Virus record (IMG/VR): IMGVR_UViG_3300027784_000004
Reading direction: 5' to 3' (one strand)
Source: a virus
DNA length: 64,000 bases
Shown here: in pieces, positions 1 through 64,000 of the stretch
Position numbering within the stretch: position 1 is the stretch's first letter
Layout of the letters: each line of letters opens with the position of its first letter
The notes under the pieces: generated by a model
What the model was told of the DNA's origin: nothing
The model's input: only the letters and a program-made list of their open reading frames with translations
The model's database searches: none
Program-made: the position numbers and the translations under genes

Positions 1-284
1 GGATAATCTTTAATGTTTAAAATATCCATTAAATGTAGTTTGCAGTATTCTTCTAGCAAGCCTTCTACATCTTGCCTTATATCATCAGCTTTCCTATCAT
101 CTTCACCTTGCGCCATTTCAATCAATCTTTCTTTTAAATAAGGCTTTACATTAGCTGTATTGATGCCTAGAATTACTTTATCTTTATTATCATTTTCAAC
201 CGCAAAAGCTTTACCTAAATTAAATTCCTCTATTGCTGTTACATTATAATTACCATCTTCATCTTTGATTAATTTAAGTTGCAT
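1..284 (-). CDS. Hypothetical protein, 3' end runs off the window
   Basis: Hand-translated open frame MQLKLIKDEDGNYNV... from ATG at 284 after RBS GGAAGGTG, overlapping the upstream stop. Confidence 0.6.
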   Translation of the reverse strand, partial: MQLKLIKDEDGNYNVTAIEEFNLGKAFAVENDNKDKVILGINTANVKPYLKERLIEMAQGEDDRKADDIRQDVEGLLEEYCKLHLMDILNIKDY

Positions 285-711
285 CTAAAACACCTTCCAT
301 TTCCTTGTATTCTATTATTTTTACATCATCTTTTTCATATCCTGTAGGCAAGCTTTCTTGTATCATTTTTGCAAAATCAATAACTTCTTCTTTAGTATTT
401 AATCCCCATTCTTCAACTCTATCATCTATAACAACCGCATAATTAACCCTTAAGATGCCAAGCGCTATACGTTTAGATGTAACACTTTTTAAGCGCCTAT
501 CAAGCTTATCAGCAATTTCTTTATCACCTAAACCTTCATAAAATAATTTTTTCAAAAGTTTTTTATCTTCTTCACTCCATTTATTAACATGCCAATACAC
601 TATGCCCATTCTGCGCCTTTTTGATTCTACGCTTTTTTCACCCTTGCCTATAACTTCGCCAATTTCTCTATCACTATAGCCTTGTTCAAAGAGTTCTTTT
701 AATCTTACCAC
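274..711 (-). CDS. Tandem HTH (Myb/GcrA-like) repeat DNA-binding protein
   Basis: Two W/Y-S-x-E-E...G-x-S-D-x-E-I-A repeats; similar to 47498..47788. Confidence 0.65.
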   Translation of the reverse strand: MVRLKELFEQGYSDREIGEVIGKGEKSVESKRRRMGIVYWHVNKWSEEDKKLLKKLFYEGLGDKEIADKLDRRLKSVTSKRIALGILRVNYAVVIDDRVEEWGLNTKEEVIDFAKMIQESLPTGYEKDDVKIIEYKEMEGVLDAT

Positions 712-747
712 ATCTTTAACAGCCCAAGTAATTATAATACACCCCCT

Positions 748-1098
748 CTAAAACCAATCTATAGGCTCAAAACCCATACTATCACAATAAAAGGCTTTAC
801 CATCTACTAATACTATATCGCTAACACTTAAGCTATGCCCCTTAAAATCTTTTGGTCTTTCCATATTAAATTTCATAAATATTTTTTCTAACTCAATATA
901 ATAATCTTCATCAGCGCTAATATCACCATTTCTATCATAATCATAAACTTTTGTATAACAAGATTTTTCTAAAAAGTCTAAGTCAATTCTATCTAAAGCT
1001 TCAAATTTAAATAAACAGCTATCGCCATGTTTTTTACCACATATTTCACTTTTACAATTTACCTGATATATCTCTATATTCAACATAGTATCTATCAT
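748..1098 (-). CDS. YodL-domain protein
   Basis: Motif FN..RPKDFKGHSLSVSDIVLVDGKAFYCDSMGF. Confidence 0.8.
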   Translation of the reverse strand: MIDTMLNIEIYQVNCKSEICGKKHGDSCLFKFEALDRIDLDFLEKSCYTKVYDYDRNGDISADEDYYIELEKIFMKFNMERPKDFKGHSLSVSDIVLVDGKAFYCDSMGFEPIDWF

Positions 1099-1294
1099 TC
1101 CCTTCTACTTTTTGTATGTTTTTGTATTATATGTTTAATCTTTATTACCGTTTCCCTCAACCTCTAAATATAGTATATCATACTAAATGTATAAATGTCA
1201 ACACATAAGTTAAAATACTTATACGTTATTTTTTAGTAAAAAAAAGAGTAGCTTATTTCTTTAAAGCCAACTCTTTTTTTACCTCTTTTTTTAC

Positions 1295-2371
1295 TTAAGC
1301 TATCTTTGAATTTAATAATTTGCCAGCATATCTTTCAATTTTAAGCCTTTTAACTAAGTCATATTCTTGCGCTATTTCAGTTACTGCATTTATATAGCCC
1401 CACGCTGTTTTATCATATACACCGCTATCTATTAAGGTTCTAGCCTTATCTATATTAGCGCTTGATACCTGCTGTGCAAGCATAAATTTATTAAATAAGC
1501 CTTCAAGCTTATCACTATCAATTTTAATATTTTTGTTTTTTTCTATTTGTTCTTTAAAGTATTCTAACATTTTAGGTAACTTAGCCACTATATCTTTCAC
1601 TTCACCGCCCACTTCTTGCCCATCAAAGCCCACATGCTTTTTCTTGTATGCTGTAGCACTACCACCGCCCATTAACAAGCCATTTGAACAAGCCCACTTA
1701 TAAACAAGCACTTCTACATACAAACTACTTCTGCCTACCCTAGAATTTCTAATATTAAAGCCAATAGATAAATCATCATCAAATTTTTCTTCTTGTATAA
1801 TTCTAATATTCATAAATTCAGGATTAACAGCATAGCTTTCTACCCTGTAACCATCTTTTTTAAATACATCATTTATAATATCAAATACCTCTATATCATC
1901 AAAAATAGAATACCTGCTACTTAAAATACCATGCAATCTTTTTTCCTGTTTATCAAATCTTAAAAGCAAATCATCATTTTCAAATTCACTATCAAGCCAG
2001 CTATTAATATTTTTACTAGCTAAATAATTATGCCCCTTGCTTATGCAATGCTTGATATAAGCGCTAGGTATATGATACCTATTGCAAAGCTGTTTTAAAC
2101 TCCACTCACTAAATAAAAAACTTTCATCAGTATCTTTAATAGTTAATGCTATATTATCAATATTTTTAATATCAACCTTTAAATTATTGATAGGTGTAAT
2201 AATATCTTCTTGCCTATCATCAATAGCCTTCACGTTGTCATATACCTGCTTGAAATCTTCTATATAACTGCCAGCACCTTTTCTAAAATCATCTAGGCTT
2301 ATTAGCTTTTCGCTATTATCGCCTAGTAGAATTTTAAGCCTTTCTTTTTTTGTTTTAGCCACTAAAAACAC
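1295..2371 (-). CDS. DUF932-family phage/plasmid protein
   Basis: GILSSRYSIFDD, NSRVGRSSL, VYKWACSNGL and TAWGYINAVTE motifs. Confidence 0.75.
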   Translation of the reverse strand: MFLVAKTKKERLKILLGDNSEKLISLDDFRKGAGSYIEDFKQVYDNVKAIDDRQEDIITPINNLKVDIKNIDNIALTIKDTDESFLFSEWSLKQLCNRYHIPSAYIKHCISKGHNYLASKNINSWLDSEFENDDLLLRFDKQEKRLHGILSSRYSIFDDIEVFDIINDVFKKDGYRVESYAVNPEFMNIRIIQEEKFDDDLSIGFNIRNSRVGRSSLYVEVLVYKWACSNGLLMGGGSATAYKKKHVGFDGQEVGGEVKDIVAKLPKMLEYFKEQIEKNKNIKIDSDKLEGLFNKFMLAQQVSSANIDKARTLIDSGVYDKTAWGYINAVTEIAQEYDLVKRLKIERYAGKLLNSKIA

Positions 2372-2388
2372 CCCTTATTATATTAGTT

Positions 2389-2688
2389 TTATATAGTTGC
2401 TCTTTCTGTAGTATTGCCCATATTAAAGCTATAATTTTTATGCCCTTCACTTCTATAAACTCCAACATTACATTCATATAAACCAACTTCAAAATCATCA
2501 GGTACATTTTCAAAACCATCTATTTCAGCAAGCATACTTCCTTGTCTAAATAAGTCATAATAGTCATGCCCTGAATTACTTTCTATAAAGCTAATATATA
2601 AAGATTCGCCTAAGTCATTAACAGCAAATAAGATTTTAAATTCATCAACACAAACTTCACTACTAATATTTATAGCCATTAATACCAC
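2389..2688 (-). CDS. Hypothetical early protein
   Basis: ORF with RBS directly downstream of a repeat promoter. Confidence 0.6.
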   Translation of the reverse strand: MVLMAINISSEVCVDEFKILFAVNDLGESLYISFIESNSGHDYYDLFRQGSMLAEIDGFENVPDDFEVGLYECNVGVYRSEGHKNYSFNMGNTTERATI

Positions 2689-2815
2689 CCCTTCTAGGTT
2701 TTATCTTTTCCCTCAACCTCTAAATATAGTATATCATACTACTTGTAAGAAAGTCAACACACCTTGCCTGCTAGTTTATGGTAAAAATAAAGCTAAAAGC
2801 CTTAAGCAAATAGCC

Positions 2816-2974
2816 TTATTTTTTTTCACTAATATATATCTTACTGTATTTCTGCCCATCTTCTTCTATTGTGTAATTCACACGAACTTTTTCATATCTG
2901 CCACTATTTCTAAGTTCTTTCGCCTTGTGTAAGGCAAAAGAGTGCTTGTAATGGCTTGTACACCATAACATCAT
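2816..2974 (-). CDS. Small hypothetical protein (52 aa, MMLWCTSHYKHSFALHKAKEL...)
   Basis: Hand-translated; RBS AAAGGGGG; followed by a terminator-like hairpin. Confidence 0.6.
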   Translation of the reverse strand: MMLWCTSHYKHSFALHKAKELRNSGRYEKVRVNYTIEEDGQKYSKIYISEKK

Positions 2975-2997
2975 AGTATAAGCCCCCTTTGTTACTA

Positions 2998-3243
2998 CTA
3001 CCCCCTAGCAACTATCATACCTTTTGCTAGGTGATGTAGATAATCATTAATATCTTTATTTAAGAAGTCTAATTTAGATAACATCTTTTTGATTGCTTTT
3101 CGTTCTTCACCCTTAGTATTTAAAATACCCTCTATAACAACTTCATTATCAATTAAATTAAATTCGCCATTATGTTCAATATTCCAGCTTTTATATTCTA
3201 AATCTTTTTCGTTAAAAAATGTTTTAATGTTCATTTCTATCAC
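2998..3243 (-). CDS. Hypothetical early protein
   Basis: ORF downstream of a repeat promoter. Confidence 0.65.
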   Translation of the reverse strand: MIEMNIKTFFNEKDLEYKSWNIEHNGEFNLIDNEVVIEGILNTKGEERKAIKKMLSKLDFLNKDINDYLHHLAKGMIVARG

Positions 3244-3359
3244 CCTTTTTTATAGTTTTTATTATCGTTTCCCTCAACCTCTAAATACATTGTATCATAC
3301 CACTTGTAAGAATGTCAACACACTTTAGCTGTTAGTTATTGGTAAAAAAGATATAAGCC

Positions 3360-3533
3360 TTAAGCTTTAATATAACCGTATTTACTCATGAACTTTTCAG
3401 CGCCCTTTAATGTTTTGTAAGTTTTTGAATCTACTTTAGTTACCGCTAAATATCTATTATTTTCAATATAAGCTATGCTACCTTCATTACCTGCCTTGTT
3501 AGCGTTTTTATAATACTTTACTATCTTCATCAT
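3360..3533 (-). CDS. Small protein with SKTYKTLKGAEKFM motif (57 aa, DUF1391-like)
   Basis: Hand-translated; RBS AGGGGG. Confidence 0.65.
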   Translation of the reverse strand: MMKIVKYYKNANKAGNEGSIAYIENNRYLAVTKVDSKTYKTLKGAEKFMSKYGYIKA

Positions 3534-3556
3534 CAATACCCCCTGTATTAGTTATA

Positions 3557-3772
3557 TTAAAAGCCCATCAACTCTGCCATTTCATCTGCCTGTTTTCTTG
3601 CATCTTCTATCTTGTTTTCATTATATTTTGATTTAGTAATTATTTTTAAATCTTTTTTGCTATGATATTCAATTTTATAATCTTTGCGGTTGCTATATTT
3701 GCTAGGTATTTTTTTTGCTTTAATTACTATATCAACAAATCTTTTATCTTTTAATATTTTAGGGTTATACAT
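3557..3772 (-). CDS. Hypothetical early protein (start corrected to MYNPK)
   Basis: The ORF-track start lies inside the promoter repeat; RBS GAAAAGGTG precedes ATG 3772. Confidence 0.6.
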   Translation of the reverse strand: MYNPKILKDKRFVDIVIKAKKIPSKYSNRKDYKIEYHSKKDLKIITKSKYNENKIEDARKQADEMAELMGF

Positions 3773-3936
3773 TGCTATCACCTTTTCTAAGTTTTTTATT
3801 ATTACCGTTTCCCTCAACCTCTAAATATAGTATAACATACAACTTGTAAGAATGTCAACACACATTAGCTGTTAGTTATTGGTAAAAAAAATACCACTCA
3901 ATATAGAGTGGTTTTTACATTAGCTTTTAATATTTT

Positions 3937-4176
3937 TTATTTATATAATACTTCTTTAAAGCCTTGATAGTTGTAGCTACCTTCAATTATTGCTTTTGAT
4001 AGTTTTTCATAAACCTTATAAGCATCTTTCATTTCAGCAAAAGCCTTATGATTATATTCTTTTGTATTCTCGTTCATAATACCTACTGTGTAACTATCTC
4101 CACTTTGTCCAAAACTCAATTCTAAGTTACGCTCCAAGTCCTGCATATTAGCTATTGTAAAATCCATTTTTATCAA
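3937..4176 (-). CDS. Hypothetical early protein, paralog of 61889..62116
   Basis: Shared FTIA-M-D, YTVGI-NE-TKEY and DAYKV motifs. Confidence 0.7.
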   Translation of the reverse strand: MIKMDFTIANMQDLERNLELSFGQSGDSYTVGIMNENTKEYNHKAFAEMKDAYKVYEKLSKAIIEGSYNYQGFKEVLYK

Positions 4177-4196
4177 CTCTTTCTAATTTTTTTGTT

Positions 4197-4379
4197 TTAA
4201 GCAAAATGTTTTTCTGTATTTTCAACAACCATTGCCCAATATTTATTACCTAAACAACTATTTTTTTTACCTTCTTTTAAGCCTTCTTCAACACTTAAGC
4301 CAAGAACTTCTATACTTGCAATAATTTTATTAGTAGTTTTTTCAACCGCTTGCATAAATGCTTTTTCCATTATTATCAC
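4197..4379 (-). CDS. Hypothetical early protein
   Basis: ORF with AGAGAGAGTG RBS after a repeat promoter. Confidence 0.6.
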   Translation of the reverse strand: MIIMEKAFMQAVEKTTNKIIASIEVLGLSVEEGLKEGKKNSCLGNKYWAMVVENTEKHFA

Positions 4380-4559
4380 TCTCTCTAATTTTTTTATTTA
4401 TTATCGTTTCCCTCAACCTCTAAATATATTATACCATACAACTTGTAAGAATGTCAATACACTTTAGCTGTTAGTTTATGGTAATAATATATAAAGATTA
4501 ATTAAAAGAAAAAAATTTTACTTTTAAGCAAAAAAAAAATAAGCCAGCTTATTGCCAGC

Positions 4560-4751
4560 TTATAATAGTGCGCTTTTTGTATCCCATTCTTTTATATTTA
4601 AAGGCTTTTGTTTTAAGTTGTTACGCTTTACACGCCAGCCAGCCTTTTTTTCCTCATTAGTTAAAATATCATTAATCCTGTGGTAACTTTTTAACCATAA
4701 GCAAACCATTTCTTTTGTTATATCATTTTCAAGTATAAGCCATCTTTTCAT
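4560..4751 (-). CDS. Hypothetical protein
   Basis: ORF followed by a terminator. Confidence 0.55.
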   Translation of the reverse strand: MKRWLILENDITKEMVCLWLKSYHRINDILTNEEKKAGWRVKRNNLKQKPLNIKEWDTKSALL

Positions 4752-4840
4752 ATTTTTTCACCTGCCTTTATATAATTATTATTCTGCATAAAGTTTTTTG
4801 CACCTTTTAAAGTTTTTACCTTTACTGTATTATTAAGCAT
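4748..4840 (-). pseudogene. 30-aa remnant or mini-gene similar to the C-terminus of 3360..3533
   Basis: KTLKGAKNFMQNNNYIKA versus KTLKGAEKFMSKYGYIKA; ATG overlaps the upstream stop. Confidence 0.4.
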
Positions 4841-5219
4841 AGATAATGTTATATTCAGCCTTTGAGTACAATTTAGTATATATACTATCAAAGCCAAACC
4901 ATTTGCCTTGTTGGTATCTCTTTCTGCTTTCCTCACCCTTTGTAGCTTGTAAAGCTTTTGCCCTTACTTTTAAGTTGTTAATATCACTTTTAGTTAACTT
5001 ATCATTTACTAGCTTATCTTTTATTTCATTTAATGCACTTATAGCGCCATTATAAAATTCGATATTATCTAAAACTCTTTCTAGTCCATACCCTTTAGCA
5101 ACTTCTTTTTTAACTTCTTCCTTATATAATTTATTATCAATTTTACTTATTTCCTCATTTATCTCCTGTGCCTTTTTATTTACATTATCTTTTAGGTTAA
5201 TAGTTAACATCTGCATCAC
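4833..5219 (-). CDS. Hypothetical early protein
   Basis: ORF after a repeat promoter. Confidence 0.65.
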   Translation of the reverse strand: MMQMLTINLKDNVNKKAQEINEEISKIDNKLYKEEVKKEVAKGYGLERVLDNIEFYNGAISALNEIKDKLVNDKLTKSDINNLKVRAKALQATKGEESRKRYQQGKWFGFDSIYTKLYSKAEYNIIYA

Positions 5220-5371
5220 TCTCTCTAAGTTTTTTTGTTTATCGTTTCCCTCAACCTCTAAATATAGTATATCATACTACTTGTAAGAAAGTCAATACAC
5301 TTTAGCTGTTAGTTTATGGTAGAAAAAAAGCCACCTGCTTAAAGTGGCTTATAGCTTTTATTCAACTATTA

Positions 5372-5980
5372 TTATATATTTAAATTTTCATTTATTATTT
5401 CATCAACAGGTTTTGCAGGTTTATTTTCAAAAGTACTTTGGTCTAGTTCTGCAAAAGGTTTTTCCAGCCATTCTTCAAGTTCATCTTTAAACCTTTTTAC
5501 TGTATTAGGCAAACTCTCTTTAGCCTGTTTTATTAAATCTTTTTTAGCACTTTCTTTATCCTTGCTTATAGTGTCCATATAACAGCTACCATTTAAGCGC
5601 AACATATAACGCTTTAAATCTAAAGGCAATCTATCTTTACATCTAATAAGTTTTTGCACCCTATCATCAAATACAAGCCTATGATAGTTTTTTTTCACAT
5701 AAGAAATAACATCTTGAAAATTGCTATCCCATCTGCTAACATTCTTATCTAAATCTTTTAAAATCTTTGTCATTTGCTCCATCATAAATAAATCACCGTT
5801 ATCAACAGTTACATGCCCCCCATAAAAGTTCATAGTGCCTATAGATGCTTGAAACTCTAATTTGCCTACCCATTCATAGGTATTATCGCTAGAACCCTTG
5901 CAAGCGCCAAAACTGATAACAATAAAAGCATATCCATGCCTTTCTGTAGCACTAATATCAAACCCTTTTTTCCTTTTCAT
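5372..5980 (-). CDS. Hypothetical early protein
   Basis: 202-aa ORF between a repeat promoter and a terminator. Confidence 0.7.
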   Translation of the reverse strand: MKRKKGFDISATERHGYAFIVISFGACKGSSDNTYEWVGKLEFQASIGTMNFYGGHVTVDNGDLFMMEQMTKILKDLDKNVSRWDSNFQDVISYVKKNYHRLVFDDRVQKLIRCKDRLPLDLKRYMLRLNGSCYMDTISKDKESAKKDLIKQAKESLPNTVKRFKDELEEWLEKPFAELDQSTFENKPAKPVDEIINENLNI

Positions 5981-6080
5981 TATATATCACTCTCTCTAAT
6001 GTATTTTTTATTATCGTTTCCCTCAACCTCTAAATATAGTATATCATACTACTTGTAAGAAAGTCAACACACTTTTAATA

Positions 6081-6326
6081 TTATTTTTTGCTAGTATTTT
6101 CTTTTACTATTTCATTAACAATATCATATATCTTAAAGTTATCTGAACCCTTTATTAGAAAGAGTTTTCTATAATCTTTTAAATCTTTACCATTAGAATC
6201 TTTTGCGCCATCTTCTATATTAAAAGCTATACCTGCTATATTTAAAGCCTTACATGTTTTCTTTACTTCACTTATATATATATTACATGCAAAACTTAAT
6301 TCAACTTGTTTTATCATTATGAACAC
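6081..6326 (-). CDS. Hypothetical early protein
   Basis: ORF with RBS AAGGGTG. Confidence 0.6.
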   Translation of the reverse strand: MFIMIKQVELSFACNIYISEVKKTCKALNIAGIAFNIEDGAKDSNGKDLKDYRKLFLIKGSDNFKIYDIVNEIVKENTSKK

Positions 6327-6341
6327 CCCTTATTATTTTTT

Positions 6342-6704
6342 TTACCATATATAATAATTGCAATTATATTCATCAGCAAGCATCTTGCCATATTTTGTAG
6401 CGCACTTTTGATATTTAAAATCTTTTAAAGCTATGGATTGCATATTATCTAAATCATCATTTATTAAAGTATGCAACCATACAGTAATAGGCGCATCTTC
6501 ATCTTCATAGTGAGCATATACTTCTATTTCTCTAATTTTAACTTCACATTTAAAATCAAACTCAACATCAAAATCACCTTTCTTTTGAGCCTTTATTTCT
6601 GCTAAAAGTTCTCTTTCGCTGTACTCTTTAGCATCAATAACTACTTCATCAAACAAAATTGTAGTAACCATTAAGCCTTTATTTATAATTTTTTTACAAA
6701 TCAT
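6342..6704 (-). CDS. Hypothetical early protein (start corrected to MICKK)
   Basis: The ORF-track N-terminus runs through the promoter repeat; RBS AGGGGAGAG precedes ATG 6704. Confidence 0.6.
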   Translation of the reverse strand: MICKKIINKGLMVTTILFDEVVIDAKEYSERELLAEIKAQKKGDFDVEFDFKCEVKIREIEVYAHYEDEDAPITVWLHTLINDDLDNMQSIALKDFKYQKCATKYGKMLADEYNCNYYIW

Positions 6705-6922
6705 TATATATCTCTCCCCTTTTTTATAGTTTTTATTATTACCGTTTCCCTCAACCTCTAATAACATTATATCAACTATGTGTAAGTAAGTCAATACATA
6801 CAAGCTGTTAGTTTATGGTAATAAAATTAGTATTTTATATATTAAATAGTAAGTATTCAATATTTAAATCTGTCATATTGTTACAAAAAGGTGTTTTCTG
6901 CTATAATTTACATACATAATGT

Positions 6923-6951
6923 TTGACTTTATGAACATTATTAGATATAAT
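6923..6951 (+). promoter_or_regulatory. sigmaA promoter for the repressor-parA operon
   Basis: TTGACT-17bp-TATAAT, divergent from repeat promoter 6739-6797. Confidence 0.8.
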
Positions 6952-7119
6952 AATAGTTGTTAAACGAACTTTATTTATTTTTTGTGCAGAAGGTGGACAA
7001 GCTATATTTAGCTAAAATAATAAGATTGCTTAAATATTCTGACAACTCGTTTTAAGTAATATTATTAAAAAAGGATAAATATAGATTATATGTAACAAAC
7101 TTTAAAGAATATAAGGAGG

Positions 7120-7533
7120 TTGAAAAAAATGGGATTAAATCAGGAAGCGGTTGACTATTTTCACGAAAATAAAGAGTTCACTTATAGTGATTCTTTTGTA
7201 AAAAGGGTAAAAGGTTTGAGGAAAGAACACGATATTTCACAAATAAAACTTGCTGAACTTCTAGGCAAATCTAATGGTGCTATTGGACATTGGGAAACTG
7301 GGAGGCGTGACCCCTCTCTTGAAACTTTAATACAGATGTGCAAGATTTTTAATTGTAGTTTGGATTATCTTTTTGGCTTATCTAATATTAGAAGGTATGA
7401 AGAAAGCCACAAATATATGCAAAGAGAAATGTATAAAGTAGGTATATTAAAAGATGGAAATATTGATAAGAAAGCTGTAGATGATTTTGTTAAAAAATTT
7501 GACTTAGTAAAGCAAATTGCTAGTGGAGGTTAA
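7120..7533 (+). CDS. XRE-family HTH regulator (candidate immunity repressor)
   Basis: LRKEHDISQIKLAELLGKSNGAIGHWETGRRDP HTH; first gene of the only plus-strand operon. Confidence 0.85.
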   Translation: MKKMGLNQEAVDYFHENKEFTYSDSFVKRVKGLRKEHDISQIKLAELLGKSNGAIGHWETGRRDPSLETLIQMCKIFNCSLDYLFGLSNIRRYEESHKYMQREMYKVGILKDGNIDKKAVDDFVKKFDLVKQIASGG

Positions 7534-7535
7534 AC

Positions 7536-8297
7536 ATGATTATATCTTTAGTAAATCAAAAAGGTGGCGTTACTAAAACCACTTCTGCTATCAATATAGG
7601 TGCAAGCCTATCTTTTCTTGGTCATAGGGTGCTTTTAGTTGACCTTGACCCTCAAAGCAACTGTACAAGTGGTGTAGGCTTTAATAGTGAAGGTGAAAAT
7701 AATATTTTTGATGTTTTAACTTTTAACAAAGATATAAATAGTTGTATTCATGAAACGGGTTATAAAAACTTATATATATTACCTTCTATTGATAGATTAG
7801 CTAATGTAGAACAAATATTAGTTAATGAAATGGATAGAGAAAGAATTTTAAGAAATGAACTTAAAAAAATAGAAAATGATTATGATTTTATATTCTTAGA
7901 TTGTCCACCTTCTTTAGGCTTAATAACATTAAATGCTTTAGTAGCAAGTGATAAACTATTAATACCTATGCTACCAAAACTATTTGCTTTTGAGGGTTTA
8001 ACACTACTTTTAAACACTTATAAAAAAGTGAAAATAAAGATTAATAAAGATTTAGATATATTAGGCTCTTTCTTTTGCTATGTAGATAAGCGCACTAATA
8101 TAGAAGAATATCGACAAGAATTAAAAGATATTTTTAAAGATAAATTTTTTGATAGTATCGTATATCAATATAAACATATCGCTGATTCACAAGAAGAAGG
8201 TACGCCTTTATGCTACCATAACAGAAGTTCAAAAGGTTCTCGTGAATACTTTAACCTTGCAAAGGAGATTTTAGAACATGCCCAAACAAAAGAATAA
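7536..8297 (+). CDS. parA: ParA/Soj-family partition ATPase
   Basis: Deviant Walker A NQKGGVTKTTS, VDLDPQSN, DFIFLDCPP. Confidence 0.95.
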   Translation: MIISLVNQKGGVTKTTSAINIGASLSFLGHRVLLVDLDPQSNCTSGVGFNSEGENNIFDVLTFNKDINSCIHETGYKNLYILPSIDRLANVEQILVNEMDRERILRNELKKIENDYDFIFLDCPPSLGLITLNALVASDKLLIPMLPKLFAFEGLTLLLNTYKKVKIKINKDLDILGSFFCYVDKRTNIEEYRQELKDIFKDKFFDSIVYQYKHIADSQEEGTPLCYHNRSSKGSREYFNLAKEILEHAQTKE

Positions 8298-8766
8298 TAA
8301 GTCAAGCAAGCTTGCAAAAAAATCATTAGGTATCCTTGATAGTTTAGAAGAAACTATTGCTGATAAAAGACAAGCAGAAGAAAGCAATGAGGATATTTTT
8401 TTAGATGATAATGTTAACACTAACAATAATGATAATGATACTGTTAACACAAAAGCTAACAATAATACTAATGCTAAAGCTAACAAGAAAGCTAACACAA
8501 AAGCTAAAGTTAACACTAATGCTAATGTTAATAAAAAAGATGCAAATATTAACAAAAATAATTCAGACAATGACAGCCTAAATGATAGCTTTAAAATTAC
8601 TATTGCTGATAAAACACAAAAAGAAGAAACTAAGCTTAAAGGTATATATCTAAAGCTTACTACTATTGAAAAGGTTGAAATATTAAGCAAGAAAACTGGA
8701 CAATCTCAAAGTTATATAATAGATGAAATACTACAAAAAGCTTTAGAAAGGATTGATGTGAAATGA
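8278..8766 (+). CDS. Putative centromere-binding partner with C-terminal ribbon-helix-helix and an Asn/Ala/Lys-rich linker
   Basis: Overlaps parA; C-terminal KGIYLKLTTIEKVEILSKKTGQSQSYIIDEILQKAL fits an RHH pattern. Confidence 0.65.
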   Translation: MPKQKNNKSSKLAKKSLGILDSLEETIADKRQAEESNEDIFLDDNVNTNNNDNDTVNTKANNNTNAKANKKANTKAKVNTNANVNKKDANINKNNSDNDSLNDSFKITIADKTQKEETKLKGIYLKLTTIEKVEILSKKTGQSQSYIIDEILQKALERIDVK

Positions 8767-9029
8767 TAAATAAAATGGTGGATTTAGCAGAATACAAAAA
8801 GCATAAAGTAGATATTAAAAAAGATGGTAATAAATACATCAATAATATTAGAATAAAATTCTACAAAGAGTTAACAATACAATTAGGTATAGATGCTAGC
8901 ATAGCTTTAGAATTTGCTAATAGTGAAGAAGATACTTTAATTGAAATGTATAATGATAAGCAATTCCCTATAGCAGAATATGCCAATTTTAAAGAAAATT
9001 GTGGTGATATATTTGCAAAAACAATATAA
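8763..9029 (+). CDS. Hypothetical protein in the parA operon
   Basis: Translationally coupled ORF. Confidence 0.6.
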   Translation: MINKMVDLAEYKKHKVDIKKDGNKYINNIRIKFYKELTIQLGIDASIALEFANSEEDTLIEMYNDKQFPIAEYANFKENCGDIFAKTI

Positions 9030-9264
9030 TAAATCCAAAATAGATAAATATATAGATGATAATAAAGAGGTTTATACACTAGCTGATTATAAGCAAATAG
9101 CTATTAAAATGAGTAATGGAGATACTGAAAATAAAGCTGTAAAATGGTTTGATAAAAAGATTGAAGAATCAAAAGATGGAGAAAATCAAATAGTAAAAGG
9201 TGATAAAAAAAAGATGCTGTGGTTTATAGAATCTTTTGTATGGGAACAAGAAGGCTTATCATGA
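9013..9264 (+). CDS. Hypothetical protein, paralog of 55750..55974
   Basis: TLADYKQIA...NKAVKWFDKKI; TTG start after GGTG RBS. Confidence 0.6.
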   Translation: MQKQYNKSKIDKYIDDNKEVYTLADYKQIAIKMSNGDTENKAVKWFDKKIEESKDGENQIVKGDKKKMLWFIESFVWEQEGLS

Positions 9265-9268
9265 TATT

Positions 9269-9323
9269 AAAAAAACACAAGCCCCTTAATCATACATACT
9301 TAAAAAAGGCTTGTGTTTTTTCT
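9269..9323. terminator. Bidirectional intrinsic terminator between convergent operons
   Basis: AAAAAACACAAGCC...GGCTTGTGTTTTTT. Confidence 0.8.
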
Positions 9324-9332
9324 TAAACTCTT

Positions 9333-9905
9333 TTATTTTATTAGGGTTTTATTTTTATCCCATTTTCTTTGATATTTCAAACTTCTATAAGCACCAATAC
9401 ATTCCAAATTAAACAAAACTAAGCTAGAACAATCCCAACCATATAGGTTATATTCCCATTTTTTCAATGGTAATCTTAATTCTCTAATACCACTTTCTGT
9501 AAGATAAATACCATCATAATCTTTAGCAATTTCTTCATAATTAGGATAAGTAAAAGCTTTAGGCAAATAATCTTTGTGGGAATATCCAAAACTTTCAAAA
9601 GGGTTTACTTCTGTATAATTTTTTATTAATATTACTAAATCTTCTTGCTTATCTAAAGTATAAATATTTGCATTATTTTCTAAGTTGAACAAAATAAAAT
9701 CTTCGCTTAAGCCATCAAAGCTATTTTGAATACACCACCTTTCCCATGAACAAATATATTTATCATCATTTATTATAGGTGATGCCCACAAACCGCCAAT
9801 AGGTTTATTTGAGCAAGGCTGATTTTTTATTTCATCAAATTTTTCTTTATCAAGTTCACCTATACCAAAAGATAAGAAATGTTCTTTGCTGTGAAAATCA
9901 TACAT
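9333..9905 (-). CDS. Conserved phage hypothetical protein
   Basis: KP.GGLWASP, YDGIYLT and LYGWDCSS motifs. Confidence 0.65.
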   Translation of the reverse strand: MYDFHSKEHFLSFGIGELDKEKFDEIKNQPCSNKPIGGLWASPIINDDKYICSWERWCIQNSFDGLSEDFILFNLENNANIYTLDKQEDLVILIKNYTEVNPFESFGYSHKDYLPKAFTYPNYEEIAKDYDGIYLTESGIRELRLPLKKWEYNLYGWDCSSLVLFNLECIGAYRSLKYQRKWDKNKTLIK

Positions 9906-9915
9906 TAGATACCCC

Positions 9916-10245
9916 CTATTCTTTATTTAAGTCTAGTAAAAGTTCATTGCTTACTTCGTATAGATGAAAACAGTTTTGGTGCATATTAACATATTCTTTT
10001 TTAGGTGGTAAAAACATTACACAATCTTTATCTTCTCTTAATATCTCATATCTTGCCTTTTTAATTTCTTCCCAATGCGGATAGCGTTCAGGGTGGGATA
10101 TAGATAGATGTGTATTTTTAAACTCATTACTTACCAAAATAGTGCAACCAGTATCAGTATTATATACGTCTGCATATACGCCATCTAATTCTATTTTATT
10201 AACTTTTGTTATCTCCAAAATAAAGCCCCCTTTTTTAAATATCAA
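9916..10245 (-). CDS. Conserved phage hypothetical protein (HLSISH..RYP.WEE / YVN.H..C.HL family)
   Basis: Motif recognition. Confidence 0.7.
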   Translation of the reverse strand: MIFKKGGFILEITKVNKIELDGVYADVYNTDTGCTILVSNEFKNTHLSISHPERYPHWEEIKKARYEILREDKDCVMFLPPKKEYVNMHQNCFHLYEVSNELLLDLNKE

Positions 10246-10697
10246 TCAAGTATAGCTTCATCACAAAATAAGATTCTATCAGGTATATCAAGTATTTTTG
10301 CAATAGATTTTCTATTTCTTTCATTCGGCAAAGCGCCATCATAAACCCATCTTTGAACTATTCTATCGCTTACATCTAGCTTTTGTGCAAATTGTGATAG
10401 CTTAATATCTTTAGCAAAAAGCGCACCATATAAAAACATATTTTTAACACTCCACTTTTGAGTTTTTAAAGTGAAACGCTTTTTTCTTTTACCAGCGTGA
10501 TTTTTTATTGATACATCTTGCTTATTTGTAACTTCTATATCTAGTTCCCAGCATTTATGCCTGATTGATGCAGGTTTTCTTTTCATCTTTCTAGCTATTT
10601 GATTATAGCTTAAGCCTTCTTTTGCTAGTTTTTTTAATTGAGCCACCATTTCATCACTATAAACTAAGCCACTATTATCAGTATTATATTTAGCCAT
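10242..10697 (-). CDS. Two-HTH DNA-binding protein (GcrA-like N-terminus plus XRE C-terminus)
   Basis: GLSYNQIARKM and IKLSQFAQKLDVSDRIVQRWVY. Confidence 0.7.
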   Translation of the reverse strand: MAKYNTDNSGLVYSDEMVAQLKKLAKEGLSYNQIARKMKRKPASIRHKCWELDIEVTNKQDVSIKNHAGKRKKRFTLKTQKWSVKNMFLYGALFAKDIKLSQFAQKLDVSDRIVQRWVYDGALPNERNRKSIAKILDIPDRILFCDEAILD

Positions 10698-10712
10698 AAT
10701 TAAACAGCCCCT

Positions 10713-10916
10713 TTAAATCTTTACTCTAACTGTCATGCTATCAATAAAATCTTCATCAGAAACCTTACCAACAAAAGTATCATCATTTTCTTTGATAATA
10801 TCTCTAATAACTATACCTTTTTTTATATAATCAAGCCACTCTGTTTTATCCATTTCTATTAGATATGCACCCATATTATATATACCCCCTGTTTTAGTGA
10901 TTATATTCAATATCAA
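10713..10916 (-). CDS. Hypothetical protein
   Basis: ORF in the co-directional run. Confidence 0.5.
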   Translation of the reverse strand: MILNIITKTGGIYNMGAYLIEMDKTEWLDYIKKGIVIRDIIKENDDTFVGKVSDEDFIDSMTVRVKI

Positions 10917-11214
10917 ATACCCTTAAATAGTTTATTTTTGGTGTAATAACTAATCTACAAAAGTATTCTTTGCTCTTTATCCTAGAAAATCTTCTATGGC
11001 AAATATAGCCAGCATTATTTTTCATTTGAGATACTTTCAAATTATCATTATCATACAAGTAATCTTTATCTTGTTTGCTAGGTTTTATTTCAATTATATT
11101 ACTGCCAAATTCTATTGTAACAAAAGAAGGCTCTTTAATTGCTTGATAAGCACGTTCCAACATAAAAAGGTTTTTGTTGTAGCCCCTAAGCTGTTCACTT
11201 ATTCTTATATACAT
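10894..11214 (-). CDS. Hypothetical protein
   Basis: ORF in the co-directional run. Confidence 0.55.
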   Translation of the reverse strand: MYIRISEQLRGYNKNLFMLERAYQAIKEPSFVTIEFGSNIIEIKPSKQDKDYLYDNDNLKVSQMKNNAGYICHRRFSRIKSKEYFCRLVITPKINYLRVFDIEYNH

Positions 11215-11237
11215 TTAGCCAGCCACCTTAATTTGTA

Positions 11238-11435
11238 TTATAAAAATTTTTCTAAAACAGTTACTTCATCACGCCCAACCCATCTTTTAGCTTTAAGCCT
11301 ATATTGAAAATAAGCTTTAGGTTCTCTAATAGTTTGAATCATTCTAATATCCCACAAATAGCCCTTTTCACCATCTATTTCAACTAAATCACCAACCTCT
11401 AAATCACTAACAGCCTGTGCATACTGATATTTCAT
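11238..11435 (-). CDS. Small SH3/KOW-like hypothetical protein
   Basis: LEVGDLVEIDGEKG pattern. Confidence 0.55.
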   Translation of the reverse strand: MKYQYAQAVSDLEVGDLVEIDGEKGYLWDIRMIQTIREPKAYFQYRLKAKRWVGRDEVTVLEKFL

Positions 11436-11440
11436 TTTTA

Positions 11441-11620
11441 CTAAGCCCCTTTATAGTTATTTAAATCTATTTTGAGAACTTCTATTATATGATTGTCTAT
11501 GTATTGAGATAGTGCAAGCACTCTTTTTGACTTAAACCCTTCTTTAATAACAACATCATTAAGCCTTACTTTTAAAAACTCAATATCTTCTTCAATTATA
11601 TCAACAATAGAATCGCCCAT
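11441..11620 (-). CDS. Spo0E-like aspartyl-phosphate phosphatase (59 aa)
   Basis: Hand-translated MGDSIVDIIEEDIEFLKVRLNDVVIKEGFKSKRVLALSQYIDNHIIEVLKIDLNNYKGA; LSQYID matches the Spo0E SQ-x-LD motif; RBS GAGAAGGT. Confidence 0.7.
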   Translation of the reverse strand: MGDSIVDIIEEDIEFLKVRLNDVVIKEGFKSKRVLALSQYIDNHIIEVLKIDLNNYKGA

Positions 11621-11648
11621 CTACCTTCTCCTTTAATATTTTTTTTAA

Positions 11649-12026
11649 TTAATATTTATTTTTTAAGCGTTTCATAAACTCACTTACATTTTCTTCATTA
11701 TATTTTTGCTTTTGTTTTTTCTTTTTAGAATCTCTAATATTAAAATCTCTAAAAGATTTAAGAAAGCCTTCTAACTCTGCGCCTGTTAGTTGCTCTTTCA
11801 TACTATTAATCATTTCTTCATCATTAAGCAAATCATCAAATAATTCAGAAGTTTGGTCTTTGTGTATATTTATCAACTCGCTAATCAAAATATCCAATTC
11901 AAAAGGATTGATACTATCACACATAATTTTAAACCCGTTATTTTTTTTAGCTACTATCATAAACCCATCACCTGTCATTACTTCTTTTCTTCCACAATCA
12001 TCACAGTAATATTTTACCTTTTTCAT
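11649..12026 (-). CDS. Hypothetical protein with N-terminal CxxC
   Basis: YYCDDCG; start moved to MKKVK. Confidence 0.55.
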   Translation of the reverse strand: MKKVKYYCDDCGRKEVMTGDGFMIVAKKNNGFKIMCDSINPFELDILISELINIHKDQTSELFDDLLNDEEMINSMKEQLTGAELEGFLKSFRDFNIRDSKKKKQKQKYNEENVSEFMKRLKNKY

Positions 12027-12229
12027 GATATACAAACCCTTCCATTTTTTATTTTCTAACAAGATGTAAGCAACCAGCTTAAAAAAACACGATATTTCCT
12101 ATAATGCATAATTTATGCAATAAAATGCTTACAAATCGTTAAAATGGTTCTTCTTAGCAAGAATTATTGATAAAAACTACGCAAAACAAACCTTTTGCGC
12201 ATATACTACATTTTTCTGCAATTTTCTTG

Positions 12230-12565
12230 CTAAATATTCTCTTTTTCTCTTATCATTGCCTTTACTTTCTCAATTTCTTCTTCTCTAGGCTTTATATTGC
12301 TTTTAATGTATTTAAATTTCAAATAAACCCTATTTGCAAAATAAATGTTAGTTATTGCTAAAGATAAGTAAAAAAATCCTGATAGTATCGAATTGCTCAA
12401 AAATTCATTAATTGCTACAATACTTACAAAAAATATAACTAATGCAGAAAAGCCCAAACTTATATAAGTATTTCTAACAGAATTTTTTGCCCCTTCATTA
12501 ATTTCTTCCAACATCTTCAACCTATCTTCTAAATTAGTAATCTCATATTTTTCTAATTTATTCAC
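12230..12565 (-). CDS. Two-TM membrane protein (paralog 1)
   Basis: Two hydrophobic segments between charged coils. Confidence 0.7.
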   Translation of the reverse strand: MNKLEKYEITNLEDRLKMLEEINEGAKNSVRNTYISLGFSALVIFFVSIVAINEFLSNSILSGFFYLSLAITNIYFANRVYLKFKYIKSNIKPREEEIEKVKAMIREKENI

Positions 12566-12891
12566 CCCCCATTATTACCATCTTTTATTTCTCTTAATTT
12601 TTTAATTCTACTAATCTCTTTTTCTCTAGGCTCTATGTTTTCTATTATAGATTTTCTTTCCAAATAAAGTTTAACCCCATAATAAGTGTTTAGTATTGTT
12701 ACAAATAAGAAAAAAACTCCTGTTATTAATGAACTATCTTTAAAACTTATTATTGAAGTAAAAACTGTAACAGGTGTAACTATAGTTGATAGCAAAATAC
12801 AATAAAAAGTTTTCTTTGATACTTCTTTTGCTCTTTCATTTAATTGTATCAAAACTTTTAATCTATCATCTAAATTATCCACATTAAACAA
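12562..12891 (-). CDS. Two-TM membrane protein (paralog 2)
   Basis: L(E/D)DRLK.L...NE.AK and NI.PRE.EI shared with the neighbour. Confidence 0.7.
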   Translation of the reverse strand: MFNVDNLDDRLKVLIQLNERAKEVSKKTFYCILLSTIVTPVTVFTSIISFKDSSLITGVFFLFVTILNTYYGVKLYLERKSIIENIEPREKEISRIKKLREIKDGNNGG

Positions 12892-12912
12892 ATCATCAAT
12901 TCTTTTAATTTC

Positions 12913-13407
12913 TTATTCCCCCTTATTATTCTTCCAAGGCTCAAGAAACTTATTTAAATCTACAATTAAACACCTTACTTCATCATTCCAATTTGCAATG
13001 TATCTTTTAGTATCACTAGAAATCATAGTTTCTAATCTACTTATAACAGTAGGCGCACTAAAAAAACGTGCATTACTACCGCTGTTTTGCTTACTAGGTT
13101 TATTTAATACTATACTACCATTTATTGAGTCTTCTAGCGGTTTAATAGCTAGTAAGCCTTTAAAAATATCTATTCCAACTTGTACTGCAATAAATTCTTT
13201 TGCATTTATATTTCTATGTATTAGGCGCATTGCATCTGAATTAATATAAAAGTTTGTAGTTTTAAGTGGTGATATAGTTACAAAGGGAAAACCGCTTTTT
13301 AAACCTTTACCGTTTTCTATCCATTCAAAATTGTACTTTGTAGGTTCATCACCTTCCCAATCAAATTTAAAATCATCTAGTTTTTTAACTTCCATTATAT
13401 AATTCAT
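12913..13407 (-). CDS. Hypothetical beta-rich protein, 3-member paralog family
   Basis: FYI...AM, VGID....LAIKP and LIVDL motifs. Confidence 0.65.
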   Translation of the reverse strand: MNYIMEVKKLDDFKFDWEGDEPTKYNFEWIENGKGLKSGFPFVTISPLKTTNFYINSDAMRLIHRNINAKEFIAVQVGIDIFKGLLAIKPLEDSINGSIVLNKPSKQNSGSNARFFSAPTVISRLETMISSDTKRYIANWNDEVRCLIVDLNKFLEPWKNNKGE

Positions 13408-13429
13408 TACCCCCCTTAAAGTATTTCTA

Positions 13430-13840
13430 TTAGTTTTTCTCTTTTAAATCTACTACTAAACATTCATACTTAGTATTAAATTTAGCCTTGTATCTATTAC
13501 CATCATCTTCTGTATTTAAAAATGGTTCTATAGTTTCATATAATGTATTAGAGGTAAAACATTTAGAATTAGACTTGCTACCGCCTTTACTTAGCTTATA
13601 AGTTTTGCCATTTATATCATCACCTAAATAGGGTTTAATTGCTAGCATCTTTTTTTCTTTATCTAAGCCTACCTTTATATATGTAATATCATCTTCCTTA
13701 AAGTTATATTCTAATAATTCCATAGCTATTGATGATAAATAAAACCTATTGTTGCCATTTGTGTTATTTATAGACAAAAAGGCTTGTCCTGTTTGACAAC
13801 TATTTTTATAGTCTTTAACCCAATCAAATTGATAACTCAA
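13430..13840 (-). CDS. Hypothetical beta-rich protein, same family
   Basis: Same motifs as 12913..13407 and 52546..52962. Confidence 0.65.
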   Translation of the reverse strand: MSYQFDWVKDYKNSCQTGQAFLSINNTNGNNRFYLSSIAMELLEYNFKEDDITYIKVGLDKEKKMLAIKPYLGDDINGKTYKLSKGGSKSNSKCFTSNTLYETIEPFLNTEDDGNRYKAKFNTKYECLVVDLKEKN

Positions 13841-13930
13841 TTAAAAACCCCCCACTTGTATTAATTTTTTAGCTTATACATACTATTTCTTTAATTGTTG
13901 TATTATTCCTGCTTAAATTTTTACTTTTTG

Positions 13931-14251
13931 TTAGTTTTTTTTCATAGTTGTTACTTCTTTACTATATCTTTGATTAATTACTTCCATTTCACATTTTATC
14001 TTATTTAGTCTAATCTCTATATCTTTTGTTTTTAATTGTTCCATTCCCCTATAACTTGCAAAACCCTGCCATTTTTCAATTAATTGTTCTATTCTTTTTA
14101 TATCTTTTAATGCATCTGTATCTTCAAAAACTTTGTATGGTTTAGGCTCTAAATTCTCATAACCGCCTACGCTTTGAGGACAAATATCTTCTCTGCCTTT
14201 ATTGCAACCACCAAATATATCTTCATATTCACAAAAAGCACTATAACACAT
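13931..14251 (-). CDS. Hypothetical protein with Cys-rich N-terminus
   Basis: ORF after a degenerate repeat promoter. Confidence 0.6.
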   Translation of the reverse strand: MCYSAFCEYEDIFGGCNKGREDICPQSVGGYENLEPKPYKVFEDTDALKDIKRIEQLIEKWQGFASYRGMEQLKTKDIEIRLNKIKCEMEVINQRYSKEVTTMKKN

Positions 14252-14273
14252 AATAACAACCCCTTAATATTAA

Positions 14274-14329
14274 TTATCATTTCCCTCTTGTATTTACATT
14301 TTATCATACTTCTTGTAAGAATATCAAGC
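14274..14329 (-). promoter_or_regulatory. Degenerate copy of the repeat promoter
   Basis: TTGATA-TTCTTACAAGAAGTATGA-TAAAAT followed by GAGGGAAATGATAA. Confidence 0.7.
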
Positions 14330-14357
14330 AAATAATAATGGTATATTATACTATATG

Positions 14358-14912
14358 TTAATGTGCTTTTATCTTTAATCTTACTTTTTTACTTGCTCTT
14401 TTTAATATCCTGCATACATAGCTTTGAGTAATATTTATTTCTTTTGCTATTTCCCTCTGATTCTTATTTTCAAAAAAAGATTTAATGAAAATTATTTTTT
14501 CTCTATCAGTTAACTCTTTTTCAATTATTTCTTTTACGCTTATCATATCATCAACAATAATAGTTTTATCATCTACTTCTAATTTTTCAATTAAATCTCT
14601 ATGATAAACTTCAACGCCAGTATCATCATAACTAATAAGCATATCTGTAAAAGTATTGCATCTTTGCTGTAACTTAGATTCACTTTTTCTTAATTCCATT
14701 TTAATTTCATTATCAATACATACACTTGCAAAAGTTATAAATTTTAACCCTCTGCTAAAGTCAAAATTAACACCAGCTTTAGTAATGCCAACATAACATA
14801 ATTGTAAAAGTTCTTCATTGTCTAAGCTAGTATTAAGGGTTTTCCATTTATTAAGTTTGAAGTATATAAAATTATAATTATCTTCAATCAATTTTTTTCT
14901 TCTTTCATTCAT
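14358..14912 (-). CDS. Sporulation-type sigma factor (SigE/SigK-like, no pro-sequence)
   Basis: Region 2 KFITFASVCIDNEIKMELRK; region 4 QREIAKEINITQSYVCRILKRA. Confidence 0.85.
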   Translation of the reverse strand: MNERRKKLIEDNYNFIYFKLNKWKTLNTSLDNEELLQLCYVGITKAGVNFDFSRGLKFITFASVCIDNEIKMELRKSESKLQQRCNTFTDMLISYDDTGVEVYHRDLIEKLEVDDKTIIVDDMISVKEIIEKELTDREKIIFIKSFFENKNQREIAKEINITQSYVCRILKRASKKVRLKIKAH

Positions 14913-15070
14913 ACTAACTTACACTTGCTTTTTTTATTTTCTTTTAGCTTATGGTTTTTGCAGTATTTTACAAATATCTCTTTATCTCTTAAAGTTCTAG
15001 GACAATAGCCTAAAGTTAATATATCTTTATCTTCTAGCCCTTTCATTATATCTATCATATTAATTATCAT
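14909..15070 (-). CDS. Small hypothetical protein (53 aa) coupled between spoIIID and sigma
   Basis: Hand-translated MIINMIDIMKGLEDKDILTLGYCPRT...; its stop overlaps the sigma ATG. Confidence 0.5.
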   Translation of the reverse strand: MIINMIDIMKGLEDKDILTLGYCPRTLRDKEIFVKYCKNHKLKENKKSKCKLV

Positions 15071-15072
15071 AT

Positions 15073-15357
15073 CTACATTGCCCCTTCTTTGTATAATTTC
15101 TTAGTGCTTAAACCGCCCCTTTTAACCGCTTCTGATTTATTGGTTTTTATAATATCTTTAACTTTTAGATATAAATTGTAGTCTATATTTTTAAGCTTTT
15201 TTGTTACATCTACATGTATTTGAGTTTTGCCAACGGGAAAGGCTTTTTCTGCTTGCCTTAAAGTGCATTTATTTTCTATAATATAGTTTGCTTCTTCAAT
15301 TATTCTTTTTTCTATATAAATTTCTGCTTGCTCTTTATTCATAATTAAACCAACCAC
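15073..15357 (-). CDS. spoIIID: Stage III sporulation protein D homolog
   Basis: IEEANYIIENKCTLRQAEKAFPVGKTQIHVDVTKKL...RGGLSTKKLY. Confidence 0.85.
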   Translation of the reverse strand: MVGLIMNKEQAEIYIEKRIIEEANYIIENKCTLRQAEKAFPVGKTQIHVDVTKKLKNIDYNLYLKVKDIIKTNKSEAVKRGGLSTKKLYKEGAM

Positions 15358-15454
15358 CCTATTTTAGAAAATATATTTTAATAAGAAAATAAAAAAAGCA
15401 AGCTTTTAATTAAAAAAGATTGCTCTTTGCAGGTATCTATTTTTTTATCTAAAA

Positions 15455-16030
15455 TTATTTTTCATATTCTAGCATATCATTATTTTTATCAACATATTTT
15501 TTCAAGCCAACTACAACAGCATTTGCATACTTATGCCAGTTATCTAATAGATTTTCTCTATCATCTTTTCTATCAATAAAACCATATTCTATTATTAAAG
15601 CCTGTGTTTTATCTAAAGTATTTCTATTAATAAAGAAATAATCTTTGCCACTTAAATTAGGGTGTCCTACCGTATAAATACGCCTTCTTCTCTGCCCTTT
15701 TTCTACTATACTATCAAGTAACATATCAGCAAGTACACCATCATCACGTTTTGAATATATTATCTCTGCACCTTCGCCACCGCCTGCATTTATATGGTTG
15801 CTTAATACAAAGTGTGGCTTAAAATTATTTATTCTTTTTATTCTTTCTTTAGCCCTTAAAGTTTCATCACCGTATCTAGTTAATACTACTGAAAAGTTTA
15901 GCTTTTTTAACTCTTTTAGCTGTAGATGTGATATTTTTAAAGCAAGTTCTTTTTCTTTTACATCACCATAACTAGCGCCATCATCTATGCCACCATGCCC
16001 AGCATCAATTACTACTCTAGGTTTACTCAT
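15455..16030 (-). CDS. N-acetylmuramoyl-L-alanine amidase (Amidase_3) endolysin, catalytic domain only
   Basis: VIDAGHGG, EKE, SNHINAG and IIEYGFID zinc/catalytic motifs. Confidence 0.9.
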   Translation of the reverse strand: MSKPRVVIDAGHGGIDDGASYGDVKEKELALKISHLQLKELKKLNFSVVLTRYGDETLRAKERIKRINNFKPHFVLSNHINAGGGEGAEIIYSKRDDGVLADMLLDSIVEKGQRRRRIYTVGHPNLSGKDYFFINRNTLDKTQALIIEYGFIDRKDDRENLLDNWHKYANAVVVGLKKYVDKNNDMLEYEK

Positions 16031-16049
16031 AATTAAATATAAACCCCCT

Positions 16050-17048
16050 TTAATTATTATTTTGCTCTAATGCTAAAAAATCAGTAACATCACCTTGCCC
16101 ATATGCTAAATTACTTATTACTACTGTATTAGGGTCAATATCTGTACCTACAATGGTTGCGCCTAAATTCCCTGAAGAATTTCTTGCAATTACTGATAAA
16201 TGTATTTCATCACCTTCATTTAAAAATCTTATTCTAGTAAAAGCCTGCGCTATAGTACCGCCTACACCGCTTCTATGTACTTGGTCTCTTTCAACCTCTG
16301 TACCATTTAAAAACATGCTAACCTCTAAAGCGCTATCACCTGCAACCCCTGAAAAGTGTCGCATATAATATTGAATTAGATATAAACCACTTTTATTTAT
16401 AGTAATTATTGTGTTGTCAACACCTAAATTAAAAAAATTATTATTATCAAATAAAACTTCGCCCCACTCAATTATAACATTTGCATTTTGTGGTGTATCT
16501 ATAGATGAAGTAATTCTTGCCTTGCCAGTTTCAGGCAAATTGTGGTATATTCTCAAAGCATCAAAACTAGTATGGTGGCTTATATCTCTTGTATCTTCTA
16601 TATCTTGTTGTACTATACTAACGGTTTCTAGTTGTTCAACATATACATTAGCCAGCCCTATTTCATATACTAAATTATTTTGAGTTAATAAAGGCGGTTC
16701 AGGCTCAATAGCAGGCACGCCTTCAACTACATCAATAACTACTGCCCTTACCCCTGTATTTCTATCCATTCTAGCAACTATAGTATCTATTCTATCATTA
16801 TTACCATCACCATCACTTATTGTAATATTTTCAGGGTTTTCTCTAACTCTAAAAAACCTACCTTGTACCCACCCTGTGCCTAGCTGTACATCAACACTCA
16901 TGCCAGCCCCTGCCAATACCTCTAATTCATCTTCAACGCCTGCGCAAATACCATTAAGGCTTAATACATTTAAACTTCTGCTAAACTGTGTAGCACTATA
17001 TACCCTATCGCCATCTATGCTTTCAAAAAATTTGCTTTCTACTACCAT
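16050..17048 (-). CDS. Baseplate or tail-fibre receptor-binding protein with C1q/TNF-like C-terminus
   Basis: N-terminal NDRIDTIVARMD...YEIGLANVYV structural domain; ITINKSGLYLIQY beta-sandwich; position after Tal. Confidence 0.7.
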   Translation of the reverse strand: MVVESKFFESIDGDRVYSATQFSRSLNVLSLNGICAGVEDELEVLAGAGMSVDVQLGTGWVQGRFFRVRENPENITISDGDGNNDRIDTIVARMDRNTGVRAVVIDVVEGVPAIEPEPPLLTQNNLVYEIGLANVYVEQLETVSIVQQDIEDTRDISHHTSFDALRIYHNLPETGKARITSSIDTPQNANVIIEWGEVLFDNNNFFNLGVDNTIITINKSGLYLIQYYMRHFSGVAGDSALEVSMFLNGTEVERDQVHRSGVGGTIAQAFTRIRFLNEGDEIHLSVIARNSSGNLGATIVGTDIDPNTVVISNLAYGQGDVTDFLALEQNNN

Positions 17049-17071
17049 TTTTTTAAAAGCCCCCTTCTGCT

Positions 17072-18241
17072 CTAAATTCTTTCTCTATCATCATCACCAT
17101 ATTCTAAGTCTGACCTACTTTTTATTGTTGGATATATTTCGCCTAATTGTATTTTTATTATAGGTTCACCAACCCCCGTATTTAATTCAACAGTAACCCC
17201 TACTATCTGTACATTTAAATCTAAGTTCCATTTAGTATTTCTAACTTTAACAATATTACCTATATCCCAATTTCTTCTATATTCTAAATTGACAGCTTCA
17301 TTATAATCAATTTCTATAATATTTTCTCTTTGCCTTCTTCTTAAATAACTTCTGCCCCTACTTAATAAAGCACCTTCTTCTTCTAAATTACCAGCATCTA
17401 AAAAATCTTCTTTTCTTTCAAAGCCAGCAGGTTCTTCTTCTTCTAAAAATGCTTTTTCAATTATTCTTAAATTGCCTTCGCCTTCACCGCCTGCATAAAC
17501 TAAACTTTTTGCCCCCAACTCTTTTTGTAAAAAACTTTGCGCTGTAGCAGTTTCAATTTCTACATCAAATATTATATTATCACTTACATCAATAGTTTCT
17601 ATAATATCAAATATAAAAATATTAAAATCTATATCATAGAAAGTTTCCCAGCCTATAGCGCCAGCCCTGCTTATTTCTTGTAAAGTATCTTCTAACTTTT
17701 GAAATCTGCCTTTATATGTTACAAAATCGCCACGCCCTAAATTAGGTGCAGTTGTTAGCCTAGGTATTCTTCTAGGCTCACTTGTATTTTCACCGCCATT
17801 ATAATCAAGATAATGTTTCATCACTTGCTCTGCGCTACCTTCTTGATTATCAAAAGCCCATGCATCTATTATCTGATTTTCATTTTCTTCTTGTGGTGGT
17901 TTTGGTGGTAGTATTAAATCATCATTATTAATAGGTGGTAAAATTATTCTATCTTCAAAAATACCACCAAATTGCCTACCACTTATACTTAATATTTCAC
18001 CTTCCCTACCAGTATCATCTACTTCTAATTGTTTTTGCTCTATTTGATACAATAAATTATTAAATCCTAATTCTGTAGGCAAAATAAATAAGCCAATTTC
18101 TAAAAAGTCTGAAATATATTGGTTTTGATTTATCTGTAACTCAAAAGCACCATGTGTATAAAACTGCCTTGAATAAGCAAAGCTTTCATAGTTTTCAATT
18201 TCTCCAACTAAATTACCTTCGCTATCTATAATTAAAGCCAT
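17072..18241 (-). CDS. Baseplate hub / Tal (ReqiPepy6 Gp37-like)
   Basis: YVGGEGEG-like and W.IGNIVKV motifs; follows Dit. Confidence 0.8.
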   Translation of the reverse strand: MALIIDSEGNLVGEIENYESFAYSRQFYTHGAFELQINQNQYISDFLEIGLFILPTELGFNNLLYQIEQKQLEVDDTGREGEILSISGRQFGGIFEDRIILPPINNDDLILPPKPPQEENENQIIDAWAFDNQEGSAEQVMKHYLDYNGGENTSEPRRIPRLTTAPNLGRGDFVTYKGRFQKLEDTLQEISRAGAIGWETFYDIDFNIFIFDIIETIDVSDNIIFDVEIETATAQSFLQKELGAKSLVYAGGEGEGNLRIIEKAFLEEEEPAGFERKEDFLDAGNLEEEGALLSRGRSYLRRRQRENIIEIDYNEAVNLEYRRNWDIGNIVKVRNTKWNLDLNVQIVGVTVELNTGVGEPIIKIQLGEIYPTIKSRSDLEYGDDDRERI

Positions 18242-19147
18242 TTAAACACCTGCCTTTAAACCTGTATAATATATAACCGCACTACCACCATCTATTGTAT
18301 CAAAAAGTAAATCAACATCATTTAAGCCTTCTATAAACTTCCAAAAATCTCTATATATCAAAGTTACTGTATTTATAGCATTTCTTCTTTCTCCTGTATT
18401 AACATTAACTATCTCAACCCTTTTTTCACCATATCCTGTATAAATTTCTATATATTCATCTTCTAAAATTAAAGCATCTAAATTTAATATTTCGCCTGTA
18501 GTATTGTTTATTATTGAAAAACCATCTACATAGCCATAAACCTGTAATAAAAAAGGTATAGGTATATCAGTATCTATATCAAAAATTTCTGTAACATTAC
18601 CTGATACAAACTCTAAAGGAAACTCTAAAGTATCTTCAAATAAAGCAGGTATATTTACCATTTCAAAATCAAACTCAACTTCTTCTGTTTTTTTAAAATA
18701 AGGGTTTGGTGCTAAAAATTCTATATCTACATCAACAACATTACCCCTAATAGTAACATAAGATAAACTAGGTGATTCAATAGGTGTAACATTTATTTCT
18801 AAAGTTTCTTCTCCTGCTCTATGATATTCTAAAATACCTAATTCGCCTATTTTATGAAAATCTACATCTTTATCTAATTTTAAATATAGTTCTTCTATTA
18901 ACTCATTTATCTCTGCTATAGAGTTTTTATTTAATCTTAAGTTTATAACAATATTTCTCATATCAACATTATTATTAAGATATTTTACCCCTTTTCTAAA
19001 AGGTATTTTTTTTGTAAGTGGTGTTACCTGTGTGCTAGCTAAACCATTAAAATCAACTAAATTAAAATCAGTATTAGCCCTAAAGGTTATGCCATCTTCT
19101 TTATCCTTTGTAGGATAAAATACAAAATAATTACACATGAAAAACAA
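18242..19147 (-). CDS. Distal tail protein (Dit)
   Basis: DIEFLAPNPYF, IINNTTGE; position. Confidence 0.8.
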   Translation of the reverse strand: MFFMCNYFVFYPTKDKEDGITFRANTDFNLVDFNGLASTQVTPLTKKIPFRKGVKYLNNNVDMRNIVINLRLNKNSIAEINELIEELYLKLDKDVDFHKIGELGILEYHRAGEETLEINVTPIESPSLSYVTIRGNVVDVDIEFLAPNPYFKKTEEVEFDFEMVNIPALFEDTLEFPLEFVSGNVTEIFDIDTDIPIPFLLQVYGYVDGFSIINNTTGEILNLDALILEDEYIEIYTGYGEKRVEIVNVNTGERRNAINTVTLIYRDFWKFIEGLNDVDLLFDTIDGGSAVIYYTGLKAGV

Positions 19148-19176
19148 CCCCTTTAAATCAAATTATGCTTAATTAT

Positions 19177-20523
19177 CTATGGAGTACCTACTATTGTAAG
19201 TTCTGCGCTAAATTCTGATTCATTATTAACAGCACTTATAAGCCTATCTACTCTAGGCGCACTTGCACCATCTAAGCCTGCACCAAATAAATCAAAGTTT
19301 CTAACACTATCTACTTGATTCCAAAAACCCCCTACACCATTCCAATAACCGCTAGCTATATGATTAGTTTCTATTTCAAAAAGCCAATTTATAGGTTCAT
19401 CTTCGCCATCTTCCCACCATTTAGCCTTGTACTCATTGCCTTCTAGTCTTAACCTTAGCCAATAATAAGTGTCAACTTGCCAGTTATATTCTATTTCACC
19501 ACCTGTAAATAAGGTATAATCTATATCTTCTTGCGCTAAATAATAACCGCATCTTATATAGCCAACATTATTTGCTTCATACATATCTAAAAAATACCCG
19601 TTTACATCTCTTTGTGCATAGTTAAAACTACGCTGTGTACCGCTCATTCTAGCTAGCAATCTGTTTTGTGTGCCTGCTCTATCACTTGTTTTAACCCTTG
19701 TAACTAACTCTATATCATTAATATTATTAATTAAATTCCAACTTAACATAGCAAGCACGCTAGAAATAGGGTTTGTATTTTCTAAAGTATTATCGCCTAA
19801 TTCTTCTTGTTCATCAACTGTAAGCCAGCTAGCATATTCAGTTTCATTATGAATACTTTCAAGCCTAGGTGTCCACTCAAAAGGCGTTTCATTAACTTCA
19901 TATTCACTAAAATCAGTAAACAGCCTTCCGCTAGCAGGTAATATAAAAAGATTGGAATTATTTAAATTGCTTGTATTAAAAGAAATACCTCTAGCTTTTT
20001 TTCTTAGCATTAAATTAGTATCTAACAAGCTTTCATTTTCAAATATAGTTATATTCGTGAATAATGGTGAAACTTGCCATTCAGGGTTTGGTGCAAAAAA
20101 TTCTATATCAATATTAACAACATTACCCCTAGTTGATGCATTGGTAAAAACAGGCGAATTTATAGCCATTGCATCAATTTGCAATGTTCTTTTGTTTTGC
20201 CTAAAATAAAATAATGTACCTAAATTAGGTATATTAAATTCTCTATCAGGTATAGCAACACAAGCTTTTGCTAAATCTTGTTTTAACCTATTAATAACGC
20301 TTATATCTTTATCAATTAAAAAGGCTTGAATACTTATTAGCCTACCGCTAATTTCAGCATCTAGAAAGCGTTCTCCATGTTGTAGCAAGCCTTTATAGGT
20401 TTGTGCCTGTGCAACATTACTAAGCGCACCTGTATAATCTCTAAGCCTGTAGTCGCTAGTTTGTGAAAATTCTATATCATCAACATTTTCATCAGCACTA
20501 CGCCATATAAAAAAATTAGCCAT
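19177..20523 (-). CDS. Second Dit-like protein with an inserted lectin-like domain
   Basis: IDIEFFAPNPEW Dit motif followed by a ConA-like domain; directly after the tape measure. Confidence 0.75.
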   Translation of the reverse strand: MANFFIWRSADENVDDIEFSQTSDYRLRDYTGALSNVAQAQTYKGLLQHGERFLDAEISGRLISIQAFLIDKDISVINRLKQDLAKACVAIPDREFNIPNLGTLFYFRQNKRTLQIDAMAINSPVFTNASTRGNVVNIDIEFFAPNPEWQVSPLFTNITIFENESLLDTNLMLRKKARGISFNTSNLNNSNLFILPASGRLFTDFSEYEVNETPFEWTPRLESIHNETEYASWLTVDEQEELGDNTLENTNPISSVLAMLSWNLINNINDIELVTRVKTSDRAGTQNRLLARMSGTQRSFNYAQRDVNGYFLDMYEANNVGYIRCGYYLAQEDIDYTLFTGGEIEYNWQVDTYYWLRLRLEGNEYKAKWWEDGEDEPINWLFEIETNHIASGYWNGVGGFWNQVDSVRNFDLFGAGLDGASAPRVDRLISAVNNESEFSAELTIVGTP

Positions 20524-20536
20524 TTTTTCACCTGCC

Positions 20537-23107
20537 TTACCTTACTATTCTACCATCTTCAATATCCCAATTAACCGCAAATTCTCTAAACTTGCGCCTA
20601 GTAACCCTAACTATATCTTCGGGTCTAGTTATCGCTTCTATTCTTTGATTAAAATTAACAACTCTGCCACCGCCACCATTCATGCCATTTAATCCAGCAC
20701 CATTAAGTATAGCACCATTACCATTGCCAATACCTATTTGTGCGCCATCTAGCCTGCCTAAGCTTGTAGTCATAGCGCTTACATTTCTTCTTAAGGCAGA
20801 AGATGCTTCACTACTAGTTTCAGCCATTCTATTAAATGCCCTACTTATAAAATCATCACTTTTTAGCCCTAAAAACTCTCTTCCTTGATTTGCCAATTTA
20901 GATAAGCCTGAACCAAAATCTTTAAAAGGCTGTGTTAGTGCGCTAATTCTTTTTGTTACCTGTTCTGACATAGACTTAAATATTCTCTCTACGGTTCTGC
21001 CTAATTCAGTTACCGTTTCAATAATAGGCTTTACATGTTTATCAAAAATACCTTCTACTGAATCCCATATTGTTTGTGCAGTACTTTCCATAAACTCTAA
21101 TATTACCTTAACAGCATTTACCGACTTATCAAAATCAGCAACTATTTCTTGCCATATACCTGCAAAAAATGAAACTATGCCTTGCCAAACATCACTAGTA
21201 AATTTTTCAATACTACTCCAAGTTTCAGTAATAAATTCATCAACTGCCTGCATAGATGTGGTTATAATTTCTATTAAATCCACGCCAAAAATACCGCCTA
21301 TAAAAGCCAGCAATGCCCTTAACATATTGTGTACAAAATCATCAAAGTGTGCAAATAAGCTTTCAGCCAATTCCCAAGCACCTGCAAAATCACCTTGTAT
21401 TATTGCCAGTATTATTTCAACGCCATCAAGTATTGCATTAACATAAGAATAAAAAGCTTCACTAAGTGGTGCAACCGCATCTATAACACCTTGAAATACT
21501 CTTAATACAACTGTTAAAAAGCTTTCTAATGTTAACATTAAGCTATCAAAAACAGGCTGTAAAACTTGTAATACACTATCTATTATAGGCTTTATTCTAT
21601 CAAAAATAGGCTCTAAGCCAGCAATAAACTTACCGCCTTCTTCTAATAAGGTGTTCATTAAAGCACTAAATTCTTTATAAAAAGCCGATAAAATAGGCTC
21701 TATTTTTTGCCATACACTATTTATTACACCTAAAACACTATTAAATACTTCTATAGCTATTGCTCTAAATTCTTCATTAGTTGCTATTAAAATAGCAATA
21801 GCGCCTATAAGTAAAAATACAACGCCAGCAGGTGATGCAAGCAAACCTATTATTTTGGTTACTTTAGCTATTATTGGTGCAACTTTAGTAAAAGCATCAA
21901 TTAATTTGCCAGCTATCAAAAGTACGGGTCCAATAGATGCAAGTAAAGCACCAAAAGCTATAACCATAGACATAGTAGTTTCATCTAATTCTCCAACCCA
22001 TTTTGCCATAGCAATCATAGAATCTATTACCGTACTTATTGCAGGCTCTACTATTTCAAAAAAGCTTATGCCAACATCTTGTAAGGTGGCTAATAAAACT
22101 TTCAAATCTGCATTTAAAGTATCTCGCATAACTTCTGCCATAGATTTAGTGTGACCTTCACTATTTATTAAACTTAGCGTATATTCATCTAGTTCATCAG
22201 CGCCAGCATCTAATACTTGTAGCATTGCACCCATAGCATTTTGCCCAAATAATATTTGAGCGTGGCTTGCCTTTTGCGCCCCTGTCATATCTTCTGTGGC
22301 GCTTTCCCATTGCCTTGTTAACTCATTAATGCCTACAAACTCACCGCTTGCATCTTCTAAATCTAAGCCTAATGTTTTAATAGTTTCTTGCATAGCATCT
22401 GTGGGAGCAACCATTCTTGTCATAGCAGTACCTAACAGCCTTCCAGCCCTTGATGCCTTAATACCTGAATCTGCCATAACTGCAATAGCAGTAGCAGTTT
22501 CTTCCATACCTATGCCTAAAGTTGATGCTATTGGTGCAGAATAGGACATTGCTTCCCCTAAGCCTGCTACATCTATATTTGCAGTTGCACTAGTTTTAGC
22601 TAATATATCTGCTACTCTGCCTGCTTCTTCTGCTTCTAAGCTAAAACCTGCCATAATATCACTAGTAATCCTAGCACTCTCTGCTAAACTCATATTATCA
22701 GCTGTAGCCAAATCTAAAACATGTGTAAGTGCAGTCATTTGCTCTGTAGCGCTCCAACCTGCCCTACTCATAAACTCCATACCGCCTGCAACTTGTTCAG
22801 CACTAAACTCTGTTTCTATACCAAGCCTTCGTGCTTCATCTGTAAGTGCTTCAAATTCATCTGCTGTAGCACCTGATACCGCTTGTACTACTGCCATTTG
22901 TTCTTGAAAATCAGCACCTGATTTTATAGCCATTGTAGCCATACCTACTAAAGGCAAAGTTAAACCCTTAGTAAGTGTTTTGCCAGTTTGTGTAGCACTT
23001 TTACCTACACTTTCTAAACCACCAGCAACACCGCCCATGTTCTTTTCAAAATCTGCAATATCAGCGCCTACACGAACTAATAAAGATGCAACTGCCAATC
23101 GCTTCAC
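20537..23107 (-). CDS. Tail tape measure protein (TP901 family); start probably TTG 23098
   Basis: F...MA.V.AVSGAT and IAVMADSGIKASRAG motifs, helical repeats. Confidence 0.95.
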   Translation of the reverse strand: MKRLAVASLLVRVGADIADFEKNMGGVAGGLESVGKSATQTGKTLTKGLTLPLVGMATMAIKSGADFQEQMAVVQAVSGATADEFEALTDEARRLGIETEFSAEQVAGGMEFMSRAGWSATEQMTALTHVLDLATADNMSLAESARITSDIMAGFSLEAEEAGRVADILAKTSATANIDVAGLGEAMSYSAPIASTLGIGMEETATAIAVMADSGIKASRAGRLLGTAMTRMVAPTDAMQETIKTLGLDLEDASGEFVGINELTRQWESATEDMTGAQKASHAQILFGQNAMGAMLQVLDAGADELDEYTLSLINSEGHTKSMAEVMRDTLNADLKVLLATLQDVGISFFEIVEPAISTVIDSMIAMAKWVGELDETTMSMVIAFGALLASIGPVLLIAGKLIDAFTKVAPIIAKVTKIIGLLASPAGVVFLLIGAIAILIATNEEFRAIAIEVFNSVLGVINSVWQKIEPILSAFYKEFSALMNTLLEEGGKFIAGLEPIFDRIKPIIDSVLQVLQPVFDSLMLTLESFLTVVLRVFQGVIDAVAPLSEAFYSYVNAILDGVEIILAIIQGDFAGAWELAESLFAHFDDFVHNMLRALLAFIGGIFGVDLIEIITTSMQAVDEFITETWSSIEKFTSDVWQGIVSFFAGIWQEIVADFDKSVNAVKVILEFMESTAQTIWDSVEGIFDKHVKPIIETVTELGRTVERIFKSMSEQVTKRISALTQPFKDFGSGLSKLANQGREFLGLKSDDFISRAFNRMAETSSEASSALRRNVSAMTTSLGRLDGAQIGIGNGNGAILNGAGLNGMNGGGGRVVNFNQRIEAITRPEDIVRVTRRKFREFAVNWDIEDGRIVR

Positions 23108-23143
23108 CCCCGTTAATAAAAAAAAAGATAAAAAACCCTTTTA

Positions 23144-23365
23144 TTATGCAAAAGAGTTTCTATCTTTTTTACTTAACTTTTTATTCTTGTTTTTGCGCTT
23201 TTGTTTTTTTTCTTCTTCTTCCATTCTCTTAGCTTTTATATCAAAATATATTTGCCATTCGCTTAATCTGTAACTACTCATTTGTAAAACTTCTTCAACT
23301 GATTTACCAAGAGTTTCTGCTAATTGAAAATAAAAGAAATACTCATGGTTTTCATTTAGTTTTTT
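23144..23365 (-). CDS. -1 frameshift extension of the tail assembly chaperone (gpGT-like)
   Basis: Slippery A AAA AAC at 23359-23365; the -1 frame reads YFFYFQLAETLGKSVEEVLQMSSYRLSEWQIYF. Confidence 0.8.
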   Translation of the reverse strand, partial: KKLNENHEYFFYFQLAETLGKSVEEVLQMSSYRLSEWQIYFDIKAKRMEEEEKKQKRKNKNKKLSKKDRNSFA

Positions 23366-23748
23366 TCTATTTCGCCCATTTCTTTAACAGTAATACCTGA
23401 TAGTTCCATTGCTTTTTTCGCTATTTCCTCTAGCGCTTCCCCTGATTTTTTATTTAGCGCATCTCTATCAGCCATTTTAAATATCTTTTCTCTTGTTTTA
23501 GGGTTATAAGCTGTAGCTATAATTAGTTCAGGATAAGCTTTGCCTATATCTACTTGCTTTGTTTTAGGGTTTATATTATTAGTTAATACACTATTTCTTG
23601 CTTCTCCTGTAAGCCCTCTAACTAGAATATCAACACCCCAACTGTCAATAGTAATTATTTCCTCCCTAATATCCTTACTACTTAATATAGTTTGTCTTAA
23701 ATCCATTGCATTATTTTCTTCGCCTTGTTTAACTTTTTTATCAACCAT
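23356..23748 (-). CDS. Tail assembly chaperone (gpG-like)
   Basis: Position between tail tube and tape measure; WGVDILVRGLTG. Confidence 0.85.
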   Translation of the reverse strand: MVDKKVKQGEENNAMDLRQTILSSKDIREEIITIDSWGVDILVRGLTGEARNSVLTNNINPKTKQVDIGKAYPELIIATAYNPKTREKIFKMADRDALNKKSGEALEEIAKKAMELSGITVKEMGEIEKN

Positions 23749-23790
23749 TATTTTTTATACCCCTTTTGTTTTATATTTTTTAAAGTAATA

Positions 23791-24408
23791 TCAGCCAAAA
23801 GCTACACATAATCTTTCTTTGTCTGTAGTACTTTCAAAGTCTATTTCAGTTTCAACCAAATCTTCAACATCAGCGCTAGTTTCTCTACTTTCTAATAATG
23901 CCCTTACTCTAATATGATAATCTTCATTTTCATCAACAAAAAATTCTATAACTGTAGCAATATCATCAACTAATAAATCAAAGAAAAACTCATAATTTAG
24001 TTCTTCAAATTTAGAAATACCACCACTTGCTTCCTTTAAAGTTTGTTCTCTTTTAATAAAAGTATTACCAAAAGTATTAGCTTCTGCATTTTCAGCGCTT
24101 AAATCTATTGCAAATTCAAAAGCCTGTCCTACAACAATGCTAGGCAAATAGAATATATCAGCTGTAATATTTCTAACTTCTGCTGTGTCAAAGGATATTA
24201 GCCCTTGCAAGCGGTTTAAAGTGTATTCTTGTTCATCTACTTCTATAGCATCATCATATACAACAATATCTGCAAAAGCGTGCCAAATATCTTTATCTAC
24301 ATCATCAATAAAATAATTTAAATCATCAGTAGTGCTAAAGCTTTCACCTTCGCTTAAAATAGATTCGCCTGTAGCCTTTATCATTGCCCTTTTACCAGCT
24401 AATGCCAA
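23791..24408 (-). CDS. Second tail-tube-like protein with an N-terminal insertion
   Basis: MALAGK start, EANTFG...REQTLK, VEDLVETEIDFEST parallels the neighbour. Confidence 0.65.
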   Translation of the reverse strand: MALAGKRAMIKATGESILSEGESFSTTDDLNYFIDDVDKDIWHAFADIVVYDDAIEVDEQEYTLNRLQGLISFDTAEVRNITADIFYLPSIVVGQAFEFAIDLSAENAEANTFGNTFIKREQTLKEASGGISKFEELNYEFFFDLLVDDIATVIEFFVDENEDYHIRVRALLESRETSADVEDLVETEIDFESTTDKERLCVAFG

Positions 24409-24491
24409 TAAAGCCACCCCCTTATAAATAAAAAAAATATAGCTAGCCATATATTATATATAAGCTAGCTAATATAAGCCTTTATTATTTT

Positions 24492-24902
24492 TTAAACAAC
24501 TATTTCAACTGCGCCTGTGCCTTCTAAGTCAATACTCAATTCAATAGCATCTTCAACAGTTGCATCAATTTCAAAACTAGCCACTCTTACCTGCTGTTTA
24601 AAGCCTTCGCCAGTATTTTTATCTATAATGTATCTAACATATAAATCTTCATCATTTAGCCAGCTATCCCTTATAAGTATTTGTCCAAGAGTATCAGCAG
24701 GGTTATAAAAGCCTGATAAATCAAAAGTATTATCTTTCAACCCCTGTATTCTTTGAATAAATTCACTACAAAAGGCTGTAACCTCAATATTTTCAGCTTC
24801 TAAGCCTATAGATGCTTCATTTAAATCAGCTACAATATTATAAACAGTATCATCACTAGAAACTTCTATATTTACATTCTTACCTTTTAATGCTCCACTC
24901 AT
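24492..24902 (-). CDS. Major tail tube protein (TP901-1-like)
   Basis: IEVTAF...IQGLKD..FDLSG...VEDAIELSIDLEGTG. Confidence 0.85.
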   Translation of the reverse strand: MSGALKGKNVNIEVSSDDTVYNIVADLNEASIGLEAENIEVTAFCSEFIQRIQGLKDNTFDLSGFYNPADTLGQILIRDSWLNDEDLYVRYIIDKNTGEGFKQQVRVASFEIDATVEDAIELSIDLEGTGAVEIVV

Positions 24903-24915
24903 TTTTTAAACCCCC

Positions 24916-25146
24916 CTATTCTTCAAGTTCTTCTTCTTTATACTCATAACCGCAAAGCTTGCAAACCCAATGCTCTTTACCACCCATAACAGTATAATTT
25001 TTCCTATTATTTGCAGGGTGGTTGCAGTTTTCTTGTATTTCTTCTTCGCTCAAATCATTTTTTTCCAAAAGAAAAAACAGGCTTTGTATCTGCGCCTGCA
25101 TAGATAGAACAATGTTATATATTATTAGCTTTTCATTATCTTCCAT
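24916..25146 (-). CDS. Small zinc-ribbon protein (C-x-H...CxxC)
   Basis: NCNHP...WVCKLCG; start moved to MEDNE. Confidence 0.6.
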   Translation of the reverse strand: MEDNEKLIIYNIVLSMQAQIQSLFFLLEKNDLSEEEIQENCNHPANNRKNYTVMGGKEHWVCKLCGYEYKEEELEE

Positions 25147-25154
25147 TTTTTTAT

Positions 25155-25574
25155 TTACTCCTTTTCTTGAACTATGCAAACAAAGTCTAAAATATAGTGC
25201 CTGTAAACACTAGGATTATTAGTTTCTCTATCAAAATTACCGTTTTCATATCTTAAGTAAACTGTGTGTAAATCATCTACTTCAATATTTGTATAGTCTA
25301 ACAGCTGTTTTATTCTTGCGCCTATTTGATTAATTTCTTTATTACCTTTGTATTGGGAAAATACATGTAAAGTAAAATCTATTTGCCTGCCCAGCTTATC
25401 AAAAGTATGGAAATTAGTGTCGCTAAAATCACCAAAAACTATATAAGGGAAAGGGTGTTTTGCTTTAATATCATCAAATACACCCTTTGTGTTATTTCTT
25501 ATATAATTATCGTTTCTTAATATGTTATATACTTTTTCTTGTACTAAACCCATAGCTTCATGTATTGCTATCAT
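25155..25574 (-). CDS. Tail terminator (DUF3168 / gp17-like)
   Basis: PFPYIVFGD, FTLHVFS; position. Confidence 0.85.
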   Translation of the reverse strand: MIAIHEAMGLVQEKVYNILRNDNYIRNNTKGVFDDIKAKHPFPYIVFGDFSDTNFHTFDKLGRQIDFTLHVFSQYKGNKEINQIGARIKQLLDYTNIEVDDLHTVYLRYENGNFDRETNNPSVYRHYILDFVCIVQEKE

Positions 25575-26023
25575 TCACCTAGCCCCCTTAAAATACGCTT
25601 TAAGCCTTCTGTGTAGCTATCTCTTTCGCCCATAAAGGCAGGTTTTAGATATGGTTGCGGTTTTGTGCCACGCCTATATATATTAATAGCTATAGCCCAT
25701 TCAGCGCCAGCCATACCCTTTCTTCTAGCCCAACCAGCTAAAGCATCAGGTGGTGGGAAATGCCCTCTAGGTAAACCATATTCTATAGCAGGCGCATATA
25801 CTTCTTGATTAAATATTTCTGTGCTTAAATCAGCTGACCTAATTTGTATATCTTCCCTTAAAGAACCTAAATCAACAGACACTTTACCCCTAGCACTTGA
25901 TTGTATAGCCCTACCTGTTTTTTCGTTTAATACTTCTACTTCACGCCTTGCGCTTACTTTTATTTCTTCAAATATTCTTTTTGCATCTTCTATGCCTTCA
26001 ACTCTTATAGTACTAGTAGCCAT
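25571..26023 (-). CDS. HK97 gp10-like tail completion protein
   Basis: YAPAIEYG, GTKPQPYLKPAF. Confidence 0.85.
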   Translation of the reverse strand: MATSTIRVEGIEDAKRIFEEIKVSARREVEVLNEKTGRAIQSSARGKVSVDLGSLREDIQIRSADLSTEIFNQEVYAPAIEYGLPRGHFPPPDALAGWARRKGMAGAEWAIAINIYRRGTKPQPYLKPAFMGERDSYTEGLKRILRGLGE

Positions 26024-26060
26024 AAAAAAACCCCCTTATTTTTAGAGGTTATACTATCTG

Positions 26061-26486
26061 CTATAATAATCTAATTTCTAAATCTTCAACTGCAAACCTT
26101 GCTGTATCACCTTGCTCTATTGTTTTTGGTATTACCAGTTCACCCCAGCCCATGAAAACACCTGCATCATCTGCTATTATAAAATGTGTTACTGTACCCC
26201 ATGTAGCTGTAGCTTCTGGAAAGGTTATCTCTATAGCATTTTCTTTTATTGTAATACCCTCTGCTGTAGCGCCATCTTGTGTAACAGCTACATTCCAAGT
26301 TACTAAATCATTATCTTCTGTTACTCTAGCATAACCATCAACGCCATCAGGTTCAGTAATATTTGTACCATCATCATTAGGTGCTGTAGTAGATAAACCA
26401 AATTCCAATGCAGTTGGTGCAGTATAGTTTTGCGCACCAAAAACTTCATCTAATAAATCTTCTCTTAAACTATTTCCAAAACTCAT
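26061..26486 (-). CDS. Small virion fibre or collar-associated structural protein
   Basis: GYARV...ITFPEATATWGTVTHFII.D motif. Confidence 0.7.
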   Translation of the reverse strand: MSFGNSLREDLLDEVFGAQNYTAPTALEFGLSTTAPNDDGTNITEPDGVDGYARVTEDNDLVTWNVAVTQDGATAEGITIKENAIEITFPEATATWGTVTHFIIADDAGVFMGWGELVIPKTIEQGDTARFAVEDLEIRLL

Positions 26487-26501
26487 TAAACATACCCCCT
26501 T

Positions 26502-29500
26502 CTAAATTTCAATAACTTCAATTTCATCATGTTGTCTTAGCCCAGCAGTAACATTAGAAAATCCTATCCAGCCACCCCCTGTAATTTCAGTATCAGTAGC
26601 TTCAACAGTCCAATTAACAGGCTCACTATCGCCAACTTCCCATATTTTGCCTTGTAATGTACTGCCATTTACTCTAAATCTTAAATTGTAAAAAGTATTT
26701 GCAAACCATTCAAAGTTTTCTATATCTAAATTTAGAAAACTACCGTTTAAATACCGCCTTATAACTAGCCTTTTAACACCGCCAAATATATCAGCTTGCA
26801 AAATATAAGAATTTTCATTGCCAGCTGTGCCACTTGCTCTAACAGCCAAGCCAAGTTGTATGCCAGTTTCATTTTCTGTTCTACTTTGTGCAAATATATC
26901 AACATTAACTAAATCATCTACCTCATTCCAACTTAAAAGCCTTCTATCAGTAGCAAAACTTTCATGCTCTAAAACATTTCTGCCAGCAAATTGTACTACT
27001 TGCCAGTTTGAATTAGTTGTTACCCATCTTTGTTGCCAATCAGCAGGCTCAAAATTTAGTTCATATTCTTCAAAATCAGAAAAATGTGGTGGTGGTACAG
27101 GTACATCAGGTGCAGTAGCGCCATCAATGCCAACACCTATTATATCCCACATTCTATCGCCTGCCCCTGTAAAGTTACCAACACCAATGCCACCGCTAGC
27201 AATATCATTATCAGTAGCGCTTATTTGCCAACCAACAGGCTCTGCATCATTTTCATGCCACAATTTAGCCATTATATTATTACCATCTGCTCTTAATCTA
27301 ACATAAAACCATTCATTAAATTCCCATACAGGCTCAACATAAAAACCTGCTAGCCCTGTAGGTGTGCCATTAACTGTTTTGTATAACTCAAAGGCTTTAT
27401 AATCGCCATAACTTTGTAGCCATGTAAAATAGGCTGTTTCATTACCAGCACTACCACTACCCCTAACTACTGCAAAAGAACTTTCGCCATCACCTTGCGA
27501 ATTAACTAACATTAATAATTCCATATCATCAGTATCAGCAATTTTATCCCATCTTATAAACCTATAAGCACCGCCAGCACTATCATTAAATAATACTTTA
27601 TCACCTTGCCTGCCTATTTCTTCCCTTACTTCCCATATAGCATTACCAGCCCACATATTAGTAAAGTCAAAAGGAAACTGATTTAAAGGGTATTGCCTAA
27701 AGCTATTAAAAAATCTATTGAATACTTCAACTATAGTCAAATCAGCTAAAGTAAGGCTGTTTTCTTCAACTTCACTATTTATTAATCTATCTACTTTTAT
27801 TAATGCATTTATATCATCTATGCTTTCAATTTCGCTTGTTACGCTATATAAGGCGCTTAATAGTGCTATCTTATCGCTAGCATTTTCTATTTCGCTTTGA
27901 ATACCTATAAGCGGTTTTAATAGGCTTTCTAATTCGCTTTGATTAACTTTAATACTACTTATATATTTTAATATTTTTAAATTGCCATCAGCTGTATTTA
28001 TATTCTCAATAAAAGAAGAAATCTTCTTAAATAAAGTTAACAAGCTTAACATTAAACTATTAGATAGTAATTGAGTTTCAATATATTTATCTAAAGTTAA
28101 AAAGCTTGTTTTTGCTATAGTATTTAAAAGAGTAACTTTCATATCTTTAAATAGATTTAGCCTGCTTATCTTTTCGCTTTCATTATATATACTAGTTTCT
28201 ATACCCCTTTGTGCTACTAAATTAGCCTGTTTTTCACTAGCATTTATAACATTAGCCAGCAAGCCTAAATTTAGCCTTAGTTGCCCTGTTTTTTCACTCT
28301 CATTTAATAAAAAGCCCTGCAAATTAAATAGCACGCTCATAAATACTATATTTTCGCTGTTTTCTAAGATAAAACCCTCTATTGTTCTTACTAGCTTAAT
28401 CATAGCTTGCTTTATACTCTCATTATCTAATATAGCTTGAATTTTTCTTTGCCTGCCAGCAATAGCTATATTATCGCTTTGATTTAATATAGTGGTTTGC
28501 ACTTCAAATATTAAACCAAGCAAGCTTTCTAAATCAGCATTATTTTCCATTAAGCCTACTAATAAGAATACTTCTTCAATAAATAAATCAGCACTTAAAA
28601 TGCTTTCATTTTCCATTTCAGCAATATAGTTTCTAATTCTTTTTACTTCTGTATCTATATCACTTTCTTCTATCATCAAACCTTCATATTGCTCTAATAT
28701 AATTAGCAAACTTTCAAGGTTTGTATCATTTATTACTTCGCTTATCATCTTTTTATTTCGTTTGATAATGCTTTCAAGGGTTACATCATTTTCTATATTA
28801 GATTCTAAGCCTTTTGATATAGCACTTACCGCTTGAAATAAAGAGAAATTTTCTTTAGTAACTGATAAGCTAATATATTTTTTTAAATCAGCTTGAAAAC
28901 TTGATGTGTTTTCAATTAATGATAATAAAGCAATAAATAATGATAAGGTTGAACTTGTATCACTCTCATTTTCTATGATAGATTCAAAATTTATATCTAG
29001 GCTTAAAGCCACGCTTAAAGCACTATCGCTTATGCTCTCACTATCAAGCCTTATATTTAAAGTTGTAAAAGATTCTAAGCTAGTTTCACTAGTAAGAATT
29101 GCTTGTATTTTTTTATTAATACTAGTTTCAGCACTTAAAAAAGAATTAGTTTCTACTTCTGATTTTAAGCCCCTAAGCCTATCTAAATCACCAATTATAT
29201 TAGTTTCAATATCTACATTACTCATGATAAGCCTATCCACTTTTAAAACAGCATTTTTAAATATTTGATTATCAATATTACCTTCAATTTTCACCTGTAG
29301 CCTTATTATAGCTTGATACTTACTATCATTAATCATTTCGCCAGTAAGTAACTGAACTATGCTAATAATACTAGTCAAATCTGTTTGGTGGTTAATAACA
29401 CCAATACCTAGTTCATCAGGTGGTATAATAGTCAAATCAGCTATACCTTCACTTATATTTACCATTTCTATCAAGAATACAAAATCAGGCTGTATCTCAT

Positions 29501-29831
29501 AAACATGTACTTGTAAATGGTGCGCTTTTCCTTTTTGATAGGAAGGCTCTCTTATATCAGTAACTATAAAAGTAGTACCTTCTGCTATAATTTTATCGTT
29601 TCTTTTTACATCTACATCAGGTTCAAAAAATATCCTATATTTCATATCGCCAACTTCTTGCATAGTATTATATCTATCACTAATAGCTACCCCTAATGTA
29701 GAAATATTACCCTTTACTTCACTTATTTTTTCATATTTTCTTTTAGTGCCACCCATACTATCATAATTATAAACTGGTCTAAGTATAGTAATATCGCTTA
29801 ATAATAATTTTTTAAAATTAATATTATCCAT
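26502..29831 (-). CDS. Head-closure domain fused to an about 600-aa repeat stalk and two lectin-like domains (putative collar fibre)
   Basis: N-terminal about 115 aa resembles 29855..30328; about 21-aa repeats; two ConA-like C-terminal domains. Confidence 0.75.
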   Translation of the reverse strand: MDNINFKKLLLSDITILRPVYNYDSMGGTKRKYEKISEVKGNISTLGVAISDRYNTMQEVGDMKYRIFFEPDVDVKRNDKIIAEGTTFIVTDIREPSYQKGKAHHLQVHVYEIQPDFVFLIEMVNISEGIADLTIIPPDELGIGVINHQTDLTSIISIVQLLTGEMINDSKYQAIIRLQVKIEGNIDNQIFKNAVLKVDRLIMSNVDIETNIIGDLDRLRGLKSEVETNSFLSAETSINKKIQAILTSETSLESFTTLNIRLDSESISDSALSVALSLDINFESIIENESDTSSTLSLFIALLSLIENTSSFQADLKKYISLSVTKENFSLFQAVSAISKGLESNIENDVTLESIIKRNKKMISEVINDTNLESLLIILEQYEGLMIEESDIDTEVKRIRNYIAEMENESILSADLFIEEVFLLVGLMENNADLESLLGLIFEVQTTILNQSDNIAIAGRQRKIQAILDNESIKQAMIKLVRTIEGFILENSENIVFMSVLFNLQGFLLNESEKTGQLRLNLGLLANVINASEKQANLVAQRGIETSIYNESEKISRLNLFKDMKVTLLNTIAKTSFLTLDKYIETQLLSNSLMLSLLTLFKKISSFIENINTADGNLKILKYISSIKVNQSELESLLKPLIGIQSEIENASDKIALLSALYSVTSEIESIDDINALIKVDRLINSEVEENSLTLADLTIVEVFNRFFNSFRQYPLNQFPFDFTNMWAGNAIWEVREEIGRQGDKVLFNDSAGGAYRFIRWDKIADTDDMELLMLVNSQGDGESSFAVVRGSGSAGNETAYFTWLQSYGDYKAFELYKTVNGTPTGLAGFYVEPVWEFNEWFYVRLRADGNNIMAKLWHENDAEPVGWQISATDNDIASGGIGVGNFTGAGDRMWDIIGVGIDGATAPDVPVPPPHFSDFEEYELNFEPADWQQRWVTTNSNWQVVQFAGRNVLEHESFATDRRLLSWNEVDDLVNVDIFAQSRTENETGIQLGLAVRASGTAGNENSYILQADIFGGVKRLVIRRYLNGSFLNLDIENFEWFANTFYNLRFRVNGSTLQGKIWEVGDSEPVNWTVEATDTEITGGGWIGFSNVTAGLRQHDEIEVIEI

Positions 29832-29854
29832 TTAAAAACCCTCATTTCAAATTA

Positions 29855-30328
29855 TTATAAGCTTATATCCCCTGTTATCTCTGATATATCTTCTACTATA
29901 GTATCTAAATATCTATCATGTTCTACAATTTCTAAATTACCCTTTATATTAACTTCGCTATAAACACTAACTTCATCTACTATTTTTGGTTGTATTTGCT
30001 CTAAAGTTACTTCTAAATGGTGTTTCATAAATCTAGGCTCTTTTACACCTTTAACCTCAAAATATTTTTTCTTTGTAAACACCCTATCATTTTTTTGTAT
30101 ATCTATGTTAGGTAACAAAAATAATAGAAATTCAACATCTGCCACTTCTTGCATAGTATTGTATCTTTCACTTTCACTAATACCAGTAATAGAAAGCCTG
30201 CCCCTAGTATTAACAATAGTGCTAAATCTTTCAGCATAACCGCCTAAAGAATCTCTGCCTTTTACTATTCGCCTTTGTATAACAACATCATCAATTAATA
30301 GCCTAGTAAAATCAGCATTTCTAAACAT
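29855..30328 (-). CDS. Head closure (stopper, SPP1 gp16-like) protein
   Basis: DSLGG, IQKNDRV, HHLEVTL; position. Confidence 0.8.
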   Translation of the reverse strand: MFRNADFTRLLIDDVVIQRRIVKGRDSLGGYAERFSTIVNTRGRLSITGISESERYNTMQEVADVEFLLFLLPNIDIQKNDRVFTKKKYFEVKGVKEPRFMKHHLEVTLEQIQPKIVDEVSVYSEVNIKGNLEIVEHDRYLDTIVEDISEITGDISL

Positions 30329-30778
30329 CTAATTACCCTTTTTATTTTTGCTATATTTTCTGCTTTTATATATATCCATTAAATCTTTTTTAAAGGCAGG
30401 TTTAACCCTATCTAAATTTAATATTTGTCGTTTTTTATCACTTCTGCTTATACCGCCTGCATATGGTTTAGCATTTCTTGCTTTTTTGGTATCAGCTGTA
30501 TCTTTTAGCTTTCTAGCTAATGCAAGATATTTTTCACTTAAATCACTATAGCTTATGCTATAATCACCTATAGTTTGTGATACTAAGCGTGAAAACTTAC
30601 CAGCTAAAGTTTCAGCTAGCTTGTAAGATGCAAAATAAATATCACCATTTTCTGAATCTAGCATAAATTGTATTTCAGCATCATTTAAAAGCTTATCATC
30701 TTCATCAGTATCTTGTATTAAAAACCTTACACTATCTAAAGGTGAATCACTAGGATTACCGCTGTAACTCCAAGACAT
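30329..30778 (-). CDS. Head-tail adaptor protein
   Basis: SYSGNP...VRFLIQDTD...LLNDAEI. Confidence 0.8.
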   Translation of the reverse strand: MSWSYSGNPSDSPLDSVRFLIQDTDEDDKLLNDAEIQFMLDSENGDIYFASYKLAETLAGKFSRLVSQTIGDYSISYSDLSEKYLALARKLKDTADTKKARNAKPYAGGISRSDKKRQILNLDRVKPAFKKDLMDIYKSRKYSKNKKGN

Positions 30779-30793
30779 AAAACCACCGCCTTT

Positions 30794-30967
30794 TTAGCTT
30801 GCTTCTTCCTTTTCATCTTCTTCTTCAACTTTTCTTACCCAACCCATGTTCATTAAAGCCTTCTTATTTTGTGGCTTAAAAAACTTAAAATTCTTTATTT
30901 CTTCGCCCCTGTGAATATGCTTTTTGCCTACCTTTAGCTTTTTACTTGCAATATATTTAGTAGCCAT
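30794..30967 (-). CDS. Small basic protein (57 aa) in the head-neck module
   Basis: Hand-translated MATKYIASKKLKVGKK...; RBS AAGGAGG. Confidence 0.7.
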   Translation of the reverse strand: MATKYIASKKLKVGKKHIHRGEEIKNFKFFKPQNKKALMNMGWVRKVEEEDEKEEAS

Positions 30968-31006
30968 AAACTTTTAAACCTCCTTAAATAAGTACCCCGT
31001 AACGTG

Positions 31007-31471
31007 TCATTTTCTAAGTTCTTCCAATAACTGCATTACCTTTTTTTCTGTATCTTTGCTTAATTTAATACTATCTTTATTTTTAATATACCAATTATAA
31101 GGGTCTTTTTCACCAGTAATAGCCCAGCCTGCGCCAGCCCAATCAGCAACCATTTCTTTTATATATTTATCGGGAATATTAATCGCTATTGTTACGCCAT
31201 CTTTATATAAAAGCCAGTATTGCCAATGGTGTTTATTGCGCTTTTGATGCATATTCCATGCAAGTTTAAACTCTGCACTTGCATCTTCTTCACTAAAGAA
31301 AAACTTTGCATAAGCCAAAAATTCACTAGGCAAAAGCTTGCTTAAATCATGCACTAAACCCCTAAAAGGTATTCCTAGTTTAAAGCAGTTTAGAAGTACA
31401 AAATATTTGTGCTTGATAATATGTATCAGGTTCTTTAAATATTTCAACATAATATTTAAACCCCTTTTCAA
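31007..31471 (-). CDS. DUF5662-like HD-type protein
   Basis: HIIKHK, GLVHDLSK, HQKRNKHHWQYW, EMVADW. Confidence 0.75.
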   Translation of the reverse strand: MKRGLNIMLKYLKNLIHIIKHKYFVLLNCFKLGIPFRGLVHDLSKLLPSEFLAYAKFFFSEEDASAEFKLAWNMHQKRNKHHWQYWLLYKDGVTIAINIPDKYIKEMVADWAGAGWAITGEKDPYNWYIKNKDSIKLSKDTEKKVMQLLEELRK

Positions 31472-31574
31472 AAACTAAATTATAAAAGCAAGCTATTTTT
31501 AAACATAAAAAAATAGCCTGCTCTATTTTGATAACAGCCTAGCCTATATTTATTATATTTTTTTTTAGCTTTTA

Positions 31575-32552
31575 CTAGCCAATAGCGTTTTGAAAAAATA
31601 CGCCTAAATCATCAGCGACTACTTTCATATCCATTGCTAGTTCGCCTTCAATTCTGTCTGCGCCTAATTGCTCCATTCTAAATTGTCTAATTCTATTACC
31701 CATAGCCCCTGCGCCTAAGAAACCAGCCCAGCTAAAGGTATAACCTGCGCTAGGTTGTAATATAGAAGGTTGCGGGTTTGCATAAGCTAGTAAAGCGTGT
31801 TTGCCAAATACAAAATTCATATCAGCATCAGCGCCAGCATTAGCTACATTTTCTGTACCCCACGCTATTAATACCCTATCTACATCAAACAAGCCTGCTA
31901 GTATATCACTAGTAACAACGCCAGTTTGTGTATATTTTATTCTATCTAATATATCAGCGTGATTACTAAGCGCTGTATATACATAAGGTGATAAAACTAG
32001 TACATTAGGCTTAAAGCCTGTAAGTTCTGCAACTTCAACACTAGCATCACGAATATCTTCAATAGGTGTACTATCAGCCTGATCCCATTGTTTAAACTCA
32101 CCTGCTGTAGGTGTGCCAGTAACGCCATCTAGTTCAGTTGCCCAAACACCAGCTGTGAAGTAGCTATTAGCCCATAACTTTTCACGCTTTAATAACATCA
32201 TTTGTGTTACCCACTCTGTAGCATCTCTATCCATATTGATAACATCATCAGCATTAGCCCTAATTTGGTCATCAACATCTTTATGAATAGCAAAAACATC
32301 AGCATAATAAGTAGGTGTGTTATCAAGCTTGTAGCCACCGCCTGCGCTTTCAGTCCCAGGCGCTCTTTTCTTAGCTACATCACGAAACCAATCTTCCCTT
32401 AAATATTTATAGTACCTATCACTTTTTTTCTGTACAGGTATGTTTGGAAAAACCTCTGTAGCAATAAAGTTTTCTGCATCTTGCATATATGCAATACTTA
32501 TTTGTGTTAGAGGTTGATTAACATGTACCTGATTAATAGTAGGATTTGCCAT
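31575..32552 (-). CDS. Major capsid protein (HK97 fold)
   Basis: HVNQPLTQISIAY, IATEVFP.IPV; position after decoration and scaffold genes. Confidence 0.9.
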   Translation of the reverse strand: MANPTINQVHVNQPLTQISIAYMQDAENFIATEVFPNIPVQKKSDRYYKYLREDWFRDVAKKRAPGTESAGGGYKLDNTPTYYADVFAIHKDVDDQIRANADDVINMDRDATEWVTQMMLLKREKLWANSYFTAGVWATELDGVTGTPTAGEFKQWDQADSTPIEDIRDASVEVAELTGFKPNVLVLSPYVYTALSNHADILDRIKYTQTGVVTSDILAGLFDVDRVLIAWGTENVANAGADADMNFVFGKHALLAYANPQPSILQPSAGYTFSWAGFLGAGAMGNRIRQFRMEQLGADRIEGELAMDMKVVADDLGVFFQNAIG

Positions 32553-32593
32553 TTGTTTATACCCCCTTTAATTTATCATAAAATCTTATTTGC

Positions 32594-32962
32594 TTATACT
32601 TCTAAGCGTGAAGATTTTAGTAAAACGCTACCAATTTCATCTACACCAGCGCCAACAACCGCTACACCTAAGATGTATTCACCTGCTACCGCTTCTTTTG
32701 CTTTACCATCTGCATCAACACTAACAACCGTACCTGCTTCTAATTCTGCGCCAAATACCATTTTTGTTATACCATAAACCATTACGCCTGCATATTGTTC
32801 ATCATCAGGCTCGCCCTGTAAAACACCAATGCTAAATTCACCATCAGCAGTAGGCAAAGCTATTTGTTCATTTGCATCAATCACCACGCCTAAAAACTGC
32901 GCATTACTTAAATCAACACTTGATTCAAAGCTTGCACTTAGAACTTTCATAAAATAAGCCAT
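32594..32962 (-). CDS. Capsid cement/decoration protein (DUF2190-like)
   Basis: SIGVLQ..P, GITKMV.GAEL.AG..V. Confidence 0.8.
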   Translation of the reverse strand: MAYFMKVLSASFESSVDLSNAQFLGVVIDANEQIALPTADGEFSIGVLQGEPDDEQYAGVMVYGITKMVFGAELEAGTVVSVDADGKAKEAVAGEYILGVAVVGAGVDEIGSVLLKSSRLEV

Positions 32963-33034
32963 TTTTTAAATTACCCCCTTTTAAAAGATTACTATTTTTA
33001 AATCATCAAGCTACTTTTTTAGAATTGTATCGCC

Positions 33035-34093
33035 TTATTTGCTGTTTTCTTCTTGCATATACTGCAAGTACAATTCAGGGTTTTCAGTAATAATTTTAGA
33101 TACCGCCTGTGCTTCACTTATATTGGGATTATCTTTTGCATATTCCTTAGCAGACTTTTCAATCTTAGCCCATGCACCGCTAGTACCTTTACTATCACTA
33201 CCAACCTCCTTAAATAGTTCGCTCTCATTTATCTGCCCATTTAATGCTTTTAGCAAGCCTTCAAGCTGTGTATATTCATCAGGTGCTTTCTCGTGTATGC
33301 TCTTTAATAACTTACCAAATTCAGCGCTTTCAACAGGCAAAGTGCCAAATTCTGTTTTAGCTTTATCAATGAACTCTTTTTCAATTTTTTCATCTTCAAG
33401 CCTACTAGCTTTTTCAGCAGTTTCTTTATGCTCTTTATAAAGCTTCTCAATGATAGGCTTAACATTATCAGGCATCTTTTCTAAGCTTTTTTCTATATCC
33501 ATTTCCATTTCATCACCCCCTGTGCCAGCTTGTTCTTCTGCATCAGCTAATACTTCTAATACATCAACAGGTGATAAACCCTCATACTCTCTACTAATAA
33601 CACCAGCAAGTACAGTTCTATCTTGCGGTTCTGTAGGGTCTATTGCATTAATAAACTCTAATGCTTCGCCAGTAGTAATATCCCATATACCAGCAAGTTC
33701 ACCAGCTAAACTTCTTCTATCCATTTCCTGTTTATTGATAAAAGAAAGCAACTCTTTTTCATCATAATCACCAGCTTTAGAAAGAAGTTTAGCCATGCTA
33801 CCTAGCAAATCTTTTGGTAATACATCAGCATAGGTTTGCACTATTTTAAGCATATTCCTAAGCGCATAAGCGCCTTCATCATTAATATCAATCTCTTTTA
33901 TTACCTTTTCTACCTCACTTTCATTTTCAATTTTACTCTCTAATATTTCTTTAATAATATTATCCATGTTGACACCTCCGTTTTTTGCTTTTAACATTAA
34001 AAATTCTCTTTCATTAGCAGGCTCACCTACAATAGATACCTCATAAACCTTAGCATCTAATATCTCACTAACATCTTTTTTAAGTTCAGCCAT
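33035..34093 (-). CDS. Capsid scaffolding protein
   Basis: N-terminal EVSIVGEPAN motif, coiled coil, LFKEVGS. Confidence 0.75.
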   Translation of the reverse strand: MAELKKDVSEILDAKVYEVSIVGEPANEREFLMLKAKNGGVNMDNIIKEILESKIENESEVEKVIKEIDINDEGAYALRNMLKIVQTYADVLPKDLLGSMAKLLSKAGDYDEKELLSFINKQEMDRRSLAGELAGIWDITTGEALEFINAIDPTEPQDRTVLAGVISREYEGLSPVDVLEVLADAEEQAGTGGDEMEMDIEKSLEKMPDNVKPIIEKLYKEHKETAEKASRLEDEKIEKEFIDKAKTEFGTLPVESAEFGKLLKSIHEKAPDEYTQLEGLLKALNGQINESELFKEVGSDSKGTSGAWAKIEKSAKEYAKDNPNISEAQAVSKIITENPELYLQYMQEENSK

Positions 34094-34185
34094 CTAAACA
34101 CCACCTTTTTTAAGGCAAAATAAAAAACTAACATATTTTGTTAGTTTAATAATTAACGATATTGAATTTATAAGCTTTACTTGCC

Positions 34186-36306
34186 TTACCTATTAACACG
34201 CTTACCCATAGCCCCTATAGAAAAGCCTGTAAAATCACCCCTTTTAATTTTTTTCCATTTTTCATTATCTAATATCTTAACAGCCATAACCCAACTACCT
34301 TTTTTAACATTGCCTTTGCCTAGTTTAAAGCTAACAGGCGCTATATAACTTTCTAATATTCTAGCTTCACTAAATGTTTTTTTGTGACTTAAGCCTATAG
34401 TTTGTGAATTTAACATATAGAAATGACAGCTTTTCTCAATTTCTTCTGCACTCATAATATCATTATGTGCATCTATTGTATCAGGCTCTAAAACTACACC
34501 ATAGATTATTTGTTTATCATCAATACTTTTAACTATTTTACATTCAATCTTTTTTTTTACCTTGCCAGTATCATCATCACCTTTATTATCTTCTAAGCTT
34601 TTTTTAACATGCTTAATTTTTCTATCAACTTCACCAAAATCACCCATTTTATATAGCGCTACAGGGTGTGGTAGTTTAAAATCTGCATCTTTTAATAAAT
34701 GCCTGTAAGCCTTATTACCTAAAGCTACAATATATTTAGGATTTACTTCTTTAATCTTGCTTATAAACCAATCGCTATAGCTTATAATTTCATCATTAGT
34801 TGGTTGTCTTAAGTAGCCATATTTATTATGCTTTGCTACGGGTACTAAATTAATTATATAAGTATCTTCTTTACTTAAGCCTAAAGGCTCTAAGTATTTA
34901 TCTTTAAATATCTTACCTGCTTTACCTGTAAGTGGCTCTTTTCTTAATACATCTTTATCACTAGGTGATGCACCTATAAAAGCTATACTAGCATTTTCAT
35001 CACCATATGGTGGTACATCAACTACCTGTAATGGTGAAGGTACATTTACATCACCTACGGTTATCTTCTTTTGTTTTTTATCTTCTCTATCAGGTGAAGT
35101 AGGTTTTTTGATGTAATAAGTAGCCACCTTTTTATGCTCTTTTTCAACATCTATAAAGGCTTTGAAAACTTTTATAAGCCTATCTTCGCTAGCTTGCATT
35201 ATAGATGTTTTATAGTGTTCTATCGCCTTTCTTTCTGCCATATATGCAAGCATAAAGTTTTCTTTATCGCTTTGTGCGCACTCTACATCATCAGGCAAAT
35301 CAGGTATTTCAACACCCATCATTTCTGCTAATTCATCTTTATGTTTTTCTTCGTGCCTTGCAAGCCTTCTAAAATAGCTTTCACTTATCCTATTTTCTGC
35401 ATTATCTGCCATGCATCTATAAACTGATTCACAATATGCTTCTAATTCTAAAGCCTTTTGTGTATTTTCAGCGCTAACCTCACTTAAACTTATTTGCTCA
35501 TAGTGTATATAATCTTTAGGTATTACTAAATATTTTTCTTTTACGCCACAATGTGCGCATCTATCAGGCTTTTTATAGCCAAGATATACATAACCGCAAA
35601 TATCGCAACGCCACGCCTTAAATTTTTTATATTTATATTTATCTTTATCAATAGGATTATTCCATGGAACGCTTATTTGTTCATCATCAAATTCTTCTGC
35701 CATTCTATCATATAATTCTTCAACTCTAGCCCTTACCCTATCTTCATCATCAGCAGGTATATCAACACCGCCCATAGCCCCTTGCAGTACACCAGCTATA
35801 GTAAATACTGCACTAGGTATTATATGTGGCTCACCATCTATAATATCAACATATGGTAGCTTGTAACCGCCTATTTGTTCTTGCAGTTGTTCATCATACC
35901 AAAGGTGTGCTTGCCTAAATTGCGCCCATTGTTCGCTATCCCATTGCTCAAAATCACCATCATTACCTATATATTGCCTAACTCTACCGCCAGCGCCAAC
36001 AGCATCTTCCATATCCCAAGTTCTATCTCTGCTAGCTAAAGGGTAATCAGGCAAAGTAGGTACAGCTTTATCTATATCATCATCAGGGTTATCACCTTCT
36101 ATATAATCTTCCCAATAACTTAAAGCCACCTCATAGCGCTGTTCTTCATCAGGGAAATCTTCAAGCGCTTCTTCATCAGCCATAAACCTATTTATAAAAT
36201 CTTCTCTTGTTTCTTCTGCTCTAGGTTCAGGCTTAAAAATAGCATCTGTATCATTAGTGCTAAAAGTATCTAAAAAATTCTTAAATAACTTGCTAATATT
36301 ACCCAC
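34186..36306 (-). CDS. Multidomain prohead protease: two phage head-associated domains, rubredoxin/ferritin-like unit, UDG-like domain, XkdF-type serine protease
   Basis: CDIC/CAHC, ExxH di-iron motifs, IAFIGASP..EPLTGKAG, YGVVLEPD..DAH.D..GFSIG. Confidence 0.85.
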   Translation of the reverse strand: MGNISKLFKNFLDTFSTNDTDAIFKPEPRAEETREDFINRFMADEEALEDFPDEEQRYEVALSYWEDYIEGDNPDDDIDKAVPTLPDYPLASRDRTWDMEDAVGAGGRVRQYIGNDGDFEQWDSEQWAQFRQAHLWYDEQLQEQIGGYKLPYVDIIDGEPHIIPSAVFTIAGVLQGAMGGVDIPADDEDRVRARVEELYDRMAEEFDDEQISVPWNNPIDKDKYKYKKFKAWRCDICGYVYLGYKKPDRCAHCGVKEKYLVIPKDYIHYEQISLSEVSAENTQKALELEAYCESVYRCMADNAENRISESYFRRLARHEEKHKDELAEMMGVEIPDLPDDVECAQSDKENFMLAYMAERKAIEHYKTSIMQASEDRLIKVFKAFIDVEKEHKKVATYYIKKPTSPDREDKKQKKITVGDVNVPSPLQVVDVPPYGDENASIAFIGASPSDKDVLRKEPLTGKAGKIFKDKYLEPLGLSKEDTYIINLVPVAKHNKYGYLRQPTNDEIISYSDWFISKIKEVNPKYIVALGNKAYRHLLKDADFKLPHPVALYKMGDFGEVDRKIKHVKKSLEDNKGDDDTGKVKKKIECKIVKSIDDKQIIYGVVLEPDTIDAHNDIMSAEEIEKSCHFYMLNSQTIGLSHKKTFSEARILESYIAPVSFKLGKGNVKKGSWVMAVKILDNEKWKKIKRGDFTGFSIGAMGKRVNR

Positions 36307-36337
36307 AAAATTAACCTCCTATCAGCTAATAACTTTT

Positions 36338-36928
36338 TTATTCAAAATTAACAAAACCTTCTATTTCTTCTTCATACCAGCCAAAAGCCACCCTAGCCAG
36401 CCCTTCATCTGTCTCATGCAAAACTAAACCTATAGCTTTAGAAGGTGGTACAATATATTTACCATCTTCATTACTTATAATAGTTGTATAATCTCTTGTT
36501 TGCCTTGTAAAACCCCTTATACCTCCAAAGTTTTCAATGCTTTCAATTAAGCCATCATTGTACCTTATTTGTGCTTTAGGCTCGCTAACAGGCTCAATTA
36601 AATTAGTACAAGTTATATTTTCACTTATAGTGTAGTTTTGAGTTTCATCTATATCAAAAATAAACTCTATATTAAATGGTATTTCTCCTGCCCCTTGCCT
36701 TGCTAAAAAATTAGTAACAGTCCAAGTATTTAAAAAAAGATATACACCTGAATTAGCAGGATTATGCAAAATACAGTATGCTATATTTTCCCCACCAAAA
36801 GTTAAATCTTCACTTTGACCTAAAAAATATTTCTTTTCTAAACTTAACCTTCTCAAATTATTATCTTTAATATTTAAAGAATGAATTATGTTATATCCTC
36901 TGTGATTTTCAGGCAACCTTATCACCAC
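36338..36928 (-). CDS. DUF6143-like protein
   Basis: KYFLGQSE.LTFG...NP.NSGV.LFLN..TVTNF. Confidence 0.6.
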   Translation of the reverse strand: MVIRLPENHRGYNIIHSLNIKDNNLRRLSLEKKYFLGQSEDLTFGGENIAYCILHNPANSGVYLFLNTWTVTNFLARQGAGEIPFNIEFIFDIDETQNYTISENITCTNLIEPVSEPKAQIRYNDGLIESIENFGGIRGFTRQTRDYTTIISNEDGKYIVPPSKAIGLVLHETDEGLARVAFGWYEEEIEGFVNFE

Positions 36929-36939
36929 CTTTTTTAATT

Positions 36940-37608
36940 TTAATCTTTTTGGTTAACTTGCCCTAAATGATACTTTTCTAAAAAATCATATTCACTCATA
37001 TTATGTAGTTCGCTGTGGTGTATTCTACAAAGTGGTATAACTTCCCTACCTTCATTATCTACTTTCTTTCTATTATTACCCATGCCAATTCTGCTACCTT
37101 CTAAATGGTGTTCTTCGCTATCTCTACCGCAAATACAACATATTTCTTGCTTTAGGCAAATAGCTATATATCTTTCAATATCATCAATAATATTTTTAGG
37201 GTGTTCTTGTAACTCTACACCATATTCAAAAGCAAATATTAGTAAAAATTCTATAAAATCACTAGCTAATACTTTGCCACATGTGCTTAAACTAAAAATT
37301 TCATACTGTATATTCTCTTTTAGAAATTCTTTCTTTAAATTCTCTTTTGTATATGCCTTGTTTGCACCTGTGCCATCTGCAATATCGCTTATTAAAGCGT
37401 ATATTTTTTTTCTTTGCTGTGGCGTTATCATATCAAGTTTTTCATTTTCTAATTTAGTGTTAACTTCAAAATCAACAATCAAAAATTTATCCATAAAATT
37501 ATATATCTCTTTTAATACGCTTTTTACGTTATCATCTTCAATAGCAAGTGTGATTTTCATTCCCTTTTTTAAAGTTTTAACATTATCTATTTCACATGTA
37601 AATCTCAT
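36940..37608 (-). CDS. Putative HNHc-type nuclease
   Basis: CCICG...HH...IGMG.NR...IPLCR.HH.E.H. Confidence 0.8.
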   Translation of the reverse strand: MRFTCEIDNVKTLKKGMKITLAIEDDNVKSVLKEIYNFMDKFLIVDFEVNTKLENEKLDMITPQQRKKIYALISDIADGTGANKAYTKENLKKEFLKENIQYEIFSLSTCGKVLASDFIEFLLIFAFEYGVELQEHPKNIIDDIERYIAICLKQEICCICGRDSEEHHLEGSRIGMGNNRKKVDNEGREVIPLCRIHHSELHNMSEYDFLEKYHLGQVNQKD

Positions 37609-37622
37609 ATTTTATGCCCCTT

Positions 37623-38558
37623 TTAATCAACTGGAAAACTATAGTCAACACCGCATCTACATCTTACATGCATTGGTGGTTCATCTACTAAACCATAAGG
37701 CGTATCAAACATTCTATCAATACCAACTTCAACACCTATCATTTCCATGCATAAAGGACATAGCCTATCATCAGGTGTTACTATCCATGCCTTTTTACCT
37801 AATGCCCTATTAAGCACGCCAGCCCCTACGCCTGCCCTTACTAGGCTTGAATACCCTTCATTTGCATATAAGATACTTTCATTATCGCCAAATCTTTGCG
37901 CCCTATATTCTAAAGAGTTTTCAGCATAGTTATTAGTAAGGCTTTCTATTCTATCAAAAGTTATTTCTTGTTCTATTAAATTACGCCTGTAGTTATTAAC
38001 TGCCCTTGTTTGCCTTTGTGTTAACCCTATTATAGGCAATAAAAAAGATGCTTTTCTAAAAGCACCTACATCATCTTCATTATTTATCTGCCTTAAGCCA
38101 TCTTCAAAAGCCACCCTACTAGAATTTCTCATATAATTAACTAGTTCATTTTCTCTCGTATTTATCCAGTTTTGTATATCGCCATTCATTTCAAAATCAA
38201 AATCTCTCATAGTTGGTGGTAAATGTATTTTCATTTCATTGCCAGCTTGTAAAATTGTTTGCTCAATAGGTTCTCTAATATTTCTTAAATTATTTTCATA
38301 TATCTGCCAATCCACTTCACGCTGTATCATATTCAAATTAGCATCTGCAAAGCCTTGCCTTACTCTTGATACTCTTACATTATCTTTAAGCGAATTGGTA
38401 GCTAAAAGCAAAACACTTGCTAATACAGGTGCTATATTATCAGCTATAGAATGTATCTTTTGATAAGTTGGTACATCAGCTTGTTCATCTACTCTATTAG
38501 CCCCTAAACTTTCCATTTCCCTTATTTCTACATCTTCTTGTTTAGTAATCCATACCAT
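37623..38558 (-). CDS. Minor head protein (MuF / SPP1 gp7-like)
   Basis: KKAWIVTPDDRLCPLC...PPMHVRCRC; start moved to MVWIT. Confidence 0.85.
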   Translation of the reverse strand: MVWITKQEDVEIREMESLGANRVDEQADVPTYQKIHSIADNIAPVLASVLLLATNSLKDNVRVSRVRQGFADANLNMIQREVDWQIYENNLRNIREPIEQTILQAGNEMKIHLPPTMRDFDFEMNGDIQNWINTRENELVNYMRNSSRVAFEDGLRQINNEDDVGAFRKASFLLPIIGLTQRQTRAVNNYRRNLIEQEITFDRIESLTNNYAENSLEYRAQRFGDNESILYANEGYSSLVRAGVGAGVLNRALGKKAWIVTPDDRLCPLCMEMIGVEVGIDRMFDTPYGLVDEPPMHVRCRCGVDYSFPVD

Positions 38559-39846
38559 TTTTATGCTCACCGCCACCATTTTCAGTAGGCAAATTAGCAA
38601 TTCTTCTAAGATAGTTTTCTAAATCTTCATCAGGGAAAATAGTAGCGCCTGCCCCTGATAGTGTATTTATATATTCTGCTAAATCTTTTAGATTAATTTT
38701 TCTTATTTTACCAGCTTTTATTTTAGGTAATCTTTCTAAATCAAAGCCATTTATTTTAAATAGTTTTGGTATCGCTTTTCTATTAAACTCCGCTTCTATA
38801 CTATCTAACCAAGTTTTTAATGCAGTAACAAATAAATCAGTTTTATCATTACTAAGCGCAAAGCTACCTGTGCCACTTTGCCCAAGTAATAAAAAATCAG
38901 CCATTACGCTCATAGCAATTCTTTTATCATATCTTTCTACTATTTCACTTGTATCAAATTGCCTGCTACCGCCAGTACTCATTAATTGTAAATCATACAT
39001 TTTATTACCCTGTTCATCATGTACTAGTGGGAAAACTATACCTTCTTGTTCATCACGCCTTATATTAGTTACTATATCTCGTACAGTTTCAAAAATAGCC
39101 TTTTCTTCTGTGCTAGCATTTTCATCTAATATTTCAGGTGGAACCCATGCAACGGGTAAACCTGCTAAATCTCTTTCAATACCTATACCTTCAATTTCTT
39201 CTATGTTCTTTTTAAAATACCATGGTCTGTAGCTGTTTCTTAAAATACTTCTGCCTTCGGGATTGCCTTTTTGTGAAGTTGTTTTAAAAAGTAAGGCTTT
39301 TTCCATTGGTATAGTGCGAATTTTAAAATTAGGTGGTTGTATCTGTGCCATTGCTACCACATGCCCATTATCGCCAAATTGCCATTTATACAATGTATCT
39401 TGCGCCCTAATAGCTATCTTTTCCCAGCCAACAAGCCCATCACCAAACCTGCTACTTTTACTTTCATCTTCTTTTAAGCCTAAGCGCTTTTTATATACCA
39501 ACTCGAAAAAACTCCAGCCATATGTTAGCATAGATAATATTTCTGATATTAATTCTTCCCATGTAATACTCATATCCTGCATACAACTATTAACAAAATT
39601 AGCCTTTTCAACATCTTCTTCTTCTTCGCTAAATGGTTTAACCTTCCAATCTACTTGCCTTATTAGCTTTTCAATAGCAAATAAAATAGCGCCTACTATA
39701 GGGTCATTATCGCTCATTTCCTTAAAGATTCTAGTGCGCTTTTCTGTGCTAATTAATTCAGGTAAAAATTCTTCATATATCAAGCCAGCATATCTTTTTA
39801 AACCAGTATCACCTAGTTCTCGCATATTTAAATTTCTGTTAGGCAA
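38542..39846 (-). CDS. Portal protein
   Basis: GNPEGRSILR..YRPWYFK, GIGIERDLAG.P; position. Confidence 0.9.
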   Translation of the reverse strand: MPNRNLNMRELGDTGLKRYAGLIYEEFLPELISTEKRTRIFKEMSDNDPIVGAILFAIEKLIRQVDWKVKPFSEEEEDVEKANFVNSCMQDMSITWEELISEILSMLTYGWSFFELVYKKRLGLKEDESKSSRFGDGLVGWEKIAIRAQDTLYKWQFGDNGHVVAMAQIQPPNFKIRTIPMEKALLFKTTSQKGNPEGRSILRNSYRPWYFKKNIEEIEGIGIERDLAGLPVAWVPPEILDENASTEEKAIFETVRDIVTNIRRDEQEGIVFPLVHDEQGNKMYDLQLMSTGGSRQFDTSEIVERYDKRIAMSVMADFLLLGQSGTGSFALSNDKTDLFVTALKTWLDSIEAEFNRKAIPKLFKINGFDLERLPKIKAGKIRKINLKDLAEYINTLSGAGATIFPDEDLENYLRRIANLPTENGGGEHKNGMDY

Positions 39847-39891
39847 ATTATACTCACCACCTTCTTTTAAAACTTAAGCTTTAAAAACTGA

Positions 39892-40057
39892 TTAAACACT
39901 CTCTGCACCAACTTCTAAAAGTGCGCTGTAAGTTCTTATTGCTTTAGTTTGTATCTTCATCACCAACTGCCATTTCTTCATCAATCCATGTGTTAATATC
40001 TGTTTGTAAATCATCAATATTATTCGCTTCAAAAATTTGCACTTGTTCTGTAGCCAT
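39892..40057 (-). pseudogene. Small ORF split by a +1 shift, weakly Cse60-like
   Basis: MATEQVQIFEANNIDDLQTDINTWIDEE (stops at 37 aa) then MKIQTKAIRTYSALLEV in the next frame. Confidence 0.35.
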
Positions 40058-40080
40058 TATATTTCACCCCCTTTTGTTTT

Positions 40081-41286
40081 TTAAAATTCTTCACGCCATC
40101 TTGTTGACATTCTTGCATCTCCATTACCATCAGGTATTGATACAAAAGAAAGCGTATCATTAGGAAATAAACTTATTAAAAAATCTCTTAGATGTATTTG
40201 AGTAGAATCAGTACTACGGGTTCCAAATTGCAATACAGTTTCTCCACCTTCTACTGTAGTGGCTTGCGTATCAATTTCTAATGTTGAATCAACTTCTATA
40301 TCTTGCCAATTAGGTGTGCCAACTAAAGTAGCGTTTAATACCAGTTCAAAGTTATTAAGCTGTGCGCCAGTATCACTAACGGTTGAAATAAATCCAAATA
40401 TAGATTCTATAGTGTTTGGTCTGCCACTATAAATATCTTTGCTTCTTAAAGTAAAGATATTATTTCTTACATTTGCAATAGCATCTTTTAGGTTGCTTGC
40501 GCTAAAATATCTTTCACTTGCCCTAGTAATCTCACCAACTACGCCTGCATTTAAAGAACCTGTGCGCATTATAATAGTGGTATCATCAGCATTTATTTTT
40601 TCTACCGTATATCTAACAGGCAAAACAGGCTGTATAATAGATACCATAGGTTCACTATTAGGATAATTTTCCCTGTGAAACTCTATCCATTCTCCATCAT
40701 TAGTCATAGTTTCATATATTATTACGCTTGCACCAAGCCAGCCAAATCTTATCCTAAAAAGATTACTATTAGAAAAAATCATATCAAATTCACTATCTGC
40801 GCCACCGTTTAAATTATCTCTATTAAAATCTTCTTGATAAGTAATATAATCTGTGCCAGCCCTGCGCCTTATTACACAAAATCTTTCACCTAAAAAACCT
40901 ATCATATACCCATTATCATCATTAAATAAACCTGCTAGCTGATTAGCATTTTCTATGCCATTTTTGCCATTCTCGCCAGTAGTAAAGCCTAAAGTAAATT
41001 GTGCAAAGCCTTCATGCCCTGCAACATACCTTAAATTTCTTTTAGTTCTCATACTAGCAAAACCATTAACATCTTCACCAGTTGATATTAAAGCCATAGC
41101 ATCTTGCTCAACAATAGTACCAGTTTCTTGTGTATCTAATATAAGTTCTCTTTCACTTAAGCCATATTCAAAAGTAACAGAAACTGTATCTACTCTGCTA
41201 GCTGTTATTAAATTAGAAAACACATCAACCCTAGCTTCATTTAATCTATTAAAATGCCTATGGTTTTTGTAGCTTTTTATACTCAA
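40081..41286 (-). CDS. Beta-rich hypothetical (probable structural/lectin-like) protein
   Basis: LRYVAG, IRFGWLGAS, LPVRY; lies between terminase and portal. Confidence 0.65.
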   Translation of the reverse strand: MSIKSYKNHRHFNRLNEARVDVFSNLITASRVDTVSVTFEYGLSERELILDTQETGTIVEQDAMALISTGEDVNGFASMRTKRNLRYVAGHEGFAQFTLGFTTGENGKNGIENANQLAGLFNDDNGYMIGFLGERFCVIRRRAGTDYITYQEDFNRDNLNGGADSEFDMIFSNSNLFRIRFGWLGASVIIYETMTNDGEWIEFHRENYPNSEPMVSIIQPVLPVRYTVEKINADDTTIIMRTGSLNAGVVGEITRASERYFSASNLKDAIANVRNNIFTLRSKDIYSGRPNTIESIFGFISTVSDTGAQLNNFELVLNATLVGTPNWQDIEVDSTLEIDTQATTVEGGETVLQFGTRSTDSTQIHLRDFLISLFPNDTLSFVSIPDGNGDARMSTRWREEF

Positions 41287-41320
41287 AATATTACACCCCC
41301 TTAATTAAACAATAAACAAA

Positions 41321-41779
41321 CTAAATTTTCTTATCATCTGATATATCAGTTAATATATTAATGCTCCTTAAAAATGCATCATTACTATTATCTTTTTTTC
41401 TTATAAGTTCTTTCTTTATTACTCTTAAAATATCGCCTATAAAAGCACCTTCACTATCTTCATTTTTAAACTGTATTTTATAGTGTTTGCCAGCATATAA
41501 GCCCTGTTTTTCTAATATTTTTAATAGTTTTTCATCACTTTTTTTATCACTAACTTTTTTCTTTTTTTTAACGCCACCTATATTATTACTAATATCAATA
41601 GTTACCCTGCCTTTTAAATCTTTAATAGCCATATTAGCTAACACCCCTTTTTTAAAATCGCTAACTATTCTATCTGCTAAAGCCTGTTTAGTATCATAAC
41701 ATTCACCATAAATACCAGCCTTACATATATGCTCTATGCTGTGAATACATTTCTTTTCACAAAGCTTTAAACTCTCCAT
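41321..41779 (-). CDS. Hypothetical protein
   Basis: ORF overlapping the terL stop. Confidence 0.55.
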   Translation of the reverse strand: MESLKLCEKKCIHSIEHICKAGIYGECYDTKQALADRIVSDFKKGVLANMAIKDLKGRVTIDISNNIGGVKKKKKVSDKKSDEKLLKILEKQGLYAGKHYKIQFKNEDSEGAFIGDILRVIKKELIRKKDNSNDAFLRSINILTDISDDKKI

Positions 41780-43092
41780 CTTGATGCCTTCTTTTGTGTG
41801 CTAATAGGTGATACTTTAGGTGCATTTTTATTAAGCATTAATTCAGTTAATGCCCATACAACTGCATCAAGCCTATTAGGTGATTTTGTAGATGTAGTAG
41901 GTACATAAGTACATAGTTCATCTTCTAATTTAGCAAAATTGCCTACATGCTTAACTAAGCCACGCTCATATAAAGCAGAAATAGGCTCTGCCCTTGTTAT
42001 TTTACCCCTGCTAGCGTGAACGCTCTTATATGATACCTTGTTATCAACACCATATATTAATTCTTCTATTAAATCGCCACCGTTATTTGCTTCGCCAATT
42101 ATTCTATCTGATTCATAATTATAATAAGCATTAATAGATATTTCTGCCCATTTTTTAGGTGATACCTTGCACGTTTTATCAGCCAACACATAAGCTATAT
42201 TATCTACGCCAAGCCCTGCAACTACTATACCCGTTTCATCACTCTTTTCATTAGCAGTAACAGCAGGGTCAATAGCAACAACAACCCTTTTTAACTCAAC
42301 TAAATCATCTTCATCAACTCTATTTTTTTCAATTAAATCTCTGCTCCACAATGCCCCTTCAACATCTTCTAAAATATTAGCATAAAGTTCTTGTTCTCCA
42401 AGCCTTGTACCCTCATATCTTGCAACTATATCCCTAAAAAACTTTTCAGGTAAATTTGCCCTGTTATCATATGTGCTACCCCTAGTAATATAAGTTCCAA
42501 CTTCTTGCATTATTTTTTTTAAAACAGGTATATTTTTTGGTGTAGTGGTAATAATAGTCCTAGGATTATCACCAAGCCTAGTAGCAAGCTGTAAATTATC
42601 CCATGTTTTTTCAGGGTATTTAAAACTACATAATTCATCAACCCAAGCTAAATCAAATTCGGGTCCTCTAATTTGTTCAGGGTTTGCACCACTATAAACT
42701 GTAGCTATAGTGCCATTTGCCCATGTAAGCCTTCTTTTGCTAGGCTCATATTTTGGTCTTTTTAATGGCTCACCAACATTTAAAATACCACTCTCACCCT
42801 GTATAACAACATCCCTAGCACTAGCAGGCGTTTCCGATACTAAAGCAATACGCCTAACTTTGCCAGCTTGCGCCTGTTCATCAACAAACTCTGCGCCAGT
42901 TCTCGACTTACCAAAACCACGCCCTGCAAGTAGTAACCAAATAGCCCAATCATTGTCAGGTGCTAATTGTTCATCTCTAGCTAAAAAAGCCCAATTTCTT
43001 AAGATACCTTTTAAGTCAATTCCATATTTTTTAGCAAAAACTTCTCTACTTTCTCTATCTAATTCCATTAACTTTTCAGCAGGAGATACCAA
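41767..43092 (-). CDS. terL: Terminase large subunit
   Basis: Walker A AGRGFGKS, Walker B AWVDE, nuclease VVAIDPA...DETG, DAVVWA. Confidence 0.97.
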   Translation of the reverse strand: MVSPAEKLMELDRESREVFAKKYGIDLKGILRNWAFLARDEQLAPDNDWAIWLLLAGRGFGKSRTGAEFVDEQAQAGKVRRIALVSETPASARDVVIQGESGILNVGEPLKRPKYEPSKRRLTWANGTIATVYSGANPEQIRGPEFDLAWVDELCSFKYPEKTWDNLQLATRLGDNPRTIITTTPKNIPVLKKIMQEVGTYITRGSTYDNRANLPEKFFRDIVARYEGTRLGEQELYANILEDVEGALWSRDLIEKNRVDEDDLVELKRVVVAIDPAVTANEKSDETGIVVAGLGVDNIAYVLADKTCKVSPKKWAEISINAYYNYESDRIIGEANNGGDLIEELIYGVDNKVSYKSVHASRGKITRAEPISALYERGLVKHVGNFAKLEDELCTYVPTTSTKSPNRLDAVVWALTELMLNKNAPKVSPISTQKKASRWRV

Positions 43093-43231
43093 AATAAACT
43101 ACCTCCTTTTGATTAACCCTATTAAGCCTGCTAACTTTTTAACTACTTTTTCAAAATATAAAGCATCACATATCAACATAAATAAGTTTTTAAATTCAAA
43201 TTTTACTTCTAAAAAGCTATCTCTTAAGGTT

Positions 43232-43744
43232 TTATTTTTCACTAGAATCATTCTCTTTTTTTTCTTTATTAGAAAGCTTTTCTATTTCATCTAAAAAGTT
43301 TTCTCTTATAGCTTTCACATCTTTCACTTCAACATCAGCACTTAATTCTACTTTTTGTACCGCTTTTTCAATTACCCCTGATTGAGATAACATATTATAT
43401 ATATTACCTATATTTGCATCAATTTGTTTTAGTGCGCCAAGCTTGATACTTTCATTTTCACTATCTTTAAAAACTCTATATAATTCCCTTCTTACCTCTT
43501 TTTGCTCTGCTACTATATCTAAAAATAGAAGTTCAGGGTTTTCTAATTCAAAATCAAATACATATTTTATCCAATCTACCCTAGTGTACCAATCTTTTTT
43601 TATAGTTGAATCTTTAACGCCATATTTTTTAGACAATATCTCTGCTATGTTATCTAATGAAAAACCCCTGTATTTATAACTACATAACTCACGCCTGCGC
43701 TTATTAATTTCTTGCACTTTAACTAACCCCCCTATTTTCTGCAT
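43232..43744 (-). CDS. terS: Terminase small subunit
   Basis: N-terminal HTH, helical body, directly upstream of terL. Confidence 0.7.
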   Translation of the reverse strand: MQKIGGLVKVQEINKRRRELCSYKYRGFSLDNIAEILSKKYGVKDSTIKKDWYTRVDWIKYVFDFELENPELLFLDIVAEQKEVRRELYRVFKDSENESIKLGALKQIDANIGNIYNMLSQSGVIEKAVQKVELSADVEVKDVKAIRENFLDEIEKLSNKEKKENDSSEK

Positions 43745-43839
43745 ATTTTATTATTTAAATTATTGATAAGCATATATTTTATTTTTTTTATTTTCTCATT
43801 TTTTTAAGATAAAAAATGCCATAAACTTAGTTATAACAG

Positions 43840-45132
43840 TTATGGCTTGTTTTTATTATTTAAATTATAGTTTTCATATTTTTCATTAGGCTCTTTTAGT
43901 CTATGTAGTAGCTTGTTTTGCTTTAAATATAGCTTAAAGTTATCAAAGCTATCAGCTTTATTTGTATCATCAGGCTGTTTACCAAGCCTAATAGCTTCAT
44001 CAGGGTTGCACCTATGAAATACCCCTCTAAAAGCACTTCTTGCCATGCTCCTTGTAGGTAATACTCTAATTCTAGTGTTCTTACTACTAAAAACTTTAAA
44101 AGCCCTTTTAGTATCACAAAAATTTAGATTAATTTCTTTATCATGATAAGGTGTGTGTGGTATAGGGTCAAAGTATGTAAGTTTTACTATCATTTTAGGT
44201 GATTTATCACTATCAGCAGGTAATATATTAGTGAATTTTTCTACATCTTTCATACTCCAATCATCTTTACCCACGATAAAAAATAATTCGCAAGTTTGTT
44301 TATGCTCTTTAGTTTGTTTGATAAGCTTTCTAATATTTTCATCTTTAATAGGCTTACCATAATCTTTGCGCTCTTTCTCACTCCAACCTTCTATGCCAAA
44401 GTGTAACATATTAGCCTTATATCTTAATGGCTCTATAATATAATCTTCTACCCTAACGCTCTGTGCGCTAACTGCCTTACTCTCTATAACAGTATTACTA
44501 TCATTAGTTATTAAAGTTATCTTACCATATTTCTTTTTTTCTATACAATTAACTACTTTTTTAAGCCTGTGCTTATTAACTTCTTGTAACGGTTGAATCC
44601 AACTAGTAGCGCAAAACTTACATTTTCTTTTGCACCCCTTAGCGCTTAAATAATAAAATCTATTCCTGCCAGTTAACTTTACTAAAGGGAAATCTTTAAA
44701 TACTATATTATAACTAGGTGTAACTTTATCATTTTCACTTTTCATAACACAATCTAAATTTAAAGCCTTATTATAATCTTCACCCCACGCCTTAATAAAA
44801 TCATAGCCTTCACCCACTACAACATAATCAACCCATGCAAAATAAGGTATAGCAAAATAACTTTCAAAACCACCCATAACTATAGGCTTTTCAGGGTTTT
44901 GCTCTCTTAACTTAATTAATACATTCAAATCATCTACATCACAAATACTAACCCAAATAAAATCAGCATCTTTAACACAATCTACTAAATTAACACCAAA
45001 CTTATTGCATAAATGCCTAAGCGCACTCATGCTATATAGGTTTATAGATTTACTATGTGAAGTTAAAAATACTTTAGGTGTTGATAAACCAGTTTGCAAA
45101 CCTTTCAAGCGCTTCATCTTCTTCATCACCAA
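43840..45132 (-). CDS. Radical SAM enzyme with an N-terminal cobalamin-binding-like domain
   Basis: GCKRKCKFC (CxxxCxxC), IVMGG...DYVVVGEG, FGIEG, P.PHTP. Confidence 0.9.
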   Translation of the reverse strand: MVMKKMKRLKGLQTGLSTPKVFLTSHSKSINLYSMSALRHLCNKFGVNLVDCVKDADFIWVSICDVDDLNVLIKLREQNPEKPIVMGGFESYFAIPYFAWVDYVVVGEGYDFIKAWGEDYNKALNLDCVMKSENDKVTPSYNIVFKDFPLVKLTGRNRFYYLSAKGCKRKCKFCATSWIQPLQEVNKHRLKKVVNCIEKKKYGKITLITNDSNTVIESKAVSAQSVRVEDYIIEPLRYKANMLHFGIEGWSEKERKDYGKPIKDENIRKLIKQTKEHKQTCELFFIVGKDDWSMKDVEKFTNILPADSDKSPKMIVKLTYFDPIPHTPYHDKEINLNFCDTKRAFKVFSSKNTRIRVLPTRSMARSAFRGVFHRCNPDEAIRLGKQPDDTNKADSFDNFKLYLKQNKLLHRLKEPNEKYENYNLNNKNKP

Positions 45133-45706
45133 ATTTATTTTTTATTTTTTCAATAACTGCGCTAACTAAATCATAATCTAATACGCTAGAAAATGTACCA
45201 ATACTTATAACTAAATTAGTTTTGCCTGCTTGCATCATTCTTTTATCTCTAGTACTTTTTTCATTACTATTATCTACTATTTCAGGTAAATCACTCATAA
45301 TACCATCTATTTCATCTAAATTAAAACCAGTATCAAGCAAATTAATATCATCTTCATATTCTAACTTTTCAAATTCTATAGCTAATAATTCCATATCCCA
45401 ATCACTTTCAGCTACTTTATTATCAGCAATTCTATAAGCCCTTACCTGTGCATCATTTAAATCAACTCTTTTTATAACGGGTATTTCTTTTAACTCTAAC
45501 TTCTTACTAGCAAAATATCTGCCATGACCTGCTATTATCTCATTTTTCTTATCAATTATTATAGGCACGTTAAACCCATAATTTTTTATACTACTAGCTA
45601 TTTTATTAATCTGCTCTTTCTTATGCTCTTTAGGGTTTTCGTTATATGGTATAATTTTATCAATATCAATCATTTCAACTTTTATATTATCTTTAGTATC
45701 TGCCAT
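45074..45706 (-). CDS. ParB/sulfiredoxin N-terminal domain protein (no methyltransferase domain)
   Basis: IPYNENP, SIKNYGFNVPII, IIAGHGR, AYRIADNKVAE. Confidence 0.9.
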   Translation of the reverse strand: MADTKDNIKVEMIDIDKIIPYNENPKEHKKEQINKIASSIKNYGFNVPIIIDKKNEIIAGHGRYFASKKLELKEIPVIKRVDLNDAQVRAYRIADNKVAESDWDMELLAIEFEKLEYEDDINLLDTGFNLDEIDGIMSDLPEIVDNSNEKSTRDKRMMQAGKTNLVISIGTFSSVLDYDLVSAVIEKIKNKFGDEEDEALERFANWFINT

Positions 45707-45786
45707 ATCATAACTCCTTATTATTTTTTAGCAAGCATTACCTATACTATATAAGATTGATAAATAATGCTTGCATTTAAGGGTGT

Positions 45787-46044
45787 TTAATCTTCAAGCC
45801 TTTCTTCTTGATGCTTTAAAACGCCTTCTTTAAACACTACCAAAAATTCTATAATCTGTGGCTCTATCTTATTCCCTGGGATTACATCAGCCACAAACTC
45901 ACCTAAACCCCTTACAAAATTTCTTACGCTTTCATTAGAATTAATCTCACTTAATATCCTAGCAATAATTTTAACTATCATACCTTCCATCATACCCCTC
46001 CTTATAATTTGCTCAATTACCCAAAAAGCCAACTTCTCTAGCAT
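45787..46044 (-). CDS. Hypothetical protein, first late gene
   Basis: ORF with GGTGG RBS. Confidence 0.6.
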   Translation of the reverse strand: MLEKLAFWVIEQIIRRGMMEGMIVKIIARILSEINSNESVRNFVRGLGEFVADVIPGNKIEPQIIEFLVVFKEGVLKHQEERLED

Positions 46045-46160
46045 TTAGATAACCACCAGCCTTTGTTGTTTTAATGCCCTTTACGCCCTAACCTGTCCAC
46101 TCTATCTATATAAAAAAACCTTGCCCATTTCATAGGCAGGTGTAATTAAATTTAGACAAC

Positions 46161-46196
46161 AAAAAAAGCAAGCTAGCTAACCCAAGCTAGTTGCTC
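46161..46196 (-). terminator. Intrinsic terminator about 100 nt downstream of the late promoter
   Basis: AGCAACTAGC-loop-GCTAGCTTGCT-T7. Confidence 0.7.
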
Positions 46197-46267
46197 TATT
46201 TGCCAAAATCCACAAGATATATAAGGTGGAGAACCTTTATAAGAAACTTATATTTTCTTCCACTTTA

Positions 46268-46296
46268 ATAATATCATAAGCAAATTCATACGTCAA
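46268..46296 (-). promoter_or_regulatory. Candidate late promoter
   Basis: TTGACG-17bp-TATTAT with TG extension. Confidence 0.7.
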
Positions 46297-46301
46297 GTAC
46301 A

Positions 46302-46790
46302 TTAAAAGTGTAGTTCCATATTACCAATTCTTGCACCTTGTATAGTTAATGGTACAAAAAAAGAGTTTCTATCTATCATTATTTTTAAATCTTCCAATGA
46401 TTGTTTCTTTAATTTCTTAGCCCAACTTTCTGTAATATCTAATTTATCAATAAATTCTTTATACTGCATACCTAGAATTACTTTATGTAATATTATATTT
46501 TTTTCAGTTTTACCTAGTGCATTAAATGAACCTATTAAAATCTTAAGCTTTAATCTTATCAGTTTAATGTTAAACTCTATAACCTGCCTTTTATCATCAC
46601 TATCTATTACGCTATCTTCTACACCGCTATAAAAGCTATTGCTGTTAGTATTAACCTTATCATGCCTATAAGTAACCGCCTGCAAATTATCTATAACTTC
46701 TACCTGCTCTAACTGCCTTTCTAAATTGTTTAACTTAGTATAACTTTTAAGCAAATTGCCATATTCTTTTTGTATATCATTAATAGTCAA
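46302..46790 (-). CDS. RinA/ArpU-like late transcriptional regulator
   Basis: C-terminal sigma4-like HTH; last gene before the packaging module. Confidence 0.7.
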   Translation of the reverse strand: MTINDIQKEYGNLLKSYTKLNNLERQLEQVEVIDNLQAVTYRHDKVNTNSNSFYSGVEDSVIDSDDKRQVIEFNIKLIRLKLKILIGSFNALGKTEKNIILHKVILGMQYKEFIDKLDITESWAKKLKKQSLEDLKIMIDRNSFFVPLTIQGARIGNMELHF

Positions 46791-47163
46791 TTTCCTTAAA
46801 TACCTCCTTCGGCTTAACTATAATAACACATCTAGGGTTTTTTCTATCAACCCTGCCCCTTAGCAATAACTCAATATTCAAAAAACTATCATCTTCTATT
46901 ACGCTAGCTTTAATCATGCCATCAAGTAAAAACTTAATATAGTTATCTAAATCACGCTTGCGCCTATCTTTAAAAAAGAAAGCTATTTCAACTAATGCTT
47001 TATCAATAGGTTTATCAGGCTTAACTTTTTGATTCATGCAGGCAACCTTTACAAGCCATTCCCATCTTAACTTATCTTGCCTATAAATATTAAAATTTCT
47101 AGAATTACCTGCATATTTATTTATTGAAGGTGGTATATCTTTTATTGTAACTTTATAATCAAC
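46780..47163 (-). CDS. rusA: RusA-family Holliday junction resolvase with a non-canonical start
   Basis: RDLDNYIKFLLDGM...IEDDS; open frame extends upstream through IPPSINKY to GTT 47163. Confidence 0.8.
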   Translation of the reverse strand, partial: VDYKVTIKDIPPSINKYAGNSRNFNIYRQDKLRWEWLVKVACMNQKVKPDKPIDKALVEIAFFFKDRRKRDLDNYIKFLLDGMIKASVIEDDSFLNIELLLRGRVDRKNPRCVIIVKPKEVFKEIDY

Positions 47164-47438
47164 TAATAAGCACCCCCTTTGCTCTTAATGTTTTTGTTTT
47201 TACTACCTTCTTCCTTTGCCTTTTTTAAAATTTTTCTCATGCCCTTCCAAATAAAATCTCTTACTTCTGATTTAGTTAACCTGTACTTTTCGCCTATTTC
47301 CTCTAAAGTAACTTCTTTACAAGCACCATATTCTTTCATTAATTGCCATTCAGTTTCTGTTAAAAATTCAGGCTTTTCAGCAATTAACTTAACAGCTTGT
47401 ACTGAAAACTTTTTAACTTTACCCATTCTTCCACCCAT
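47163..47438 (-). CDS. Sigma70 region-4 HTH protein
   Basis: LTETE...TLEEIGEKYRLTKSEVR. Confidence 0.75.
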   Translation of the reverse strand: MGGRMGKVKKFSVQAVKLIAEKPEFLTETEWQLMKEYGACKEVTLEEIGEKYRLTKSEVRDFIWKGMRKILKKAKEEGSKNKNIKSKGGAY

Positions 47439-47497
47439 TATGCATTTTCCCCCTGTTTTTTATTGTAAGTTATTTTATGTTAACTGATATTAAGGCT

Positions 47498-47788
47498 CTA
47501 TGCTCTTTTTTTTTTTAACCTGCTTATTTTATTTGCAACCCCTGCATTTGTTTTGCCTAAAATATCACTCATTTCTTGATGTGTTTTATTTTTATTATAC
47601 AAAGTTTTTAATAGCCTAACATCTTCTTTATCCCAGCCCTTGCTTATCTTCATTCTAAGCCTTTTAGTTTCAACAGCTTTTGCACTTCTTTTAACTAGCT
47701 TTTCAGCAATTTCTTTATCAGTATAGCCTTTTTCAGTTAATGCAATTAGCTTATCAACTTCTTCATCAGTCCAATACCTAGTAAACAT
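47498..47788 (-). CDS. Tandem HTH repeat protein
   Basis: WTDEEV...TDKEIAE..RS.KAV repeated twice. Confidence 0.7.
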   Translation of the reverse strand: MFTRYWTDEEVDKLIALTEKGYTDKEIAEKLVKRSAKAVETKRLRMKISKGWDKEDVRLLKTLYNKNKTHQEMSDILGKTNAGVANKISRLKKKRA

Positions 47789-47822
47789 TGTGATTCTCCT
47801 TTCTCTTTTCTTTATTGTATTA

Positions 47823-48221
47823 TCAGCCAGTATCTATATTATATATATCTTTATTTAAATAATTATTAACAGCAATTTTATTTTTATCTCTAGGCTCATA
47901 ACCTTCATAAAGCCAACGCTCAACACTTCTAACACTTACGCCTATATCATCAGCTAATTCACTTGCTCTTATTTGTTCATCAACTAAAGCATCATATAGC
48001 CCTTTATCTCTTATTTGCCACTTACTAAGCCTTTTAAATATCTTTTCATCTTTTTCAGGTGGTGGCTCGCCATTCTTTTTATGATAAGAAATATAATCTC
48101 TGCAATCTCTGCAAGTAAGATAAGATTTATCTTCTATTTTACCACCGCACCTAGTACATAAACCTTTTTCTTTTCTTTTTTCTCTTAAGTTTTTCATCAT
48201 TATAGCGCCACTTTTACCCAT
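47823..48221 (-). CDS. Zn-finger (CxxC..CxxC) plus XRE HTH protein
   Basis: GLCTRCG...CRDC; ELADDIGVSVRSVERW. Confidence 0.7.
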   Translation of the reverse strand: MGKSGAIMMKNLREKRKEKGLCTRCGGKIEDKSYLTCRDCRDYISYHKKNGEPPPEKDEKIFKRLSKWQIRDKGLYDALVDEQIRASELADDIGVSVRSVERWLYEGYEPRDKNKIAVNNYLNKDIYNIDTG

Positions 48222-48430
48222 AAACTAAACACCACCCTTAAATCATATTAGATGTTGTAACTATCTAGCTAAAATATAGCAAATACTTACATCTTGTTAG
48301 TTTAATGCTAAAAAAATATAAAGGGTTTTGCTCTTACAAGATAAAACCCCTTATATACTATATTCTATAAATTCTTCTCAATTCCTTCTTTAGCTTATTA
48401 ATAATTGCTAGCTTTAATAAAGCCTTAATT

Positions 48431-49216
48431 TTAATAATCTTCGGCAATATATACCCTATTGTGTGTTATACCAAAATCTTTTCTTTCAGTAACCATCATG
48501 CCTAAAGCGTTTTGCGCCCTGTAGGTTGCAGTTACACGCCATACAGGTGTATCAAAATCTTCACCTTCATAATCTAAACGAACATTGCCCCAATTAGTAA
48601 ACTCTAAAGAATCAGGGTAATATAAGCTATCTTCTAAATAATCAACAACTTCTTTAACAGCGTTATCCCATCTACTATTAAAAGGTTTTTGCCCTGCCTT
48701 TTCAATAATTTTTCTGTTATCTTCTAAAATTAAATTACTTGTAAAGCTTTTAGTAGAAGAATCATCACCATATTTATCTTCTAATAGTTTAACTTCTGCA
48801 AGCTTTTCTTCTGCTTTATCAAGTTCAAAATCACCTAATAAAATGCCTATCTCACTATACATATCATCTATCTTTGCTAGCATTTTTTCTTTATCTTCTT
48901 CAATCTTAGCCTGTGCATTTAATTGTTTTTGTTCATTTTTTAATTCTATCTTTTTATCTAATTCGCTTATCTTATTTTCAATATCTTTTATGCTTAAATC
49001 AAAATCACCTTCATCATCATTATCAGCTATAATTTCTAGCATCTTATTATAATCACCAATAGCCCTATCATAACTTTCAATATTTACATTTCTTTCAGCA
49101 CTTTCTTTTAAATTATTAAAGCTTGCATTAGTATTATTATTAAATAAAGATAAAATTATAAGTCCAATTATAATATAATATTTATATTTCTTTGCAAAAT
49201 CTTTCATTGCTATCAC
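48431..49216 (-). CDS. Membrane-anchored protein with an extracellular coiled coil and a YRAQNALG domain
   Basis: N-terminal hydrophobic anchor; L..PDS.EF...YRA.N..G motif. Confidence 0.65.
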   Translation of the reverse strand: MIAMKDFAKKYKYYIIIGLIILSLFNNNTNASFNNLKESAERNVNIESYDRAIGDYNKMLEIIADNDDEGDFDLSIKDIENKISELDKKIELKNEQKQLNAQAKIEEDKEKMLAKIDDMYSEIGILLGDFELDKAEEKLAEVKLLEDKYGDDSSTKSFTSNLILEDNRKIIEKAGQKPFNSRWDNAVKEVVDYLEDSLYYPDSLEFTNWGNVRLDYEGEDFDTPVWRVTATYRAQNALGMMVTERKDFGITHNRVYIAEDY

Positions 49217-49230
49217 CTTTTCTATTTTTT

Positions 49231-49431
49231 TTATATTTTTTTAATACGCTTTATTATTACTTTTTTAAAGTCTTGTACCTCTTTGCCTTTTAATACGTTT
49301 TCACTATACATAGCCCCTGTATCTTCGCCTAAATCAATTAACTTTTCATAGTGCGCCCAACATTCATCAGCATCAGCCTTCATACTAAACAAATCATCTA
49401 CCATATCTTTAATTACTTTCTTTTCGCTCAT
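49231..49431 (-). CDS. Hypothetical protein
   Basis: ORF with GGGGGG RBS. Confidence 0.55.
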   Translation of the reverse strand: MSEKKVIKDMVDDLFSMKADADECWAHYEKLIDLGEDTGAMYSENVLKGKEVQDFKKVIIKRIKKI

Positions 49432-49444
49432 TTGAGTTCCCCCC

Positions 49445-49669
49445 TTATAGTTCCCAATTATCTATAACGCTAGCCATAGTAGTCCTAGTATCAATATAAC
49501 CATCTTTTAATATAATAAAGATTTTGCCAACTTGCCATGCATAACCCTCTATAATTTCTTTACCCTCAAATTCAACATTATATATATTATGGTTGCTTAC
49601 CTTATCTTCTCTTTCTAAAAATTTTACCGCCCTAGCCTTAACTTCATTTACACAAGTGATAGATGTCAT
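49445..49669 (-). CDS. Hypothetical protein (start corrected to MTSIT)
   Basis: The ORF-track start lies in the repeat leader; RBS AAGGGGTG. Confidence 0.6.
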   Translation of the reverse strand: MTSITCVNEVKARAVKFLEREDKVSNHNIYNVEFEGKEIIEGYAWQVGKIFIILKDGYIDTRTTMASVIDNWEL

Positions 49670-49695
49670 TTTTACTTCACCCCTTATAAGCTTTA

Positions 49696-49753
49696 TTATC
49701 GTTTCCCTCAACCTCAAATATAGTATATCATACTACTTGTAAGAATGTAAAGC
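49696..49753 (-). promoter_or_regulatory. Dispersed copy of the repeat promoter
   Basis: TTTACA-TTCTTACAAGTAGTATGA-TATACT plus GAGGTTGAGGGAAACGATAA. Confidence 0.9.
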
Positions 49754-49784
49754 AAAAAAAGCCTTTGTATTTTGCCAATATAAA

Positions 49785-50438
49785 CTAGTTTTCTAATCTA
49801 TTTATTTCTTCTTGTAGCTTACTTCTACCGCCCATATTTCCACCGCCACCGTATGAAGGGTGATTCGGTTTATTTTCTCTTAAATTAATAAAAGTATTTA
49901 CTGCATTTTCTTTGTTATCTTCGCACCCTACATATAAAACGCCTTTAGGTGGTATGCCTAAAACCATATTTTCGCTATTTTTTAATTTTTTAAGCTTAAG
50001 GGTTTCTTTTGCTATTACTGCACGCCAGTTATCTTGCTTGTAAAAATCATCATCAAAGCTTGCATACATTTCAAGTTCTTTATTACTTATACCTGCATCT
50101 ACTACCATAGCACCAAATTTAGTTTTAACTACGCCAAAAGCGTGGTGTATAGCTTTAAATGTTTTTAAAAATATCCAGCCTGCATAAAATTTTATATCAA
50201 CATCAACACTTTTACCTATATCAACTATCTTTGCAGTATTAGTATAACATCTGCCAGTTTCAAAAGTTTCTTTATCTATAGCATTTATTAACTTTGCAAG
50301 CTTTAACTTCTTTTTACATTTTTCATTATCAAAGTATTCAGCCTTGCTTATATCTTTAACAGGGAAATATTCATCACCTATAGTGTATTGTTTATTATTA
50401 ATGCTAAAACTAACGCCTTTGCCATCTTCTAATATCAT
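49785..50438 (-). CDS. Hypothetical protein
   Basis: 217-aa ORF. Confidence 0.65.
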   Translation of the reverse strand: MILEDGKGVSFSINNKQYTIGDEYFPVKDISKAEYFDNEKCKKKLKLAKLINAIDKETFETGRCYTNTAKIVDIGKSVDVDIKFYAGWIFLKTFKAIHHAFGVVKTKFGAMVVDAGISNKELEMYASFDDDFYKQDNWRAVIAKETLKLKKLKNSENMVLGIPPKGVLYVGCEDNKENAVNTFINLRENKPNHPSYGGGGNMGGRSKLQEEINRLEN

Positions 50439-50459
50439 TTTTTTGCCCCCTGTTTTTTT

Positions 50460-50708
50460 TTAACTAGAATATCTAGGCACGAATATGCCATCAAATTCTC
50501 TTTTTTTTCTATCTATATTTCTTTGTATGCCCATTATATCGTGTACAAAATTAAATTTATCAGCGTTTAAAAATTCTTCTAATCTTAAATTAAATGTATC
50601 ATTAGCTAAAGTCAAATCCATATTTAGGGAAAGCTTATCATAATCTAATAAATTCATTTCATCTGCTCTATCAACTATTTTATTAATTAGCCTAATATCT
50701 TCTATCAT
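50460..50708 (-). CDS. Conserved phage protein (DUF6874-like)
   Basis: LEEFLNADKFNFVHDIMGIQRNIDR...FVPRY. Confidence 0.7.
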   Translation of the reverse strand: MIEDIRLINKIVDRADEMNLLDYDKLSLNMDLTLANDTFNLRLEEFLNADKFNFVHDIMGIQRNIDRKKREFDGIFVPRYSS

Positions 50709-51460
50709 TTTTTATTACCCCCCATTTTTTGTAAATCTAGTTTTTTAAAAGCATCATTTTCAGCATCTGCTATTTCTTTTACTTTTGTATATCTATTATT
50801 CATTTCTCTTAAATCAGTATAACTAAAAAGCTTGCTTGAATTATTAAAAAAAGTTCTATATAACTTGTTAAAATCAGCATCAAGATGTGGTGGACTCCAC
50901 ATATTAGATTTAGCTAAAAAGATATAATCAGGTATAAAATTTTCAATTATGCTTATATCTGTAGTTACTTCAATTTTTTCACCTATACTTTCAAGCCCTG
51001 AATCTTCTCTTTTAACCCATCTAGCCCTAGCATTATTATCTTTAATAAAGTGGCTTAACCAATTACCACAATTTATGTCATTTTCTATATGCTTAAATGT
51101 GTCATGGTGATAATCTATATTTATAATATCTATATCTTTTATATTAAATTCTTTAACCATATGAACTATAGATAAATGTGAAATACTTGATGCTGTTATT
51201 GTATTTGATAAATCAGTATTTTTAGCCCATTTCATTATATAATCAAAAGCCTTTTTATCAACTGTAACATCATTTATACTTTTATAATCATCTACTTCTA
51301 AACTTCTGTAATAGCCAGCCCATATTATATTACCTAATGATTCTTTAAACTCACCACCATCAGGGAATAATATTACTCTATCACCTTCACCACAATCAAA
51401 AAAGTAATCCCAATCTATACTTAATATTTTAGTATTACTCATTTTTAATTTACCTGCCAT
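50705..51460 (-). CDS. UPF0489 / arginase-deacetylase-fold metallohydrolase-like protein
   Basis: ILSIDWDYF, INIDYHHD, NCGNW, WSPPH. Confidence 0.65.
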   Translation of the reverse strand: MAGKLKMSNTKILSIDWDYFFDCGEGDRVILFPDGGEFKESLGNIIWAGYYRSLEVDDYKSINDVTVDKKAFDYIMKWAKNTDLSNTITASSISHLSIVHMVKEFNIKDIDIINIDYHHDTFKHIENDINCGNWLSHFIKDNNARARWVKREDSGLESIGEKIEVTTDISIIENFIPDYIFLAKSNMWSPPHLDADFNKLYRTFFNNSSKLFSYTDLREMNNRYTKVKEIADAENDAFKKLDLQKMGGNKK

Positions 51461-51462
51461 TT

Positions 51463-51666
51463 CTAGTTTAAATTAATAGATTTAAAATATTCCATCTGCT
51501 TATTTTGCTTTAACTTAATATCACCAAGCCCTTTTTTAATTAATTTACTATCTTTTTTTAAAGTAGATAAATCAGCTTTTATAATTTTCATACCCTCTTT
51601 TATCTCAAATATTAAGTCTGTAATTTCATCATTCATTTTTGCCCCTGCCATTTCTGATTTAATCAT
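51463..51666 (-). CDS. Small coiled-coil protein
   Basis: Heptad pattern. Confidence 0.5.
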   Translation of the reverse strand: MIKSEMAGAKMNDEITDLIFEIKEGMKIIKADLSTLKKDSKLIKKGLGDIKLKQNKQMEYFKSINLN

Positions 51667-51952
51667 CTTTTACCATTTTCTTTTTTTCACCTAAAACAAA
51701 AGCCTTTGATATAGCCCTTAAAAATAGCCTTAGTTCATTTCTTTCATCTGCATTTAAAACTACACCTTCATCATCATCTTCTTCATAAAAATTGCCTTCT
51801 AAATCTTTACCATCAACTACTTTAAATCTAGCCTTGAACTTTTTACCGCTTTCAAACTCAATATCCATTTCAACTTTTTTTAATGGCTCTTTAGCTATCA
51901 CCTGAAATAAAGCCCCCTGCCTTTTCGTATATTTATTAACAAAGTTATCCAC
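51659..51952 (-). CDS. Hypothetical protein
   Basis: ORF in the co-directional run. Confidence 0.55.
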   Translation of the reverse strand: MDNFVNKYTKRQGALFQVIAKEPLKKVEMDIEFESGKKFKARFKVVDGKDLEGNFYEEDDDEGVVLNADERNELRLFLRAISKAFVLGEKKKMVKDD

Positions 51953-52046
51953 AATTTCTTACTTGTTGTTAGTATTTTTTATCATTTCCCTCAACTGCAT
52001 CTTTATCATATCACTTTTAATCATACAATTCAATTGTTATATTCTT

Positions 52047-52544
52047 CTATATCCACTTCTTCTTTCTTGCTACCTCTTTAAAGGCTGTTACCATAGCTTT
52101 TCTTAAATTAAATACCTTAGATGTGATAAGCTTTCTTTCATCTGTAGCCCTATCTTGTGTTAGTATAAACAAAGCAAATTTATCTTGATTTAATAAAGCC
52201 TTAGTATATTCTTCTTGTTTTTCAGGTTCATTATAAAATTCAGTTTCAAAGAAAAAAGGATAATCTATAAAATCTATTCTAAATATTATATTTTCGCCTT
52301 CTAAATAACTACACATAGATGCAGTAAGCCTTTCAGGTATTGTGCCTTTTTCTTTTTGTTCTATCAATTCTTTTATAAGGCTTTTCTCTGCCTTTACAAT
52401 AAAATAAATTTCTTTATCATTATCTTCTAAATTATCATTAAGCTTTTTTTCAGCAATAAAAGGTGTCATGCAATTAAAAGGCGAATTGTCTAAAGTTTTT
52501 TTATGATTTTTTAGAAATAGTTTCTCGTTTTCAATATCCATCAA
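52047..52544 (-). CDS. Hypothetical protein
   Basis: ORF in the co-directional run. Confidence 0.6.
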   Translation of the reverse strand: MMDIENEKLFLKNHKKTLDNSPFNCMTPFIAEKKLNDNLEDNDKEIYFIVKAEKSLIKELIEQKEKGTIPERLTASMCSYLEGENIIFRIDFIDYPFFFETEFYNEPEKQEEYTKALLNQDKFALFILTQDRATDERKLITSKVFNLRKAMVTAFKEVARKKKWI

Positions 52545-52545
52545 T

Positions 52546-52962
52546 TTATTTTTCCTCCAATTCTTTGCTTAAATCAACTATTAAAGAGTTCATATCCTTA
52601 TTATATTTAGCCTTAAACTTGCCACTATCTAAGTCATAATCTACAACCTCTTTTAATGTTTTTAATAATTGTTTTGAAGAAAAACTAGCGCTTTTTTGTT
52701 TTTTTCTGCTATATAATTTAAAGCCTTTAGTTTCTTCTTTAATAAATTTTATAGCCATAGCTTTATTGAACTTATCAAAACCTATCAATATATTTGTTAT
52801 GTTTTCATTGTGTTCTTCAACTTCTTTCATTGCCATAGTCGATATATAAAAACGTGGACTATTCTTGCCATACGATATACTTAAAAAAGATTCTCCGCTA
52901 TAATTTCTAGTGCCATATACCTTTTTATCAATCCATTCAAAATTAAAAGCCATTATTTTCAT
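52546..52962 (-). CDS. Hypothetical beta-rich protein, same family as 12913..13407 and 13430..13840
   Basis: FLSIS...RFYIS..AM, IGFDK.N.AMAIK, F.AKYN...LIVDL. Confidence 0.65.
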   Translation of the reverse strand: MKIMAFNFEWIDKKVYGTRNYSGESFLSISYGKNSPRFYISTMAMKEVEEHNENITNILIGFDKFNKAMAIKFIKEETKGFKLYSRKKQKSASFSSKQLLKTLKEVVDYDLDSGKFKAKYNKDMNSLIVDLSKELEEK

Positions 52963-53389
52963 TCTCCTTTTTTTTCTTCCATTTTATGTATTTTGTTTTT
53001 GCAATCTCATATAATCTATTTTCTTCATCTAACCTATCCATAGAAAGGGTTAATATATTTTTTTTCGGCAATACTTCATAATCACTTATAAAACTATCTT
53101 TAGCAGTATAATCATGATAAATCAATTTTTCTTCTAATTGCTCTTTGCTCATATGTTCTTTGCCTGCTAACATTATACTAGCAAATGGAAAATATAACTC
53201 ATTTGGTTGCAAAAATATCAAAAGAAATTCTTCTTGTTTTTCACCATCATAAAAAGTTTCTTCTAAATCATTAAAAAAATTATTATGTGATGCCAATTCA
53301 GGGTTATATATTAAAGCCCAATATTTTTCTTTATCATTTATTAATTCTATTATCTCTTTATCTTCTGCACCTTTAGTATCATAGCCCAT
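52943..53389 (-). CDS. Hypothetical protein
   Basis: ORF in the co-directional run. Confidence 0.6.
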   Translation of the reverse strand: MGYDTKGAEDKEIIELINDKEKYWALIYNPELASHNNFFNDLEETFYDGEKQEEFLLIFLQPNELYFPFASIMLAGKEHMSKEQLEEKLIYHDYTAKDSFISDYEVLPKKNILTLSMDRLDEENRLYEIAKTKYIKWKKKKENENNGF

Positions 53390-53391
53390 AT

Positions 53392-53730
53392 CTAAAAGCC
53401 CCCTTGCCTTCTTGTATTTTTATATTTATTAATATATATTAAAAAAGGATTATGAATTTTATTATCATCATCAGCATTTATATTTTTAAAACCGCCCTGC
53501 CATTTAGAAATACTAGCATCTGTATGATATAAATAGATTAAATTAATATCACCAAGTTTATATGTTCTTCTAAGCAAATCAATAAAATCATCATCAATAG
53601 CATTAGTAACTGTCATAGTATTTTCATAATTTAAATCCAAAATATGCAATATTTTGCTCTTTTCATAAAAAAATATTTCACCATAACAATATGCCCCGTT
53701 CTGCATTTTTATCTGAAATACTTTTTTCAA
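53392..53730 (-). CDS. Hypothetical protein
   Basis: ORF in the co-directional run. Confidence 0.6.
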   Translation of the reverse strand: MKKVFQIKMQNGAYCYGEIFFYEKSKILHILDLNYENTMTVTNAIDDDFIDLLRRTYKLGDINLIYLYHTDASISKWQGGFKNINADDDNKIHNPFLIYINKYKNTRRQGGF

Positions 53731-53814
53731 AAGAAAACCCCCTTTATTTTACAACTTTTATATAGTTTTCTACAAAAACTTATCAATTCCTGCTATTTGT
53801 GCAAAAAAAATATA

Positions 53815-54120
53815 TTAATTTTCAGTTATTATTTCTACCCCTTCATTTTTAAAATCATTAAGCATATTTTCTACTATTTCATCAAATTCTTTAGTTTTTA
53901 TAAAATCTCTGCCCTTTGCTAGAAAACCTAACTGTAAAGGGTTTATATACATATTAACCCAAATTTCTTTATATCTCTTATTAATGGGATATTGACCTAT
54001 ATCATTAGCTGTTAGAAAAAACTCAAATTTATCTTCCTGATTCAAACCTATATTTAAATAAAGCTTTCTAATTACTGCCTGCTCTAAGTTATCAATTATA
54101 TCTTTTTTCTTAATCTCCAT
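53815..54120 (-). CDS. Hypothetical protein
   Basis: ORF in the co-directional run. Confidence 0.55.
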   Translation of the reverse strand: MEIKKKDIIDNLEQAVIRKLYLNIGLNQEDKFEFFLTANDIGQYPINKRYKEIWVNMYINPLQLGFLAKGRDFIKTKEFDEIVENMLNDFKNEGVEIITEN

Positions 54121-54448
54121 TTTTGCAACCCTCCTTTAATTCAAAATAATAATCATCTACTAGTTCATCTTGTGAAATAAACATAGCACCATCACTAGAA
54201 ACTGTTACATTTATTCTTTTACCCTCATTAGTCCATAAACAATGCTTATATGTGCCATCACCTTTTATATGCCCTTTGCCATGCTCATATCTATCTGAAC
54301 CATCTTTTAAAACGCCCCTGCCAACGCTAAAATCTATCTTATCCCATTCTATAAATAACATTGCGCCAACTGATTTAATGCTTTTTTTTAATGCATCTAC
54401 CTGCTCTTTTGTTACGCTTTCAACTTTTTCAAGTTGCATACTTATCAC
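54110..54448 (-). CDS. Hypothetical protein
   Basis: ORF in the co-directional run. Confidence 0.55.
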   Translation of the reverse strand: MISMQLEKVESVTKEQVDALKKSIKSVGAMLFIEWDKIDFSVGRGVLKDGSDRYEHGKGHIKGDGTYKHCLWTNEGKRINVTVSSDGAMFISQDELVDDYYFELKEGCKNGD

Positions 54449-54717
54449 GCCTTTTTACTTATTTTTGAGAAAAGATATTTTCTAAATTCATCTTCTGCCC
54501 AATCTTCTTTTAAAAAACAAGTTGTAATATCATCTTCATTTTCTAAATCTCTAAAAGTAATAGCTGTTACATTACCGCCTATTTCTTCAACTATTATTGC
54601 AGAAAGTTCTTCATAATCAAAAGTTAATGCTAGTGCATTACCCTGTTCATCAATATTAGTAATATATATTTCTTCAAGCCCTTCATTAACTTCAAGCAAA
54701 CAATCTTGATACACCAT
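54445..54717 (-). CDS. Acidic hypothetical protein
   Basis: ORF with AAGGGG RBS. Confidence 0.6.
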   Translation of the reverse strand: MVYQDCLLEVNEGLEEIYITNIDEQGNALALTFDYEELSAIIVEEIGGNVTAITFRDLENEDDITTCFLKEDWAEDEFRKYLFSKISKKA

Positions 54718-54741
54718 TTTTAAAAAAGCCCCCTTTATCAG

Positions 54742-55050
54742 CTAGCAATTATCAATCATTCTTTGAAATGTAACTTTTAAAGCGTTAATTATTTCAAATT
54801 GAAAAGGTATTAAATATTCTTCTCTTGTATCTTGCCATTCTTTTTCACTAAACATTTTAGGGTTTTTCTTTAAAATAAAACCATCTTCTTTTATCTCAAT
54901 AATAACACCCATGATAGCCAGCCCATCAAATATATTATATAATTCATTTTTGCCATATAAATTTTCAATTACTTCAAGTAATAACAGCCACAATTTAATT
55001 TGACCTTTACTTCTATCATCTTTGTTAGCTACATCTTGAATGAAACTCAT
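54742..55050 (-). CDS. Hypothetical protein
   Basis: Coupled ORF. Confidence 0.6.
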   Translation of the reverse strand: MSFIQDVANKDDRSKGQIKLWLLLLEVIENLYGKNELYNIFDGLAIMGVIIEIKEDGFILKKNPKMFSEKEWQDTREEYLIPFQFEIINALKVTFQRMIDNC

Positions 55051-55328
55051 TAGAAAGGTAACTCCTTTCTGCTTTTCACATTATATATCCTAAGTTTCAA
55101 ACTGATATTATCACCATATATTTCACTAATATAATCTTCTATCTCATTTTCTTTTGTGCCAGCCAATTTCATATAAAATTTTTCACTCTCTTTATAGTCT
55201 AAAAATATTTCATCTTCATATATTTCACTTATGCAACCTTTTTCCAAACATATTGATAAGGCTTTATTTTCTGTGCTAACTAAGTTTATTAATTCATGCC
55301 ATTTATTAATCACATCTTTCATGTTCAT
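55050..55328 (-). CDS. Stand-alone domain resembling the DnaX (tau) C-terminus or DnaA domain I
   Basis: KWHELINLV...KALS..L...IFLDY...FY...IE.YI.EIYG..I.L.L pattern. Confidence 0.45.
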   Translation of the reverse strand: MNMKDVINKWHELINLVSTENKALSICLEKGCISEIYEDEIFLDYKESEKFYMKLAGTKENEIEDYISEIYGDNISLKLRIYNVKSRKELPF

Positions 55329-55376
55329 TTTAAATAAAGCCCCCTCTCAATTTATTTTAAATAAATTTCATAACCC

Positions 55377-55664
55377 TTACTGGAATACCCCAAAATCTTC
55401 AACTTTAGACCTAGCATCTAAAAGTTCAACTTCGCTTTCATGTAGTAGTAGTTTTTTACCATGTATTTCAACAGCAAAAGTTCTGCCCCTGTATGCATTA
55501 ATTAAAGCCCTGCCCATTCTAAATGCATACTTGCCTATTATGCTATTACCGTTTATTTCATGCCAGCGCTTACCATCAAATACATCAGTATCTTCACCAA
55601 CTACAAAACAAGTATTACCCTTAAATTCACCATCTGTGACTTTAGCACTATAACTATATTCCAC
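55377..55664 (-). CDS. Hypothetical protein
   Basis: ORF after a degenerate repeat promoter. Confidence 0.6.
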   Translation of the reverse strand: MEYSYSAKVTDGEFKGNTCFVVGEDTDVFDGKRWHEINGNSIIGKYAFRMGRALINAYRGRTFAVEIHGKKLLLHESEVELLDARSKVEDFGVFQ

Positions 55665-55691
55665 AAAATCACCCCTTAAAGAAATATATAA

Positions 55692-55745
55692 TTATCATTT
55701 CCCTTACTACCTAAGTATATATACAAAGTGTATGAATGTCAATAC
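55692..55745 (-). promoter_or_regulatory. Degenerate copy of the repeat promoter
   Basis: TTGACA-17bp-TATACT followed by AAGGGAAATGATAA. Confidence 0.7.
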
Positions 55746-55749
55746 CTTT

Positions 55750-55974
55750 TTATAGCAAATTCTTAATTAAGTGTAGCATTTGTGATTCACTAGCTAATAC
55801 TATTTCGTCTGCACCTTGTTCAGCTATCTTATCATCAAAGAACTTAACAGCCTTGCTATCTTTATCATTGCCACTTAAAACAAGCGCTATGCCCCTATAA
55901 GTTGCTAATATAGAAGGCTCACCAGTAGATATAGTTGGTATCTTCTTTTTACTCTTGTTCTTCAAATAAGCCAC
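55750..55974 (-). CDS. Hypothetical protein, paralog of 9013..9264
   Basis: LATYRGIA...SKAVKFFDDKI. Confidence 0.65.
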   Translation of the reverse strand: MAYLKNKSKKKIPTISTGEPSILATYRGIALVLSGNDKDSKAVKFFDDKIAEQGADEIVLASESQMLHLIKNLL

Positions 55975-56881
55975 CGCCTTTTATTCTAAAATCATTACCT
56001 TCAAAAAATATTCTATTTTCTCTACACTTTTCATTAATTCGTGAAGTGATACGCTTAAATTGCCTTTGTGAAAATTTCTCAATATCTTTTGTATATTCAT
56101 CTAAAAATAAATCACTAAATCTAATATTACTAGTAAAGATAGTTGTTTTATCTGTGTTATATCTGTAACCTATCCAAGAATGTAGTTTCTCTAGCGCCCA
56201 AGGTGTTGCCCTTTCAGCAAAAATATCATCTAATAATAAAACCTTAGCCCTTTTGCATTTACCATCAATTTCTGATTCTAACATACTTTTTTTCTCACCA
56301 TAAGATGCCCTAATTGCTGTTAGTGTAGAATTAACATCTAAAGCATAAACAGGTAAATACTTATCTTTGTTTTGCCTTATCCACATACCCCTTCTATTAT
56401 TATTTTCATCATACCATTCTTTTTTAACATAATAATCTATAATGCCATTTAATACAGCGCTTGCCATAGTAGTCTTGCCATTACCAACATCACCATTTAA
56501 ATATAACCATTTTTTATTTTTATCATCATAATTAGAAGTGAACTCTTTTAACTTATCAAAATTTTCTTTATCATGCTTGCAATATTTTTCTCTATCTATT
56601 GAACTAAATCTAATTTTTCTATAGTCTTTTATCAATTCGCAAAGGTTTGAATTTTTTAAGAATTGTTCTCTTGTATTAAGATAAAAGCTTTTCTTAATAG
56701 CTTGTTTATGTTTATCACAATGCTTGTATAAAAAATAGTAATCATCAGCAGTAAAATCTTCTGCTGTTTTAGCTTTAATTTTTTCAATTCTATCAGCTAT
56801 ATAATTACTATCAGCTTTTTCCTTTTTCTTATTTTCTAACTGTTCTTTCTTTTTTTGTATAATATCTTGAAATGCACTCAC
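55949..56881 (-). CDS. DnaC/IstB-like AAA+ helicase loader
   Basis: Walker A GDVGNGKT, Walker B LLLDDIFAE, TIFTSN. Confidence 0.92.
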   Translation of the reverse strand: MSAFQDIIQKKKEQLENKKKEKADSNYIADRIEKIKAKTAEDFTADDYYFLYKHCDKHKQAIKKSFYLNTREQFLKNSNLCELIKDYRKIRFSSIDREKYCKHDKENFDKLKEFTSNYDDKNKKWLYLNGDVGNGKTTMASAVLNGIIDYYVKKEWYDENNNRRGMWIRQNKDKYLPVYALDVNSTLTAIRASYGEKKSMLESEIDGKCKRAKVLLLDDIFAERATPWALEKLHSWIGYRYNTDKTTIFTSNIRFSDLFLDEYTKDIEKFSQRQFKRITSRINEKCRENRIFFEGNDFRIKGGGLFEEQE

Positions 56882-56911
56882 TTATATAACACCTGCCCCT
56901 TTTATTTTAAA

Positions 56912-58117
56912 TTAATCTTCAAATCTAGCCCTATGTGCCTTTAATTCTTCTTTAGTATATTTGCCACTACTTATTAGTTCTTCATCTGACATTGTATTAA
57001 AGCCATAACTAAATTCTTTATTATTATAATTATTTTTTTTGCTATTAGGTTTTTTATCTTGTTGCATTTGAATCCATATATTTTTATCTGCCTGTATTCT
57101 TAGCTTTTTAGCGCTTAATATATTAGTGTGCCAAAATTCATGGCTCTGTGTCCAATTTATCATTTTTTCAATATCATTATAAGAAAAACCCTTATTATCA
57201 CTTTCTTTGTTGCCCATACCGCCCAGCCTATTTAATCGCTCAATCTCAATAGCCCAACCTTCAAGCCCAGCAGGTGTAGCATCAGGCAAAGCAATCTTAC
57301 CATTATTGTTTTCTATAAGTGTTCTAAGCAATAAAGCCAGTTCATAAGGCTTGCTGTTTTCATCAAATTTAGGCTTGTACTTTTTCTTATTAGCTTTATT
57401 GTTAGCTTTAGCATTAATATCATTATTAGTTTTATTGTTAACATCAGTATTAATATCATTGTTAGCTTTAGTGTTAATATCATTATTAACACTAGCACTA
57501 ATATTAGCGCTAGCATTATTGTTATTTTTAATATCAATATTATCATCATCATTAATATTTTTAAATAAAGTTCTTTCTTCTTTGCTTAAATTATCATTAT
57601 GTATAGCTTTAACTCTTTTTTCCTTTTCTTCTCTCAATTTACTATATTTATTATATAAATTAATAACTTCTTCAATATCAGGTATAGGGTGTACTTTAAG
57701 CCTTGCTTTTACCGCCTTATATAAGTCATTTTTTTTATTCTTTTTTGCATAACTTAATATATTTTCTATATAAGTAACATCTACGATAGTGTAAATATTG
57801 CTATTTTGACCGCCATGTTTATTATATCTTTCTTGCTTTTTTATATAACCTGCTTTAACTAAATTTCTTATAGATTTATCACCCCTTAATCTTTTGCAAT
57901 GTGCCATTTCAAATAAAGCACTCCTTTTAGGAAATGCTTTACCCGTTTTTATATCTGAAAAAAAAGATAAAGCTAAATACATATTTATATCATATGAATC
58001 TAAAAGCTTATCTTTTATAGGCAAATTAAAAATTTTAGTATAAGACCATGTAACACCGTTTACTATTACATCTTCAATTTCATCATTTTTCATTGTGTCT
58101 TTTATGTTTTCTTCCAT
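56912..58117 (-). CDS. Phage replication initiator (N-terminal wHTH, low-complexity linker, C-terminal domain)
   Basis: KAFPKRSAL...L.KAGYI...Q.SNIY; WTQSHEFW..NILS..KLR; upstream of the loader. Confidence 0.85.
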   Translation of the reverse strand: MEENIKDTMKNDEIEDVIVNGVTWSYTKIFNLPIKDKLLDSYDINMYLALSFFSDIKTGKAFPKRSALFEMAHCKRLRGDKSIRNLVKAGYIKKQERYNKHGGQNSNIYTIVDVTYIENILSYAKKNKKNDLYKAVKARLKVHPIPDIEEVINLYNKYSKLREEKEKRVKAIHNDNLSKEERTLFKNINDDDNIDIKNNNNASANISASVNNDINTKANNDINTDVNNKTNNDINAKANNKANKKKYKPKFDENSKPYELALLLRTLIENNNGKIALPDATPAGLEGWAIEIERLNRLGGMGNKESDNKGFSYNDIEKMINWTQSHEFWHTNILSAKKLRIQADKNIWIQMQQDKKPNSKKNNYNNKEFSYGFNTMSDEELISSGKYTKEELKAHRARFED

Positions 58118-58169
58118 TTGTAAAAACCTTCCCCCTCCAAGTAGTATAATTTCTAGCTTAATGGCTGTT

Positions 58170-58208
58170 AAAATAGCACTTATTGCTAGTAAATAGTGGT
58201 GCTTTTAT
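58170..58208 (-). terminator. Hairpin with a short U-tract in the initiator-gene leader (possible attenuator)
   Basis: AGCAC...GTGCT-ATTTT on the minus strand about 50 nt upstream of the ATG. Confidence 0.4.
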
Positions 58209-58210
58209 TC

Positions 58211-58239
58211 TTGCATAAAGATAAAAGTAATGATATAAT
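58211..58239 (+). promoter_or_regulatory. Antisense-oriented sigmaA promoter
   Basis: TTGCAT-17bp-TGnTATAAT. Confidence 0.7.
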
Positions 58240-58245
58240 ATATCT

Positions 58246-58784
58246 AAGCAGTCAAAGTTTTAAACTTTGTCCGCAAAAATTGAATATCTGAAAACTAAAA
58301 ATCAAACATCAATAACTGATAAAAGCTATTGATACTAAAATATTTAATTATTTGTGATTTTTTCTTAAAATTATTTATTTAGTGAATCTCTTTAATCTTC
58401 TTTTTGATTCTTAAATTATTTGATTATTTGATTCTTGATTTTTGTTTTCTTCCCTGAAAAGCTTTTTTAAATCCATTGGCGTGGTTTTTAAGCTTTTCTT
58501 TTTTTTATGTTGCTTTTTCATTTTATCATATCCCCTTTAAAATTACAATTAGTTTAAAAGCTTATTTAAAAAAATATATAGACTTACTACTTGTAATAAA
58601 ATACATTTATTGTTATAATATATTTGTAGTTGCTATATTAGCTTTTTGCAAAATCTTCCGTTTGTATATTAAGCCTACATATGCAAAGCACGTTTAGTGC
58701 TATTTTTTGCAAAAAGCGAATTATAGTAATTCTATTAAAAAAAATAAATCAGCCCATTATGCAGGTTTCTTACCTGCATTTTTT
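58246..58784 (+). ncRNA. Putative antisense RNA to the replication-operon leader
   Basis: Bounded by promoter 58211-58239 and plus-strand terminator ATGCAGGT-TTCTT-ACCTGCAT-T5 at 58759-58784; no ORF with an RBS. Confidence 0.4.
58411..58521 (-). CDS. 36-aa basic peptide MKKQHKKKKSLKTTPMDLKKLFREE...
   Basis: Hand-translated; RBS AAAGGGG. Confidence 0.45.
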   Translation of the reverse strand: MKKQHKKKKSLKTTPMDLKKLFREENKNQESNNQII

Positions 58785-59394
58785 AATGCCTGCTTAATTT
58801 TAATATCTATACAGAAAGCCCTTCAATTACTCTATTTAAATATATTATAGTTCCATAATTGATGGGTTTTATTTCTAAATATTCGGTTGCCATTTAAACT
58901 GCCTTTAAAGCCTAATTGTGACTTTAACGTGTATATTTATATCAAGATAGGCTTAAATCTCTATTTAAAGCATATACATAGCTTAAATTTGATATGTTTA
59001 ATTGAATTGTTTTACTCTATCTTTTTATTTAATAAATTTAGAGAAATGATTTTTTCTAAAAAATATTGCATTTTTTTAATGCAATAGAAAAGCGCCAGTT
59101 GTTTTTATATTGTTCTCTTTTAAAGTATGCTTTATATATAAATAGCTATAGTTCTGTGGTATTTTTCGCATACCTCTTTACTACATTTTGAAAATTACTC
59201 TGTTTAAAGCTGTTGTTACAGCAAGCTTAATAAAAAATATGATGAAATCTAAAAACTAAAAGAGGTATATTTAAAAACCACCCTTGCCCTATTTTTTAAA
59301 TACCACCGCTAGTATATATTAAATACCTCATTAAATATATGATACATAACCTGTGTTATATATAAAAATTACTAATATTTGTTATTTATTTTTA

Positions 59395-59433
59395 CAAAAC
59401 AAAGCGCCAATATTTAAAAAAATATCAGCGCTT
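59395..59433 (-). terminator. Intrinsic terminator after the 42-aa peptide
   Basis: 13-bp stem AAGCGCTGATATT/AATATTGGCGCTT plus U-rich tail. Confidence 0.65.
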
Positions 59434-59442
59434 ATAGTTCAC

Positions 59443-59571
59443 CTATTTTATTTTATTTTTTGTTTTAAATTTAATATTCGTTATTTCGTATCTTTCAGGT
59501 TTTCTCTTATGTTTAATATATAAGCAAACAGCCATTACAACTATCAAAAATATAGTAATTATTACCTCCAT
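59443..59571 (-). CDS. 42-aa single-TM peptide with a basic tail
   Basis: Hand-translated MEVIITIFLIVVMAVCLYIKHKRKPERYEITNIKFKTKNKIK; RBS AAAGGGGG; flanked by hairpins. Confidence 0.65.
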   Translation of the reverse strand: MEVIITIFLIVVMAVCLYIKHKRKPERYEITNIKFKTKNKIK

Positions 59572-59639
59572 TTTCAAATAGCCCCCTTTAACTATGTATT
59601 AGCCTGCTAGCTAAAATCATAAGAAAGCAGGCTATTTTT

Positions 59640-60827
59640 TTACAAGTTTTTTACTACTTCTTCTTCAATACCATAGCAAATATCTTCAAAGTCTTTTGCT
59701 TTTATATTCTTAGTTGATGCCTTTTTATAACCATATTTTAACATAACTTTTCTTACAATATCGCCATCATGTTCAGCAAGTGCAAATAATTTGCCTGCTT
59801 GCTCCATGCTAATAGTTTTATTTTCTTCAATCTTAGCATCAGCCCTAGCCTTAGCATCAGCATTAGCCTTAGCGCTAGCACTAGCTTTAGGGTTCTTGTT
59901 ATCGCTAGCGTTACCGCTAGAATTAGCGCTATTGTTGGTGCTATTATTATCATTAGTATTATTGTTAGCTTTATTGTTAACATTAGCATTAGCATTATTG
60001 TTAACCTTATTATTAGCATTAGTATTATTGTTCTTGTTAGTCTTAGTATTCTTGTTAGTCTTAGTATTAGTGCTAGTATTATTATTAGTATTATTGCTTT
60101 TATTATTGTTCTTATTAGCATTAGCTTTAGTATTATTGCTTTTGTTCTTATTAGTATTAGCTTTAGTATTATTACTTTTGTTAGTATTCTTATTAGCATT
60201 ACTGTTATTATTGCTATTATCATCATTATTATTATAGCTGTTAGCTTGCTCATTAGTAGCATCTAAAACTTCTTCATAGCTTGCCAACCCTGTGCCTATA
60301 AGCCCTATGCCTGCTTGCGCTATAGCACGCCCAATAGCAGAAGTCTTAGCCTTTTCAATAGGGTTTGTGCTGTTAGCACCGCCACCAGTCCAAAATATTC
60401 TGCTAATACCTTCTAAGTTGCCAAAAAGTTCACTTTCTATTTTTACCACTAAAGGGTAATATTCAGGCGTGCCATTGTTTTCTTCTAATAACTTACATAC
60501 ATGCTCTATATTTGATGTGATATTATACTTGCTACGCTTGTTATTTTCCTTGTCAAAGTGTTCATTAGCAAACCACAATACCCTGCCATGTACAGTAATA
60601 TAAGGGTTTTTAATTTTAATAAAAGTTTTTTGCTTATAAATAAAGCCACCTAATTTTTCTAATTCTATTAATTCTTTACCATTTTTAATTGCAAAGTTAC
60701 CTATTTTTTTATTTTGTTCAAGCATAACAATAAAAGAATGATATTGTTTAGGTGTTTGATTAAAAGCTTGCTCTATAAGTTTACCTTCTTTTTCTTTTTC
60801 ACTTCTTGCTATATCAATAATATCCAT
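59640..60827 (-). CDS. Single-strand annealing recombinase (Rad52/Erf/Sak superfamily) with a long N/T/K/A linker
   Basis: YITVHGRV, AKTSAIGRAIA motif, C-terminal three-helix domain. Confidence 0.7.
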   Translation of the reverse strand: MDIIDIARSEKEKEGKLIEQAFNQTPKQYHSFIVMLEQNKKIGNFAIKNGKELIELEKLGGFIYKQKTFIKIKNPYITVHGRVLWFANEHFDKENNKRSKYNITSNIEHVCKLLEENNGTPEYYPLVVKIESELFGNLEGISRIFWTGGGANSTNPIEKAKTSAIGRAIAQAGIGLIGTGLASYEEVLDATNEQANSYNNNDDNSNNNSNANKNTNKSNNTKANTNKNKSNNTKANANKNNNKSNNTNNNTSTNTKTNKNTKTNKNNNTNANNKVNNNANANVNNKANNNTNDNNSTNNSANSSGNASDNKNPKASASAKANADAKARADAKIEENKTISMEQAGKLFALAEHDGDIVRKVMLKYGYKKASTKNIKAKDFEDICYGIEEEVVKNL

Positions 60828-60855
60828 AATGTAAACCTTCTTCCTAGGTTTTAGT

Positions 60856-61431
60856 TTAGTTTAGTTTAATAATCATTTTAACTTCTCCATCTTCAACTTC
60901 AACGCCATCTACAATTTCACCCGTATTAGTATCAACAACTTTACCTTCAACTACTTCAAAGTTTTGCTTAAATTCTCTTTTTTTGAGTTTTTCTTGTATC
61001 TTATAAAAGTCATGGTATTTATTTTCTTTAAGCCAATCAACTATTTTTTGTTCATCATTATATTTCCACTTATCCCGTCCTTTTCTAGTTGATACCTTGC
61101 CATGTGGTGTATTAATTTTAAAATCTTCGCCTTCTTCTTTAAGCTTTTTGCTATAATATTTTTCAATCAGGCTTTCAAAATAAGATATAGAAGTTTCTAT
61201 TCTCTCTTTCTCATTATCTTCCCATTCTTGTATATTAGCCCTTTCTTTATCAGCAGTTTTTTGCACTTCATCAAGTTGCTTATTTAAACTAGTAAGCATC
61301 TTTAAAGTCCAACTAGCACTACTATTATTAGTTACTTTAAAAGGGTCGCTATCTTTTTTATCTTTAGCTTGAACCTTAGCCTTAATCTCATTAGCCCTAC
61401 TAACATAATCTTGTTCATAAGAATTTAACAT
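60856..61431 (-). CDS. Mu Gam-like host-nuclease inhibitor / DNA end-binding protein
   Basis: Coiled coil then INTPHGKVSTRK and K.KKREFK. Confidence 0.8.
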   Translation of the reverse strand: MLNSYEQDYVSRANEIKAKVQAKDKKDSDPFKVTNNSSASWTLKMLTSLNKQLDEVQKTADKERANIQEWEDNEKERIETSISYFESLIEKYYSKKLKEEGEDFKINTPHGKVSTRKGRDKWKYNDEQKIVDWLKENKYHDFYKIQEKLKKREFKQNFEVVEGKVVDTNTGEIVDGVEVEDGEVKMIIKLN

Positions 61432-61484
61432 ATATTATACCTCCTGTATAATTTTAATTTTTTTGTATTTCTAAGCCTTCGCCC

Positions 61485-61775
61485 CTACTCACTAGCTGTT
61501 AGATTCATATTAAAAATATCATCTATGCTATCAACTTCAAAAAGTTCTTTAAGTGCTAAAAGTTCATCTAATTTAAAATCACTAGGCTTATTTTCTCTAG
61601 CATAATATGTGTGCCTTGAAAAGCTTAAAGCCCTAGCAACATCACTTTTATTAATATCTCTTGATAATCTAACAAACTCAAATCTTTCAGAAAGTTCATC
61701 TTCGCTTAATTCTCTTAGCGGTTTATCGCCTTGCTTTCCAAGTATTTTTTCTTTACTAAGATATTGGTTTATCAT
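61485..61775 (-). CDS. XRE/Cro-like HTH regulator
   Basis: DINKSDVARALSFSRHTYYARENKP.DF. Confidence 0.8.
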   Translation of the reverse strand: MINQYLSKEKILGKQGDKPLRELSEDELSERFEFVRLSRDINKSDVARALSFSRHTYYARENKPSDFKLDELLALKELFEVDSIDDIFNMNLTASE

Positions 61776-61888
61776 GTTAGCAACCCCTCTCTAATGTATA
61801 TTATCTGATACTCTTGTAATTATTATACCATACAAGGTGTAAGAAATACACCCTATATAGTTGGTATTTTTTACACCTTTAAAGAATT

Positions 61889-62116
61889 TTAGTTTAAAAA
61901 AGATTTTCTTTGTTCATAGCTATAGCAACCATCTATAATTGCTTTAGTAAGCTTGCTAAATACCTTATAAGCATCTTCTTTGCTAGCATATGTGTTATGT
62001 GTATATTCTTTAGTTTCTTCGTTTCTAATGCCTACTGTATATTTGTTACCATCTTTGCCATACTTTACTTTAATATCTCCTTGTATATCTACCATTTCAG
62101 CTATTGTAAAATTCAT
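61889..62116 (-). CDS. Hypothetical early protein, paralog of 3937..4176
   Basis: Alignment by eye. Confidence 0.7.
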   Translation of the reverse strand: MNFTIAEMVDIQGDIKVKYGKDGNKYTVGIRNEETKEYTHNTYASKEDAYKVFSKLTKAIIDGCYSYEQRKSFLN

Positions 62117-62147
62117 TTATATCACTCTCTCTAATTTTTTTTATTTA

Positions 62148-62204
62148 TTATTTCCCTCAACCTCTAAATATATTATACCATACAACTTGTAAGAATGTCA
62201 ACAC
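62148..62204 (-). promoter_or_regulatory. Copy of the repeat promoter
   Basis: TTGACA-TTCTTACAAGTTGTATGG-TATAAT plus leader; nearly identical to 4401-4460. Confidence 0.9.
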
Positions 62205-62322
62205 TAATGCACTACTTTTCATACACCAATTAATGGTAAAACTAAAATAAATCATTTTCTGCAATTACATCTATTATTTCAACTAATAGCCATGATTTAA
62301 GGTAAAAAAATAAAGCTAGGTT

Positions 62323-62613
62323 TTAAGCCCTAGCTTTTGTTCTAGTGCAAGTATCATCAAAGCTTTCAACATACCCATCAGGCTTGCTAATGCCATAATG
62401 TTTAGTTATCCAAAAAAACTTACCTTTTCTGATTCTAGCATTGCAATATTTAAATTTACAATCTTTAAAATAGATTCTACCACTTGCAGTAATCTTATCA
62501 ACTTGCTTTAGGCTTGAACCGCCCAAGCCTATTAAGCCAACTTTAAGCTTGCCATTTACCACCATTTTCTCAGCTACTTCTTTTGCAGTAAAACCTAATG
62601 TATTAGTTTTCAT
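62323..62613 (-). CDS. Hypothetical early protein
   Basis: ORF between a repeat promoter and a hairpin. Confidence 0.65.
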   Translation of the reverse strand: MKTNTLGFTAKEVAEKMVVNGKLKVGLIGLGGSSLKQVDKITASGRIYFKDCKFKYCNARIRKGKFFWITKHYGISKPDGYVESFDDTCTRTKARA

Positions 62614-62649
62614 TTATTATCACTCTCTCCAAGTTATTTTTTGTAATTA

Positions 62650-62708
62650 TTATCGTTTCCCTCAACCTCAATATTAGTATATCATACTACTTGTAAGAAA
62701 GTCAATAC
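62650..62708 (-). promoter_or_regulatory. Copy of the repeat promoter
   Basis: TTGACT-18bp-TATACT plus GAGGTTGAGGGAAACGATAA. Confidence 0.9.
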
Positions 62709-62784
62709 ATATTTTATATTTTCTTTTAAAAATAGACAAAAAAAGATGCTATATAAAAACTTACTTATATAACACCCTAAAAAA

Positions 62785-63402
62785 TTATTTAGAAGTTCTT
62801 CTTTGATTCTGTATCATGTTTTTTAAATCTTCTACATTAGTAAAACCCTTTAAAACAACTTCGGTTGCCCCTGTAGCACTAGTTGCAAGGCTTAAGTTAC
62901 CAAAGCCAAAGATTCTTTCTCTTATACCCTGTTTAACCTGTATATTACGAATATCTGAAATAAAAATTTCATCTAAATTTTTTCTAATTATACCAGTTCG
63001 ATATATTACCATATCTTTTTTAATAATAAGTTTATGATTTTTTGCTTTAATAATAGAAGTTATAAATAATATAGTATAAACAAAAGTAATAAAGCCTATG
63101 TTTAAATCACCAACCATAATTAAACCTAATATAAAAAATATAGCCCAATTTACAACAGCATTAATATTAATATGATACCATTTAGGATTGCCTTCATAAA
63201 GTATAGTGTTCTTATCATCAAGCCTTTTGTGTTCATCATAAAACTTAAAAACTTCTTCATCATAAGAATTTCTACTCTTAAGTATATCTCTAATATTTTC
63301 TATTTCGTTTACTTCGTATTTGTGATAATCATTCATAACAATATTTTCTAGTTCATCAATAGTTTTTAAAGAAAATTCATCTTTTTTAGCCAATACATAC
63401 AC
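62785..63402 (-). CDS. Membrane protein with a bacterial PH domain (bPH_2)
   Basis: Two TM helices then IRNIQVKQG..ERIFGFGNL.L.TS. Confidence 0.8.
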   Translation of the reverse strand: MYVLAKKDEFSLKTIDELENIVMNDYHKYEVNEIENIRDILKSRNSYDEEVFKFYDEHKRLDDKNTILYEGNPKWYHININAVVNWAIFFILGLIMVGDLNIGFITFVYTILFITSIIKAKNHKLIIKKDMVIYRTGIIRKNLDEIFISDIRNIQVKQGIRERIFGFGNLSLATSATGATEVVLKGFTNVEDLKNMIQNQRRTSK

Positions 63403-63563
63403 CCCTTTCTATTTGTATTATTAAACTTCTTTTCTTATGTATTTAATTATATTATACTATATGTAAGAAAATCAACACACAATAATTGCCAAATAAAATT
63501 TAGACAATAAAAAAACGCTGTATTATTTAATACAACGCTTATGCTAAATGCAATATTTAAAAA

Positions 63564-63905
63564 TCATTCTTTTGCGCCACTCTTTACTTCTAAAATTTTT
63601 CTCAAATCATAAGCCTGTAAGCATTTAAGACTAAATCCATTCTTATCTTTTGGTATCGCTACACATAAAGAACTAAACTCATGCTTGCCTGTAGGATTAA
63701 CAGCTACTTTTTCTAATGCTAGTTTTATATCTAAATTCTTTTCTATCTCTTTAAAAGTACCGTTATCAAAATCAAAATCAACCTTTTGCCCTAATAACTC
63801 ACCTTTAGGGTAAAATACCAACATGTGCCACCCTTCCATCTGATTGTATAATTTTAAGATACATTCAAATTCCCAATCTATGCCTAGTAGTTCCATCTGC
63901 ATCAA
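63564..63905 (-). CDS. Hypothetical protein
   Basis: ORF followed by a terminator hairpin near 63510-63540. Confidence 0.6.
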   Translation of the reverse strand: MMQMELLGIDWEFECILKLYNQMEGWHMLVFYPKGELLGQKVDFDFDNGTFKEIEKNLDIKLALEKVAVNPTGKHEFSSLCVAIPKDKNGFSLKCLQAYDLRKILEVKSGAKE

Positions 63906-64000
63906 CTCTTTCTATGATTAATTTTTTTTAAATAAAAGCCTAAAAGGTAAAAACATTATCACAAAAGGTAACTTAAATATATTAAAAATGAAAATACCCA

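Follow-up and report, generated by a model that had tools for sequence, protein, structure and literature searches.

A reverse rubrerythrin-like unit within a phage prohead protease polyprotein as possible head-loaded redox cargo

What is a metal-binding unit of the rubrerythrin superfamily doing in the middle of a prohead protease polyprotein? Phages are known to join enzymes to proteins of head assembly, which carry them along in the capsid, and the fused cargo described to date consists mostly of toxins, anti-restriction enzymes and nucleotide-targeting enzymes. The phage studied here is uncultivated and comes from a salt-lake metagenome; the whole stretch of DNA analysed, 64 kb in length, is referred to below as the window. 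The unit lies in an ORF of 706 aa (P0001; 34186-36306, minus strand, GTG start) that occupies the protease slot between the portal/MuF and the scaffold/major capsid protein (MCP) genes, a slot syntenic in the relatives L001, L003 and L007. P0001 encodes, in this order, a ChaB-like hairpin, a domain designated N2, the rubrerythrin unit, a divergent UDG-like domain and a C-terminal XkdF-type prohead protease. From upstream to downstream, the features of the region are as follows.

38542-39846, minus strand: Mu-type portal, an upstream neighbour of P0001 that helps to define the head module
37623-38600, minus strand: MuF-like head morphogenesis protein, an upstream neighbour of P0001 that, with the portal (together 37623-39846), defines the head module
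36097-36306, minus strand: ChaB-like acidic helical N-terminal segment of P0001, residues 1-70, aligning with the N-termini of P0008 and P0181 (both PF06150 ChaB)
35653-36093, minus strand: N2 domain, residues 72-218 (alignment A4; AF2 pLDDT 91.7)
35530-35616, minus strand: rubredoxin-like Cys4 knuckle, residues 231-259 (PF21349 above cut-off)
35110-35481, minus strand: ferritin-like four-helix bundle, residues 276-399 (from ligands, AF2 model and profile alignment)
35029-35067, minus strand: linker motif ITVGDVNVPSPLQ, residues 414-426, similar to the arm at the N-terminus of the major capsid protein
34651-35019, minus strand: divergent UDG-superfamily domain, family-4-like, residues 430-552 (PF03167, 66 bits)
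34195-34539, minus strand: XkdF-type (Peptidase_S78_2) prohead protease domain, residues 590-704 (PF14550, phrog_3017)
33035-34093, minus strand: scaffold-like protein of 352 aa, directly downstream of P0001 and syntenic in L001 and L003
31575-32552, minus strand: major capsid protein (phrog_1005, E 4e-93)

The protease domain scored 110 bits against PF14550 (cut-off 24) and E 1e-39 against phrog_3017 (head maturation protease), and is 41% identical to the head maturation protease of Lactococcus phage 28201. Seven relatives share, without exception, D612, H641, S653 and the GFSIG motif (S696), which may represent the catalytic residues. XkdF-family proteases, such as XkdF of PBSX and gp33 of Lactococcus phage 28201, have the same genome position as P0001; in the lactococcal protein, however, the protease forms the N-terminal part, with a scaffold-like tail after it, whereas in P0001 about 590 residues of cargo precede a C-terminal protease, and the scaffold-like protein has a gene of its own. 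The 352-aa protein was considered as a homologue of the lactococcal tail and rejected, there being no significant similarity. Phage-related matches in the XkdF literature were genome reports and one comparative survey, none of them experimental on the family. As for the other cargo, the acidic N-terminal segment has a pI of 4.1, and the UDG-like stretch contains no Cys, and hence no Fe-S cysteines, and reached 56-61 bits with the NCBIfam family-4/UdgX models, far under their cut-offs.

The segment 35113-35622 (minus strand) maps exactly to residues 229-398 of P0001. CDIC occupies residues 234-237 and CAHC residues 250-253, with 12 residues between the pairs (CxxC-12-CxxC), and the resulting knuckle cysteines, C234, C237, C250 and C253, are kept in all 60 family members aligned. 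Further along, ALELE ends in E289, EEKH supplies E319/H322, MAERK holds E358 and EKEH supplies E388/H391, a predicted di-iron ligand set of the pattern E, ExxH, E, ExxH, accompanied in the bundle by the second-shell residues Y296 and Y365. With the whole of P0001 as query, RUBY_RBDX (PF21349) scored 28.3 bits (cut-off 26.5) and Rubrerythrin (PF02915) 23.5 bits (cut-off 22.8); with the excised unit (residues 226-400, 175 residues) the scores were 31.0 and 30.8 bits, both above cut-off. All ten metal residues, the four Cys and six ligands, are present in 57 of the 60 family members, each di-iron ligand being at least 95% conserved among these sequences. In six fused relatives at 52-64% identity the same ten residues are invariant, in an alignment where just 61 of 175 columns are; at wider range (25-64% identity), the six ligands and both second-shell Tyr are kept by six of the seven fused lineages, by L012 and by 57 of the 60 family members. 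As judged from these alignments, the conservation of the metal residues is far beyond chance. The earlier note had described an intact-looking unit of reverse order, with Cys4 knuckles preceding a four-helix bundle that bears the ligands listed above, and positions, Pfam matches, the AF2 model and conservation all bear it out.

A single-sequence PDB search matched the knuckle alone, and we therefore used a profile of the 60 family members, for which the best solved relative was the rubrerythrin of D. vulgaris (E 5e-9). In this alignment, E289/Y296 correspond to E20/Y27 and the ExxH motifs to E53/H56 and E128/H131, so that ligand equivalents as well as the Cys4 spacing are common to the unit and classical rubrerythrin (PDB 1B71/1RYT). 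In the classical protein, however, the rubredoxin domain is C-terminal, whereas the knuckle of the unit is N-terminal, and helix C carries E94xxE97, whereas the unit has one conserved Glu. E97 of this motif allows redox-linked iron movement in classical rubrerythrin. The second Glu is absent from the unit, where the position five before the conserved Tyr is K360 in the profile alignment; in the family, this position is Glu in 9 of 60 members, and Glu at -7 alone is conserved. The unit is thus not an equivalog of classical rubrerythrin, and the corresponding NCBIfam model, NF045767, gave 26.1 bits against a cut-off of 200. Both Pfam models nevertheless place it in the rubrerythrin superfamily. 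Weak profile matches to the encapsulin cargo models EncB, EncC and EncFtn-like were also found.

Reverse rubrerythrins, represented by revRbr1/2 of C. difficile and Rbr3A/B of C. acetobutylicum, contain three Fe per monomer and, like the unit, have an N-terminal CxxC-12-CxxC followed by a bundle with two ExxH motifs. The 12-residue Cys4 spacing is the same in C. difficile revRbr, and likewise in D. vulgaris Rbr, but the distance from Cys4 to the first ExxH is 66 residues in the unit and 42 in reverse rubrerythrins; moreover, reverse rubrerythrin is a free, sigma-B-controlled cellular enzyme, whereas the phage unit is an internal domain of a head polyprotein. Both are about 20 kDa, and reverse rubrerythrins share about 25% identity with canonical rubrerythrin bundles (PMC7482061). 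Characterised members are NADH-linked reductases of H2O2 and O2, important for the low-O2 tolerance of an anaerobe, and depend for turnover on an external electron chain of NADH, NROR and rubredoxin (PMC7482061). Based on domain order, size and spacing, we call the unit reverse rubrerythrin-like, a term that does not imply orthology.

The AF2 model of the unit (pLDDT 97.9, pTM 0.91) consists of a beta-knuckle and four long helices. Its structural matches by VIA included mini-bacterioferritin (Z 18.9), the Dps-like protein PA4880 (Z 18.6) and nigerythrin (Z 15.8; 1YUX), on which the bundle superposes at an rmsd of 1.4 A over 122 residues. In both Foldseek and VIA, ferritins, Dps and bacterioferritins rank as high as rubrerythrins or higher, so that the fold does not distinguish peroxidase from ferroxidase; with bacterioferritin and Dps-like proteins as the nearest folds, the chemistry may equally be that of a ferroxidase or an iron sink. 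A predicted homodimer of the unit scored 0.73, against 0.01 for the best control; of proteins solved as one-chain pairs, 20 of 30 attain this mark, compared with 1 of 23 solved as single chains. The predicted interface includes the knuckle and helix B/D residues beside the ExxH motifs. In reverse rubrerythrins the oligomer brings the rubredoxin centre of one chain close to the di-iron site of another, and the unit may likewise work as a head-to-tail dimer.

The fusion of rubrerythrin unit and protease is found in about seven protein clusters among 5.8 billion. The same four-domain architecture as in P0001 is present in P0003-P0005, which come from independent samples, while P0006 is without the rubrerythrin unit and otherwise similar, P0007 is without UDG and N2, and P0008 and P0181 combine ChaB with the rubrerythrin unit. 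As far as these sequences tell, the cargo on this one type of protease is modular. In P0181, knuckle and bundle are kept but three di-iron ligands, the equivalents of E289, E319 and E388, have changed to A, H and V, suggesting that catalysis is not universally required and that at least one lineage makes do with a role other than catalysis. Synonymous sites are saturated among relatives at 56-64% identity.

The family of the rubrerythrin unit comprises 266 representatives, and the members of its clade that were checked (eight head-linked units and the stand-alone proteins P0026, P0030 and P0031) are all phage-borne. Stand-alone members lie outside head modules in other phage contigs, for example adjoining a repair exonuclease gene in L026 and a nucleoside deoxyribosyltransferase gene in L005, suggesting that the chemistry does not require a capsid. 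In L012, an unrelated head module holds a unit 57% identical to that of P0001, located between the genes of an S78 protease and of an MCP of HK97 type; directly ahead of this unit is an ORF of 655 aa in which N2 occurs twice, and the unit itself is in the -1 frame after an A10 run (3640-3658 of L012). When 15 kb of the P0001 head module were compared by megablast with 50,697 phage records, no match was obtained, tblastn of the unit against phage records gave one weak fecal-virome match alone (24.7% identity), and no isolated phage with the fusion was found among the 50,697 records. Representative prokaryote genomes contained no close relative, the best full-length matches, at 24-28% identity, being in Selenomonadales and Acutalibacteraceae MAGs; longer matches in the search of representative sequences were rejected as unrelated multi-knuckle membrane proteins or peptidase fusions rather than head proteins. 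In the literature searched, we found no paper linking rubrerythrin with a prohead protease. The GC content of the unit, 34.5%, is like that of other head genes, arguing against a recent foreign insertion.

Two further elements of the polyprotein may point towards the interior of the head. N2 is a mobile domain of phage head polyproteins; its 22 copies in alignment A4 come from fusions with S78 proteases, MCP, MuF toxins and NUDIX-DUF2213. The proteins that carry it, among them protease-MCP and NUDIX-DUF2213 polyproteins and MuF-ADP-ribosyltransferases, have places inside the procapsid. N2 has no solved structural relative (best PDB Z 3.5), and its matches in BFVD are viral alone; it might serve generally as a handle by which cargo is held inside heads, and merits a study of its own. 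The linker motif, of the form PT-x-x-(Q/D)-V-(N/H)-V-P, is shared with MCP residues 4-14 (PTINQVHVNQP, 32511-32543); it occurs once in every related polyprotein, at differing positions, mimics the MCP N-terminus and co-varies with MCP by lineage. This pattern is suggestive of a candidate cleavage or capsid-targeting signal.

We propose that residues 229-398 form a functional metal-binding module, a member of the rubrerythrin superfamily carried as head-loaded redox cargo on the prohead protease, a reading to which we assign about an even chance (roughly 0.5). It builds on domain identity, intact ligands, fold, purifying conservation, head-module position and recurrence in two head-module types, all observed in silico. 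From these we infer that the unit is loaded into the procapsid: the protease is built into the procapsid, and the fused N2, rubrerythrin unit and UDG-like domain would therefore enter the head too. The protease may cut the cargo domains free at linkers. Against retention speaks that prohead proteases frequently do not persist in heads but are degraded. Whether the cargo would then be released, retained or ejected, and whether it would protect, is a matter of speculation. The description as a virion protein in the earlier note holds in part: the unit belongs to a prohead-protease polyprotein of the head module and may be present in the mature virion.

As a metal module, the unit would consist of an Fe(Cys)4 rubredoxin-type knuckle followed, in the reverse order, by a di-iron four-helix bundle, and its di-iron site would most likely reduce H2O2 and O2 in two-electron steps, with electrons supplied through the rubredoxin centre. 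Since turnover needs host reductants, such activity would be expected in the infected cell, either late or after ejection with the DNA. No phage-encoded electron donor, rubredoxin or other Cys4 partner, was found within the window; given the requirement for an external electron chain, the unit in a sealed capsid could act only stoichiometrically, as a sink for iron and peroxide. The roles put forward in the earlier note, a shield for packaged DNA against Fenton chemistry or a buffer of oxidative stress at infection, are qualified by this requirement and by the distance of the unit from the classical equivalog. The sole other ORF of the window with CxxC...CxxC, at 47823-48221, was rejected as a redox partner and looks like a zinc ribbon. 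The window contains no tRNAs.

Head-loaded cargo of this sort is best read as a new cargo type within the known theme of polyvalent head proteins. Polyvalent proteins, MuF-anchored toxins and T4 internal proteins likewise combine several unrelated enzymatic domains on one polypeptide, whose anchor is a head-morphogenesis domain and whose gene lies in the head module, and N2 is common to P0001 and the MuF-ADP-ribosyltransferase proteins. The anchor of polyvalent proteins, however, is MuF, whereas that of P0001 is the XkdF protease, and their cargo consists of obvious anti-defence or toxin domains, whereas that of P0001 is of a redox or DNA-care type. Polyvalent head proteins presumably enter the capsid, and later the host, together with the DNA (Iyer et al. 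2017, PMC5512222), and rubrerythrin, ferritin-like domains and XkdF are absent from the survey of these proteins (PMC5512222).

Encapsulin cargo (EncFtn, EncB/C, IMEF) is likewise a ferritin-superfamily di-iron protein associated with a shell of the HK97 lineage, and a short peptide could, to judge from the linker motif, mediate shell association in the P0001 system too. The encapsulin shell is non-viral, however, whereas the shell here is that of a bona fide tailed phage, whose genes include those of a terminase, a portal and a tail; encapsulin cargo is targeted by a loading peptide shown to bind the shell, whereas the cargo of P0001 is covalently joined to the protease; and the unit, compared with the ferritin-like encapsulin cargo, has all four helices of the bundle in one monomer and a rubredoxin domain besides. 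With its shell gene in a complete phage head-tail module, the unit does not belong to the encapsulin cargoes. That the head is itself a natural enzyme-filled compartment of HK97 fold, in which a covalently loaded di-iron enzyme is kept with the DNA and protects the genome of an anaerobe's phage against damage driven by iron and peroxide or is injected to detoxify O2/H2O2 in the next host, seems to us unlikely.

The unit may instead serve as a cytoplasmic antioxidant late in infection of an anaerobic cell, ahead of assembly or apart from it, similar to the product of an auxiliary metabolic gene, with the fusion to the abundantly expressed protease merely securing high late expression of a unit that is not functionally a capsid component; we regard this as rather unlikely. 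The stand-alone clade members of L026 and L005, situated away from head genes, and the need of catalysis for host reductants are in keeping with it, as are the phage auxiliary rubrerythrin genes (PF02915) reported from anaerobic digesters (PMC13644194), although the latter are free genes that cluster with bacterial homologues, a head-protein fusion not being described (PMC13644194). A free gene would do as well for a cytoplasmic role, whereas two different types of head module, XkdF/Mu-like and S78/HK97-like, harbour the unit, which in both accompanies N2, a domain otherwise resident in head-internal polyproteins.

A distinctly unlikely alternative is an iron sink or ferroxidase of the head, comparable to Dps, bacterioferritin or encapsulin cargo, which would oxidise and hold co-packaged Fe2+ using H2O2 or O2 and so prevent Fenton damage without turnover. 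Capsid iron is finite, so a stoichiometric sink could suffice, and the closest folds, the weak matches to EncB and EncC and the E/ExxH/E/ExxH pattern without the rubrerythrin-specific seventh Glu, which is that of bacterioferritins, all fit. By sequence, however, the best solved relatives are rubrerythrins, the invariant rubredoxin knuckle, which ferritins and Dps do not have, suggests electron delivery to the di-iron site, and there is no sign of a mineral core or an oligomeric cage.

It is improbable that the module is mainly structural or scaffolding, with bundle and zinc-ribbon-like knuckle as a folded spacer or core filler in which metal only stabilises the fold. Scaffolding proteins are typically helical, P0181 keeps the unit and its four Cys in spite of three replaced ligands, and P0006 dispenses with the unit; but the wide retention of six ligands and two Tyr described above would be unexpected for a spacer, and a separate scaffold-like gene follows the polyprotein gene. 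Chance motifs or a decayed, functionless remnant, as the whole-protein Pfam scores barely over cut-off might hint, are refuted by the high-confidence AF2 model, the 266-representative family with its invariant ligands and the rubrerythrin profile match.

If head-loaded redox cargo is the correct reading, capsid cargo would extend to another class, that of redox enzymes which depend on metal and belong to the ferritin superfamily. This would bear on the ways in which phages of strict anaerobes withstand exposure to oxygen or turn it to account, and on whether procapsids of HK97 fold are able, like encapsulins, to hold enzymes. The genes concerned, those of the polyprotein, the scaffold-like protein, a 122-aa protein and the MCP, are few and lie side by side (31575-36306), so that the idea can be tested by heterologous expression without phage culture. 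A procapsid with enzyme cargo has recently been put forward, as a hypothesis termed experimentally testable, as the bridge from phage capsids to iron-handling encapsulins (PMC13669383), and the phage described here would, on the less likely reading of its head as an enzyme-filled compartment, be a living example of this proposed enzyme-loaded bridging state.

The segment at 35113-35622 on the minus strand corresponds exactly to residues 229-398 of an ORF at 34186-36306. The earlier note had described an intact-looking reverse-rubrerythrin unit here, and all the motifs it quoted were present: the knuckle pairs CDIC (234-237) and CAHC (250-253), with 12 residues between pairs, and the di-iron motifs ALELE (contributing its last residue, E289), EEKH (E319 and H322), MAERK (E358) and EKEH (E388 and H391). 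Pfam searches, conservation among 60 family members, AlphaFold modelling and structure and profile matches all confirmed the description. Specifically, RUBY_RBDX (residues 232-259) and Rubrerythrin (residues 282-394) both passed the gathering thresholds of Pfam; the margin was narrow for the full-length protein and about 4.5 to 8 bits for the excised unit. The domain match is far beyond chance. When 1.84 billion representatives were searched exhaustively with HMMER, 266 relatives were recovered, most of them free proteins 170-200 aa long in which the knuckle likewise precedes the bundle. In the 60-sequence family alignment, the four cysteines, H322 and E388 were invariant, E289, Y296, E319, E358, Y365 and H391 were each retained in at least 95% of the sequences, and 57 of the 60 members kept all ten metal residues. 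By sequence profile, the best solved relative was Desulfovibrio vulgaris rubrerythrin (E 5e-9), with E289/Y296 aligned to E20/Y27 and the two ExxH motifs to E53/H56 and E128/H131.

Modelling with the 60-sequence alignment yielded a small beta-knuckle and four long helices (pLDDT 97.9, pTM 0.91), and a search of 48,161 PDB representatives with this model matched a mini-bacterioferritin (Z 18.9), the Dps-like PA4880 (Z 18.6) and nigerythrin (Z 15.8; rmsd 1.4 A over 122 residues). A homodimer was predicted with a score of 0.73 versus 0.01 for the best control; 20 of 30 proteins whose solved structures are one-chain pairs attained this mark, as did 1 of 23 solved as single chains. The predicted interface includes the knuckle and residues of helices B and D beside the ExxH motifs, and would be compatible with inter-subunit electron transfer.

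The unit differs from classical rubrerythrins, in which the domain order is opposite, the knuckle here preceding the bundle; it scored 26 bits against the NCBIfam equivalog, for which the cut-off is 200. Furthermore, classical rubrerythrin carries an E94xxE97 pair in helix C, whereas the unit family has at this helix a single conserved glutamate, 7 residues ahead of a conserved tyrosine, mirroring helix A; the position equivalent to E97 is K360, and is glutamate in only 9 of 60 relatives. With one helix-C glutamate and no such pair, the unit has a six-residue, bacterioferritin-type ligand set plus a rubredoxin centre. Its layout matches that of the studied reverse rubrerythrins, proteins of about 20 kDa with an N-terminal CxxC-12-CxxC and two ExxH motifs, only about 25% identical to canonical bundles, which act as NADH-linked H2O2 and O2 reductases and depend on electrons donated by NROR and a rubredoxin (PMC7482061).

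The polyprotein carrying the unit, P0001, has the following features.

Parts of P0001 and positions of the PT-x-x motif
34186-36306, minus: whole ORF, 706 aa, GTG start
residues 1-70, minus: acidic hairpin, ChaB-like in relatives
35653-36093 (residues 72-218), minus: N2 domain, absent from Pfam and PHROGs
35113-35622 (residues 229-398), minus: rubrerythrin unit
residues about 400-430, minus: linker
34651-35019 (residues 430-552), minus: divergent UDG-superfamily domain, PF03167, 66 bits
residues 590-704, minus: XkdF-type prohead protease, PF14550, 110 bits; phrog_3017, E 1e-39
35029-35067 (residues 414-426), minus: PT-x-x motif of the polyprotein
32511-32543 (residues 4-14 of the major capsid protein), minus: PT-x-x motif of the capsid protein

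The XkdF domain is 41% identical to the lactococcal head maturation protease. The UDG domain scored 56-61 bits with family-4 and UdgX models, versus cut-offs of 125-250, and residues 430-552 contain no cysteines for an Fe-S cluster; this domain may have an altered catalytic activity or serve to bind DNA lesions. The same-strand gene order runs from the large terminase through a virion protein, a Mu-type portal, a MuF-like protein, an HNH nuclease and DUF6143 to P0001, followed by a 352-aa scaffold-like protein, a 122-aa protein and the major capsid protein, so that the P0001 gene fills the prohead-protease slot. In the 352-aa protein (33035-34093), the N-terminal 35 or so residues (VYEVSIVGEPANEREFLMLK), conserved in the related contigs L001 and L003, resemble the segment preceding the XkdF domain in the lactococcal head protease (VTHVSYVDKAANKKQFFLTK); the segment lies here on the scaffold-like protein and not on the protease, and so may be a strand tethering the two. 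The remainder of the protein had no similarity to the tail of the lactococcal protease. Beside the terminase, at 43840-45706, the genes of a ParB-N protein (42.8 bits) and of a 430-aa protein overlap; the only match of the latter, to radical-SAM at 25.2 bits, falls below the cut-off of 29.5. In L001 the slot of this pair is occupied by a ParB-N6/N4 methyltransferase.

Judged from the protease domain itself and from the occurrence of N2, the polyprotein would lie inside the head. N2, which is well conserved and spans about 135 aa, was found directly after S78 proteases, between the protease and capsid domains of protease-capsid fusions, which is the place of the scaffolding domain, in MuF proteins with ADP-ribosyltransferase toxins, between NUDIX domains and DUF2213, and in XkdF polyproteins. 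Its confident AlphaFold model (pLDDT 91.7) had no PDB match above Z 3.5, and its relatives in BFVD were viral only; N2 may be a general head-internal adaptor. In the most telling relative, contig L012 of IMG/VR record IMGVR_UViG_3300027784_000803, a 57%-identical unit is flanked by an S78 (HK97-type) protease and a PF05065 capsid protein, directly following a 655-aa ORF with two N2 domains. An A10 run ends this ORF and the unit goes on in the -1 frame (3640-3720), with no ATG, GTG or TTG start ahead of its initial CxxC pair; the nearest such codon, GTG 3704, comes after that pair. The L012 unit is thus either fused, through programmed slippage or a homopolymer assembly error, or adjacent. Whatever explains the A10 run, N2 and the unit are linked in this HK97-type module, indicating that the pair moves jointly between two unrelated types of head module.

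In addition, the motif PT-x-x-(Q/D/N)-V-(H/N/S)-(V/I)-x-x-P occupies the extreme N-terminus of the major capsid protein in all four related phages. Each related XkdF polyprotein also has a single copy, whose position varies and is N-terminal in P0003 and P0005. The two copies agree by lineage (GDVHV in both proteins of contig L007), and neither the lactococcal XkdF phage nor L012 has the motif. It is a candidate protease cleavage site or a capsid-binding or targeting mimic.

Among 5.8 billion proteins, only six clusters hold the unit in a long protein, and all six end in XkdF; a seventh fused cluster, P0181, came from the representative search. The cargo on the protease is modular: all four domains occur together in P0003 to P0005, the rubrerythrin unit is missing from P0006, P0007 combines just the unit and the protease, and P0008 and P0181 have ChaB, unit and protease. 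L001, L003 and L007 preserve the synteny with genes for portal, MuF, scaffold and a capsid protein of 325 aa. P0181 (L007 5782-6975; ChaB, rubrerythrin-like and XkdF domains) keeps the four cysteines but has lost di-iron ligands (E289 to A, E319 to H and E388 to V) and forms a long branch, suggesting a unit that may be degenerate or repurposed. In a maximum-likelihood tree, eight head-linked units and eight free proteins formed one clade (support 98/89). The contigs of three free members show phage signs: P0030 has a phage repair exonuclease in its vicinity, P0031 is separated by two genes from a portal, and P0026 lies near a gene matching a PHROG family of unassigned function. The clade has the appearance of a family branch carried by phages, and close relatives were found neither in isolated phages (50,697 records) nor in representative prokaryote genomes.

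The earlier note had proposed that the unit protects packaged DNA or buffers host oxidative stress. This interpretation is partly supported: a functional Fe(Cys)4 and di-iron module in a head-module polyprotein has strong in silico support, and the protective role is speculative. The architecture and its recurrence in two head types suggest that the module would be loaded into the procapsid on the protease; release at the linkers, followed by retention or ejection, is likewise speculative. By analogy, host reductants might then drive peroxide or oxygen reduction, or the module might scavenge iron or peroxide stoichiometrically in the closed capsid; no electron donor gene was found nearby in the window. 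Three points count against a purely catalytic, capsid-bound reading. Free clade members occur outside head modules, P0181 lost three ligands with its cysteines kept, and prohead proteases frequently depart from the head. Rival readings are a cytoplasmic antioxidant, an iron sink or ferroxidase, and a structural filler.

The DNA came from a salt-lake metagenome, the one sequencing run in which the stretch occurs. The window has a GC content of 30%, that of the unit matching other head genes; the minus strand encodes every long ORF, from about 270 to 63900, and no tRNAs were found. No nucleotide match was found among 50,697 phage records, indicating an undescribed phage lineage. Sporulation-type genes listed in earlier notes on the window, together with the weak radical-SAM match, hint that the host may be an anaerobic, spore-forming Firmicute. 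The carriage of enzymes on head proteins is an established theme (PMC5512222), and free rubrerythrin genes of phages have been noted in digesters (PMC13644194). The literature searched tied prohead proteases to neither rubrerythrin nor ferritin-like domains, and what appears new here is a rubrerythrin unit on a prohead protease. A 2026 paper proposes that procapsids might contain enzymatic cargo as encapsulins do (PMC13669383), and the locus described here would be one concrete candidate.
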